Shown here piece after piece: positions 1-64,000 of a stretch of DNA of 64,000 bases (positions within the stretch are counted from its first letter, which is position 1; every line of letters begins with the position of its first letter). The position numbers and the translations under genes are program-made. The notes below the pieces were generated by a model that did no database searches, was not told where the DNA came from, and was given only the letters and a program-made list of their open reading frames with translations. Source of the DNA: Eutreptiella sp. 'Long Island Sound 2002' (taxonomy: Eukaryota > Protista > Euglenida); the NCBI GenBank assembly GCA_964036045.1, contig OZ038378.1, positions 193,192,001 through 193,256,000 on the forward strand. Reading direction: 5' to 3'.

Positions 1-1661
1 CAGGCGGCAACAGAGCGCCAGCCACCAACGGGAAAGCTCATAAGGCCGGGGGCAGCGTCTCGAATCCAGGAAAGGTACCTCACAAAAGATCAGTATCGCG
101 CAGCATGTGGATTCGAGTGTATGTAGAATGTGGACCAGGTGCACGTGCTTCATGTGGAACGGGATGAAGACATATTGTTGCGTCAAGGTGTCGACGGTGG
201 AATTCCTGCACAAGTACATGGGTACAGCCCACAGTAAAACAATGCCAACAGCGCAATCCAATTGGGTCTGTATCGGGGGGGAATGATTCCATTTGGGCTC
301 GCTGGGGGCCGCGTGGTACCGCCAGCGTCGAGTGCAATATCTTGTGTATGATCTCCTTTTGTCGATGGAGGTCATTGAAGGAGGGGGCTGGAGTGTGGTC
401 CCTCGGATGCTCTCTTCTGGTGGGGTGTTGCTTGAGCTTATGGGGGGTAGGGCATAAGGGAGAGGCTGGTGATCCACCCCCAGTACACCCACGAGCATAT
501 TTTCAAAACCGCATAGACATGTCCGCCTGGCTGACCAACATTGTGGACGGGACCTCCAAATTGATTTAGTAATGCACATGCTGAAAGCGATGAAACAATG
601 TAGATACTGACGAAATAATGTGCACATTGGCTAAGAAACGGGGACAACTAAGAAGTGTGGACATTGGTAAAATGGCGATTTCTGCGTTGCCTAGTCAATG
701 CCCACATCAGTAATCCAATGTCTATCTACATTTCGTCAATTACTACATCATATAGCCAATGGCTAGATAATTCTGCCAATTCATTGAGCAGATGCCCATA
801 TTGTTTGTTCAATGCCCGCACCCCTTGACCTATGCAAATGGCAAACCGTGTCGCACGCTCCATACTTTGCACTCACTTCGACTCGTACAGGGTCTTGCAG
901 CGATGCCTTTTGCAGTTTGTCCACCTGCAGGTGTTAGCGGGTGGTTTGCTTGAGGCAGGCCGATGTGTGCGCGCAGAAAATAGGTTGAGGGGGGCTCCAG
1001 CATGCCTTTGGCAATAGCAAAGCAGTCCAGAGGTTGGGCTCCAGCTACAAAGCGATTGCTGGAGGTTCGAGAAAAGGCGTTGCACTGCATGCTTGCCTCT
1101 CATCCTCCATGGTGCCAGATCGAGTGGATGTCTTTCATCGGTTGGCCGGTCGACACATGCCTAGCCGCCCATCCACATTGCATCCGGCTGCTGATACTCA
1201 CCGCACCATACCACACTTCACCATACCTGACCGCACCTGTTTCTCTGGAAACCCGGAAGCCCGGAAACCCGGAAACAAAAAGACTTGCCTACACCACACC
1301 GGAGAGAGTGTCGAGGGACAGCACGCTGGCCCCCAACACCAGCACGCCCCCTTCGGACACCAGAATGCAGGATTATTTTCTATGGTCCACACCCAGCATC
1401 ACCTGGAGTCCATTTACAGGGATTTGGGGTCAGACATGGCCATCTGACCCCGGGGAGGAACCCGCAAAAGGTCCGACAAGTTGTAACAGGTTTTTGAAGT
1501 GTTGGAACGAAAACTGTTGGGGTTCCTGTTGCATTACCACAGGGCAGATAGCAACTTGACTGTTGCTGCTGTACCAATGATCTGCCTGCTCTTCTATGAT
1601 TGTGTGCCATTGTTCCGGCGCTATTGTCCTTTCCCTTTACGAAAGGCCAAAAGCTAGGGGC

Positions 1662-1830
1662 GGTTGTTGAGGGTTGTTGAGGGTTGGTAAGGGTTGTGGA
1701 GGGTTGTGGACAGCTGTGAAGGGTTGTGGAGGGTTGCTAGGGGTTGTTGGGTGTTGTTGAGGGTTGTTAAGGGTTGTTGGGGGTTAGTGAGGGTTGGTGA
1801 GGGTTGTTAAGGGTTGTGGAGGGTTGTAGG
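1662..1830. repeat. Degenerate 10-bp minisatellite (GAGGGTTGTT-like)
   Basis: About 16 imperfect tandem units such as gggttgttga, gggttggtaa, gggttgtgga; looser copies continue to about 2100. Confidence 0.85.
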
Positions 1831-2418
1831 GGTCACTGAGAACTGCTGAAGATGGTGGAGATTTACCGAAGGTTGATGCAAGCTTTTGAGGGTACTGAGA
1901 GTTCTTAGGATTTGCTGAGGATTACTGCCCTGGATGCTTGTTGAGATTGTTGGGGTTGAAGACTGACAAATTCAGATGGGGTTGTTGAGTTTTGGTGGAG
2001 GTTGGTCGTTGTTGTTGTTGGGGGGGGGGGATTGCCCTGGCTGCTCAGGTTTGCGAGTAATATTGTCGAGGGTTGTCGAGGGCTGTTCAGGACTGGTATG
2101 GGTTGTCCAATGTAATTTCTCCATTTGTAGACATAGGGACACTTCACCTGGCTCACAACCCTGGCTCACAAACCAGCCGCACCCTCGTTACGCTGGTAGG
2201 CATTGAAGCACTCAAAGCTGGCCAGTTCGTGCCCTCGTCTAATAGTATCACTGAAAGTGCACTGGCTGCAACGCTCATAAAATGGCCGTGCACCCCCCCC
2301 TCCTCCCCTCGAACCCCATTCTCCCACCTCCCATTCAGCCTTCACCCGACAGATTTGGTCCACTCCAACCCTCCCCATTCCTTACCCAGGCTCTGCAGAC
2401 CCATTTTGGAATGGACAC

Positions 2419-9794
<7,376 letters not shown>

Positions 9795-12700
9795 CTACGG
9801 AGAAGAGACAAAATTGTTAGTTGGAGGGGGGGGCAACATAAAGACAGGCGAAGAAAGTGCACGGCGATCAACTCCACAACCTCACGTTTCATCGTTCTTA
9901 CCCTGTCCTCCATGTCTAAAAAAGTAGCACCATTGCGCGTACCGTAAGCCCGTGCTCTAAAGAGGCGCACCCACCAAATCCACGAGACGATTGAAAAAAC
10001 GTTTTATAAGGAGCACATGACACACAGACACACTCCGCGGCTATAACTTGACGGCCGCCTCTTCTTGTGGTTTGTATTATGCATTACTCAACTCTTGCGC
10101 TCTCCGCTCCGCCACATCTCGTGCCTACAGGGTTGCTCCCACATGGCCTTGTTTGTTAGTCACCCAGATTGTGTGGCCGATCGCGTGGTCGTCATCTTCA
10201 AGGGGTGTTGGACTAGGCCATACAAACCAACAGAAGAATCCCGTTGGCACAACTGCCTTCCCGAAGGCTGCAACTAACCCCCTCACTCCCCGCCCATTAG
10301 CCTCACAAAGGGCCACGAAGAACCAAAACCAAACGTCACAAGAAAGAGCGCCCCTGAATACAAGAGGTTAAGAAATTCCGGACGCCTTGAACGCGAAAAA
10401 AGCAACACACTATTGCCGACAACAATCCTAACCATGGCGAGCCGCGGCTACATGCTTTTGACCGCCCCTCCCCCGTTATGGCGAGCCGTAGCGACGTGAA
10501 TACGGTTGGATAGGACTAGCCACTCGTGTGGGCAACCGCCGAAAACCGCCGGCCGGGTGGCTAGAGTAGGCCAAACCTAGCCATAGCGAGCCGACCGGTT
10601 GGTTGCGTGGCTAGCCTAGCTAGACAGCCCCCCTCCTCCACCTCCACCCGCCCCAAGTGGCCAAAGCGGAGAGTGCTTTCACACCACATCGTTGTGGTCG
10701 GCATTTTCAGTGCAAGGCCACTATTGGGAGTGGAGGCACTCAACGAGGAAGTGCAACGTGGTCCCTTCCACCATATTTTCTCACACCTACGGGTGGGTTC
10801 GAGTTGATGGCATGGACACTAGATTGGGAGCGCCTCACCGCAGTGTTGCATTCCACATACCAATGCCTGCAAAGGACCCGTGGGCCTCGGTTTCTTCTTC
10901 GGGCGCAAGCGACATGGTGAGTCCGCAACAATGAGTACACTATAATCACCGGACGGTAAAATCCATCTCTCCCTTCGCCAAGCTAAACGGGCACGCTTCC
11001 CGACGAAACAACCCACCACCCTCCTCATGAGATAACCCTAGCGTTGCAAAATACAAACGGAATTCTTCATGCGGTTTGTACGATGTGGCAAAAAGAATTC
11101 ACGACGAAATAGTCTAGCATGGCAAATGTGTGTGCGCGATGAATGGCGATGAAGCAAGATCACTTTTCATCTTGGATCCTACATGCGACACAACGCAAAG
11201 CAAACAAAAGCAAAGACCTCAACATCTCATGGTCACCTATCGATGGAGGGTACAAGCCCTAGATGTTTCCAAAATGCCGCGCGACACCGCGGGTGGCGAT
11301 GATCCCTCGAAACCCCAACCAACCAATGTCATGTTACTCATGTTTCCATCGAGGCCATTCTTTGAGGCACATGAGAGGTTGATGTCCATCTTGGCTGAGG
11401 TTTCTTGCCTTGGCCTTTCCTTCCTTCGTGTGTACGAATCATCAAGGGAGGCGGGAAACACCACAATTGGTGTTTCCCTCGGTTTTCCACCATGCACCAC
11501 ACATATCGTCCAGGATTCGATTTTTCATGCATAGATGCTGTAGCTTTTTGCAAGAGTGCATGCATGTGTGTAAGGAGCTCAGCAAACGCAATTTGCTTCC
11601 TTCGACGCATGGTTGTCTGCTCGTTAGCGTCGCGCTAATGACCTTGACCTACTTGCAACCAAAAACATGTGGGAGTCTTGCTCATTCGTGGGCAAAATGC
11701 TCGCATGCCACAAGATGGATGCTTGCACATTTCAATACGCGGCCAAATTGTCAATGCAGGCCGCCGCACAAAACGATGAAGCCTTTTCTTCCCGACGTCG
11801 AAACCACATACGGGTGCAATTCGGACACAGTAGATAAAGATGGCACACACTCGTCACTGAGGCCAGCAACGAAGCAACAAAATAGAATGGCTTACCATAA
11901 CCGACTGTGCAGCACATGTGAGGCACATGGTGCATCGGCTTACTTCGCAACTATACGGTTGCGCCTCTCCCGCGTGTCTTTGTTCTAACCGAATTTTACC
12001 GGACGATGGGACTGAGGAAGACCAAGCAAGCAAGGAGAGGCACACGTTGGATGGCAAATCCGCGGCATAGGCACGACATGGAAATGGAGGCCATAAACAC
12101 ATTGCAAACGCAAATGCAATAGTTTTTTGGGTTGCCAAGCGATGTACGTAGTGTTCCCCCCTTGGTCATCTCACCATGGTCGCCCTGTTTGCAATCTCTG
12201 TGCAATCCCTGCGCACAACAACGCCCCTACATAGCCCTCACAGCGTGAGGGCCCATCTTAGCAGAAATTGCATGAGGGGAACGACGCTGCGGCCGCGGCC
12301 AAAGGCCAGATTTGGTGTGTAGCAGCAAACGCAACCACACACATGTGGAGAGACAAGGGGGCACAGAACACGGAAACGTGACAAGTGCCTCCATAGCGGC
12401 ACCGCGTGGTCTACCTTTGACTTAAGTCGGAGACGAAGCCGGGCAGGATTTCAGGGTTCCACGGAGAAGAAGACTTGGTGACACTTTGTGCCTACCTTCA
12501 GCCCCTCCAAAGATCGGGCCGCCATTCCGAGTGCGCCGAGACCACCCGCAACCCCCCTCTTTGTGGTTCCCACCCCTCGATTTTGCCAAAAGGAATGCCT
12601 TGACCCCATACCAGTGCCCACTAGGACGCGCAACACTAGTGCAAGCTGCAAGAAACAGGACCAAAGCCGAAAAACGCCCATGCTCAACACGTGCGACCTG

Positions 12701-13789
12701 CCTTCGCGATTTACCCTCACACAGGCTGTTACCTCGAACTGCTTCAAGAATTACTGGAATTATGAGTGATTTGGAGATGAATGCTGCTTCTATCTGGACA
12801 GATTTGTTTTCTGGTGACCAGAACACGCTTGACGCCGCATGGGCCCTTTTCATGCACAATTTGCTGTGGTGCTCGCCTCGCCTCAAGAACTGCGGGATTC
12901 AATTTTAGAAGGCGGCGGTCGCTGCCAAGGTTCTGGGTATGGCCAAGACAATTTTTGTCGGTTAATTTACGACTTCACTAAGGTGGCAATTTTGGCCACC
13001 AATTTTGCTGACTACCGAGACGTGGCATCGGGAATAGATTTTTGCTTTCTATATTCATGGATCCTTTTAGAACGATCCGAGGCATACGCAAAAAGGCGCT
13101 GTAAAATTTCGGAATTCGACAACTCACAAGGGGGTTGAGAATTCGTTAGAGAATTATCCAAAAGTGCAATAAGGCGCAAAATGCAGAGAGAGGCGGACTC
13201 CCAACTCCTATGGACTCGTTCCACGGGAACAGTAGCGTCACGGCGGTGGTTGTTAATGGCCGCTTCGCGTTCTATACCCTCAAAATAAGGCAAATCCTTT
13301 AACAATTTGGAGCGCTCAAACTACTCCAATTGAGTAGTCATGTTCTTCATAATATGAGACAAGGAAGGGCTCAATGGAAGAAGCGCTTCCGTCCAAGGCA
13401 AATCCATAGTGAACTCCTCATGATCTTCGGAACGTTTCTCCAAGGCCTCGCACAATTGAAAAGCCGCGGACTTCGGGTCACCACTCAAATCTTTAGGAAT
13501 ACTCCCGGCCGCCAAAATTAAGGCCAACCCAACCAAAACCACGTTGGCGAAACAGAATCAATTTGTCAATAAGCTAAGCTCTTCTTCCGTCTTGTGCCTC
13601 TCCTTCCCCTTCTCCTCTTCCCTTGGTATGTTCATTTCAGGGAGTAGTCGATGTGCTCAGCGTGCAAAATGAGTTAAGCAAGCGGTGTTCCAAACCAAAA
13701 GCACATCTTCGCTAGTTGTCCCCTTTTTCCTTGCTTGGTTTTGTCCCTCTACCACCGGCCCGTGCACGTCGCATCCTTTTCTTACAGCC

Positions 13790-13994
13790 ATGACAAAGGG
13801 TGACCCATCCATTTTGTTGCAAGCTCCATATCAAAACCTCGTCATGCACGTCATCACGACTGGAACCGTCGTTGGCGCCGTGGTGGGAATCGGAACAAGC
13901 CCACTAAGACCTTTCCGAGGTCTTCGTCGGGGAGTTTTTTGGGGGGTTACGGGATCTTTGGCAATCTTAGTGGGAAAGACCTTTTACTTCGACA
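13790..13994 (+). CDS. Putative first exon of a small membrane protein (MTKGDPSILLQAPYQNLVMHVITTGTVVGAVVGIG...GVFWGVTGSLAILVGKTFYFD)
   Basis: Pyrimidine tract plus CAG two nt before the ATG, resembling a trans-splice acceptor; two Gly-rich hydrophobic helices; consensus GTAAGT donor at 13995. Downstream exons could not be joined. Confidence 0.35.
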
Positions 13995-14486
13995 GTAAGT
14001 GCTTATTGAAGGCGTCAAAACGCCTTGGATCAAGTACATCTCGAGCCTTTCAAGATCCCTCCTATCACTTCTACACAAAGTTATGATGTCCATGTGCAAG
14101 TCATGGCACATTCCCTGCTATGTACAGCCGTGAAGAAAAATTGAAACACTTTTCAATAACGCAAAGCTATGAAGTGAGCAGAAGAAAGAACAAGGTGAAG
14201 CTTGCCAACAAGGGCCCTTTCCTCACTATGGTCCTGCCCGGATGCTGTTACCGCCGCCTTCTCAATGACATCGCAAACACTTCAGATTTGCAAACAATTA
14301 TGTATGTAGCTGTACAACGACGTGTGGCATCAAAGGGTTGGACGCGCTACGCAGGTGAGTGGTGATCGGTGATCAAACAGCATGCACAAGAACTGCATAC
14401 ATCTCTCTCAGAGCGGCATGTCAAAGCGTTAGGTGAATGATGGGCTTGGCTTTTTGGAATGTCCAATGGGTGGACGACACGTGCTC

Positions 14487-14905
14487 TTCCACTTGGCGCC
14501 TTTTGCAAATATGTTCTCTTGCTGCTATGACAAAGTTGGTGATCGACTACATTTGACCGTGCCGTTGCCTATGACCCCGAGCCTAACCCATAACCAATAG
14601 TAAACCATCACTTGGCCAACCATAACCAGAACGCGAAGGGCAAGTAAAATATTGCGGCCCGAATTACCACTAAGATTGGTGAGCAATTAAACGACGGTTG
14701 GAGAGATGGTTCCACTTGGCGCCTTTTGCAAATATGTTCTCTTGCTACTATGGCTACAATTTAATAGTTGGTGATCGACGACACTTGACCATGCCGTTGG
14801 CTGTGGCCCCGAGCCCAACTCATAACCAATAGGAGAACCATCGCTTGGTCAACCATAACCGGAACACGAAGGGCAAGTAAAATATTGCGGCCCGAATTAC
14901 CGCTG
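14487..14905 (-). pseudogene. Diverged tandem duplication (period about 230 bp) of a decayed hydrophobic coding sequence
   Basis: CCACTTGGCGCCTTTTGCAAATATGTTCTCTTGCT and GAAGGGCAAGTAAAATATTGCGGCCCGAATTACC each occur twice. Minus-strand translation gives CSPITAVIRAAIFYLPFVFRLWL and CSPILVVIRAAIFYLPFAFWLWL, with stops nearby. Confidence 0.5.
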
Positions 14906-16976
14906 TGATTGGCGAGCAATCAAACCACGGTTGGAGAGATGGGCACAAAGACAAGCACACGATAATTAAGCCCACCATACCCCACGCAAGTCCAATGCAG
15001 TGGATGTCATTTACGGCACATGGCTCTTTTTCGTATCTTTGTGCCCCCAAAGGGAGACGAGCGATCGTGTCCGAAATAGCGCTTTATGGATGGAAATCGG
15101 ATACTTTTTCCGAGCTGCCAAAGGAGGCCTATCCATGTTGCGGATTTAACCATTTGACCGCTTAATCGCCCTGGCCTAACCACTTTTACCAGCACCACCT
15201 TCCATCTTGGCCCACTTGTTTGCGCTTGACCTTTGGGCCTGACTACTTGCTCATCACTTTTGATGATGGCCACGATCGACGATGAGAACCCGATTATGCT
15301 ATGGTGTCTTACCGAACGCATACAAGCTTGCATTGTCGGATTGGGTGAGGAGCGAGGTTATTAGACTTGATTTTTTCCCACACATTGGAAATGGTTCCCT
15401 TTGTTCTCCGCGCAAGTGCAGGCACGCTTAACACATCATGGATGCAGAGCAACTAGTGCGGATGAAGGATGAAGTTGCTTGAACACGCCCACATGTAGCA
15501 GGCACTGAAATTTGCACGTGGAGCAAGAAGCGAAAACACACTGCGTCTTAGGCACTCCCAATTTGATCCCCATCTCCCTAAAAAAGCCTTTTGAGGGTTT
15601 GTGGGGGGGGGGGGGTTTGGCATGACGCCATGGGGGGGGGGGATGATTCACCGTTGACTGAGTGGGTGGAATTCTACGGATGAGAAACGTAATGACCCCA
15701 TTTTATCTTCCCTTCAACATTTCTTCTATTGTGATCAATGGTTGCTCAAGATGCATTGCGCCTCGGACGAAATATTTACCCAAACCACTATGTGTTGACC
15801 AAAGATTTCTTTGCTCGGAATGGGAAATGATTGTTGAATGGAGAGTGCAGCCAAGCACTCTTCATTCAACAAAGGGGTGAAACTACCAACCATCGAATCA
15901 GTGAAAATGAAGGTTTGGATCATCACTCAACCATGTTTTCTGGAGAGCATGCCGAAAGAGTGTGTTATAGTAGGGATTTGTCCCAGTCAAGTCCAAATGA
16001 TACTTGGAGTCGATCCCGATCATCAATTCGTGCCCAAACTTCGTTGATACACACGGGAGACAACTCCACAACATCCGTTTTGCTACGCGTGCATAGAATG
16101 ATGGGAACAAACCTCAAGCATCGCTAGTTGTTCGGATTTTTGGGACGTGTGCCGATTTGTGACGTGATACCGACAATCTGTTTGGCTGTTGAGAATTCTG
16201 GAGTTTTTCCCAACAACAAACACAGCATGGAGCGGTTGCAATCTACATACTCGTTAGCCAACTGCCGCAACAAGGGCTTTGCCTTGCCCTTTGCTTTCGA
16301 TACTTGGCCGTCTCTAGATTGCCGGCCCTCTTTGAATTGTTGTGACATGCGTCCTGAGATTGTGTGCGATTCTTCTTGTGTGTATCTCAACATGAAAACA
16401 CGTGTTCATCGCGGGTGGTATGGCTCCGGCGATTTTCTCCCCGTGGATTTGCGGTGCTCTGTCATGTAACAGCCTGTGAGTGTACCGGTTGAACATATTG
16501 TTCACACAGACACTTGGAAAATGTTCAAACAAGTGGACAATCCTATGTGAACATACCTGCCCAAATAGGCGGGTGATCCGGTTTGAACATATGCATTTTT
16601 GCAAAAAAAAAAAACTCATATTAAAAAATTATAGTGGGCATAAAAAGAATGGTTTGAACTTCATTAAACAAAATAGAAAACGCCAGGCGAAATTGTCTTG
16701 AAATTTTTCACACTTGTTTTTGTGATGTGATGACGTTGCACTAGGCATCCAAACGGAGGGGTGTGGACAGATCTAGGGCTACACGAGCACGAAGATGGGT
16801 GGGACACGAAGTATCACGGAATCCGCGCCTAAGTCGAGGACATAAGCGGTGCGCCATGCAAGCGAGTACCACCCAATGCTAGAGGCAAGCCTAAAAAATC
16901 TGGGGTTTCAATCCATCTGGAACCTCGTGTATCGCCTGTACGATAATCCACATGTGTTCAGCTTGAGATTATTCGC

Positions 16977-18236
16977 ATGGATCATTCTGTGATGCACTCT
17001 TCCTATGTCGCCGCTGGGTTCCCAACTCGAGTTGCTAACATCCAATCGAAGGTGCTAGTGCTTGTAGGATTAGGGTTTGGCTTCATCATTTGTGCAAGTG
17101 CCGTTGCAACTCCATCTCTCCACTTTGCACGGGTTGGTGGATTGCAGCGTTCCAACCCTTGGGCATCAACAAGGATCAACACCCCGAAGTCGGAAAAGTT
17201 GCTACACGAGTTGCAAGGCACTACAAGGAGCGGCGCAAATCCCCGATCGGCGGCAACCTTAGTCCCAAAACTACACGTTTCGGGGACTCCCGAAATGGCG
17301 GGAAATGATGCCCACTCCTTGTTTCATATTGTTGGATTGTCTTGTTTGGCGGTGGCATCCACCCTAGGAGCAATATGGAGCAGGCAGTGGAGGATGGCAA
17401 CCGTCAGCGGCGAGCAGTCTTTCGCACCGAACGTGGGCACCCCCATCGTCGACAGAGCTACGAAAGTGTTGCTATTGAAAGACCACGCAAACGGGGAAGA
17501 CCCCTACGAAGTGGAGCTCCAAAAGAAGGGATACGAACCGATATTCATTCCCGTACTCCGCTTCGAGATTCTCCATCCCGAGACACTTCCCACGTCCCTT
17601 TCTCAATACATGGCAAATCTGGCGGCGATGGTCATCACGAGCTCGCGGTCCTGCGAGAGTCTCAAGTGGGCGCTCTCGCAGGAGAGCGTCCAGGGCGTGA
17701 GGGAGGCTTTGCTGGAGAATTTTCCCGTTTTTGGTGTCGGGCCTAAAACCTGCAAAGCCCTCCGGGAATTGGGCTTCAAGAACGTGCAAGGGGATCACAC
17801 CGGCTCTGCGGCCGCCCTTGGGCCAGTCATCATCGAGTTCTGCCAGCAGTGCAGCCCCTCCACGGTCCTGTTCCTCAGGGGCGACAAAGCCCTCGACATC
17901 CTGCCGAATTTGTTCGCAGAAGCGGCGCTGCCATTTGAGTCCGTGGTCACGTACAACACCATCGAAGGGGCGTCCGAGGGCGCCCTGAAGCGGCTGGAGA
18001 AGGCGGGGCCGTTCTCCGCCAGCGATTGGGTGTGCCTGTTCAGTCCGTCCGGGGTCCGGTCACTGGCCAGTCTCCGGCAGGCGGTCCCCGGGTTCGCGGA
18101 GCTGAAAAAGTTCTCCATTGGGAAAACAACGTCGGGGGCCATTGAGAAGGAGCTGAATGAGACGGCGGAGGCGGTGGCGGCCTGCCCCACCGCGGTGTGC
18201 ATGGTTGAGGCGATTGCACTGCATGACGAAGCGTAG
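16977..18236 (+). CDS. hemD: Plastid-targeted uroporphyrinogen-III synthase (HemD/UROS), intronless, 419 aa
   Basis: Mature domain has VLLLK...DPYEVELQKKGYEPIFIPVL, VITSSRS, VFGVGPKT...LRELGF, VLFLRG, VTYNT, LFSPSGVRSL and SIGKTT, which are HemD motifs. The N-terminal ~140 aa has two hydrophobic segments flanking an S/T/R-rich stretch and ends in RQWRMATVSGE, matching the euglenophyte class I plastid presequence. Confidence 0.92.
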   Translation: MDHSVMHSSYVAAGFPTRVANIQSKVLVLVGLGFGFIICASAVATPSLHFARVGGLQRSNPWASTRINTPKSEKLLHELQGTTRSGANPRSAATLVPKLHVSGTPEMAGNDAHSLFHIVGLSCLAVASTLGAIWSRQWRMATVSGEQSFAPNVGTPIVDRATKVLLLKDHANGEDPYEVELQKKGYEPIFIPVLRFEILHPETLPTSLSQYMANLAAMVITSSRSCESLKWALSQESVQGVREALLENFPVFGVGPKTCKALRELGFKNVQGDHTGSAAALGPVIIEFCQQCSPSTVLFLRGDKALDILPNLFAEAALPFESVVTYNTIEGASEGALKRLEKAGPFSASDWVCLFSPSGVRSLASLRQAVPGFAELKKFSIGKTTSGAIEKELNETAEAVAACPTAVCMVEAIALHDEA

Positions 18237-21200
18237 TTATGTGCATAGTCCTTGGCAGCTGAACTGCAGAGCTGCGCTTCAAGGGGGCGGAATGGAGCGA
18301 TTCACGAGCGGTTGCTGGCTGTGGCAGTGGTTAGGCCAAAATGGACCGTCATCTCCAAACTGGGGAGACCCTTTCAAGCCTCGGCCGGACCCACCCCTTC
18401 CACAGCCAAACGGGGGTAAGCCATCGTGCGCCCGCGACCTGGGTCACTATTAGGGTAGCACATAGCATGTCTCGTGCCTCACAGTGCACAGGCCACAGCC
18501 AATCATTTGTCCAGGTACCGTATTCCTTCCTGCGGGATGGCGACGAGGGCGCCTAGGAGAAACCTTTTGAAACTGACATCCTTTTTAGAAAAATACCATG
18601 CCTTAATCCATATTGGGGGTGTCTTTGGGAGGAAACGGAAGTGTAGTGATTGGGCTACGACGATGTACATGACAAATATTGTGTACGTGGAACAAATCTT
18701 TGCACAAAAGGGGCAGTGGGAAATTGTTCACTTAACTATTTTGCTCCATCTTCTCGAAATTCCCATGTTGCTGTTCGGGCCTTTCTGTGAAGCATAGACC
18801 CTGTGCAGGCCTGGGGCCTGTCAACGGGGCCGTACTGACGGGTGCTTTGTCGACATCATGCCCCATTTCCAGGGTATTCTCAGATGTGCAAGCTACTGCA
18901 ACCTGAAAGTACCGGCAAACGCAGGGGGTTGCAAACAGGTTGGAAAACACCCGCTTTTGCCCTGACCCCAGGTGCGTGCGACATGCCGCTTGTGCATACA
19001 CCTGAGTTCCTCAAAACGTTGTTTGAACCCGACCTCTGACCCAATCTGAAGCTGATTGCTCGGCGTTTGTGCTGCGGAGACCCGTCTGGTGGTTGATTTG
19101 TCTTGCTGTCACGTTTCACTCGACAATTTTTGCCGAGTTTGTCGATAAATTCACACCAGCGTACAGACCTAGCTGACGCAACACCTTATAAACGGCTGCG
19201 ATTCACGTCCAAAACCCACCCCGCATCCTGCATTTGTGGCAGGCGTGCTTCTCTATCTGTACTGCAAATGATGGGTGCCCTCGCGTTATATATCCGTTGT
19301 TATCGGTGGCAACAACCCTCGGATCAATGAGAGCTGCTGAGGGCGCATGAGGGGTTTTGAGGGGCAAGGGATATGCTCCGAATATGGCCCTTGCAAATCG
19401 GCTCCCGTTTTTGTATATCCTTTCGATTATCTACTGACACACGCACATAAACTCTTTTACTTTTCGATGCTGGATGGAGATCCGCCACCAAACTGCACAT
19501 TGAGGATGAGCCACATTGACCACCAGATTGCAGCAGCAGTACCAATTCTGCACAGAAGTATAGGTACGGGTTCAGAGAAGATAGCGAGGGCCGCAGCCAT
19601 GGGGTTGCATTCAGAAAATGGCGACAATTGATAAACCCCAGAGACTCCTAGATGAGTCATTCGTCTGGCTTCGTATGATTTGCAGGTGGCAGATGGTGGA
19701 TGATGTTTTCTTTGCTCACTATTTGCTGCGCTCTCCTGCAGACTGCAAGCTCGAGTTGCGGCACGCCCTCCCCCCCCCCCGTGCCCTATGGGTGGCTCGA
19801 CACATTTATATGCTCTCGCTTTTGTGTGGAATGAGATGGCTGGGAGACAGATGCACCCTGACCACGGCCTCTGGCACATGGGCCATGCATAACCAAAACA
19901 TGGGGACTGTCCATGAGGCTCTTGAAGGCCACCTTCTGTGGCAATACCAATGGACCATGGTGAACATTCGTGTTTCTGATTCGGTGGTGAAGGTTATTGG
20001 TTACTGCATGTGTGCTTTTGTACTGCGCGGAAACAATGGCTTGTCCAAAATCATGTGGTGAAGTTTCCGCAATTCCTTTGATACTTTTATGGTGTGCACA
20101 ATTTTCAGTCCAGCTTTCATGCGGTGATGTTTCCGCAACTCTTTTTGATACTTTTATGGTCTGCACAGTTTTCAGTCCAGCTTAACACCTGGGATCTTTC
20201 CTTGCATTCACTTGGGAGACCTTTACAAAACCTTTGGAGTTTTAGCATTCAGCCTCAAGTCATTTTCTGTGGCGAACATTTTCAAAAACTTGTCCCCTTA
20301 TTGAAAGGGGCATTCTTGCAGTTCGAGATCTGTGTGGTACAGACATGCTGCCAAAACATACTATTGTTTGGACAATGTTGAGTAGGCCAATTCGCTTTTT
20401 GTTTTTCGAGTTTTACACAAGGTTTGAGAATGATGACGGCTGAATGAGGGTTGATCATGGTTAGTGAGGAGTGCGTTCATGGGCCTGCGAAAGCCCCGGA
20501 ATTGCTGTTTTTGGTTTGGTACTTGGTTGGCTTATAGCCGCCATTGTGTGTCGATTCGGACCCAAGTCCCATTCCGCTGTTACCTTCTATTTGGACCCCG
20601 AACAAATAATGGGTCCCGGGTGCTTTCTCCAACTTTCCAAGCTCGGCACCCCGATGAGGCCCCACCGCCCTTTATGCATGTCACGAGGCACGGTTTGCCC
20701 ACCTACCTTGGCTGCAGCTGGAGCTTGGGCTTGTGCAGGCGATCCTTGGCGGCCAGTTAGCAGCAGAATGCCATGCCGCTGCTCAGCACGATCGCCGGCT
20801 GTGCGTGCGGCATGTGCACGCTCCTTGCACCAATGCACACACATTAACGGACGCCGTTGGGAGTGCATAGTGTGCCGACCTTGCGCAGGAGCTCCCCCAT
20901 CCAATGGGGGCGTCTTGCGCGCGGTGCGCGCATTGTGCACAAAGTTTCTGCATGACCATACCCAAGCCCCATAGCGGTGCCTAGTACCGGTAACAATGTG
21001 CCTTGGTCTGCATTTATAGGAGTTGTTTGCATGCCTTGCCCTCATTTTAATGCATTTATGTGTGTTGTTGTGCATCCTTTTCACTAGTTGAGCTTCGCCT
21101 CAACTTTTGTTTGCTGCCATGGACAGGCGTGACATGCAGCCACCTTCCGACTCCCATCAGCCTCACACCTAAGCAAAGGAACTGCTTGCAGAACAGGCCA

Positions 21201-21829
21201 GAGAATTCAACAACTGCGGGAACAGCTGGCCAGGGTGTCAGTGAAGGAAGGTCCGACCCTTCCTCCCCTATCCGTGCCGGAGGAACAAAGCCCTCGGGAG
21301 ACCTCAGCTAGCCCAGTGGACAAGACTTGTCCTATCCAGTCCGAAAGCCTACGTCAGGCTGAGGGCTGGAGAAGTCGGCGAAGTTCCACGACCGGCTGAG
21401 TTCAAAGGCCAAGTCGCCAACGACATGATGGACCCTGGGGAGCAGTTGACGTGGCACACCGAAGACTGCGTCAACCAGTCCCAGTCGGCATACGCCAGGA
21501 GGTACGCGGGTTCGGCCAGCAATGCCAGGAGACGGACCAACAACATGCTACGCTAGAGGAAGCCAAAGAGGCCCTTGGGGACAGCTTCGTGTGGAGAAGC
21601 GTCAAGTTCAGGGTGGTGGGGGGCGTACTGCAATGGCAGACGCGCCAAGGGGAGTGGATCCCCGTTGACACCCCGCCGAGTGGAGGCTGCTAGCGCTGCA
21701 CCCAGCGTGGCTCCCCAGGGGGGGGGCACTGGCATTTCTAGTGCCCCCACTGGTCCTGACCTCAGGACCCCCCCCCCCGGGCCTAAGGTACCCGCGCGCG
21801 GGGGGGGGGGGGGATGCGACGTTGCCATC

Positions 21830-23494
21830 CTGCTTGCGAACCTTGCCAGCTGCTGGGCTCGAGCATCCAGCGCCAATGAACCTAGTATGCCGGATGAAAG
21901 TGCCATCCTGTCGTGGCGTCCCCGTACCAGGGCCCAATACGGTTCCCGGCTTCCGGGCGGACGGGTCATCCTCGTGGAGAACGTGACAAAGTCCAGGGGA
22001 ATGCCATGCACGCAGTGCGCACGCAGTGCCCACGCAGTGCAAAGTTTTGTATGTCGGTAACTACCCGAACCCTAGTTTTGGCCCTTTTGCGGAGGTTTGT
22101 TGTTCCATAGTAGGGTTTTTTAAGCTTCTTCTGCATCCAGGATATGACAAATTTGAATTGTCATTCATTATCACCTATTTTCACCCATTTGTACCCATTT
22201 TCACCCCCCCCCCCTCTTTTTTTGCATGTTCCTCGTTGTAGATGGATGGTGGATTATGTGGACTCCCACACGCTAACCTTGACCCCAAAGATGTGGCTTG
22301 GTGGATTGATCGGTGCTCCGCTGGGCGCTCCAAGGAGCCTTGGGAAGTATATTCACAACTCCATAAACAAGTCAACCTCATTGGTGTTGATTGTGTTATA
22401 GCGGAGGAATTCTACATGAAGTATGGCGCGGAAGGTTTATTGTCCTAGGAGGACCTTCCAATACCTCTGTTTTCTTCGGCAAATTCCAAGTTGGGACAAC
22501 TGTGCCTATATGTCTCGCTCAGATTGTTCGGATGATGTGTATATGCGATGTTCTCTTAAATCCCAAGTACACGGGCCATGTTTATAAGGTAACGGTGGCC
22601 GTTGACAACCTTGGGAATATAGTATGGAAATGTGATCTTATGCCGGGAACGTCAGCGGATGTTACGATTTGGGATCAACGTGGTCCTTTGCGAATGCAGG
22701 GCCAGTTCTTTGATTATGAAGTAGGTAATCACGATGGCGCTTACAAGGGTTACAGTGATTGCAACTGCATAGTGGTACTCTACAACACTAAATGAGCTGT
22801 TCAAAGGTACATCAAAGTACCGGGTTGGTAGTGGTTCAATGTGTGTCCTGTTGGCTTTGTTGCTTTGCAGTGTTATACAGAGGTGGCATGGGGTGGGTTT
22901 CATTGCAATGTGCACGCAGTGCCCACGCAGTGCGCACGCAGTGCAAATCCTTTGCCCAGGTACGGACCCCTCTTCGGGGCTCTTGCAACCCTTGCCTGGG
23001 TATGCTTTCTGCGCGTCACGGAGGTGGCCACTATCCGCGTGGCAGATATCGTGCTTCCGGGGGCTATCCAGTTTTGGAACAGCAAAACATGGGATGAGGG
23101 GTACACCACCACACCCTTGTCCAGGTACGCGGACCAAGTACGGGAGTGGGCCCATGCCTTTGTTGTGGGATCTGGCAAGAAGTCTGACATGCTGGGTTAG
23201 CAAGCAGGTGAGACGGGCCTGGAGTCAGGCATGGCGAAGTGTCTGGTGGGCACGGCGTACGCCAAGGCCAGGTGGCACGCCCTCTGCCGCGGTGGCGCGG
23301 GGGCGTGCTGGGCCCGCAAACCCAACCTGGCCTACTTCAAATGGTGGGGGCGGTGGCAGAGCACTGCGGTTGCTCCGCAGTATGCAGCCCGCTGGACTGA
23401 TCCGGCGGGCATCGCCCCCACCATCCTCCCCGCCTGGGAGCGGGGTACAAGCCCCACACCGGAGCCCTCGCGGGTGGGTCTCGCCTCAATCTGA
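21830..23494 (+). pseudogene. Tyrosine recombinase of the retroelement, split by an insertion at 21996-22958 and by an in-frame TAG at 23198-23200
   Basis: Removing the insertion restores ...VENVTKS-RYGPLFGALATLAWVCFLRVTEV (catalytic R), FWNSKT (K), WHALCRGGA (HxxR with R changed to C) and FKWWGRWQSTAVAPQY (W...Y). Confidence 0.85.
21996..22955 (+). mobile_element. PIF/Harbinger- or IS5-like DNA transposon remnant; DDE_Tnp_4-like fragment at about 22242-22795
   Basis: GTTVPI...KYTGHVYKVTVAVDNLGNIVWKCDLMPGTSADVTIW...HDGAYKG resembles the Harbinger DDE core. CCA is duplicated at 21993-21995 and 22956-22958, and excision restores the YR frame. Triple CACGCAGTG subterminal motifs at both ends. 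Confidence 0.7.
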
Positions 23495-24929
23495 GGCAGG
23501 GCCATGTATCCCGAGCTGGCCAGGGTAGTGGACACGCCAACCAGGAGGAAAAGCAAAGCCCCACACCCTACACACGGAAGGGGGCCCCGACCGGGAGCCG
23601 CGGCCATGGGCATCATTCCAGGAGCAAGCCAATCAAGCGAGTCCGAAGAAGGCGAGTCAGACGCGGATGCCGACGCTAGGGAGTCGCTGGAGTGCTCTGT
23701 CCCGACGGTTGAACCGTCGCATGCAGTCCCTGATGCCGCAGAACCGCTGTTGCTCCACTATCCGGCTCCTAAGTCAGCGCCCGGCGCCGTGGCCGTTGCG
23801 GCCGTTGTGTAGCTGGGCGCCCCGGTTGCCGGTGTGGGGGGCGCTAGCGGGGAAGTTTGCCAAACGGGGAGCGCTGCGGGCCCCATCCTAGTTGACTCTG
23901 ATGTGGACACCGACGACGACAGTGGAGAATCTGGCGGTGAACCTGATGGCAGCTTCACAGTGGGACCAGCAGGCGCCAGCCCAACCAGGCCCAGCGGCCG
24001 ACCCTCCCGCTTCGCGGGGCGGGAAGGACCTGGATGGATGTCGACATCAGCCCGTGGGCCGGTCCGGGGCGCCGCAGGACGGGATTGTACAGCTGGAATG
24101 GTGGGCCATGTCTTCCATGTATACAAGGGCCCGCTTGGCTCTGCAGTGGAAGTGGGTGGTTCGCTGCCCGTGCGACCCCCCCCCCCGGCCTCATGGGGTC
24201 CGACTTGCCGCCGTCGAGTGGCCGAACCAGAAGGGCTCCCACCATCCAAAAGGCGTTGCGCCGACGGGCACAGGGCGCGGGGGCCGCAGATGGTGCAAGC
24301 CCGGTAGAGAGTGCCTTCTTGGCTGCTGCACGGCGCCTCACGACCAAGACTCAGAGGGCGGGGGGGCCAATGGCGGAGGCCCGAGCCCAGGGTTGACGGC
24401 CCAGATCTGGGGGCCAGAGTGCGCGGGATGCCTCCCCTGTATCTTGAGTTCATGCAGGCCCTTACCCCCCATTTCCAGTGGATTGCGGCCAGTCTGAGGT
24501 GTAGCCTGTGGCTGGTGGCTAAACACATCGGCGTGTGGCTGGACCGCATTTTTGACACGGCGGAGGACTACCGCCTACTGCATGCCCTGCCTAAGTTCCT
24601 GCAGGCGCTGCGGGATTTATCCCGAGATACATGGCGCTCCTGCCTACACGTGTCTACTTCCCCCATCCCCCGGGCGACGAGGGACGTGGACGACGCCATC
24701 CTCGATAAACGTCTCGGGCCCATTGGCGATTTCCCCCTCCCCAGGATTTGTGGGCTTTCGTGTTCCCGGAGTTTTACGGGAATGGTTTGAGGGACTTTAA
24801 CGTGGAGGAGAGTTGGGAGGATGGAGACAGGGTGGTGAAGGGGGGGCTTCACGTTGGGTTTCCCAGCAGGTGGAGCGCCCCGTCTTTGCTCTTCGGGGGG
24901 CGGGGGTCTACCAAGTGCCGCCCTCCCCC

Positions 24930-26950
24930 CTCCCCCCCAACATGTTACCCTTTCGTGATCCCTACGTCCTTTGAGAAGGTTTCCCTTATCCTCAGCTGTG
25001 TCAAGCAGAATAAACGGGACGGGCCAGTGCTGCCGACTTTTAGGCTGGAGGGAGGACTTAGCGCGCACTCTGTTGAGGATCCCCCTGGGACAGCCCCTTT
25101 TCGCGGTGCACATTGACCTTAAGAACGCCTTATGGTCCTTCCGCCTCCCGCCCCGGGCCCGGAGAATTTTTTGTTTCCGGCCGGGCTTGGGTCTTCTGGC
25201 CGTTGAGCTGGAGCGCCTCCCCTTCGGCTGGAAGAACAGTCGGTACTTCTACCAGACGGCCCTCGCGCGCGTACTGCAGGGCGTGCTCTCGCCAGGGTTT
25301 CTGCTGGTGCACTGTCTGGATGATTTTTTACTGGTCTACACCGAGGAGGGAGTTCTCCGGGAGGCCGGTCGTGCGGCTGTGCACGCCCTAGTAGAGGCCG
25401 GGTTCCTAATTAGCCCCAAGAGCGTTTTGGACCCTGTGCAGCTGGTCTCCCAAGAAGGCCCTGAACCTAACAACGCAGACGGTGGCCTGCGATACCCAAG
25501 CACTGCTTCAGCTGTGGGTGGGATGGATGAGGCTGGCCCTTGGAGACGGGGGTGGGCAGCACCTCCGCCGCTACCTTGGCTTGCTAAACTAGCACGTGCG
25601 TCCGCGTGGGCCCGGATGCCCTTTTGGGGCAGGGGCGTGGTGTTGGCTCCGGTGGGGGCGGACGGTGGACGGGGAGCGGCAACCGAGCCAGGGCCTGCCT
25701 ATTAAATTGCTCGACGGTCTTGCTACCCTGGCGGCGTTAGCGGCCGAGCCTTGGGCAGCCCCCTCCCGCAAGGCTTGGCCCCACCTTTTGGCTTTCAATT
25801 TTGCGACAAGCCATGCTTGACAGCCTCTTCGGTTTGGGCGGGGGACCTTCTTGCTTGTGTGGATGGGGCCCGGGACGCGGGGCGTTGGCGGGTTGGTGCG
25901 CTTGTGCCCTTCTTTGGCGGCAGGTCCTTCTACCCGCCTCCCTGACGGTACGCTAGTCGGCAAACGATAGAGCTGCATGTGGTGGCGCGGGCGGTGCGGC
26001 CGGCGGTGCACCTGGGACTGTCTTTTGTCACAGTTTGTAGTGATAGCGAAGTAGCCCGAGCCCAGGTGCTATCCCTAACGGCATGCGGCCACCTACAACA
26101 CCAACAGGCGATTCTGCGGTCGTTGGCCAGGCCATTGTGGGTTTCGGGTTTGGTGGTTAGGCTCGTCCGGGTGCCGTCGGACCTCTAGCCCGGCGACCCC
26201 ATGTCCAGGGTAAACTCCGAGCACGGGGGATCTCAGGCTGGGGCCGAGGTGAGGGCTTGGTATATCTGGCAACGGATGCTGTGCCACCTGGATGCCTGTA
26301 TGATTCGTGGCGTCCTCTGTTTGCGCGATTGTTGAGGCTAGACGGGGGGGGGGTGTTGTTGCAGATGGCCCCGGGGTACCGCGGAAGGAACAGCCCTGTC
26401 CTCTGTGACGCCCTTAGCGTATCCTTTCACGTGCTATGCCACGGCGCAGAGGAGGCCCCAAGGCCAAGCGCCGTCACTGGGGCGGCTGTCGCGACAAGCG
26501 CTCCGAAGCGGCGATGGCTCGCTGCCACGCGAAAGCCCGCCTTCACCAAGGGTGGGTCATGGCAGGTCGCCTCGCCAGATGGCCTGTCCGCCGCCTGTGG
26601 CTGGGTGCCCAGGCACGACCGGTGTTCTAGAGGCCGTGCGCGCGGTCTCATGCGCCCGACCTCCTCGCCGCCGCGGTTGTGGACCTGGTGGCCCGTTTGC
26701 GCGGCACTGCCGCGCAGGACTTCGGCCCCGGCGGCAGCCCGGATGTCAAATCCGACATCCCGGGCCATTTTTGCCGGCACCGGTCGAGGCTACATCGCGG
26801 CGGCCAGACGGCGATCCTCACCCTCTCGACCAACTGGAGGGTGGAGGGCCAGGCCCTCCCATATGTATGGGTACAAGGCTCCCCGCACCTGGCTTGGTGC
26901 ATTGCCCGCCTCTTCATGCCCCTATGACCCCTTGCCGATGTCTCTCAGCA
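24930..26950 (+). pseudogene. Reverse transcriptase plus RNase H of the YR retrotransposon, frameshifted
   Basis: YPFVIPTSFEKVSLIL, HIDLKNALWSFRL, LERLPFGWKNS, HCLDDFLLV (YxDD with Y changed to C), GFLISPKSVLDP; then LATDA and an RNase H-like C-terminus. Confidence 0.88.
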
Positions 26951-28937
26951 GGTGTTTGCCCCGCTTCAGCAGTGCGCCGGTCCTGGGTGCAGGTTTCAGA
27001 GGGGGGGGGGGGTCGTGCTGGATGGTGGGGATACACCTTTTTAACGGGTATATACCGCTCTCTGGATCCTGACCGTTGCGCGGTCTGGTCAGCGAGTCAT
27101 GACATCCGGTGAGTCGCCGTTGTCAAGGCATTGCCTGGGTGTGATCCTGTTGCTGACCCCTTGTGCTCTTTGCCTGAGTTGTTGGCACCCGGGCGGTGGT
27201 TCCCTTTTGACGTCCTGCCCCCGTGCATTCCGTTGTCGGGCCCGTGGTGTGTGTGCAGGATGGTGCTGGCCCCGCGCCCGTTTGGCTTGCAGCAGCGCTG
27301 TGGCCTCCGGCCGTTAGGCTGTGCAGGCCGCGAGTCGTTTCGGGCGGAAGTGGGCCGTTGACGGTGCGCTGCTTGAGCTTTGCGCTGTTGTTTTTACCTC
27401 TGGTCGCAGTATATGCGAGCTGCGGCGCTGCGCTGCGGTTCTCAAGCGCTTTTACTACCTCAGTTTTTATCTTGCGCGTGTTGTGCGCCAGCCGTGGAGC
27501 AGCATGCTGGAGTGACGCGGTTTGGGGGGGGGGGTCCAGGGCAAGCCCGCCGGTTGACGGTGGGGTGAGAGCTTATTGAACCTGGAATGGGTGCGCGTCC
27601 TTGCTATCCCTTGCCTTCCACCGCGGGAGGGCAAGTAAACGGAGGAGAATGAATTCCCAAGTTCTGTTGCAGTATTCTTTTGCTCCGCTTTTGCAAACAC
27701 TAGTTGAGCCTTGCCTCAACTTTTGTTTGCACTTCCCCAATTTGGCAGTTTTTCTAGTCAATTCCCGCCCGCCCACCCCCTTCGCCGGTGTTGTAGCGTG
27801 TCCCGGCCGGCGTTCCGCACTGTGGAGCTACCCTCCCTCTTGAAACTGGTCAGCCCGCGCGTCCTGGGCTGACTTAACCGTGTTGCACCGCGATACTTCT
27901 AGGGTTCTGGTTTTGGGTCCGTGATTGTGTGGGGTCCCGCGTGTTCGCGGAGAGGAAGCTACCGCACCCGTCCATACTACCACCGGTACACCCGGTCTTG
28001 GCGACACTGAGTCACTGCCGTCCCAAGTTCTGTTGCAGTATTCTTGTGCTCCGCTTTTGCAAACTATAGGTTCGTGGTATCTATCAATAATTTGGATTTG
28101 GATTCCGAGTACGTAGATGTGGGCCTCGTCAACGGGAGGCTTACTCGCAAGAATTTCAAACGGCGCATCTGATTTTTTGGAAGGAGGAGAAGCCGGACTA
28201 TCCCCTACTCCCACCTGCCCTCGGTTGTTAGACAGATTTTGAAAGTGGGCAAAGGGAAACACATTCCAAAGAACATGGAAGGGGATGGGTTTCCCAAGCT
28301 TGCGATGAGGAAGAAACACAAAGGTTGCGACAAAATAAGGCACGGAAGAAGTGGAAGGAGGCGGAAAGGGTGGCATCATTCGGGGACCTAGGAGGCTTGG
28401 GGGGTGGTGGTGGGGTGAAACATGAGGCCGTCCAACATTGGGCGGGTGTAGTATGGTCTAAATGGGCAAGAACATTGCCAATAGCAGCACCTGGGCACCA
28501 GTCACTGTGATGCAGCTGTAATCCTAGGGCTACATCGTGCCTCTCGTAGCCCAGAGCAACCCATGTAAATACCTGTAAATATGGAGTGTGGGACCAGAGT
28601 GGGAACAGCCGTGTTGTGCAGTCCTCTGAGTTGGATGGATGGTGCGTCAGTTCAGTTACATGCAGACCCCTGGCGCCGAAAGGCCAAACTGTTTTTGTGA
28701 CTACGGTCAGGCATGTTGCCTGCCACGTCCTCAAAAGGGCTGTTCTCAGTCCGCTACCACCGATTGCTGTGGGACAATCGTAGCATCACTCAGCTCTGAT
28801 ACTATTCTGCAAATTGCTCAATTACTGGTCTTGCTGACTGTTTTCGTGTGCAGTGTCTGTCGTTGGATGTTATGGTCCTCTGACGAATTTGTTCCGGAAG
28901 GCCGTTGTACACCTTGTCACCCGGTTCTATCTAAGAG

Positions 28938-31900
28938 ATGGAGAAAAAAGTCCCAGCAAAGTCGCCACAAAGCTTGCCTTGGATCCCTGGGGTCACCCCA
29001 GCAGATTCGCCCGACGTGCGCTGCCAGAAGGCCACCGCGTTCTGGACCACAGTGGTCTGTTTGGGAGCACATGTGCTACAGATAGTCCTCTCCGCGGCCG
29101 CCAACAGCCGGGTCGAGAACCGTGGGGTCTTTTACTTCGAGGCAGTGGGGAATGGGGCTGTCGCCACATTCCTGATGGCTTTGCTGGTTGCGTACGCGAC
29201 CACGAAGCGGCATGCATTACTTCGATACGGCCTGTTCATCGTGGGCCCATGGGTAGCTCTGTGCTGTTGGTTTACCAACGGGTGTGACGTGCTCTCGGCG
29301 GGCAGCGATATCTCTGTGCTATCCTTCATGTTCACCCTCGTGCTGTTCTGCATGGGCGGCACGTGGACCGAGGCGGTGGTCTATGCGGTTATATCCTCGC
29401 TGTTGACTGTATCGCTCTACCTGCTCCACTTTGTTCAGCTCCAAATCGACACAGAGCCGTGGTGCCCCTTTAGCCTTGTCCCAGAGACCCGAGTGCGCAA
29501 AGGCCTACAGGCCGTCCTTCTCGTCCTTGGAGCGCAGGTGGTGCTTCTCTTGACGATCCGCATGTTCCTAAAGCGCTTAGAGCGGCAGGAACGCGCCATG
29601 CAGAGGCTGAAGAAGCTGCTCAAGGGGATCAAGTTGAACAAAGACTTGAGTACCCACTTAAGCACCACGGAGCAGACAACTTTTCAAGGAGACAACTGCT
29701 CCGTGAAAAGTGGCAACAACAGGGCGCAGCAGATGATGGAGCAGGTGCTGGATGGTCTCGTTTCCGATGACGACCCTGCAATCCCGACGCTGGCGGACAC
29801 GTTCACGGATTCGGGCGGTGGGCTGAACGTTGGAAACTTCGCGCAGCTGTTGAACCCCGGCGGGGTCAACCATGACGCAGACGCAGAGCTGGAGCTGGGC
29901 GGGTTCACGCGGATGATGTCCGCCACGGTCATTGGCGGGGAGCTTGAGCGTGGCACGCTTACAAGAATGAGCAGTCATGTGCCCAGCGACAGTCCCGAGC
30001 CTGGCAGCTTCAACCGAATGACCAGCATTGTCCCGGGTGACGGCCAGGAACTTGCCTTTGCACGAATGAACAGTGTGATCCTCCCAGGTGTGCTCGGAGC
30101 GCTAGTGGGGTTTGGTTTGACAGGGTGCATGCACGCCAGTGACCAATGTGCCCGGGCTTGTTTGCCATTGTGCTCAGCCGTATGTGCCTCCGCTGTTGGG
30201 GGGGACGTATTGCGCGCTGTGTGCGCGCTGTGCACAGAGTTTGTAGAGGACCATACCCAAGGTAGGTAGGTATCTTCAGGAGTTCAGGATGCCTCCTTTG
30301 GCATTGCAGGAAGAAGGACTTACCAAGGGAGCTACCACCCCTCTCACTGCCCCATGGAATGCGCTTCACAAAGCCGCTACACAAATCGGCTATGTTTCTC
30401 TATAGTCCCTTCATGGCTATTTTTATGGCTTCAAAGGCTGGAGTACTCAATCAAGAAAACATTGTATGAGTCTTTGGCAAGTTAAGGCATGTCTTCGAAG
30501 CTAGCACATGTCAACCAAAGCGTCACGCAACACTGCGTACATCGCCAGGCCAACAAACTTTGCAATGCAGCACGAGTTGACGGATACAGGCAAGATTATT
30601 GCTAATTGCCCTAAAATTCTCCAATTTCTCCCTGTAAAATGCACGCTGTGTGTGCTGTGCACGCACTGTGCACAATCGCCCCCTGGAGACCCTGATTTTG
30701 GCAGGTGTCGCTGTGCAAATTTTTTGTACCACTGGAAATATCGAGCCCCTATTTTCAAGCTTGCTTCAACCGAGCATGAAACGACTAAACCAAGCTGAAA
30801 TGAAAATGAAACTACTAAACCAAAGGGGGGTTTAGACGAATATATTGGGGCACATTTGTTCTTCTGATGGATTGTGTTTTGGTACATTTGTGCTGTCAGG
30901 AGGTCATGGTTTTCATGGGTGTACAGGTTGGGGTTGCAGTAACAAATGTGCGTGCAGTGCAAAATCATGTCCAATGCGGCCTTTCAAATCGCTGACCACT
31001 TGTCTCTGAACTTCCTGCATGTACTTCCCATTGTACTCGTCCCCCCCAGACCGTACTGCGCATTGCAGATGAGCTGGACTTGATGCCCTTCTCTCGGGTG
31101 TTGGACCCGCAGTCTCCAGTGTCGGACGACAGTTTTGGTTTCCACACGTCCACCAGCAGCAAAAGACTGATGCCCATGCAGAGTTTCCCAGGGGCATGCA
31201 CCCTGAGCCCCCGGAGCTCGCCCCCCGTGAAGCCGAAGCCACCCTTTGCGCCCCCAACCACCGAACCGTTGCAAAACCCCCTCGACGCAGGCCAGAGAAA
31301 CGCCCTGGACGCGCCCCAGTCCGGGCTGCAGCCCCGGGAAGTCACGGTGCTCGTCGCCAACCTCGTGGGCGTCAACGACACGGCCACGGATTCGCACGGC
31401 AAACACGGCAGCACCGAGCACGGCCTGGGCGCCGCCATGGACAGCATGATCTCCCTCGTCAAGAAGCACCGCGGGGCCGTCGTCACCTCCTCCGGCGGCA
31501 TCGTGTTTGCCGCCTTCAACGCGGTTGTGACCAGCGGCGTCCACGCCCTCCACGCCTGCCACTGCGCCGTGGCCATCCAGAAGAGCCTCGGCGCGTTGAC
31601 GCCCAAGATGCAGGCCCTCATCGGTCTGCACACGTGCTCGGTGCTCGTGGGCCATCTCGGGACGAGCAGTCCGATGCTCCACGTCTTGGGGCTGCAGGTG
31701 TGTCAAAAAAAAAAGGGCACGACATACGCCTACAAACAAAGTTTTGGTAAAAAAAACGTGACGTACGCCAATAACAAAGTGCACGCGACTCCCGCCAAAA
31801 AAAAAACACGCGATTTACGCTTTTTTCGCAATCGACGTACGCTTTCCTTGGTGGCAGGTCGGCTGGTGCTTCACCATGGCGCAGCTGAACAAGCAGCTGC

Positions 31901-32373
31901 GCACCCACACCCTCCTGAGCATGAGCGTCTGGGCCAAGGTCAAGGACTACTTCTCGACCCGCGGAGTGGACATCGTCGGATTCGAACCGACCGGACGGGA
32001 CTCTGTGGACGTGTTCGAGCTGCTGAAGGAGGTCGAGGCAAACGACGAATGGATGTACACGCTGGAATCGCACATCAAGACGAAGGTGTCACCGTACGAC
32101 CAGGGCTGGTGCAAGTTCAAGCAGGGGGAGTACGAGGCCGCCAGCCGCCACTTTCAGCTTCACCTCCAGGACCAGCCGGAGGACGCATGCGCCCGGCGGA
32201 TCCATGCGATCGCCGTCGCATACGCGGGGGGCGAGGCGGTGTACCGCCGCACGACGCGGGTGCCGTGGGACTGCATCGAGGAAGGCCTTGACCATGTATC
32301 TCAGCCCACGGAAGTGGGCACGGCGTGGGCTGCGATGGAGGAGCTGGTCTGTGACGAGGAGAAGCTCTCCTGA
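28938..32373 (+). CDS. Membrane class III adenylyl/guanylyl cyclase-like protein, probably catalytically inactive; exons 28938-30087, 31069-31697, 31858-32373
   Basis: Both introns are GT-AG and splice in frame (ILP-D-ELDLMPF; HVLGLQ-VGWCFTMAQLNK). About 6-7 N-terminal TM helices. Cyclase fold motifs VTVLVANLVG, LIGLHTCSVLVGHLG and LNKQLRTHTLLS. A C-terminal TPR-like helix pair (YDQGWCKFKQGEYEAASRHF...QPED). Confidence 0.85.
30200..30683. mobile_element. Harbinger-like MITE in cyclase intron 1
   Basis: GGGGG...CCCCC termini, 3-bp TSD TGG (30197-30199 and 30684-30686), GCGCTGTG/GCACTGTG subterminal repeats. Confidence 0.55.
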
Positions 32374-33012
32374 GCAGGGATGCATTGGACCCCCCCCCCC
32401 CTCAAGGGTTACCAGGTTATGGCCCAGCCGCTGTCTTACGTACCGCAAGTGTCAGCTTTAACGGCATTTGTAACCGACAGCAACCGGGGACGGTATTGGG
32501 ACATTGGGAACATGCGCTGGTATTTGGCCCATTTGCTGGGGGCAGCCCCCCTTTCCAGACTTTCCAGGAATGCTTTCTGGTGCATGTACGGCCCGGCTTG
32601 CACACCACAAGCGGAGCCGCATTTTGCAGTGGCGCTGGGCGTGCTGGAAGATCTCCGGAGCCATCACCAGCTAGGTCACTCTGGAGCCAGACCTGGGAGT
32701 CCCCATGCATAAATTCTGCAAAAAAATTGCACCCCAATATGTTCTGGGATAGCCCAGGAACACAAGCACATTTGATTGCGATTTTGTTTGTTTGAAATTG
32801 TGCCTTCATGCCTGTAGGATGTACGGGTCCTTACGAGATAGAACCGCAAAAGGCGATGATACATTGTATTGTCGTTGCCATGTGATTTTAATGAATCGAA
32901 ACGCAGGGTTAGTTCCAGAGATTGAGTCAGGCTGACCATGGACTCTACGGAAATGGTCACCAATGGCTCAATGGGACAGTTGTGCAACCTCTGTGCCGAG
33001 CCCACAAAACAC

Positions 33013-33015
<3 letters not shown>

Positions 33016-33056
<41 letters not shown>
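33016..33056. repeat. (CT)n microsatellite
   Basis: Directly visible. Confidence 0.95.
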
Positions 33057-33059
<3 letters not shown>

Positions 33060-33974
33060 TAATGACCCCTGCTCAAGGTAGGGGAGGCATGTGTGCACTA
33101 TTCAAATTCAAAATAAAGCTATCAATAGGTGCTGATGGCGGTAAACAATGCAAGCTGCAGTGCAGGTGCATGCAGATTCAATCTGATACTGCATCATTTC
33201 AGTCCACAGCAGAGGCTGCACGGCGATATAATTGTCATACTGTCATTTATGCCTGATTGAATCTGGCACCCTTTGTTGGGATGTCAATCAAAGTCACAGC
33301 TTTCGTGCACGTGCAATGCAGTGGTCTGCTGATGTGTGGCACATGTGATGCAATGGTTTGCCTTCTTTGCACTCCCGAAGCTGTGGAACTTTCCATGCAC
33401 ATGGAGGGTGCTGCCCCCGGTGCATGTGTGTTTGGCTGCATCCATGAGCGCCGATGCACATTTGCGCTGCAAGTCACCACATCACTCCGTTCTAAGTCCT
33501 TGCGCTATGTTCTGCAGCATGGCAAACAGCCCGGGTGACTTGATTGACGCAGTGTTCGTGGTGTGCGCGGTGCGTGGGCGGCACCCGCATGGGCTGCACG
33601 ACGCCACCAAGCCGAGGGTGTTTTGCCATCCCTTGTTTCAGCGCGAACCAGACACGAGAACAACCATGTGACCTGCCTGCCGAGGATGACACCACCCGAT
33701 GCCCACTCGCTGTGGGGATTACCAGAGACACCTCCCAGTCAAAATGATGCAGCTGGCTGACAGGGGGAGGGGGGGATGACCTGGATTGCCTAGAGGCCCC
33801 TGCTGGGTTGCAATGTCCATAAGAAAATACCCCCTCAAGCTGCTGACCGGGTTCTGAGGCAGGGGGATGAGCTGACTCAAGCCAGCCTATGCAATATTTG
33901 ATAGCCCAATATTCGATAGCCCAATGGGCGAACTCAAAGCAACATTCAGCACTGGTTTGAGCGGTGACCGTATA

Positions 33975-36133
33975 GCCTGTGTCACGGGGTCTGTGTCACG
34001 GGGTCTGTATCGGTAGCTGAGTATCAGTTGCTTCACGACCCCCTGTACCTGGTATGTTAGAGTGGGCGGGATTTTTTCCTGTTGCAAACCATCTCGGCCA
34101 ACCACTGTCAGTTGGCCTGCAGCTGGCGGTGGTTGGCCCACAACCACCATTGGTCGGCCCACAGCCGCTGTTGGTTGGCCCAACTGCTGTCCGTTGGCTG
34201 GGGTGACCCATGACAACCCCTGGGAAGGGCCTGGGACAGGTTCAGGGGATCATGCCGTGACAACATGAATTGCATGAGTACTACCAAAATCCATGGGACC
34301 CCAGATGGCCTCTGTGCAAGCCGGAGGCGAAACGTCACGCCCTTCACCAGGCATGGCTTAGTGTCATTCTTTGAGCGCTGCTGGCACCCAGATGATGCAC
34401 TCCATGGCAGGAATGGAGAGATACCCATGCGACGATGGGAGGGCGCCCCTGCTTGGCAAAACACCCACTCCCCCTTCAGCTAAGGCCTGCTTACCAAAGC
34501 AATGGCTGCTACAGCTCATTCAGCAGACCCTCTTTCAACAGCGGGATCCTGTTTCGGGTGACGCAAGTTCGTTTGCCGCACACATTACTGTGCACACCGC
34601 CGAGTGAGAGGTGTAATGTAGTTGTAGTCGTACTCCCCCTCTCCCCGCGGAAGCACTGCATTGTCTAAGCACTGGTACCCGGTGTGACCGTTGTTTGTTT
34701 CTGACCATAGTTTCATGGTCAGAAACTCAGTGGAACGTGATCCTTGGTGCAGTGGCTTACCACTCGATGTTGTTGGCGATGTCAGTGAGACATCACACCA
34801 AGGTGCTCGCCATTGGAGAGGGATGACTTGGGTGAACCCCAGTGGAATTAAGTCCTGAGCGCTGTTTGCTTGTGGTTGTCTTTAATGTTGTCGGTTATTC
34901 AGCCGCCGCTCTGTTCCATCAACATGCGTCACAGTTGTGTGTGAGAGTGTTACTGCACATCTGCACATCGCTGTCATTGTCTATTCTGTGGAACACCAAC
35001 ATTGAGGGATACAGCGTATACCCGCCCCTCCCCCTCCTCTGATGATGCCTGTGTCACGGGGTCTGTGTCACGGGGTCTGTATCGGTAGCTGAGTATCAGT
35101 TGCTTCACGACCCCCTGTACCTGGTATGTTAGAGTGGGCGGGATTTTTTCCTGTTGCAAACCATCTCGGCCAACCACTGTCAGTTGGCCTGCAGCTGGCG
35201 GTGGTTGGCCCACAACCACCATTGGTCGGCCCACAGCCGCTGTTGGTTGGCCCAACTGCTGTCCGTTGGCTGGGGTGACCCATGACAACCCCTGGGAAGG
35301 GCCTGGGACAGGTTCAGGGGATCATGCCGTGACAACATGAATTGCATGAGTACTACCAAAATCCATGGGACCCCAGATGGCCTCTGTGCAAGCCGGAGGC
35401 GAAACGTCACGCCCTTCACCAGGCATGGCTTAGTGTCATTCTTTGAGCGCTGCTGGCACCCAGATGATGCACTCCATGGCAGGAATGGAGAGATACCCAT
35501 GCGACGATGGGAGGGCGCCCCTGCTTGGCAAAACACCCACTCCCCCTTCAGCTAAGGCCTGCTTACCAAAGCAATGGCTGCTACAGCTCATTCAGCAGAC
35601 CCTCTTTCAACAGCGGGATCCTGTTTCGGGTGACGCAAGTTCGTTTGCCGCACACATTACTGTGCACACCGCCGAGTGAGAGGTGTAATGTAGTTGTAGT
35701 CGTACTCCCCCTCTCCCCGCGGAAGCACTGCATTGTCTAAGCACTGGTACCCGGTGTGACCGTTGTTTGTTTCTGACCATAGTTTCATGGTCAGAAACTC
35801 AGTGGAACGTGATCCTTGGTGCAGTGGCTTACCACTCGATGTTGTTGGCGATGTCAGTGAGACATCACACCAAGGTGCTCGCCATTGGAGAGGGATGACT
35901 TGGGTGAACCCCAGTGGAATTAAGTCCTGAGCGCTGTTTGCTTGTGGTTGTCTTTAATGTTGTCGGTTATTCAGCCGCCGCTCTGTTCCATCAACATGCG
36001 TCACAGTTGTGTGTGAGAGTGTTACTGCACATCTGCACATCGCTGTCATTGTCTATTCTGTGGAACACCAACATTGAGGGATACAGCGTATACCCGCCCC
36101 TCCCCCTCCTCTGATGATGCCTGTGTCACGGGG
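33975..36133. repeat. Tandem duplication of a 1072-bp unit (33975-35046, 35047-36118) plus a third copy of the 15-bp junction motif GCCTGTGTCACGGGG
   Basis: All ORFs in the track recur at an offset of exactly 1072 with identical translations; the junction motif is at 33975, 35047 and 36119. Confidence 0.95.
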
Positions 36134-36214
36134 GTATTCCGGCGGGTACTGCAGCGCATTGATTTTTCTCTTGCCACGCCTCTGGCCATCCCACTTGAAT
36201 CTGCCATAGCCACG

Positions 36215-36841
36215 CAAGAGCAAGAATCACCCGTTTCCGGTGCATTACCGGTGCACTATCTAGAAAAATGGGCAATACAGGAAAAGTGGGGGAAAATGGG
36301 GGTAAATGGGCAAATTTCTTTGTTCTTTGTGGAAAAATTGGGGAAACCTGCACGTGAAAGCTCCAAAAATGCACTTTTTGTCTGGTCACCGCGCGGGGGG
36401 GGGGGGTCACCTAATGAATAATGTAGTAGAAGGAAAATGGGGGACAATGGAGAAAAATGGGGGGAAATGCGAGAATTTCTTCATATTTTGTCGAGCAATG
36501 GAGGTGATTTGCTGTCAAAGCTTCAATGCTAGTGCTTTTGTTGTTGTAGGTGTGGGCATTATACCTAGCCCATGGTCTTCTCCGTGGATGAAGTGTGAGA
36601 CTCACCGTACAGCAGTGATGTTACAGTACAATGGCAGTCTGCAATAGTATATTTTGCACCCACTTATAGATCGAAGGCTGTAGATGTAACGTGGTGTTGC
36701 TGCATGCCCTCCTCCTTGTTTCTGGCCCCTGTTTCAACCTTTCGCCCCCATTTCCCCCCATTTTCCCTGTTTTCCCATTTTTCTCCGGGTGCATTACCGG
36801 GTGCATTACGTCCCTCCCTGGCCGGGTGATTCTCCTCATTG
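36215..36841. mobile_element. Non-autonomous hAT-like element (627 bp) with a 6-bp TSD
   Basis: Imperfect TIRs CAAGAGCAAGAATCACCC / GGGTGATTCTCCTCATTG; TSD GCCACG at 36209-36214 and 36842-36847. The empty site is seen in the paralogous host repeat near 43610-43630 (CTGCCATAGCCACGGCTTT). CCGG(G)TGCATTA subterminal repeats. Confidence 0.75.
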
Positions 36842-36882
36842 GCCACGGCTTTTCTATCTGCTGGTTGTGGTTCCCAACACTA

Positions 36883-36883
<1 letters not shown>

Positions 36884-36970
<87 letters not shown>
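36884..36970. repeat. (GT)n microsatellite
   Basis: Directly visible. Confidence 0.97.
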
Positions 36971-36971
<1 letters not shown>

Positions 36972-39199
36972 ATTCTCCGATCACGCAAGCTGATTCCCCC
37001 CAGAGAAACACCTTTTGCTGTGGACGGGAGTAGCAGATCAGGGCAAACGCCATCACCTAGGGTGCGAAGAGCTGAGGTCACACGTGTGTGTCTGCGCATA
37101 GTGCATACAGCTGCGCGGCACGTAGTATGCCCCAGGAGTGAAGAACCACCAAGCTGGTGTCCCTGTATGCACTCAATACACATGCTTGACCCAGACCGTA
37201 AACAGTTGCTGCACTGCAAGAGGTAGTGCCGCATTCTTTGCTCTGCACAGATTGCTTCAAAACAGTGCCCGTACTGCTTCAACCGTCTATTCAGGTAGAC
37301 ATGCGCTTAACCCACTGAGCCAACCGCTACATGCGTTCCTCATTGTACTTACGATAGTGGAGCACCCCAACCAAGAAGGGGACACGAGCAATTGTGAAAC
37401 TGTTTACTGCAGAACTAAGGGCTGAACTTGTGTATGGTGGGGACATTCAGTCAATCAGTACCGACCATTGATCCCCCTCAACCGTCTACGTCAGAAAGGC
37501 TCTCATGATGTCTATCTGACTGGGTTTTGGATTGTGGCCTGACGAGATTTTTACTGTGACCAGTGCCAGTCTGTGCGGATTTTTGGTCGCTTTGCGTTGT
37601 CTGCATGCGTGTGTGCACTGCTTCCGTGCTGCCTACAGAAAGGCACCTGGTTGTCACGGGGTCTTTTGTTATTGACTGTATGATGGCCTGACCAGAATCG
37701 AGCACTCAGCGCTTTTGTAGTGCCTGTTTGTCGCGTATCAGGTGTGTGTTTTGCGTGCGTGTGTGCCGAAAGCAATGTGCCGCAAATATGAAGCACACCA
37801 GCCCCTGAAGCTCTTGGTGGATGGCTTGATAAACAAGGTCAATCTTCTGGAGGTTCTGTCCACACTGTGGTTGGCCGGCCGCACATGTTTGACTTGACGT
37901 GAAAATGTGCTTGTGATGATGATGTGATTTTACTGGCCGCATGTGCCGGTTTCCCCTTATGCCCGTGACAATTGCGTCCCCTTGCATACTTCTCGGCCTT
38001 GTGGAAGTTATACCCTGCTGAGGAAAGGATCACCAAATCAGAGTGTCCCCACCCCTGGGTGACTGTGCATCTCCACAGCGCGTCAATACAAGGCAAGGTC
38101 CCCCCCCCCTGTGCAAACACGCCCTTGTGCAAACACGGTGACCCCGTGGTTCCCGTACCTTTTTGGGTTTTGTAGATTTGTGCATGTTGTAAGAGTGGTC
38201 AAGTTGGGTGTCACAGTATGAGTGTAGTTGTAATTGCATGCTCTCTTGTGTTGTGGTGTGTATGCTCAACAATAAGAGATCCAAGCTTATCCCTGAGCCA
38301 GCCAGTAACCTAGCCCCTCAGGCCCCCCCTCAGCCAACAGCAAAATCCCAGTTTCTGTCAAATCACCTCGAAGAGAGGTTGTTAGATCAAGCGCAGGCAC
38401 GGTCACCATGCACCCCCCCTTTTGGGGGTCGTCTGCGTAGCATACCCCAAGGCATGTTATTGGATGTTTGGCCCCTTGTAAAATCATTGTTTTGACCCCC
38501 CAATGAATTTTTCGATTTTGAGCCCTCTAGCCCCACTTTTATGGGGGGTGGGTGGGTGGGTGGGTGGGTGGGGGGGTCAAAAGTCTGTGCTGAGTCAGAT
38601 TCGAACCCTGATCTGCAAAACAGCTGAGGGACACCCCATCATGCAGTCGGCTGGGATTCGAACTGTTTTCCCACTCAACCACTGTTTTTGCTTGCACACA
38701 TGAGGTCCACCATCGCTTGTAGATGTAGGCAGCCACCAAAAAACCCAAACTGGGTTTTCTGCCAATATGCCTGCCTGCCTCACTGACTGCCTGCCTGACT
38801 GCCTGCCTGCTTGACTGACTCAGTGATTGGCTAACTGTTAGCCTAATTGACTGACTCTAGTCTTCTAGCACTCTCTTCAAGGTGCCTTGCCCGAGGCAAT
38901 AGAATTTTGGAACTTGTGTTGCTCTCGCAAGGGGAGGAGGCGAAGTATGCACAAACAATGGGACCAAACATGAGATTCCGCTTTGCTCAGTTTGCTCCAC
39001 TTCTATCGTTCTGCTTGCACCGTGAGGAATTTCTTCTTGTGACTCCAAACAGGTTGGAAAGGAACAACAAAGAACAACGGAAGGTTTCCCAGTTAGCTAA
39101 AACAAAAAATCGTACGAAATAGGCATAAGGGGGGGGTCCCACTGCATCACCTGGTTTCAGATTCACCTAATCCTCACTATGTGTCAGATCCGCTACCAA

Positions 39200-39935
39200 G
39201 GGGGCGCCTGCAGCGCAGTGCGCGCATAGTGCGCGCGCAGTGCAACTATTTGGGCGTCTGGTGGTGGTAGAAACTAGTACTTTTTGGTACTTTGGGCATC
39301 ATTGTTGTTTGGTAGTAGGTTTTGATGCATTGGGGATCTGGCATTTTTGGATGTTCACCCTGTTTCACCCATTTCTACTTTTTTGCACACATTTTCCCCC
39401 CATTTCCACCACATCTACTCTTTTTCTGGGTTGATTGATGTAGGGTGATACACTTTGAGGGTGCCTGCTACAGGCCATCATACTTCCCTCCTCATTTGTC
39501 AGGCCCACTTTCTCCATGGATCTCAGTATTGGGGATAGGGTGTTTTATACCCGCTTTAATGACCTGCGACCTCCTGACACGGTGGTTGGGACGGCTGAAG
39601 GCGGACTCCTCCACTTGGAATACTACCAAGATGGGTTGAGAGTGGTGAATTGGCAATGCAAGATGGAGTCCATCTCCTTTGCCATCCCAAGTTCAGACTC
39701 GCCACCTGACTGCTCTCCATCTCCGCCGCCCAACACACAGTCAAGTTCCCCCCCAAAGGCCCCTGGTCCTTCACCACTGCCACAAGGACCGGGAAGGTCC
39801 CCCTCAAGGTCCCCTCCAGTCCAGTTTGGGTCGCCTAATTCTAAGGGTGTTTCCAATGGGCGTGTCTAGGGGCTCTTCGGGGGGAACATAGTCCAAAAGT
39901 AGCACGCAGTGCGCGCACAGTGCAAGGATTCCCCC
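39200..39935 (+). mobile_element. Non-autonomous element with GGGGG/CCCCC ends carrying a short Tudor/KOW-like ORF (39516-39869); intact reference copy
   Basis: Near-identical halves recur at about 44424-44752 and 53188-53480. Shares GCAGTGCGCGC subterminal motifs with the Harbinger-like elements. No clean TSD. Confidence 0.6.
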
Positions 39936-40952
39936 ACAGTCAGTTGTGGGATCATCGTAGCACTGGAAAGCTCTGAACCTTGATCCCGAGGGGTTACCTC
40001 GAGTACTGTGACGCGAGCAGGCTACGCCAGCCCATCTTCTTCTGAGCCAAACAAAAAAGGAGGGGGTGGCATTGCTGGTGAGGGTGTGTGGGGTGTGTCT
40101 GGGAAGTTCTGGTGCAACTGGGGTCCCCCCTTTATTGTGGGGGATGTATTCTTGTTGTTGGGAACAGTGTAGGTACTGACCCATTGGGAACACAATGGTC
40201 TGACATGTGCACCATTTGAGTCATTGAAGAATTCATGTTTTTTCATCTTCCTTGTTCAGATGGACATCATCAAGCGTCATTACTGCCCACAAAAAGGTGC
40301 CTCTGTGGTCCATTGGGATTCCTTGCTTCCCGCTACCAGACTTTCCTGCGGGACAAGCACTCTGATGCTGGTGAGGGTGCAGCTTGCAGCTTGTGTGTTC
40401 GCTCTGCACACCCCAGTACATTTCTCGGCGACACAGTCCAGTGTCAGCCGCACAGGCAGTGGATTCTGGGCTACAGCAGTCTTCTGGTGCCACATCGTTG
40501 GTCACACTCAGTAGGTTCTGCGTAATTTGTATTGGGGATTTGTGTTTTTCCGGCTGCGGGGGGGGGGTCTACCGACCTGCCTGCTCTGCAGGGTTTGTAT
40601 TCCTCCTTATCTTCTGAACCACGGGTGGACTGGGGAGTCCACCGGGGGAGGGGGGCTACTGCTGAGACACGTTGAATCTTTGTCGATGCCAGCTTGATAG
40701 TCGTAGGACACTAGGTGCAGAGAATGCTTGTACTCCACGTACTTTGTTCACTGCAGCGAAAGGCGCCTATGACATGTCACTGAAGAGCTTTCCTCTTTGA
40801 CTTTTGCTTTGCACTTCTGCTTTGTGCTGAACAGCGCCGGTCGTGCACACGCATCTGTATCCCATAGCGGGGTTGTGCTACAAAACGTTGTGCATGGCAG
40901 GGTTTTAACCTACAACCTTCAATCTGGAGATCAGGGCATAGAGAGTACGTTA

Positions 40953-41384
40953 GCGCGCCGGGCACGCGCCGGGTGCGCCGGGCAAAGTTTTCCGACGCTT
41001 TGGTATGGCCCCTCGAGTTGGGGTTAAGGACTCCCACTCTTCGGTGTGGCCACTTGAGTGGTCCGTCACTCGCACAAGAGGGGGATTCTTTGACTCTGAG
41101 GTGGGTGGCCATGATGGGGCCTACAGGGGTAGGGTACCTGCTCGAAAGTGGGTGTGGGTGCGCATTCAGACCCAGGGGTGGTTTCTAGGTCCCAAAAACA
41201 CAGTCTCCTTGTTTTTTTATGCATTTATGGACATTTCCATATCCATTGCAAGTCGAAATATTTGGAAAAATCGGACTTTGGATTGTAGATGGTGTTTTGT
41301 GTGAGATGTTTAGAGATGAATCATGGCTCAGTGGCCTATGAGGGTACATTTGCCCGGCGTGTGCCCGGCGTGAGCCCGGCGCGC
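40953..41384. mobile_element. Internally deleted Harbinger/IS5-like element (MITE-sized)
   Basis: Inverted ends of about 34 bp built from three CGCCGGG units (40953-40986 and 41349-41384). Internal GGFFDSEVGGHDGAYRG is homologous to QFFDYEVGNHDGAYKG at about 22700. Confidence 0.65.
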
Positions 41385-41684
41385 CCAGCAGCCAAATGAA
41401 TGTGCCGGCCATCTATCACAATGCTTTACCCCCAAACATCACCCCCTCCTCTAGCTCAGGAACCCTAAGCACAAGCACATTGTACAACCCCCCCCCCGTA
41501 CGGGAATCCCGTATTTCCCGTACAGCCCCGAACAGTGGCCCGTACAGTGGGTTCTCAGAACCATAGCACAGAAATAGGCAATATTAGGCACCCATTTGTC
41601 TCTTTTTCCTGCCCTCCCATCATCCTCACAACTCAGAAACGCATGTGCTATGTGACCACCGCTTTCATCGATCGCAAATAACCC

Positions 41685-42926
41685 GTGAACAACATCACGG
41701 TTGCGAATGCCATTATGAATGAGTGGCCTGCCCTTAATCTACCCCGGGAAAAGGTGCTTCTGGTGTTGGTGGACAATGCAGGTTACTGTGCACTTGCATT
41801 TACTGCACATTTGCAAGCTTTCTTCCCCAATGCCAAACTCCGTACATGTTGGGGTCACACTGGTAACCGCTTTGGGGCTGCCATGCTAGAACACCCCGAT
41901 ATGGCAGAGTTGCGGGAGTATCTGAAACTCATGCGTTCTCTTGTGCATGGTGCAAACATGGTGTCTCGGCGGCAGCGATACATTGCTGCAGTGGGTGCGG
42001 TGTGCCCTGATTACACAGACACCCGCTGGGACTCTGCGACTTCTGCGGCCGAGCATCATGCAAAGCACTTGCGTTTAGAGGTTGCGTGGATATCCACTGA
42101 GGTTGACCGGAGTTCTCAGGGCAAGGAACGTCCCGAGGCCAAAAAGAACACAGTTCTTCAGCAGGTCTCTGCTCTGGTTAGCAAGCACCGCCTAGTTTTG
42201 CATCTGCAACTCACGTTTTTTTCCGAGTTTGGAAAACCAATATATGAATTTATCACCCACTTGCAGGTGGACATTGTTCCCAAAGGGAACTCAGGTGGAC
42301 AACGTACCCCCATTGGCCATCGCCTGTTCATTAGGGTGATAGAGCTTGAGAGCAAACTGCAAAATTGGGCCCAAGATGTTGGGCTGGTCCCTGGTGTCAA
42401 ACCATTGCTTGATATGATTCGAAACCCTGCATTGCGAGAGGCACATGTGAACAGTTTGAAACGTGTTGCTCAAAAGGTTCTTGCTGTGATCGCCAAATAC
42501 AAGGACAAGCAATTGCCTTTTTTTGATGAGCTGCGGGTGCTAGACCCCAGACAAAGGTCAGCTATGTCCCAGGACCTCAGTTCTTACAACCATCTGTTTG
42601 ATGCCAGCACCCAGCAGCTGTTGCAACGCTCTGGACAGTGGACCATCTATTGGAAACTGAATATTGTTGCTGGTGCTGATTTTAGTTTGTTGTCTTGGTG
42701 GGAGAATGCCTCCCTTTATATGGGTATGCCTGATTTGGCTGACCGTGCAATCACTGCTTTAACTTTGCCAGTGACCACCACTGTTGCAGAGGGGTCATTC
42801 CGTGTTATGAAGGGGCTCCTGACAGCTGACCGCCGGTGCATGTCTCATGACACGCAAATTGGATACCTTTTGGCCATGGTGAATGGGGATGTCAACCACC
42901 GCATCCCACAATGGGCCTTTGTGTAG
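41685..42926 (+). CDS. hAT-family transposase, C-terminal 413 aa (N-terminus lost; in-frame stop just upstream)
   Basis: KVLLVLVDNAGY (D), RTCWGH (CxxH), DTRWDS (RW), and dimerisation-domain WW...PDLADRAITALTLPVTTTVAEGSF...RR (E). Confidence 0.85.
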   Translation: MNNITVANAIMNEWPALNLPREKVLLVLVDNAGYCALAFTAHLQAFFPNAKLRTCWGHTGNRFGAAMLEHPDMAELREYLKLMRSLVHGANMVSRRQRYIAAVGAVCPDYTDTRWDSATSAAEHHAKHLRLEVAWISTEVDRSSQGKERPEAKKNTVLQQVSALVSKHRLVLHLQLTFFSEFGKPIYEFITHLQVDIVPKGNSGGQRTPIGHRLFIRVIELESKLQNWAQDVGLVPGVKPLLDMIRNPALREAHVNSLKRVAQKVLAVIAKYKDKQLPFFDELRVLDPRQRSAMSQDLSSYNHLFDASTQQLLQRSGQWTIYWKLNIVAGADFSLLSWWENASLYMGMPDLADRAITALTLPVTTTVAEGSFRVMKGLLTADRRCMSHDTQIGYLLAMVNGDVNHRIPQWAFV

Positions 42927-43256
42927 TGTTGCACTTTGTGCCTCAGGGTACACTACCCAGCCGGCGAGTGGCTGGATGCAAAGATTTGTGGTTCCCAGCT
43001 TTGTTGTTGTTGTTTGTGATTGTGTTCAATGCATGTCATGTGCACTTGTACTGCTGAAAAAGCGCCAGAAAAAGCGCCGGAAGCGCCAGAAAAAGCGCCA
43101 GCAAAAGCGCCAGAAGCGCGAGAAGAAGCGCCAGAAAAGTACCCAGCTTTTTTGTTGTTGTTTGCGATTGTGTTCAATGCATGTCATGTGCACCTGTACT
43201 GCTGAAAAAGCGCCAGAAAAAGCGCCAGAAGCGCCAGAAAAAGCGCCAGAAAAGAG

Positions 43257-43329
43257 TGCCTGAGGCAGGAATTGAACACAGGACTCCCCAGCTATGAGCA
43301 CATGCATCTACCAACTCGGGTATGACAGG
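43257..43329 (-). pseudogene. tRNA-like relic with a CAT anticodon-like loop (tRNA-Met pseudogene or SINE head)
   Basis: Minus strand CCTGTCATACCCGAGTTGGTAGATGCATGTGCTCATAGCTGGGGGAGTCCTGTGTTCAATTCCTGCCTCAGGCA has A-box and B-box-like motifs and CTCATAG; stems pair poorly. Confidence 0.4.
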
Positions 43330-44786
43330 TCTGTGGTAATATGTGGGTTACTGGTGGTATAGGGTCTGAACATATTTTGGTGATTGGGGTCACCAGGCAG
43401 TGCCCTGCTGAGGGTTTTTACCAAAAAAGGTCCGCCCCGCACAGTGGCCCGTACAGTGGAAAATTTTTGCCCCGAACAGGGGGCGGGTTGATTGTATGAC
43501 TGTTGGCAATCAAATTCTTTCCCATTTTTTCGCCCAACCAATGGGACGATCACATGCATCGCAGCGCATTGATTTTTCTATTGCCACGCCTCCGGCCATC
43601 CCGCTTGAATCTGCCATAGCCACGGCTTTTCTTTCTTCTATAAGCTCGCAACTCCTTGATGACCCAGTCACAACAGAGTTGAGCAACCTCAAATTTTCTT
43701 GCGAATCTACCGCTGACACAGCCTCAACCATCTCATGGGCGGTCAGCTCGGATGGTTTCAGCACTGACGTCAGCAACTCAAGTTTGCCTTAGTCTGCTGT
43801 CAGTCTGCTGTCACCAGGCGACCAGTCTTTTGGTACTGAGGGTCAGGAGCACACTGCCCTCAAGTGTCCCACTTTTCATATCTATTTTGGTTTTCTGTGT
43901 GCCTGATTGCTTGTCTAGCCATCTCACAGGCTAAAGGAGTGCCGAGATAGTTAGAGGAGTCTTCGGACGCTAGGTTCTGCACTGTTTTGTCCATGCTTGA
44001 CACGTACAGCCCTTGGTTCTGCCGATACGCAGTCCTCCACTGCACATAGTTGGATGAGGATGGAATACACGCAACATTTTTGGACTAACGGCTGGAAGTG
44101 CCTATGGCGGGGGCATTCAGTCAATGTGAACCGACAATTGCTTTCTCCTGAATGTGCACAATGGGAAGGGGTTTTGGGGGGAAGACAGTGTTTGCCGAAA
44201 CATTGCAAAATCTTTGCCGAAACAGGGGCTTGGTTGTGCATAGCTGGTTACCTATGTCATGGTTTTCCATTGGGCCCAATTGGTCAGACATTGTAGGCTA
44301 CCCCGGAGCTCCGGGTGCAAAATGCCACCCATGAACACCATGAGCTCCCGAGAGCGCACACAGGGACCAAAACACAATTCATGACTATCATCATCATTGG
44401 AGGCGTCTTAGTCCTAGAACTCACTGGTAATAACCCTGTTTCACCCATTTCTACTTTTTTGCACATATTTTTTTCCTATTTCCGCCACATCCACTCTTTT
44501 TCTGGGTTTATTGATGTAGGGTGATACACTTTGAGGGTGCCTGCTGCAGGCCATCATATTTCCCTCCTCATTTGTCCAGCCCACTTTCTCTATGGATCTC
44601 AGTATTGGGGATAGGGTGTTTTATACCCGCTTTAATGACCTGCGACCTCCTGACACGGTGGTTGGGACGGCTGAAGGCGGACTCCTCCACTTGGAATACT
44701 ACCAAGATGGGTTGAGAGTGGTGAATTGGCAATGCAAGATGGAGTCCACCTCTATCTATTTTTTTTCGAATCATTCTTTTTTCAAA

Positions 44787-45716
44787 ATGAATTGGGGCTT
44801 CACACAAGCTGAACTCAACACATGCCTGAAGGTCCTGGAAGCGATTTGCGATGATCCTGCGCTACTGGTCGAGCCCAAAATAAGTGCCACCGGCATCGAA
44901 GAACTCATAAATTGTGCAGCTCTTTCTAACTCTCCTCCGAAGGCCAAGCAGGATTTCCGACTCAGTGGCAAGGCACCCATTCTAGGTAGTGACTTGTCAC
45001 CAGGCAAATACGGCTCTTCTGCAATGAATGGTCCTGCCAGCTCTAGTTCCAAGTACAGTGCCAGTGGCTCTGCGAACTCTGCCCCCAAATACGGTGCTGC
45101 TGGTGGTGGTGGTGCCTATGGTAGTGGTGGTGGTGGTGGCGCTGGTTATGCGAACTCTGCCCCTAAATACAGTGGTGCTGGTGGTGGTGGTCGCGGTGCA
45201 AAGTACGGCAGTATTTCTAGCACAACGCCTGCTAAGTATGGCTCCATGAACGGGACAAGTGCGGGCCCGAAATACGGCTCCACCGCGAACGCTTTTGGGT
45301 CTCCTGCACCGCCCGGCGGAGCAAAGTACGGAGGAAGTGGTGGCGGAGGAGGCACTGCAAAATATGGTGCCATGCCTGCTCCCGCCTCGTCATACCAACG
45401 ACCAAGACCGTTCACACCTAACCCCGCGGTGTGGAGCCTCCGCCAACATGTATGGTTACCGAGTCAGAGGCCCTCAAAAGGACGGAGGGTGACAAGACAC
45501 CCACAACTAACCGTGGATAGGTGCACGCCACTGACTGATGCATGGTGGAAATGCCTGCTGAATGAACGGGGAGAATTGGAGAAGTTAGATGATGCAAGGG
45601 TCCTGGTTTCCCGGTTGTGGGGATTGAGATTCACGGGTGGAGCAATTGTGCAGGATGGTGCAGCGTTGGAGGCGAGCCGCGAGACTCGTGGACACGCAAC
45701 ACTTAGAAGCTCGTAG
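44787..45716 (+). CDS. Intronless retrocopy ORF; Gly/Ser/Ala-rich protein with repeated KYG/KYS motifs, function unknown; the C-terminal part may be read-through into foreign sequence
   Basis: ATG lies 18 nt after the SL remnant. About nine (G/S/P/A)KY(G/S) motifs follow a helical N-terminus (FTQAELNTCLKVLEAICDDP). Confidence 0.6.
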   Translation: MNWGFTQAELNTCLKVLEAICDDPALLVEPKISATGIEELINCAALSNSPPKAKQDFRLSGKAPILGSDLSPGKYGSSAMNGPASSSSKYSASGSANSAPKYGAAGGGGAYGSGGGGGAGYANSAPKYSGAGGGGRGAKYGSISSTTPAKYGSMNGTSAGPKYGSTANAFGSPAPPGGAKYGGSGGGGGTAKYGAMPAPASSYQRPRPFTPNPAVWSLRQHVWLPSQRPSKGRRVTRHPQLTVDRCTPLTDAWWKCLLNERGELEKLDDARVLVSRLWGLRFTGGAIVQDGAALEASRETRGHATLRSS

Positions 45717-45759
45717 GGTGGGGTGAAGAAGTAGGAAAACACATGTGTGCGCAAAAGGT

Positions 45760-46500
45760 GCAGCTATGGCGCGATGCTCAAGCAGCCATGAAGAGAAAAC
45801 GACAAAAACGACCATGCCATTACGTTTAAGCACAGGAGTGTCGGTGGGGCGACCGAGGAATGGGGGGCACAAGATAGAGGGACGAGCAGGCACAGGCCAC
45901 CGCCGTGGCGAGCGGTCCCCAGCCTCCGGACCTTTAGTGGAAATCACAGGGACTAGCCCCGGGAAGAATAGTTGCCTTTCTTCTGCATGTCATGTGAGTT
46001 GGGAAGAGGTGATGAAGAGGGTGCCAATCCCCCGGCCTTGGAGTTTGTTGCACTAGTCCCACGTTAAAATGATGGCAGATCTGTTGGACCTGCGGATTCC
46101 AAGGGACACTTGAAAGTCTAAGGCCCAGGGCATGAAAGAATGGCGCGACGCGCAGAAAGCCATGAAGGGTATACGACAAATACGACTGTCCTTTAGGTTA
46201 AGCACAGGAGGGTTGGTGGAGCTACCGCCGAATGGAGAGCGGGAGATAGAGGGACGAGCAGGCACACAACACCGCCTTGGCTAGCAGTCCCCAGCCTCCG
46301 GACGCTCAGAGGAAAACCAAGGACGAAGTCTGGAACGAATAGTCGTCTTTCTTCTGCATGCGATGTGAGTTAGGAAGAGGTGATGAAGAGGGTGCTGATC
46401 CCCTTGGTCTTGGAGTTTGTTGCTTCAATCTCACGTGGAAAGATGGTGGCTGGCTAATTGGACCTGGGGATTCCAAGTGATGCCTGAATGTCAGTGACCA
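45760..46500. repeat. Diverged tandem duplication, period about 370 bp; a third partial copy near 48060-48140
   Basis: ATGGCGCGA...GCCATGAAG, TTAAGCACAGGAG, GATAGAGGGACGAGCAGGCACA and GGAAGAGGTGATGAAGAGGGTGC each occur twice. Confidence 0.75.
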
Positions 46501-48749
46501 CAGGGCGCGTGAGAGAGGAACAACATAAGCTAGAGGTGAGAGGGGAGAAGGGCGAGGGGCCGTTCCCATGACAACGGAGGGTGGTTGAGCGAAAATCCTC
46601 TGAGATCTGTTCGATTAAGTGAGAATGTCTAGCCATGAGAGCAATGCATCGGCGGCGGGGGACGGCACGGGCACCCCGGACACGACAGAAAGCCCCGCCT
46701 CATGAGAGAACACCCAGGCTTCCACCCCACCGCCAAAACGCCAAAGGACGGACCGAGCACGTTATCAGCCAAGGGCGGCTGGACGATCCAGGTCTCACGA
46801 CCATGAGATCCGCAGTGGGCGATCCAGGACCAGAACATCGAGTCGACATGCGCCGATACACGTGCACATACATATACAGTAGCCGCCGGCGCCAGCTGCG
46901 GGCGGCAGGCAGCAGGGGCAAGCGGTCCCCCCGGGGTAGGGCACAGCCCGCACCCATCATTGCAAACGACTCGAGAAGCGCCACAAAATGAAGAAGAAGG
47001 AGCAAGAGGCACAACAGGAAAGACGAGACCACGAGGCCGCCCCGCAGGTGACAACAGCGAAGACACCAGAGGAGGTGGAAGAGACAGGGCCCGTGGGCGT
47101 GAAGGGCTTCTCAAGATTTGCTCCTGCGCAATTGTACACCCTGAGCCATCACCTGGAAAGAGCCAAGCATGCGGCGGTATAGCGGGGCCCCGAGACGCTC
47201 GCTGTGCTAGTTGTGCGGCCCACGTATGCAGCAATGGCGTTCCAACCGCCCATTCCCCGGGGTTACGAAGATGGATGGCTCCAGATGGTGGCAGTGGGCC
47301 TTGGAAGAGCCCTGGGATTTAGTGAGCCCCCTGTGCCCATGGCCTGCAAGAACCCGCAGGAAGTGCATCTCTCTTACAGATTTTGGAGGTTGGAGGCATC
47401 TACCGCTGTGCTTGAGCTGGGTGTCTCCAACAATCAAAAGTGGGGACCACCGCAGTACTTTTGGATGAAGGGAAGGTATTGGATAATCCGACATGCAGTG
47501 AAGCACCTCACTCCCAAGGCGTTGGCTGAAGCATTACGGCAAGACGAAGGAAGGGGACAACCGATCACCACCCCGCGAGCGAGTCACAATCAACCGGCAC
47601 AAAGGCCGGAGCATGTGGAGGCACCACCTTCCTACGACAAGGTCATGGGGACCAGGCGACCCAGTGGGGACTCCAAGTCAGCCCTTTACATGGATGAATG
47701 GCTGAGTTGGGGGAAAGGAGCAGCCTTCGGGCAAGAAAAGGGCCTTGCAACGTCGAGAGTCATCCCCAAAAATGAGGTAAGGGGAAGCAAGGAGATCCTG
47801 CTGCACCCCGAGTGGGCAAAGGGCACGCGAGTCAAGTCCACAGCCTGCACCAATACCAACCAGCTCCGGCACGGCTTCCCTTGCCGCCTCTGCCTCCACC
47901 GCCGTACACACCAAGAAGGTTCTCACCGCAAGACCAAGGACAAAAGGGAACCCCTCACCATGGCAAGGGAGGCCGATGGGGCCGCTAAAGGATTGATGGA
48001 ACGTGCAGGTGCGAGCAGGCATAGGACACCCCCTTGACGTGTGTCTTGAGCCTCCGAACCCAAGAGGAACAATACAGAGACCGGGGAACGAGTAGGCACA
48101 GGGCACCGCCTCAGTGAGTTGCCCCTTGCCTCCGGGCCTAGGACAAGAGGTATGGGGCTACAGCTGATTTGGGGGATGGACCGAAAAGAAGTGATCATAT
48201 AGGGAAATGAGACGTGGGTTGGCGACTGTTGTCACTGAGGGTGCCCTTGGTACGCGTTTGAAACCCAATGTTGTTCCCGACTGGAATATTCCCAATGGGA
48301 ACAATTCCCGCCGGAACAATCTCGTTGGGAACACCACTGGAACAAGTGTCGCAGGCCAGATAACCAGATCCATCACCATGAGTTTCCAAGTTCGTAAATG
48401 ATGTTTTTTGTCTCTTTCTTGCATGTATAACGCGTCCAAGGCTTGTCTTTCCCATCGGGGCCATGTTGACCTTGTGAGCCGTTGGTGCCACCTTCCACTA
48501 GGTGTACACATTTCGAACTTTTCGTATCCATTTGCAAGCCTGCTGTTTCTTGTAGTTCAGACGCAGCGTTGTATGACTTTTCAACGTTGGCGTCCCCATT
48601 CTCCCGTTTGATTTGTGCATTGTGGCCATGCCTAGGGTCCCATTTTGGTATTTGTTCCTTGCCTGAATGCTCGGTGGGTCTACGGGCATCTTCCCCTAGA
48701 GGTATGCATTGCCAAATTTCGCTTCGTAGTTCATTGTCGTAGCTTCATC

Positions 48750-49517
48750 ATGCCTAGATCGCAAACCCGCGTTGCGCAACTAACCACCCACCTCGTCCAT
48801 TTGGCTAGTGCTGTTAGCCTCCGGGACGGGAATCTTGTTGGGGAGCTCATAGCGGAATGGGCCATCTCCTCTCCACACGCCCGCCGCCAATTTGTGGTGG
48901 CCGTGCGCTTGGCCCAACCAAGCTGTGTACGCGAGATACAGCAGGGGGCAATCGCCAAGTACGCCTCCGAGGTGCTCCCCCCCGATGAGTGTTGCGAGCT
49001 CATCCTCAACCTGCGTGCGCCCAAATCCGCTTGGCGCACGCTCTCGGAAGTGTACACCCTCCGGGGGCTGAAGTACACCGCGACCACGGGCCTTCCATTC
49101 GCCCGTCCGATTTGCCCTGAGAGGGCTTTCCAGCAGCGCTGGCAAGATCTACTGGCCCCCTTGGAGCTGGCCCCCGCGGTGAGCACTTCGGATCCCAAGG
49201 CCACGGGCATCAGCTGGCCGTGGGCATCATGGCTGCGCTACATTGCTAGCCAACCCCCGTTGTGCCGCATGATCGATTGGTCGTTCCCCCTGACTTTCAT
49301 TGTCAGGGGGGATGGCTACCCCTGCGCAGGCGGGGAGTGGTCCCAATTGTCTGTGTCCATCGCCAACATGGGCCTTTGGGGACGAATTTCCGCCTGCGTG
49401 TGGGTCATCGGCCTCGCAATCTGCGGGGACAAAGCGATGGCGACCCTAGCAACCCTTTGGGAAGACAATATTAAGGTGTGCCGCGCACACCGTGTTGTTC
49501 CGGCGACGTTCCGATAA
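48750..49517 (+). pseudogene. Truncated CMC/Transib-like transposase containing only the first catalytic Asp region
   Basis: PLTFIVRGDGYPC...SQLSVSIANMG...WVIGLAICG resembles the LxLxxDG core of CACTA-type transposases; the ORF ends in the repeat array. Confidence 0.55.
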
Positions 49518-49550
49518 CTTGTTCCGGCGACGTTCCGGCGACGTTCATTT

Positions 49551-49830
49551 GTGCCCCATGCCCATAAAGGGGCTAGGAATCTTTGTTGTCCAGGGGAAGG
49601 GGAAAACCCAAGAACCCCCAGTGATTATTTGTGCCCCATGCCCATAAAGGGGCTAGGAATCTTTGTTGTCCAGGGGAAGGGGAAAACCCAAGAACCCCCA
49701 GTGATTGTTCGTGCCCCATGCCCATAAAGGGGCTAGGACTCTTTGTTGTCCAGGGGAAGGGGAAAACCCAAGAACCCCCAGTGATTGTTCGTGCCCCATG
49801 CCCATAAAGGGGCTAGGATTCTTTGTAGTG
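49551..49830. repeat. 80-bp tandem repeat, about 3.5 copies
   Basis: GTGCCCCATGCCCATAAAGGGGCTAGG... starts at 49551, 49631, 49711 and 49791. Confidence 0.95.
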
Positions 49831-51249
49831 GATGTCCCCCCCCCCCCACGGGGCCGTAGTGCACGCAGTGCGCCCTGTGCGCGCGCGGAACTGTGCCTAT
49901 TTTCCACTGTTCCGGCGGCGTTCCAACAACCTGTTCCGGCGACGTTCTGGCGACGTTCCAGCGGCCAGTGGAACGTCGCCAGAACGTCGCCGGAACAGGT
50001 TGTTGGAACGTCGCCGGAACAAGGTGTCCGGGTAGGGTTGGCCTCTCTCCGGCATCCTTGTCTGCAGGACGGGATGACCGAGACCGAGGCCCTGGGGGCA
50101 GCACTGGCTGCACCACCCCCGCCAGCCCCACTGGGGGCACAGGGGGCCACGCGCTCCGAGCCACGCAGCAGCTCTGCGCTGGCTTCGCCAGCCCCTCCCC
50201 CACCTCAGGGCGCTCCCAAACATCCTCCGTGGGCAACCCCCGCTCACCGGCCATCGGAGGCGCCACGGCCTGCCCCACAAGGGGCCGCGCCAGTCGCGCC
50301 TCTCCAAGCGCATCGCCCCCAGTTGCCCGAGCCCTCGACTGGGAGCTCAATGAGTAACGGGGGGGGGGTTCGGGAGCACGCCGTGGTTCTGGGGGAGCTG
50401 CAAGAGGCGAGGGGCAATGTTGAAAGCCTCCGCCGCTGGGTGAAAAAATGGTCTGCGAAATTGGCGGAGTGCCGGCGGCGTGGGGACATCACCGGGGGGG
50501 GGCACGCGGGCGAGAGGGTTTTGGAGGGGAACCGGCGGGTAAGGGAGGCGCAGAAGGCGGTGGAGGTGCTTGAAAGGGAGTTGCAGGGCATGGGTGGGGA
50601 GGTGCAGGTGAAACAGGAAGGGGGTGTCAACGACGATGACATTGTGGAGCTGGGTGAGGTGGTGGTGGATGAGAAGGATGAAGAGCGGAGGGCTAACCCG
50701 GGGGTTAAGAGAGAGGAAGAAGAGGGGGGGGGGGGGGGATGGGGATGGGGAGGGGGATGGGGATGGGGAGGGGGAGGGGGATGACGCCGGCGGCGTCTTG
50801 CGCATTACGGATTGGATGCGCAACCGACTTGGCTCATCCCTGGCAGCAAAAGCTGCCAATTTTCCCTGGACAAGGGAGATGGTAGGCCCCAACCCCCCCC
50901 CCCCTGGACGCCTGTGTCCTACGAGCCCCCCACCCCACCATTTACACGCTCCGTTGGCTGCTGCAGCGCTTCCTGCACAAGCAACCGCACCGCAAGGAGC
51001 AGCGTGATTGCCGCTGGCGCCGGGAGGAGGGGTCCGCGCCAGGGGGGGTCCCGGTGTCCTGGGTGACCGGGCCGGGGACAGGGCGCACGGCACCCCTCCC
51101 CAACGACTGGCTCCCCAGCAAGGCGCAGGGGGGCAAATTTCTAACCGCGGGCTCTGTCAGCGCGGGGAGCGGCCATGGCACCTATTGGACTATTAGGCAG
51201 ACCTATTGGAACGTCGCTGGAACACTCATCCTGGCTATCCTCCATGTAG

Positions 51250-52511
51250 GTGGAGGACATCCAGGTCAACCCTTCGGACCCGCGCGCCGTTCGGGTGATC
51301 CTTCGTTGGCCAGGAAGCGATCCCCGGCCCATCTATTTGGGTACGTTGCTTCAGCAGTTGCACTTGCAGCCCGTCGCCGCGCTCGAGTTCCTCACGGCCA
51401 TGATGGACTACGTGGCAGCCCGCGGCAGCGTTCTCGCGACGCGCATCGAGGGGTGGGGCAGCATTGGCGACATGTCCCCAGCGCCGCCGCACTGCCAACA
51501 AGTGGCCGCAGAGGCCCCCGCCCCGCCCGCGTGTGCACCGCCCGTGCAACCCCAACCCCCGAACCCCCACCCAGCCCCCCAAACAGCACCCAAACCCAAA
51601 CCCAAACCCCAACGCCCCCCCAAGCGGGAACCCAAGAGCGCCCCCAAACCAGCCCCCCAAAAAAGGAAGAGGCTCCCGGGGGAGTCCTCCAGCGAGGAGT
51701 CGTCCAGCGACTCCTCAACGGACTCCTCCTCGGGGTCCACCACCGACTCCTCGGCGTTCGAGGAGCCCCAGCCCCGCCCCCCGGCCAAGGAGCCCGCCAA
51801 ACCCCCTCGCAAGGCCCCCAAGAGAGCCGCGCCCCCCCAACCCAAGGCCCAGCCCCCCCAACCCCAACCCAAGGCCAAGCCAAAGGCAAGAGGGGGGGGG
51901 GGTGCAAATACAAAGCGGGGGAGCAAGTGTATGTAGTTTTTCGGGACAATGGGCAGTGGGGGATCGAGCAGGGCAAAGAGGCCCTTGCCGCGGGTGGCCC
52001 CCCCGGGGTTGCGGAGACGTGGATCGCCTTCCCCAAAGACCCCGAACTCTTCGCCATCCCGAGAGCGTCGGTTTGGAAAACCAAGACGCAGGCGAAGAAG
52101 TTCCTCGCCAAGATGATGGCGGCCGAGGAGGAGGACAAGGAGGACGACGCGGACGCGGACGAGGAGGGGGACGAGAGCAACGACGGGGACGGGGACGGGG
52201 GAGACGAAGGGGATGGACCGGGGGCAGGTTTGGGTGCTACCGGGGCTAACCGGGATGGGGGCGTCGGGGAAGAGGTCGAAGGGGTGGAGGGGGAAAGGAT
52301 GGAGGTCGAAGGGGTGGAGGGTGAAGGGGTGGTGGGAGAAGGGGTGGAGGGTGAAGGGGTGGAGGGTGAAGGGGTGGTGGGTGAAGGGGTGGAGGGTGAA
52401 GGGGTGGTGGGTGAAGGGGTGGTGGTCGGTGAGGGGGATGGGGGGGATAGTGGGGCGGGTGACAAGAGTTCGGGGGCGCCCGCCGGGCCCCCGACCACGC
52501 AGGACTTTTAG
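51250..52511 (+). pseudogene. Cargo or accessory ORF of the CACTA-like element: Pro/Lys-rich linker, Tudor/PWWP-like barrel, acidic EGEGV repeats; frameshift at a poly-G near 51900
   Basis: MEDIQVNPSDPRAVRVILRW...PKPKP...SSEESSS in one frame joins CKYKAGEQVYVVFRDNGQWGIEQG...TWIAFP...EEEDKEDD...(VEGEGV)n in another. Confidence 0.45.
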
Positions 52512-53804
52512 GTGAGAACAAGAGACTAACCCGATGGGCCCCCGGGGGCACCCTACACAACAATGTATGTTACCATTTTACCCTTCCTTGTGCTTTGCTC
52601 TTGTTGTAGAGTGCTTGTTCCGGCGACGTTCCAATAACTTGTTCTAGCGGTGTTCCAATGGTGTTCTAACAAAAACTGTTTTTGAAAACAAGTTTTTTTC
52701 ACGTGGCAACGCGCCGGGCAACAAATATGAGCATACCAGCGGGGACCCCCAAGGCTAGCAAACAACATATTTTGCCACCATGTACGGGTAGGCTTGGTTG
52801 GGGGGTAAATAAATTTTGAACTTTTTTTGTTCCGGCCAGATAGCCTAGAACATTGGAACAATTTGGCCGGAACAACATTGGGTTTCAAACGCGCACCAAG
52901 GGTGAATACGGATCAGCAGACAATGAAGAATGATTTTTCAAAAAGGTTCTCCCTTAGCAGAACCCGGGCAAGCTAAGCCCACAACGTCTCTTTGGGACGT
53001 GTGGCCCATAAGGCATACCCTAATGGTTGCATGTACCACTACTGGGAATCCGTGTGACCGCTTTATTAAACGCCCGGGACAAACCAGCGCGTACTACCGT
53101 TACGGACCGCGGAATTGCCATGTTTCTCCTCCCCACTAGGGCCATCGTATGGACTCGCGGAGTTACCAAAAAAAAAACCGAAAAGAACAATGCAAAATGG
53201 AGTCCATCTCCTTTGCCAGCCCAAGTTCAGACTCGCCACCTGACTGCTCTCTATCTCCGCCGCCCAACACACAGTCAAGTTCCCCCCCAAAGGCCCCTGG
53301 TCCTTCACCATTGCCACAAGAACCGGGAAGGTCCCCCTCAAGGTCCCCTCTAGTCCAGTTTGGGTCGCCTAATTCTAAGGGTGTTTCCAATGGGCGTGTC
53401 TAGGGGCTCTTCGGGGGGAACATAGTCTAAAAGTAGCGCGTAGTGCGCGCGTAGTGCGCGCACAGTGCAAGGATTCCCCCTCGGGATTGTAAGTGGGCAA
53501 ACATCAATGTCCCTAAACTATGACACAAAGACACATTTTCTTGGAACATCACAAGGAAGAGAAGTTGGTCAAGGCCCAATGTGTAGACTTGGTGGTGTCA
53601 CCCAGCCTCGGCTCACAATGCCGTGTGCTGACCACATGGGGGTTCTGTGCACCGAGATCTCTGCACGCCAGTTCGTGCGTGCACCTAGATCTCTGCACGC
53701 TAGTTCGTGCGGAACTAGACTTCTGTGGGCGGGTGGGTCGAGGGGCAACCCGTCCCAAAAAAGCAAAAAGACTGGAAGGAGGGGAAAGGAGGGTCAGGTT
53801 AGAA

Positions 53805-54080
53805 AGCTTGTCACCCTTGAAGACCTGTGGGGAATGACACACACGTGATCCAGCATGTCCTTTCTCCCCCCTTAAATCTTACGCATTATAGGCTTGCCAT
53901 ATGGCTTGGCTGTTTTGCCTACCGCATCAGAGAGCCCTCTGGTATACGCATGTGAACTCTGGTCTTTGCCATGTGCACCGCGTTGCGGGGATCCGCTCTA
54001 TCATATGTTGGTGTCGCCAACTTTCCCAAGCACAGTCTTGAGTACTCTTTGAACTTCTGGAGTTAGTCCAAAAAAAAAAA
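53805..54080 (+). mobile_element. 276-bp 5'-truncated retrocopy with an A11 tail and a perfect 22-bp TSD
   Basis: GGAAAGGAGGGTCAGGTTAGAA at 53783-53804 and 54081-54102; A-run at 54070-54080. Confidence 0.85.
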
Positions 54081-54262
54081 GGAAAGGAGGGTCAGGTTAG
54101 AATGTTTTGACAGCTTGAGTCTTGCGGGTCTGCGGTTGTGCCCCGCTGACCCGGAACGTGCTTTGCTTCGCTTTGCACACACAAATCTTGTTCCCAGGGG
54201 GGGGGGATTGCCTGCCAGAGCACCCATAGTCCGACGAAAGGGTGAAACATTCGTACACTCCA

Positions 54263-54680
54263 CTAGGCGGCTGAGTTCCCCGCGCAACTGTGCGCTGCGC
54301 TAACCCCCCCCCCCCCCACCCGCCCCTCCCATTGTGCTGACGCACTATGGAACCATGGCATCACTGTCATTTTGAGGGGTCCTACATATTGGTGTTTGAC
54401 CCGACTCCAGGCTTTCCTACCGCGCTCCACCTTAACGCGTGCCAGTGAGATCTTCTGGAAGTCATTCACCGTGTTGAGGCCTGCAGGGTTGAAGTGTGTG
54501 GGCACCCTGCAGATGCCGATGTTGACGTTCCAACATTGGATCGAAAAAAGGCTGTGCACTACGGCCATCCGACACCATAAACAAACCATTGCTTCTCAAA
54601 AGGACACGCGTGATCAACAACAACAACGAACGAGATGAGCCCAAAGCACACAAAACATAGAACACACCGTCTAAGTGCAA
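54263..54680 (-). pseudogene. RNase H remnant of a YR/DIRS-type retroelement
   Basis: Frameshifted LGSSRSLLLLITRVLL and IGICRVPTHFNPAG resemble the GRSxS and VPSxxNPAD motifs. Confidence 0.4.
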
Positions 54681-55220
54681 CTACCCCCCCTCTTTACCCC
54701 CCCAATGTCGTGAACTGCCGAGCATTGCTGCATATGCATACCGGGGCGTGTATGTGTAGAGCGCTTCTTGACTTGTGTGCGGCCAATGTTGTGACATTTC
54801 CCCCCCCACCGGGGTCGGGGATGGTCCCCAACGGGGGGGGGGGGTTTGCAACATACAATATGAGCACTACAACTGTAGCAGTTTCAGTCTAACTTAAGGA
54901 AATTTTTTATGCGCCCAGTGTTTCCTATGCTTTTTGGGCCAAATCACGCCCCCCCCCCCCCACCCTCCCCCAAAAGGGGGGGGTGGCAAGGTAGGTGTCA
55001 AGGCAGCATGCATTTGTGGCAGGAAAGCTACAACAACGTTGTATGGATTTGTGCCGTGGATAACCAGGTGGACCACCTGGTGCAAGCACCTTACCGTTGG
55101 TGACTCAGTTTCAATTGCCTTTGACCATTCTTCATGGATCTGCAACATTTGTTCATTCATTTCGGTGATTTGTCCCCTACGATCTCCATTTAAGGCGCGC
55201 ACGTGCACTGTGCCCACACT

Positions 55221-55230
55221 GTTGTTATTA

Positions 55231-55307
<77 letters not shown>

Positions 55308-55325
55308 GTTGTTGTTGTTGTTGTT
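55221..55325. repeat. (TTA)n/(TTG)n microsatellite
   Basis: Directly visible. Confidence 0.97.
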
Positions 55326-55588
55326 ATTTCCTTAGCCTTCCAGTTTGTTTTGTGCTCTGGTAGCACACCGGGATGCCTTTGGGCGTGACAGCTCTCACCC
55401 CATTTCCTGGTATTAGATATAGCTAGCAGGTCCTTGCTGGTGTACTGTCCACTACCACACCGTCTTGTAGGACAATCGTAGCACTGGGCAGCTCTGATCC
55501 TTGATTTTGAGACATTTCTCGAGTGCCTTCTAACGAGCAAGTTGCGGCGGCTCATCATGGCTTGAACCCCCCCCCCCCCAAAAAAAGA

Positions 55589-55630
55589 TTTTCTGAGGGT
55601 CTATTTTTTTCGAGTGTCTATTTTTTTTCG
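55589..55630 (+). other. Two tandem genomic copies of the euglenid spliced leader
   Basis: TTTTCTGAGGGTCTATTTTTTTCG followed by AGTGTCTATTTTTTTTCG, compared with the Euglena [28 protein letters not shown]. The second copy matches the last 18 nt exactly. Neither is followed by a GT donor. Confidence 0.92.
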
Positions 55631-55637
55631 GCACCTC

Positions 55638-56474
55638 ATGGATCATGCATCACAAGTGGACGCTCGGATTGTGTCCAACTCACTAACTACACCAACACTC
55701 CGGCAGCCGCTCCCGGACAACGCCGGGCCGCTGGCGGACTCTCCCAAGAGCATCCCACGAAGCATCGACAGGAGATGGCGGATGATACCAGGGGACGGCA
55801 GGATCGTCGGCAAGGCAAACGCCAAGGCCGACAACCGGCCTCACGCTGATCTACTGCCGCAGAAGAGTTCTGACAAAATTCCCAATTTTATGCTGCAGTT
55901 TGGATACCCATTTGCACGGGACCCCAAAAACCCTCGAAGTGGGAACGGAGATCCTGAGCCCAATTCAGCTTTCAAGTTTGGTGACCAAGACGTGCAGCGC
56001 AATGCAGGAGACAACATACCTAATGAGCTAGAAGTGCAACGCAATGCAGGAGGCAACGTTCCTAATGAGCTGGAGGTGCAGCGCACTGCAGGAGGCAGCA
56101 TTCCTAATGAGCAAGAAGTGCAGCGCCATGCAGGAGGCAACATTCCTAATGAGCTGGAAGTGCAGCACAATGCAGGAGGCAACGTTCCTAATGAGCTGGA
56201 AGTGCGGCGCAATGCAGGAGGCGACATTCTTAATGAGCTGGAAGTGCAGCACAATGCAAGAGGCAACATTTCTAATGAGCTGGCAACAAGCCCCGCGCCC
56301 TGTCGCGGAGGGTCTCACTGGTGTTATGCCACCGGTGAGAACACGGACCTATTCCCCTCCAAGCGCCCCATCTTTGGATGTGTGAAGGATGGGTTTGACG
56401 TCATTATGAAGATCAGTAACACCCCAACCGACTGCCGCGACAGCCCGCAGGATCCGGGGGGAGGATTCAAATGA
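55638..56474 (+). CDS. Intronless retrocopy ORF (278 aa) with seven 14-aa repeats (VQRNAGGNVPNELE), function unknown
   Basis: ATG lies 7 nt after the second SL copy. 42-bp units span 55992-56285 with no frame disruption. Confidence 0.7.
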   Translation: MDHASQVDARIVSNSLTTPTLRQPLPDNAGPLADSPKSIPRSIDRRWRMIPGDGRIVGKANAKADNRPHADLLPQKSSDKIPNFMLQFGYPFARDPKNPRSGNGDPEPNSAFKFGDQDVQRNAGDNIPNELEVQRNAGGNVPNELEVQRTAGGSIPNEQEVQRHAGGNIPNELEVQHNAGGNVPNELEVRRNAGGDILNELEVQHNARGNISNELATSPAPCRGGSHWCYATGENTDLFPSKRPIFGCVKDGFDVIMKISNTPTDCRDSPQDPGGGFK

Positions 56475-57531
56475 TCAATATTGAGAGGATTAATTGATTG
56501 TCTTGGACATGCGCGTAGTTGAGCCCCGTTGCTCGGTTGCATCTGGACACCTGTCAGGAGCAGTGGCCGAATGCGGCTCCAGTGGAAATGTCACCGGCAC
56601 ATCAGGAGTTAGATGATCAGTTTTGAGCCTGCTTCTTTTCAACATGCCGAGCCGACCAGGCAGTGACCAGTATATATATATTTTACATTTTGTTTGATTA
56701 CATGCAGCCGAACTTGATGCTTCAGGGCCCCTCCGGCCCTGACCCCACTACCCGCGGTTTCTGTAAGTGTTGGCAATGACCTGTCAGCCTTCGCTCTCTC
56801 TGAGTGTCGCTGACGTTTGGGCAGGGGCGTAAAGCTTCCTATGGCCCGCTGTTGGATTCCCCAAGACCGAATGAGTGTCGGGGAGCACTGTAGAGCCTCT
56901 GCAACGCTTTTAAGCTTCACTTGTGGGTCTCCAGCCGGGGGAACTCCGAAGGCATGATATTACATTATGTCAAGGTGCAATGATATCGAAGTTGAGATCT
57001 TCATGTTGAGGATCGCTTGAGGTAGCATATTTTTAGGTGCTATAGTATTGGTGTTTCGTAAGCAGAGCAGACCTGTGAGCAGGTACACAAAGGAACATTC
57101 CAGTCGTGATTAATGCACAATACGAGGAACTGATTGAACTTTGCGTGGCAATGACCGGTCGCCTGTGACACGGGGGCGTTCGGTAGCCAAGTATCCGTTG
57201 CTTCATGGCCCAAAAAAAAGAAGGGTAGAAGGGTAGTTCCGGTCAGCGTGTTGTTCCGTGTTTGAGCCTGGGTTAGCTTTCATGTCACCACACATTGTCC
57301 ATTCCTTCCTCCTTCCATAAAGGCGCTGTGAAACTTGTCGCAAAGTGGATTTGCACTGATTAAAGTCTTGTACCATGTCTTGGTGTTTGTGTGGGGCTTC
57401 CCCATAGCATCATAGTAGTTGCTATATACCATAGAACCTTTTGTGTCCTTGTTGTGGCGGTGGGGCCTGCCCAGCCTCTACTCATGAGAGAGCACTTAGG
57501 AGCGATGATCATGTGGATATTGGCCAGGAAA

Positions 57532-58411
57532 CTAAAGTTTCGCAAGATCCCCGCTTAGAGCTTTTCTGTATTTTAAGCCCCCCCCCCCCCTCGGTGCTCT
57601 ACAATGTCTAAGGCGATGCACGAGGACAATGGTCAACCATAGGCCGCGGGCCCAAATGCAGTGAACGAGGACCTCTAGAAATTCCGCGATTGGGTTATTG
57701 GATTGTTCAAAATGGTCAAACGGTAGGCCAAATACGGGGAGTTGAGCCCCCAATGGCAGCTGGAGGAGGAATAATACCTCGTTGAAATGGGGGTGGATGG
57801 CGACGACCCAAAGCAGTTCGCCGGGGTAGCTGGTGTGGAGCACTTGGACCGAGGAAAGCTGCTCACAACGATGCGCGTCTAGGAGGTACGCAAACACTTG
57901 CGCGCCAATGTCAAGGGCCATTGGTGTGGGCCATCGCCTCTGAGGCCGGGCAGCTTGCCCACGCGATTTTTCCTGACAGGCGGTGCACGGTGCGCCGCTA
58001 ATACCCGCACGTCGTCAACGAAACCCATAAAGCAATCATACCTGACGTATATTCCGGGGAGGATGAGATTGACCACGCCATGCCGCTCAGGTCCTGGCCC
58101 ATCCATTGTATATGGGTCTGGGCTTCCATGATAGACTTTGGGCTGATTCTCCACCTGTCCTCCACAAGTAGGTTCCGCAAGCGCTGCATGGTGGTCTCCA
58201 CCTCCTGCGGGTCTAGCGCTGAAATGAGGATGTCATCGAAGTACACTGTCACCTCCCATCTTGTGGGTCCCATCCACGCCAATGTCTTGGAGAGGAGCTC
58301 CGTCGCCATAATGGGATTGTACGTCCATCCGAGGCAGGCTGTGGAAGCTGTAGATATATATGTATATGTATGTAAGCTTTGCGAACCGCACCTTTGAATG
58401 AACATGCGCAC
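57532..58411 (-). pseudogene. RT/RNase H fragment of a second YR (DIRS/VIPER-type) retroelement
   Basis: LGWTYNPIMATELL, VTVYFDDILI, RWRISPKSIME...IQWMG; followed by a frameshifted RNase H-like stretch. Confidence 0.75.
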
Positions 58412-58726
58412 ATCACTGCTTTTTGCCCCCTTTCCCCGTTATTCCGTGCCCGTTTGCCCGTTTGCCGTGCTTACTTCGCCAAAAAATAAAGAAAATTACA
58501 AACACGCAAAATGTAGCTCGAGTGGTTGCTAACGCCCCTTAGATTCGCAAAATTTTTTTAAATTCACGTGCATATTAGCATATCTCGTGCGCACATCTCG
58601 TGGGCATTCGCATGTAGTTCCCATTCGCGCGAAAATCACACGAAGATCACGCGAATATGCACAATGTTTTGTATGTTCAGCACCTTTCCATGCTTTCGTC
58701 CCCGTGCAGCTTTGATTTCTCTTGCA

Positions 58727-61700
58727 ATGGCCCTCTCGCAACATGGCAGCCTGCCCGACCCGGCCGCCGACACCCACGCCCACTTCCTGGCCCTCCCCCG
58801 CCGCCCGCACACGATGGAGGAGGCCACATACACGGGGGGCTTGCTGGTGGGGGAGGTGATGGAGTGGGCAAAGGGTTTGGACCCCTTCCCCACCCTCATC
58901 CATATTGACATGAGGGAACCCGAGCGTGCGGGTGCTCTTCGCAAGAAGGGGTGGGCCACAGACCTGTGGCAACAACTGCAGCTGGCCCTCCCCAAGAATT
59001 TCCGTGTTACTTAACGCACCCAAGTACTTTGCATGTTATAAGATTTACACACTTAGGAATTAGCTTGCTTGTAGTGAAGCTTGTACATTGCTGTTTGTTG
59101 TGGCAATTTTTGTTATGTGACGCGGGTGCACAAGCAAGATGCGGAGGCCAAGTGGCAAGAATTCGCTACTCCATGTGCCGCCCTCCGCCACGTCAAAGTC
59201 AAAGGTGCCCCCTCAACTCTGCAGCAAGTGCACATTGAGCGCGCCGCAAACAATTCCAGGCCCCGCAATGGCTTTGAGTTCTCATTGAAGCCCCCTAACG
59301 CCGCCTTGCCACATCAACCCCCCAAGTCCCAAGCCGCCTCCCCTCCCACTACGACACAATCCATCAGCAGCTTTGTTGAAGTTTTGAGTTCGTCGTATTG
59401 CAGTAGTTGCCGCGGCAAACTATGTGGGGTGACGAGCTCGTGCTCCCAATGCAAACGGGGTGTCCATGAGCATTGCTTTGTCACGGTGGAGGGTGAGGGG
59501 CACCGTTGGTGTTTTGCGTGTGCCTGTATAGGTTGTGAAAAGCTTTTGGGTAACACTGATATCCAACAGTGCAAGCAATGCAAATGCTATGTGCATGTTG
59601 AATGTGCACTTGATGGGTTGTGTCTCCAGTGTGCTTAACCCATATGCCCGCCTTGCCCTCCCGCTACCAAAACTCGTGCATTCCATACTTCATGGCAATC
59701 CGGGCGCCCCTAACGGGTGCACACACAGTCCCAGGATGTACCAATGCCTATTCCATTGAGCCGGAGTACCCGCCGATTGTTGGCTCCCACAGGACTTGTG
59801 CATGCAGCTATACCCTCACTTACTGCCAATGCACAAGAACAAGCAACTTGGCTTTGGCGAAGCATGCAGAACCACCAGATGGCGCCTGGTATGACAACTG
59901 GGTGAAAAAAAATTATGGGGTGGACCCGCTGCATGCTGACCATTCCATAAATTGCACAGCTGTGGCCGTGTTACATTTGCCAGCCCTACCACCATTTCCG
60001 GGTCATGTCTCACTACTTGATGCCGTTCGGACAATTGGGGCACGTGTTGATGCTTAACAACTTCGTCATGCGGATCTGTTTCGGCGGGTTTATGCTCTTC
60101 CTGACACGATTCAGCGTACTTTTGTCAGATTCCCAATGGACATTGTGCGGCAGAATGTGCTATCTCTCCGTTGGCAACCAATGATGCTGTCTCAACTACG
60201 GCGTGGAACCAAACTGGACCACTTGAAACTGCTAAATACAATACGGCATGTGCAGCAGGCAACTCGTCATGATTTACCACTGTGTGTGGATATGAAGATT
60301 CACTATGAGCTCTTGAAATTCCTGTATGGGTGGAGTTACACATCCTGGAACTTCCAGTTGCACTGGTCAAGCCTCCCCCTCATCTATGGAGTTTGGCACC
60401 CGTACACGCATATGATCACCATGCTTTACCGCAACTTTATGCCCATTATCTGTCTGATTGAGAGAGTACCCAGCGATTTCAAGGAAGGGGATGCGGTACC
60501 AACAAAGGTTAAGCTGCTTCATATGGAGAAGACAATACTGGCGCTTTGTCTTAATGCTGGCACTTTTCTACCAAGAGTTCAGGCCAAACTTGATGCATTC
60601 GCCGTTGCGGCGCAGAATGGACCATTGAACGACATGCAGTCTAAAAGCAAGGAGCTACTTTTGGGGTTGAAGGTGTTGTTGAAGGAGTATTGCCCTGCTG
60701 CATTTAGGATTGGTGTCCTTGTGAGAGACTGCAATTGGGTTGGTAGAGATCCGGGAAGTGGGAAGAATGCCTTGGCAGTGCTGGAGTCCTGTTTGTTGGT
60801 TATGCTTTCTTTGGTGGGGGATCAATGGGAGAATGTGGAGTACATCAAGACATTAGTTGGTGCTCTGGTCACATGGCAGCGTTGGCACTCTCGAACGCCC
60901 GGTTGTATTCACAGTGAGGAATATGGGGAGGCTATATTGAGCAGGTTGTGTGCACAGTGCCGGATATGGACTACCATCTGACATGACTACACCAACCTCA
61001 ATGGGAAACCATGGGGGCACAGTCACGAGCTGCAGCCCGTATGCATACCCTGGCTTCGCCGAAATCTGTATCTTACTTCGAACTTGGTCCACTGTGGCCC
61101 CTGGCACTTATGAACTGGCCTTTTTGATAAAAAAAAACGGATATGGACTACCATCACATCCCTGAGTGGCACTTCCGAAATTTTTGTAGCATTGTGTCAG
61201 ATCCTGACAGGGAGGAAGAACCTGCGGTTCTCACTGACAGAGAAGTGTGTGAAGCGGTATGGGTCCAATCTGAGGAAGTTTATTCTGAGTGTGTCTGTTG
61301 CATCCTTGCCCATTGTACAATGGAAGCCGCCACCCCTTCGGGTAGTAGAAGCAGTTGTGTTGCGTAGTGTAGATGACCTTCGGTTTCCTAGTACATTTGC
61401 AGCTGTTCCACCACGTAGCGTTCTTTTCAGTGTGTTCCACAAATATATTAGGACCTTTCTTCGTAAGAATCCCCCAAGCAATGACCTTCTTACGGTTCTA
61501 CAGCAAACAGTGCCCCCATCAACGATTGCCGGGCAACGGAATGTGGATATCCAGAGAGTGATGCAAATTACCCGCCTGCCGAAGCCCAAACCCAAACCCA
61601 AACCCAAACCAGGGAAACCGGTTGCACGACCAGGCGCCCCTCACCCCCCCCCCCCCCCCAGACACGGTGCACCCATCGCCAAACCTGCCGCAAGGAATCC

Positions 61701-61794
61701 AAAAGCACCAGCCAAACCTGGCCCACAGCAACCGCAGAATAGGGTGCAGCCTCCGAATGGGGGGGGGGGTGCGGACAATGCGAGCGATGACTAG
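58727..61794 (+). mobile_element. DNA-transposon coding region: PHD-like Cys-rich domain (about 59390-59635) followed by a DDE-like transposase (59620-61794), tentatively Academ-like; disrupted
   Basis: CSSCRGKLC...CSQCKRGVHEHC...WCFACAC...CKQCKCYVHVEC. The transposase frame carries WYDNW, LCVDMKIHY, LIYGVWHPY and HSEEYGEAILSRL, with a stop at 60055-60057 and a retro-insertion at 60979-61137. Confidence 0.55.
60979..61137 (+). mobile_element. 159-bp retroposed insert with an A9 tail and a perfect 18-bp TSD
   Basis: CGGATATGGACTACCATC at 60961-60978 and 61138-61155; removal joins CRIWTTI to TSLSGTSEIF in one frame. Confidence 0.88.
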
Positions 61795-62689
61795 GATGAG
61801 GGCCCCGAGGTGGCCTTGTTTGCAGTGCACAGTGACAGTGATAGCAGTAGTGTGTCAGACGATGACGACATAGTAGCTATTCTGGATGAAGAGGAGGTTT
61901 TTGGACAGGATACTTCACAATGGGACTGACATAGATTGTTGTCTTCACAATGTACCAGATACTGTCCCTTGATTCTGGTGTTTTTGCTTGGAGTGGCGAA
62001 ATTTCACCACATTTGAGATATTTGGTGTTTTCAATATTGCTTTTAGCACATTTTGGTATGAGACGCGAAATTTCGCTTCCTTTTGGGTTTTGTGTGTTTT
62101 GAGACTGTTTCCCACAGGGTATTGTTACATTGCTGCCACCTGTACCACTGATGTGCTATTCATTTTTTTGTGTGATCCAGACTCTCATGATTTTGACTGT
62201 TACATTTTGCTGAGACTGTCTTGATGTGTGATTTCAGCTGCTCTGAGCAGAATTCCTAGATTTCCCCTTGCGGAGGCTAAAATTTGAGAATAACTGGTCC
62301 GGAAACAAGCAAATCACCGCTGTCTATCAATGTGATCCTTGCCCAGAGCACCCTGATTTCCTCCAGGCCCCCACTGTCATGTCATCTGTACCCCCAAAAT
62401 CAAACACCAATGTGCCTGTGGCCCTGGAGCCACCCGTATCATCACAACCCTCGCATGGGGTCCTCTGAGGGCCCCAGTCAGCGGAATTCGCACAGCCGGG
62501 GGAACAAGAAGGCCATTGCGAAAACAGTCACACTAGCAGATGCCGTACAGAAGACAGTGGTGTTATCCCACAAGGTCCTGCGGGCGGATGTCAACCGCGA
62601 GCATGGGCAAATCCGGAAGGTCAGCGAGACTAGACTAAAGCTGCGGCTGGAGGATTTGGCAAGGGTACCTCCCGTGGGGATCATCAAGG

Positions 62690-64000
62690 GATTACTGGTC
62701 TGGCCTATACCACATCACAACAAGCCCTCCGCATGTCGATGCTTTTACATCAATACGGGGACGGTGCGCTGGTATGCCACCTGGACATTGCAAAAGCCTA
62801 CCCCAGCATGCCCCATGAGTGCCTCACCTAAGGACTCCAGTTGATTGGAACCCCATCCCGCATCTACAACATGGTGGCTAGCATCTACGCGCACAGCACG
62901 GGGGTGTACGGAGACGTCCGTTTTCCGTTGCGTCGTGGCATCAAGGAGGGGTGCCCCCTGTCCCCAGCCCTTTTTGTTCTAGTGTATGAGGCCTTCCACC
63001 AGACTCTCACTAGGGAATTTCCCAACAGCACCATACTGGCCTATGTCGACGACATCGCCATCATCTCCCCGAGCCAACGGGACATGCAGCACGTCCTGGA
63101 GCGCGTCAGTCAATTGTCTGCCATACTGGGCCTCAAGACGAACCCTTCAAAGACACAGGTGTACCGTTGGGCCCCACCCTCCCGCCGTCAGGGTGTGGCA
63201 CGACGAGAGTCCCCGACCAGGGACACCATCACGTGGGGCGATGCGCGATTGCCGCTGCAACCCCCTATCTTCCACTACCTCGGTCACCTCCTGGCACATC
63301 CGACCTGGGAACAAAAGGCACGTGATGACTTCGTGGGGACGGCCGCACCTGATCTAGCGCGATACCAATACCTGCCACTGAACGCTTTCGAGCGGGTGCA
63401 GCTGCTGAACACCATCTTGATCCCACGGTGGACGTACCGCACCTTGTTTCTCCCCAACGACTCAATGTTCAAAGCCATGGACTCCATGTGCTTGCGGTTT
63501 GTGCTTATGGCGGAGGGCATGGAACTCAATAAGGTCGACGTTCACAAATCATACAACGTCCTCCATGTCACTTCTCCTCACCGACTGGGCGGAATGGGGT
63601 TGCACCAACTGTTCTGGGCCCACAGGGCACGCTTCACCACAATGGTACAGAACACGTTACGTTCACGTCCGGGATCCATTGGCTGCAACCTTAGCAAAGA
63701 ATTGCCCTCCCGAGCGGTGCCTATTCGCAACTACTTGGCTATACTCACCCAGCTAGGTGCTCGCACTGCACTCCACATAGCACTTCCGCCGCGGCCGGCC
63801 GGGGGACCCAACCTCATCGACAGTGAAAGCTCCGATGACGGCGTCCTCTTGTTTGCCGCAAGGAGCAGGTGGGGGATGCCCTCCACACGCGCCACTACAT
63901 TGCCCCACACCGGTACCACGAAGACCCCTCGGCAGGCACGGTACCTGCGGGATACCACCCTGTCAACATCGCGGGCATTCCGTGCTACTCAAACAAGCAA
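62690..64000 (+). mobile_element. Non-LTR retrotransposon (LINE) reverse transcriptase, 5'-degenerate, running off the window end
   Basis: HLDIAKAYPSMPH, RRGIKEGCPLSPALF, LAYVDDIAII, LGLKTNPSKTQV, FHYLG, RVQLLNTILIPRWTY, LGGMGL. In-frame TAA near 62829; open from about 62832 to the end. Confidence 0.92.

Follow-up and report, generated by a model that had tools for sequence, protein, structure and literature searches.

Stacked spliced-leader relics and a probable retroposon family with a cyclophilin-mRNA body in a euglenid genome

Relict and stacked spliced leaders (SLs) in dinoflagellate retrogenes have been taken as a sign of 'mRNA recycling' (Slamovits and Keeling 2008, as related in PMC6050394), and relict SLs have been followed in this group at genome scale (PMC5585692). 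Stacked relics thus allow rounds of RNA-mediated gene duplication to be counted, and the literature searched describes them for dinoflagellates only. The full texts searched, mostly papers outside subscription, contain no description of SL relics in euglenids, and a term search in a paper citing the Euglena genome assembly and in the Diplonema genome paper returned no mention of them. Here we describe the same molecular counter in a euglenid, Eutreptiella sp. 'Long Island Sound 2002', in which relics number in the thousands and stacks exceed 140, starting from a locus in a stretch of 64,000 nucleotides (hereafter the window; assembly GCA_964036045.1, contig OZ038378.1, positions 193,192,001 to 193,256,000). 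As in the dinoflagellate retrogenes, a genomic SL stands before an intronless coding sequence, tandem SLs can be read as a count of retroposition rounds, and in many stacks (58 of 93 here) the stump has been cut at the leader's own AG. Unlike the dinoflagellate retrogenes, the SLs occur in a euglenid and are carried by a mobile element with many copies and not by a set of ordinary genes, a junction that retains the AG makes up about 30% of the stacks, and there are clear target duplications beside C runs and no poly(A). In dinoflagellates the first observations came from cDNAs, whereas the euglenid case is known here from genomic DNA alone.

Two further systems are close in other respects. The eel elements UnaL2 and UnaSINE1 are an example of a stringent LINE-SINE pair that shares a 3' tail, and the concept of tail sharing in such pairs has been reviewed (PMC3747384). 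In common with stringent pairs, the element described here lacks a reverse transcriptase (RT), has a hairpin tail of about 50 nt in common with another family, is flanked by duplications and is frequently truncated at the 5' end. It differs from them in that its body is derived from an mRNA with an ORF and not from a tRNA or 5S-type pol III gene, that its 5' end is a trans-spliced SL and not an internal promoter, and that its partner LINE is hypothetical. SLACS and CZAR, on the other hand, insert into SL-RNA genes. With these site-specific retrotransposons of trypanosomatids (PMC10161547) the element shares that a euglenozoan retroelement is physically tied to SL sequence, but here the SL belongs to the RNA that is transposed, it lacks an SL intron behind it, and the sequences flanking the element show no relation to SL-RNA genes. 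What is added to these systems is a non-autonomous, mRNA-derived family, a genome-wide census of junctions with an AG-retaining class, a shared tail that is not poly(A), and an insertion signature made of C runs.

The target locus and the family to which it belongs

The sequence-only reading had placed two tandem SLs ahead of an intronless ORF of 278 amino acids, and this is the arrangement found: an outer copy at 55588-55612 is followed by an inner copy at 55613-55630, with 7 nt between this stump and the ATG. Its remark that GT follows neither copy holds as well, the bases behind the outer copy being AG and those behind the inner copy GC, and an SL-RNA intron of the form GTATATACTCGCTCC is absent behind both. 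The features of the locus, in positions of the window, are as follows.

55567-55579, + strand: C13 homopolymer directly 5' of the 5' target-site duplication, belonging to the insertion-site signature
55580-55588, + strand: 5' target-site duplication, AAAAAAAGA; the same string with one extra A stands at 57212-57221
55588-55612, + strand: outer SL copy, 5'-complete; compared with the SL-RNA genes it has C2>T, T11>G and T7 instead of T8
55613-55630, + strand: inner SL stump of exactly 18 nt (AGTG...TTCG), equal to SL positions 9-26, with the AG kept
55631-55637, + strand: leader remnant, G plus CACCTC; sister copies have ACTTTCAA in place of the G
55638-56474, + strand: intronless ORF of 278 codons, with the ATG at 55638 and the stop at 56474
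55878-56038, + strand: homology to positions 624-784 of the cyclophilin transcript L061 at about 85% identity (G000:C1:193247878-193248038)
55992-56283, + strand: seven tandem 42-bp units, amplified from a segment that is single in the cyclophilin mRNA (positions 728-785)
56346-56607, + strand: homology to L061 positions 900-1153 (end of the CDS and 3' UTR) at 79% identity (G000:C1:193248346-193248607)
57154-57184, + strand: putative hairpin of the 3' tail, also in family B with two compensatory base-pair changes
57160-57211, + strand: 3' tail of about 52 nt that lacks poly(A) and ends in ...CATGG(CC)C; its identity to the family B end is 86%
57212-57221, + strand: 3' target-site duplication, AAAAAAAAGA, matching AAAAAAAGA upstream

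The whole element copy therefore spans 55588-57211 on the + strand, about 1.62 kb. The G that replaces ACTTTCAA is the only match genome-wide and is private to this locus; in public contigs, the majority form of this position shows as a loose end at 55632. The SL 15-mer has one exact occurrence in the 64-kb window, where 0.1 would be expected at up to two mismatches, and the SL 19-mer matches the genome 6,146 times in comparison to 3 matches for the reversed control, which together exclude a chance SL match. An Rfam scan of 55300-57500 with E up to 1 gave no known ribozyme or small-RNA module.

At least 186 matches to the ORF plus 430 nt downstream are present in the genome, and the 40 that were scored are 97-100% identical over 1,269 nt. 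In the 30 copies that we fetched, the homology starts at the SL and stops at ...CATGG(CC), the flanks differ in all of them, and the divergence from the consensus is 0.25-1.3%. An automatic search detected direct duplications of 5-12 nt, with unrelated flanks, in 19 of these copies, the duplications of the remaining 11 being short or all-C, and no poly(A) or A tail was seen at the 3' ends of the 30, where C runs follow ...CATGG(CC). Genome-wide, there are 327 matches to the 3' tail and 73 to the ATG region, indicating that about three quarters of the copies are 5'-truncated; one truncated copy, at L042, has 67 nt left and is still accompanied by a C16 run and a duplication of 8 nt. The combination of target duplications, 3' ends that stay constant and truncated 5' ends is the signature of target-primed reverse transcription, the mode of non-LTR elements. 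No RT is encoded in the element, which is thus non-autonomous. We estimate a probability of about 75% that 55588-57211 is one insertion of a young, non-autonomous retroposon of non-LTR type, with a body from cyclophilin mRNA and a tail shared with another family.

The sequence-only reading had named cDNA contamination or a chimeric assembly as what would undo it. The public runs that we examined are de Bruijn contigs, and two of these (X1 record 8 and X4 record 32, from two samples of one study) cover 57185-57420 with zero differences and reach from the unique flank over the 3' junction and 27 nt into the element; this is below the 31-nt bridging rule, and the assembly itself may have been made from these samples. 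No listed contig bridges the 5' junction, situated in C13 and A7, and this is a point on the side of an artefact. Set against this, target duplications are not expected from cDNA contamination, the 30 copies carry matching duplications in different flanks, and the same architecture is found in a separate ENA assembly. Given the matching duplications of the 30 differently flanked copies and the agreement of the second assembly, an assembly artefact or cDNA contamination at the target locus is very unlikely, with a probability close to nil. Contigs from RNA libraries, which may represent DNA, cover the body of the element, leave 55540-55680 uncovered and show no poly(A) at 57211. Scans of metagenomes and metatranscriptomes for stacked-SL patterns gave nothing and then eight unrelated, bacterial-looking chance matches, which have no bearing on transcripts.

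Leader stacks in the family and across the genome

The reference SL, with its intron beginning GTATATACTCGCTCC..., was taken from true SL-RNA genes that this genome contains (L001-L007 and L009). One of them, L001, adjoins a 5S rRNA gene, and Rfam at the gathering threshold reported for seven SL-headed loci nothing but the 5S rRNA beside the SL-RNA gene. Of all 6,146 SL matches, approximately 1,283 have the SL-RNA intron behind them, so that about four fifths of the matches are relics.

The 5' ends of the 30 copies are found in several states. L044 has no SL and L056 a remnant, other copies have one SL that is often 1-3 nt short at its 5' end, and in L033, L034, L036 and L058 the SL is followed by a TGTC... 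stump cut exactly after the AG. The arrangement of the target locus, an SL followed by AGTG..., is present in 9 copies, and triple stacks are present in L040, L051, L052 and L059. These states are scattered over the body haplotypes; L037 and L038, each with a single SL, share private substitutions with the stacked L039. The outer SL of L039 contains T7>C, a variant present in three SL-RNA genes, as expected for an outer SL derived from real SL RNA. Since near-identical bodies carry zero to three SLs, including stumps cut exactly at the AG, the family provides good support for SL addition and reverse transcription in repeated rounds, and at this level the earlier proposal of repeated trans-splicing and reverse transcription was borne out. 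The copies are young enough for the steps to be placed in order, which makes the family a tractable system for investigating how a promoter-less retroelement renews its 5' end.

A scan of the genome for stacked SLs, suggested together with the original observation, yielded 101 AG-cut and 40 AG-retaining exact stacks, with 0 in the controls; only 9 of the AG-cut and 16 of the AG-retaining stacks are family members. When the comparison is limited to the 93 stacks in which both T8 runs are perfect, the AG-cut type accounts for 58 and the AG-retaining type for 28-29, and about 6-7 contain a whole relic plus a few bases. The AG-retaining junction occurs some 40-42 times genome-wide in at least 17 different downstream contexts, and is thus recurrent and not a local accident of the target locus. 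Such stacks would provide a natural record of the acceptor sites used by the trans-splicing machinery of this euglenid, including an unexpected site at which the AG is retained.

The inner stump of the target locus retains its AG, which use of a canonical 3' splice site would have removed, and is therefore not the canonical product of re-splicing. Its outer SL and AG-keeping stump are most simply explained by two successive SL additions, and we favour a second addition at a non-canonical site two bases 5' of the AG. The retained AG would also suit a single round of trans-splicing in which SL positions 9-26 were copied twice, by slip-back of the RT, template switching or DNA slippage, and so would the unit itself, which is an exact 18-nt tandem repeat. 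In its slippage version, this explanation would involve 2-nt repeats, GA, at SL positions 8-9 and again at position 26 with the first base of the body, and an A does follow the stump in 37 of the 42 AG-retaining stacks, as the microhomology requires. A is, however, also the commonest base after single SLs (about 9 of 14 contexts), so that the enrichment is not significant and the GA slip-back test does not discriminate. Moreover, two discrete junction types dominate the 93 stacks, whereas slippage should spread them, and AG-cut stacks in the same family show genuine re-splicing. Of 11 AG-retaining copies, 6-7 have SL units that are not identical to one another (the target locus, at two positions, and 5-6 others), which argues against a recent DNA duplication. 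We consider a single round rather unlikely, although an artefact of the RT is worth keeping in view. The caveat attached to the original observation, that a template switch or a local duplication in a single event might have produced the stack, is narrowed: a one-off local duplication is excluded by 42 junctions of the same kind in at least 17 contexts, and the rest of the caveat stands.

An identical junction in many unrelated contexts would also be accounted for if a variant SL-RNA gene, with its exon either doubled or extended by AG, had supplied the double SL all at once. Across the assembly, however, a doubled exon was found in no SL-RNA gene at 0 mismatches, the matches at 1 mismatch, CCG and TGG, are point variants of the usual CTG, and an SL-RNA exon ending in CGAG has 0 matches. 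We regard a donor of this kind as highly improbable, and two successive SL additions remain our preferred explanation for the target locus.

Cyclophilin origin and fate of the reading frame

The ORF starts with an unrelated N-terminus, continues with the cyclophilin motif IPNFMLQFG and seven copies of a 14-residue repeat, and ends with a C-terminal segment of cyclophilin. The Pfam match to PF00160 covers profile positions 82-150 of 159 only and spans the repeat (E 3e-6), and the alignment of the ORF to PDB comprises the C-terminal 55 residues and the IPNFM motif; a complete PF00160 domain, of about 160 residues with the central catalytic strands, is not present in the ORF. An exact-protein look-up of the 278-codon product returned no record. 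A complete cyclophilin of 336 residues (P0014) was found by word search, and its transcript contigs start with the 3' end of the SL. The cyclophilin transcript L061 matches the genome at 100%, contiguously from just behind the SL, in four tandem copies on contig C20, which indicates that the expressed cyclophilin gene is intronless and has no SL in its DNA. An intron-containing parent had been anticipated for the ORF, but the nearest expressed cyclophilin gene is thus of a different kind.

In comparison to L061, the element is 83-86% identical over positions 624-785 and 79% identical over positions 900-1153, the end of the CDS and the 3' UTR. Positions 728-785 of the transcript are matched repeatedly and are the source of the array of seven 42-bp units. 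The central catalytic segment of P0014 is not recognisable in the element and has been replaced by the repeat. As the identity to L061 is just 79-86% and extends over parts of the transcript, L061 is a relative and not the direct source, and the element is, judging from these alignments, an old derivative of a cyclophilin-family mRNA; a retrocopy made recently from the expressed gene would look different.

The reading frame is open at the target locus and has been kept in 27 of the 30 copies, which could be taken to mean a functional host gene, recycled twice via mRNA and maintained for its protein. The shared substitutions, with a ratio of 7:8 synonymous to non-synonymous, include a somewhat larger synonymous share than the private ones and point in the same direction. 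The private substitutions, by contrast, are distributed 40/42/43 over the three codon positions with a synonymous to non-synonymous ratio of 38:87, and their density in the ORF equals that in the UTR. From these counts, the private changes look like neutral decay, and the open ORF would reflect the youth of the copies and not a demonstrated selection on the protein. Furthermore, the catalytic core of cyclophilin has given way to the repeat, hundreds of copies are dispersed with 5' truncations and target duplications, and it is the separate, intact cyclophilin gene that transcriptomes show; no transcriptome-derived protein of the retroposon family was found. Maintenance of the locus for its protein is consequently improbable, and its status as a host gene is rejected: it is one of about 330 copies of a mobile element.

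These results modify what had been concluded for the ORF. It is intact in the sense that its reading frame is open, but its product is a partial cyclophilin interrupted by a repeat. Likewise, the gene thought to have passed twice through mRNA is indeed a retroposed, intronless, SL-bearing copy with a target duplication, but the copy is that of a mobile element and not of a host gene. For annotation, this serves as a warning that open ORFs preceded by an SL in this genome can be retroposon copies and not genes.

The shared 3' tail, the insertion site and a proposed cycle

The last 52 nt or so of the element were matched by BLAST to the end of a second abundant family, B, whose variably 5'-truncated copies we happened to encounter in flanking DNA at 11 of the 30 loci. 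Over its last 60 nt the element has a contig depth about 10 times higher than over the body. A common hairpin can be folded from the two tails, which differ in it by two compensatory pair changes; this covariation comes from two lineages only and the folding z-score is not significant, and the hairpin is weakly suggested to be a conserved feature of the tail. As in LINE-SINE pairs with a common tail (PMC3747384), the element may be mobilised in trans by an RT that recognises the shared end. The last 1.2 kb of family B contain no long ORF and no RT ORF, and the first 1.5 kb of the other SL-headed families contain no RT domain. Two candidates for the partner were rejected. One is an RT fragment at 57998-58411 of the window, which lies on the opposite strand and outside the element; the other, an RT ORF upstream of the L072 copy, extends no further than the C run and seems to belong to a different element.

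In most of the 30 copies, a run of 10-21 C is located directly 5' of the 5' duplication; exceptions are L040, L047 and L060 with C2-C7, and L052, in which the C tail of an element occupies this place. The duplication usually starts with C, and 1-11 C stand behind the 3' end. The downstream flank of the target locus is single-copy, and the satellite of about 100 bp in which the L042 copy sits served for comparison with the empty site. Ten unoccupied units of this satellite have C3-C7 at the homologous position, and in the occupied unit, where AGACGG is duplicated, the insert is preceded by C13 and followed by C9. The target appears to be a short C run, of which the upstream part is lengthened at insertion; polymerase slippage during gap filling is one possibility for how the lengthening might come about.

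We propose that a resident copy would be transcribed, probably by read-through, as no promoter is known, and that host trans-splicing would add a capped SL at an acceptor at or near the 5' end of the element, a step that may be the source of every SL in the stacks. In copies already headed by an SL relic, the acceptor would be located inside the relic or just upstream of it. An RT acting in trans would then recognise the 3' tail and start from a nick within a short stretch of C/G in the target DNA (G-run priming), and the cDNA would often be incomplete, leading to 5' truncation. Integration would duplicate 5-12 nt, usually with C first, and would leave a lengthened C run upstream. With one SL gained in each full-length round, the SLs would pile up.

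A broader reading, which we put forward tentatively as a reasonable possibility, would join these steps: promoter-less retroposons of euglenid genomes may depend on the host SL to renew their capped 5' end in each generation and may prime at C/G runs, the lengthened run may serve as the polypyrimidine tract of the next round, and the AG-retaining stump may represent an acceptor two bases 5' of the AG. If so, the insertion scar and the renewal of the 5' end would form one self-reinforcing system, which would account for the thousands of SL relics and for the presence of about one C/G homopolymer per 2 kb in this genome. The family is a candidate explanation for part of the repeat load of the 2.3-Gb genome and for its abundant C/G homopolymers. 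In the 64-kb window, 33 C/G homopolymers of at least 9 nt were counted.

Homopolymers and a satellite series of empty sites

Over the 64 kb of the window, C or G runs of 9-16 nt number 33 (for instance at 54304-54317, 57578-57590 and 61644-61659), as against six A runs and no T runs. This density, approximately one per 2 kb, is far above that expected at 55% GC. The copy of the cyclophilin-derived element at locus L042 is flanked by a satellite of ~100-bp units; in each unit a short run of C (C3-C7) precedes a string of the type (A/T)GACGG. These units offered a naturally occurring set of "empty sites".

A second retroposon family and an alternative 5' exon

A second retroposon, family B, is very abundant, and its tail is related to that of the element (...CGCCTGTGACACGGGGGCG...CCTCATGGCCC), with 5' truncation that varies between copies. 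By chance, family B lies at a distance of 1.5 kb or less from 11 of the 30 element loci.

Family B copies at loci that also carry the element (part of the list; others exist)
L038:1188-1285, family B copy
L052:2850-2947, minus strand, family B copy
L057:1013-1110, family B copy

Within the element family itself, a subfamily (locus L072, 6029-6151) possesses an alternative 5' exon, consisting of the SL followed by ATTTTATTTCGTCCATGGCTGAGC...; the repeat-protein family of locus L030, which is unrelated, has this exon too. This exon is joined to the element body at element position 65, and the same junction was also found as a loose end at window position 55654 in contigs from two sequencing runs.

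Cyclophilin genes and SL-RNA gene variants

An expressed cyclophilin gene of 336 residues is present in four tandem intronless copies at G000:C20:9127078-9140648 of the assembly, and three SL-bearing transcript contigs (L061-L063) are 100% identical to these copies. Inspection of the SL-RNA genes revealed variants in which the exon has CCGAG or TGGAG instead of CTGAG (G000:C9:6016677, C19:69613, C2156:6820; C25:25592578 and others), and the CCGAG variant recurs in retroposon copy L039, as its outer SL.

Other SL-headed copies and ORFs

Other features of the window
16977-18236, intronless 419-codon ORF with a uroporphyrinogen-III synthase (HemD) domain (E 1.8e-33)
41685-42926, ORF with a hAT-family dimerisation domain, separate from the element
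44730-53215, ~8.4-kb insertion with a 5'-truncated SL at its start
57998-58411, minus strand, weak reverse-transcriptase fragment with a YFDD motif, 0.8 kb downstream of the element

The ~8.4-kb insertion is headed by the truncated SL TCTATTTTTTTTCG at 44755, terminates in an A-rich tail and is flanked on both sides by a duplication of ~23 nt, CAATGCAA.ATGGAGTCCA.CTC. It has no C run, and its insertion signature is thus unlike that of the cyclophilin-derived family. The HemD ORF has no visible SL within the 180 nt before it, and neither the hAT ORF nor the reverse-transcriptase fragment belongs to the element.

At two further genomic loci, L008 and L024, hammerhead-like cores (CTGATGAG ... GAAA) directly follow the SL relic, starting 2-20 nt past the SL end; Rfam at the gathering threshold returned no match for them. 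An ORF encoding a C-type lectin domain (E 6.5e-8) occurs in intronless form behind an SL at loci L010 and L021; one of the two copies is intact (434 aa) and the other truncated.
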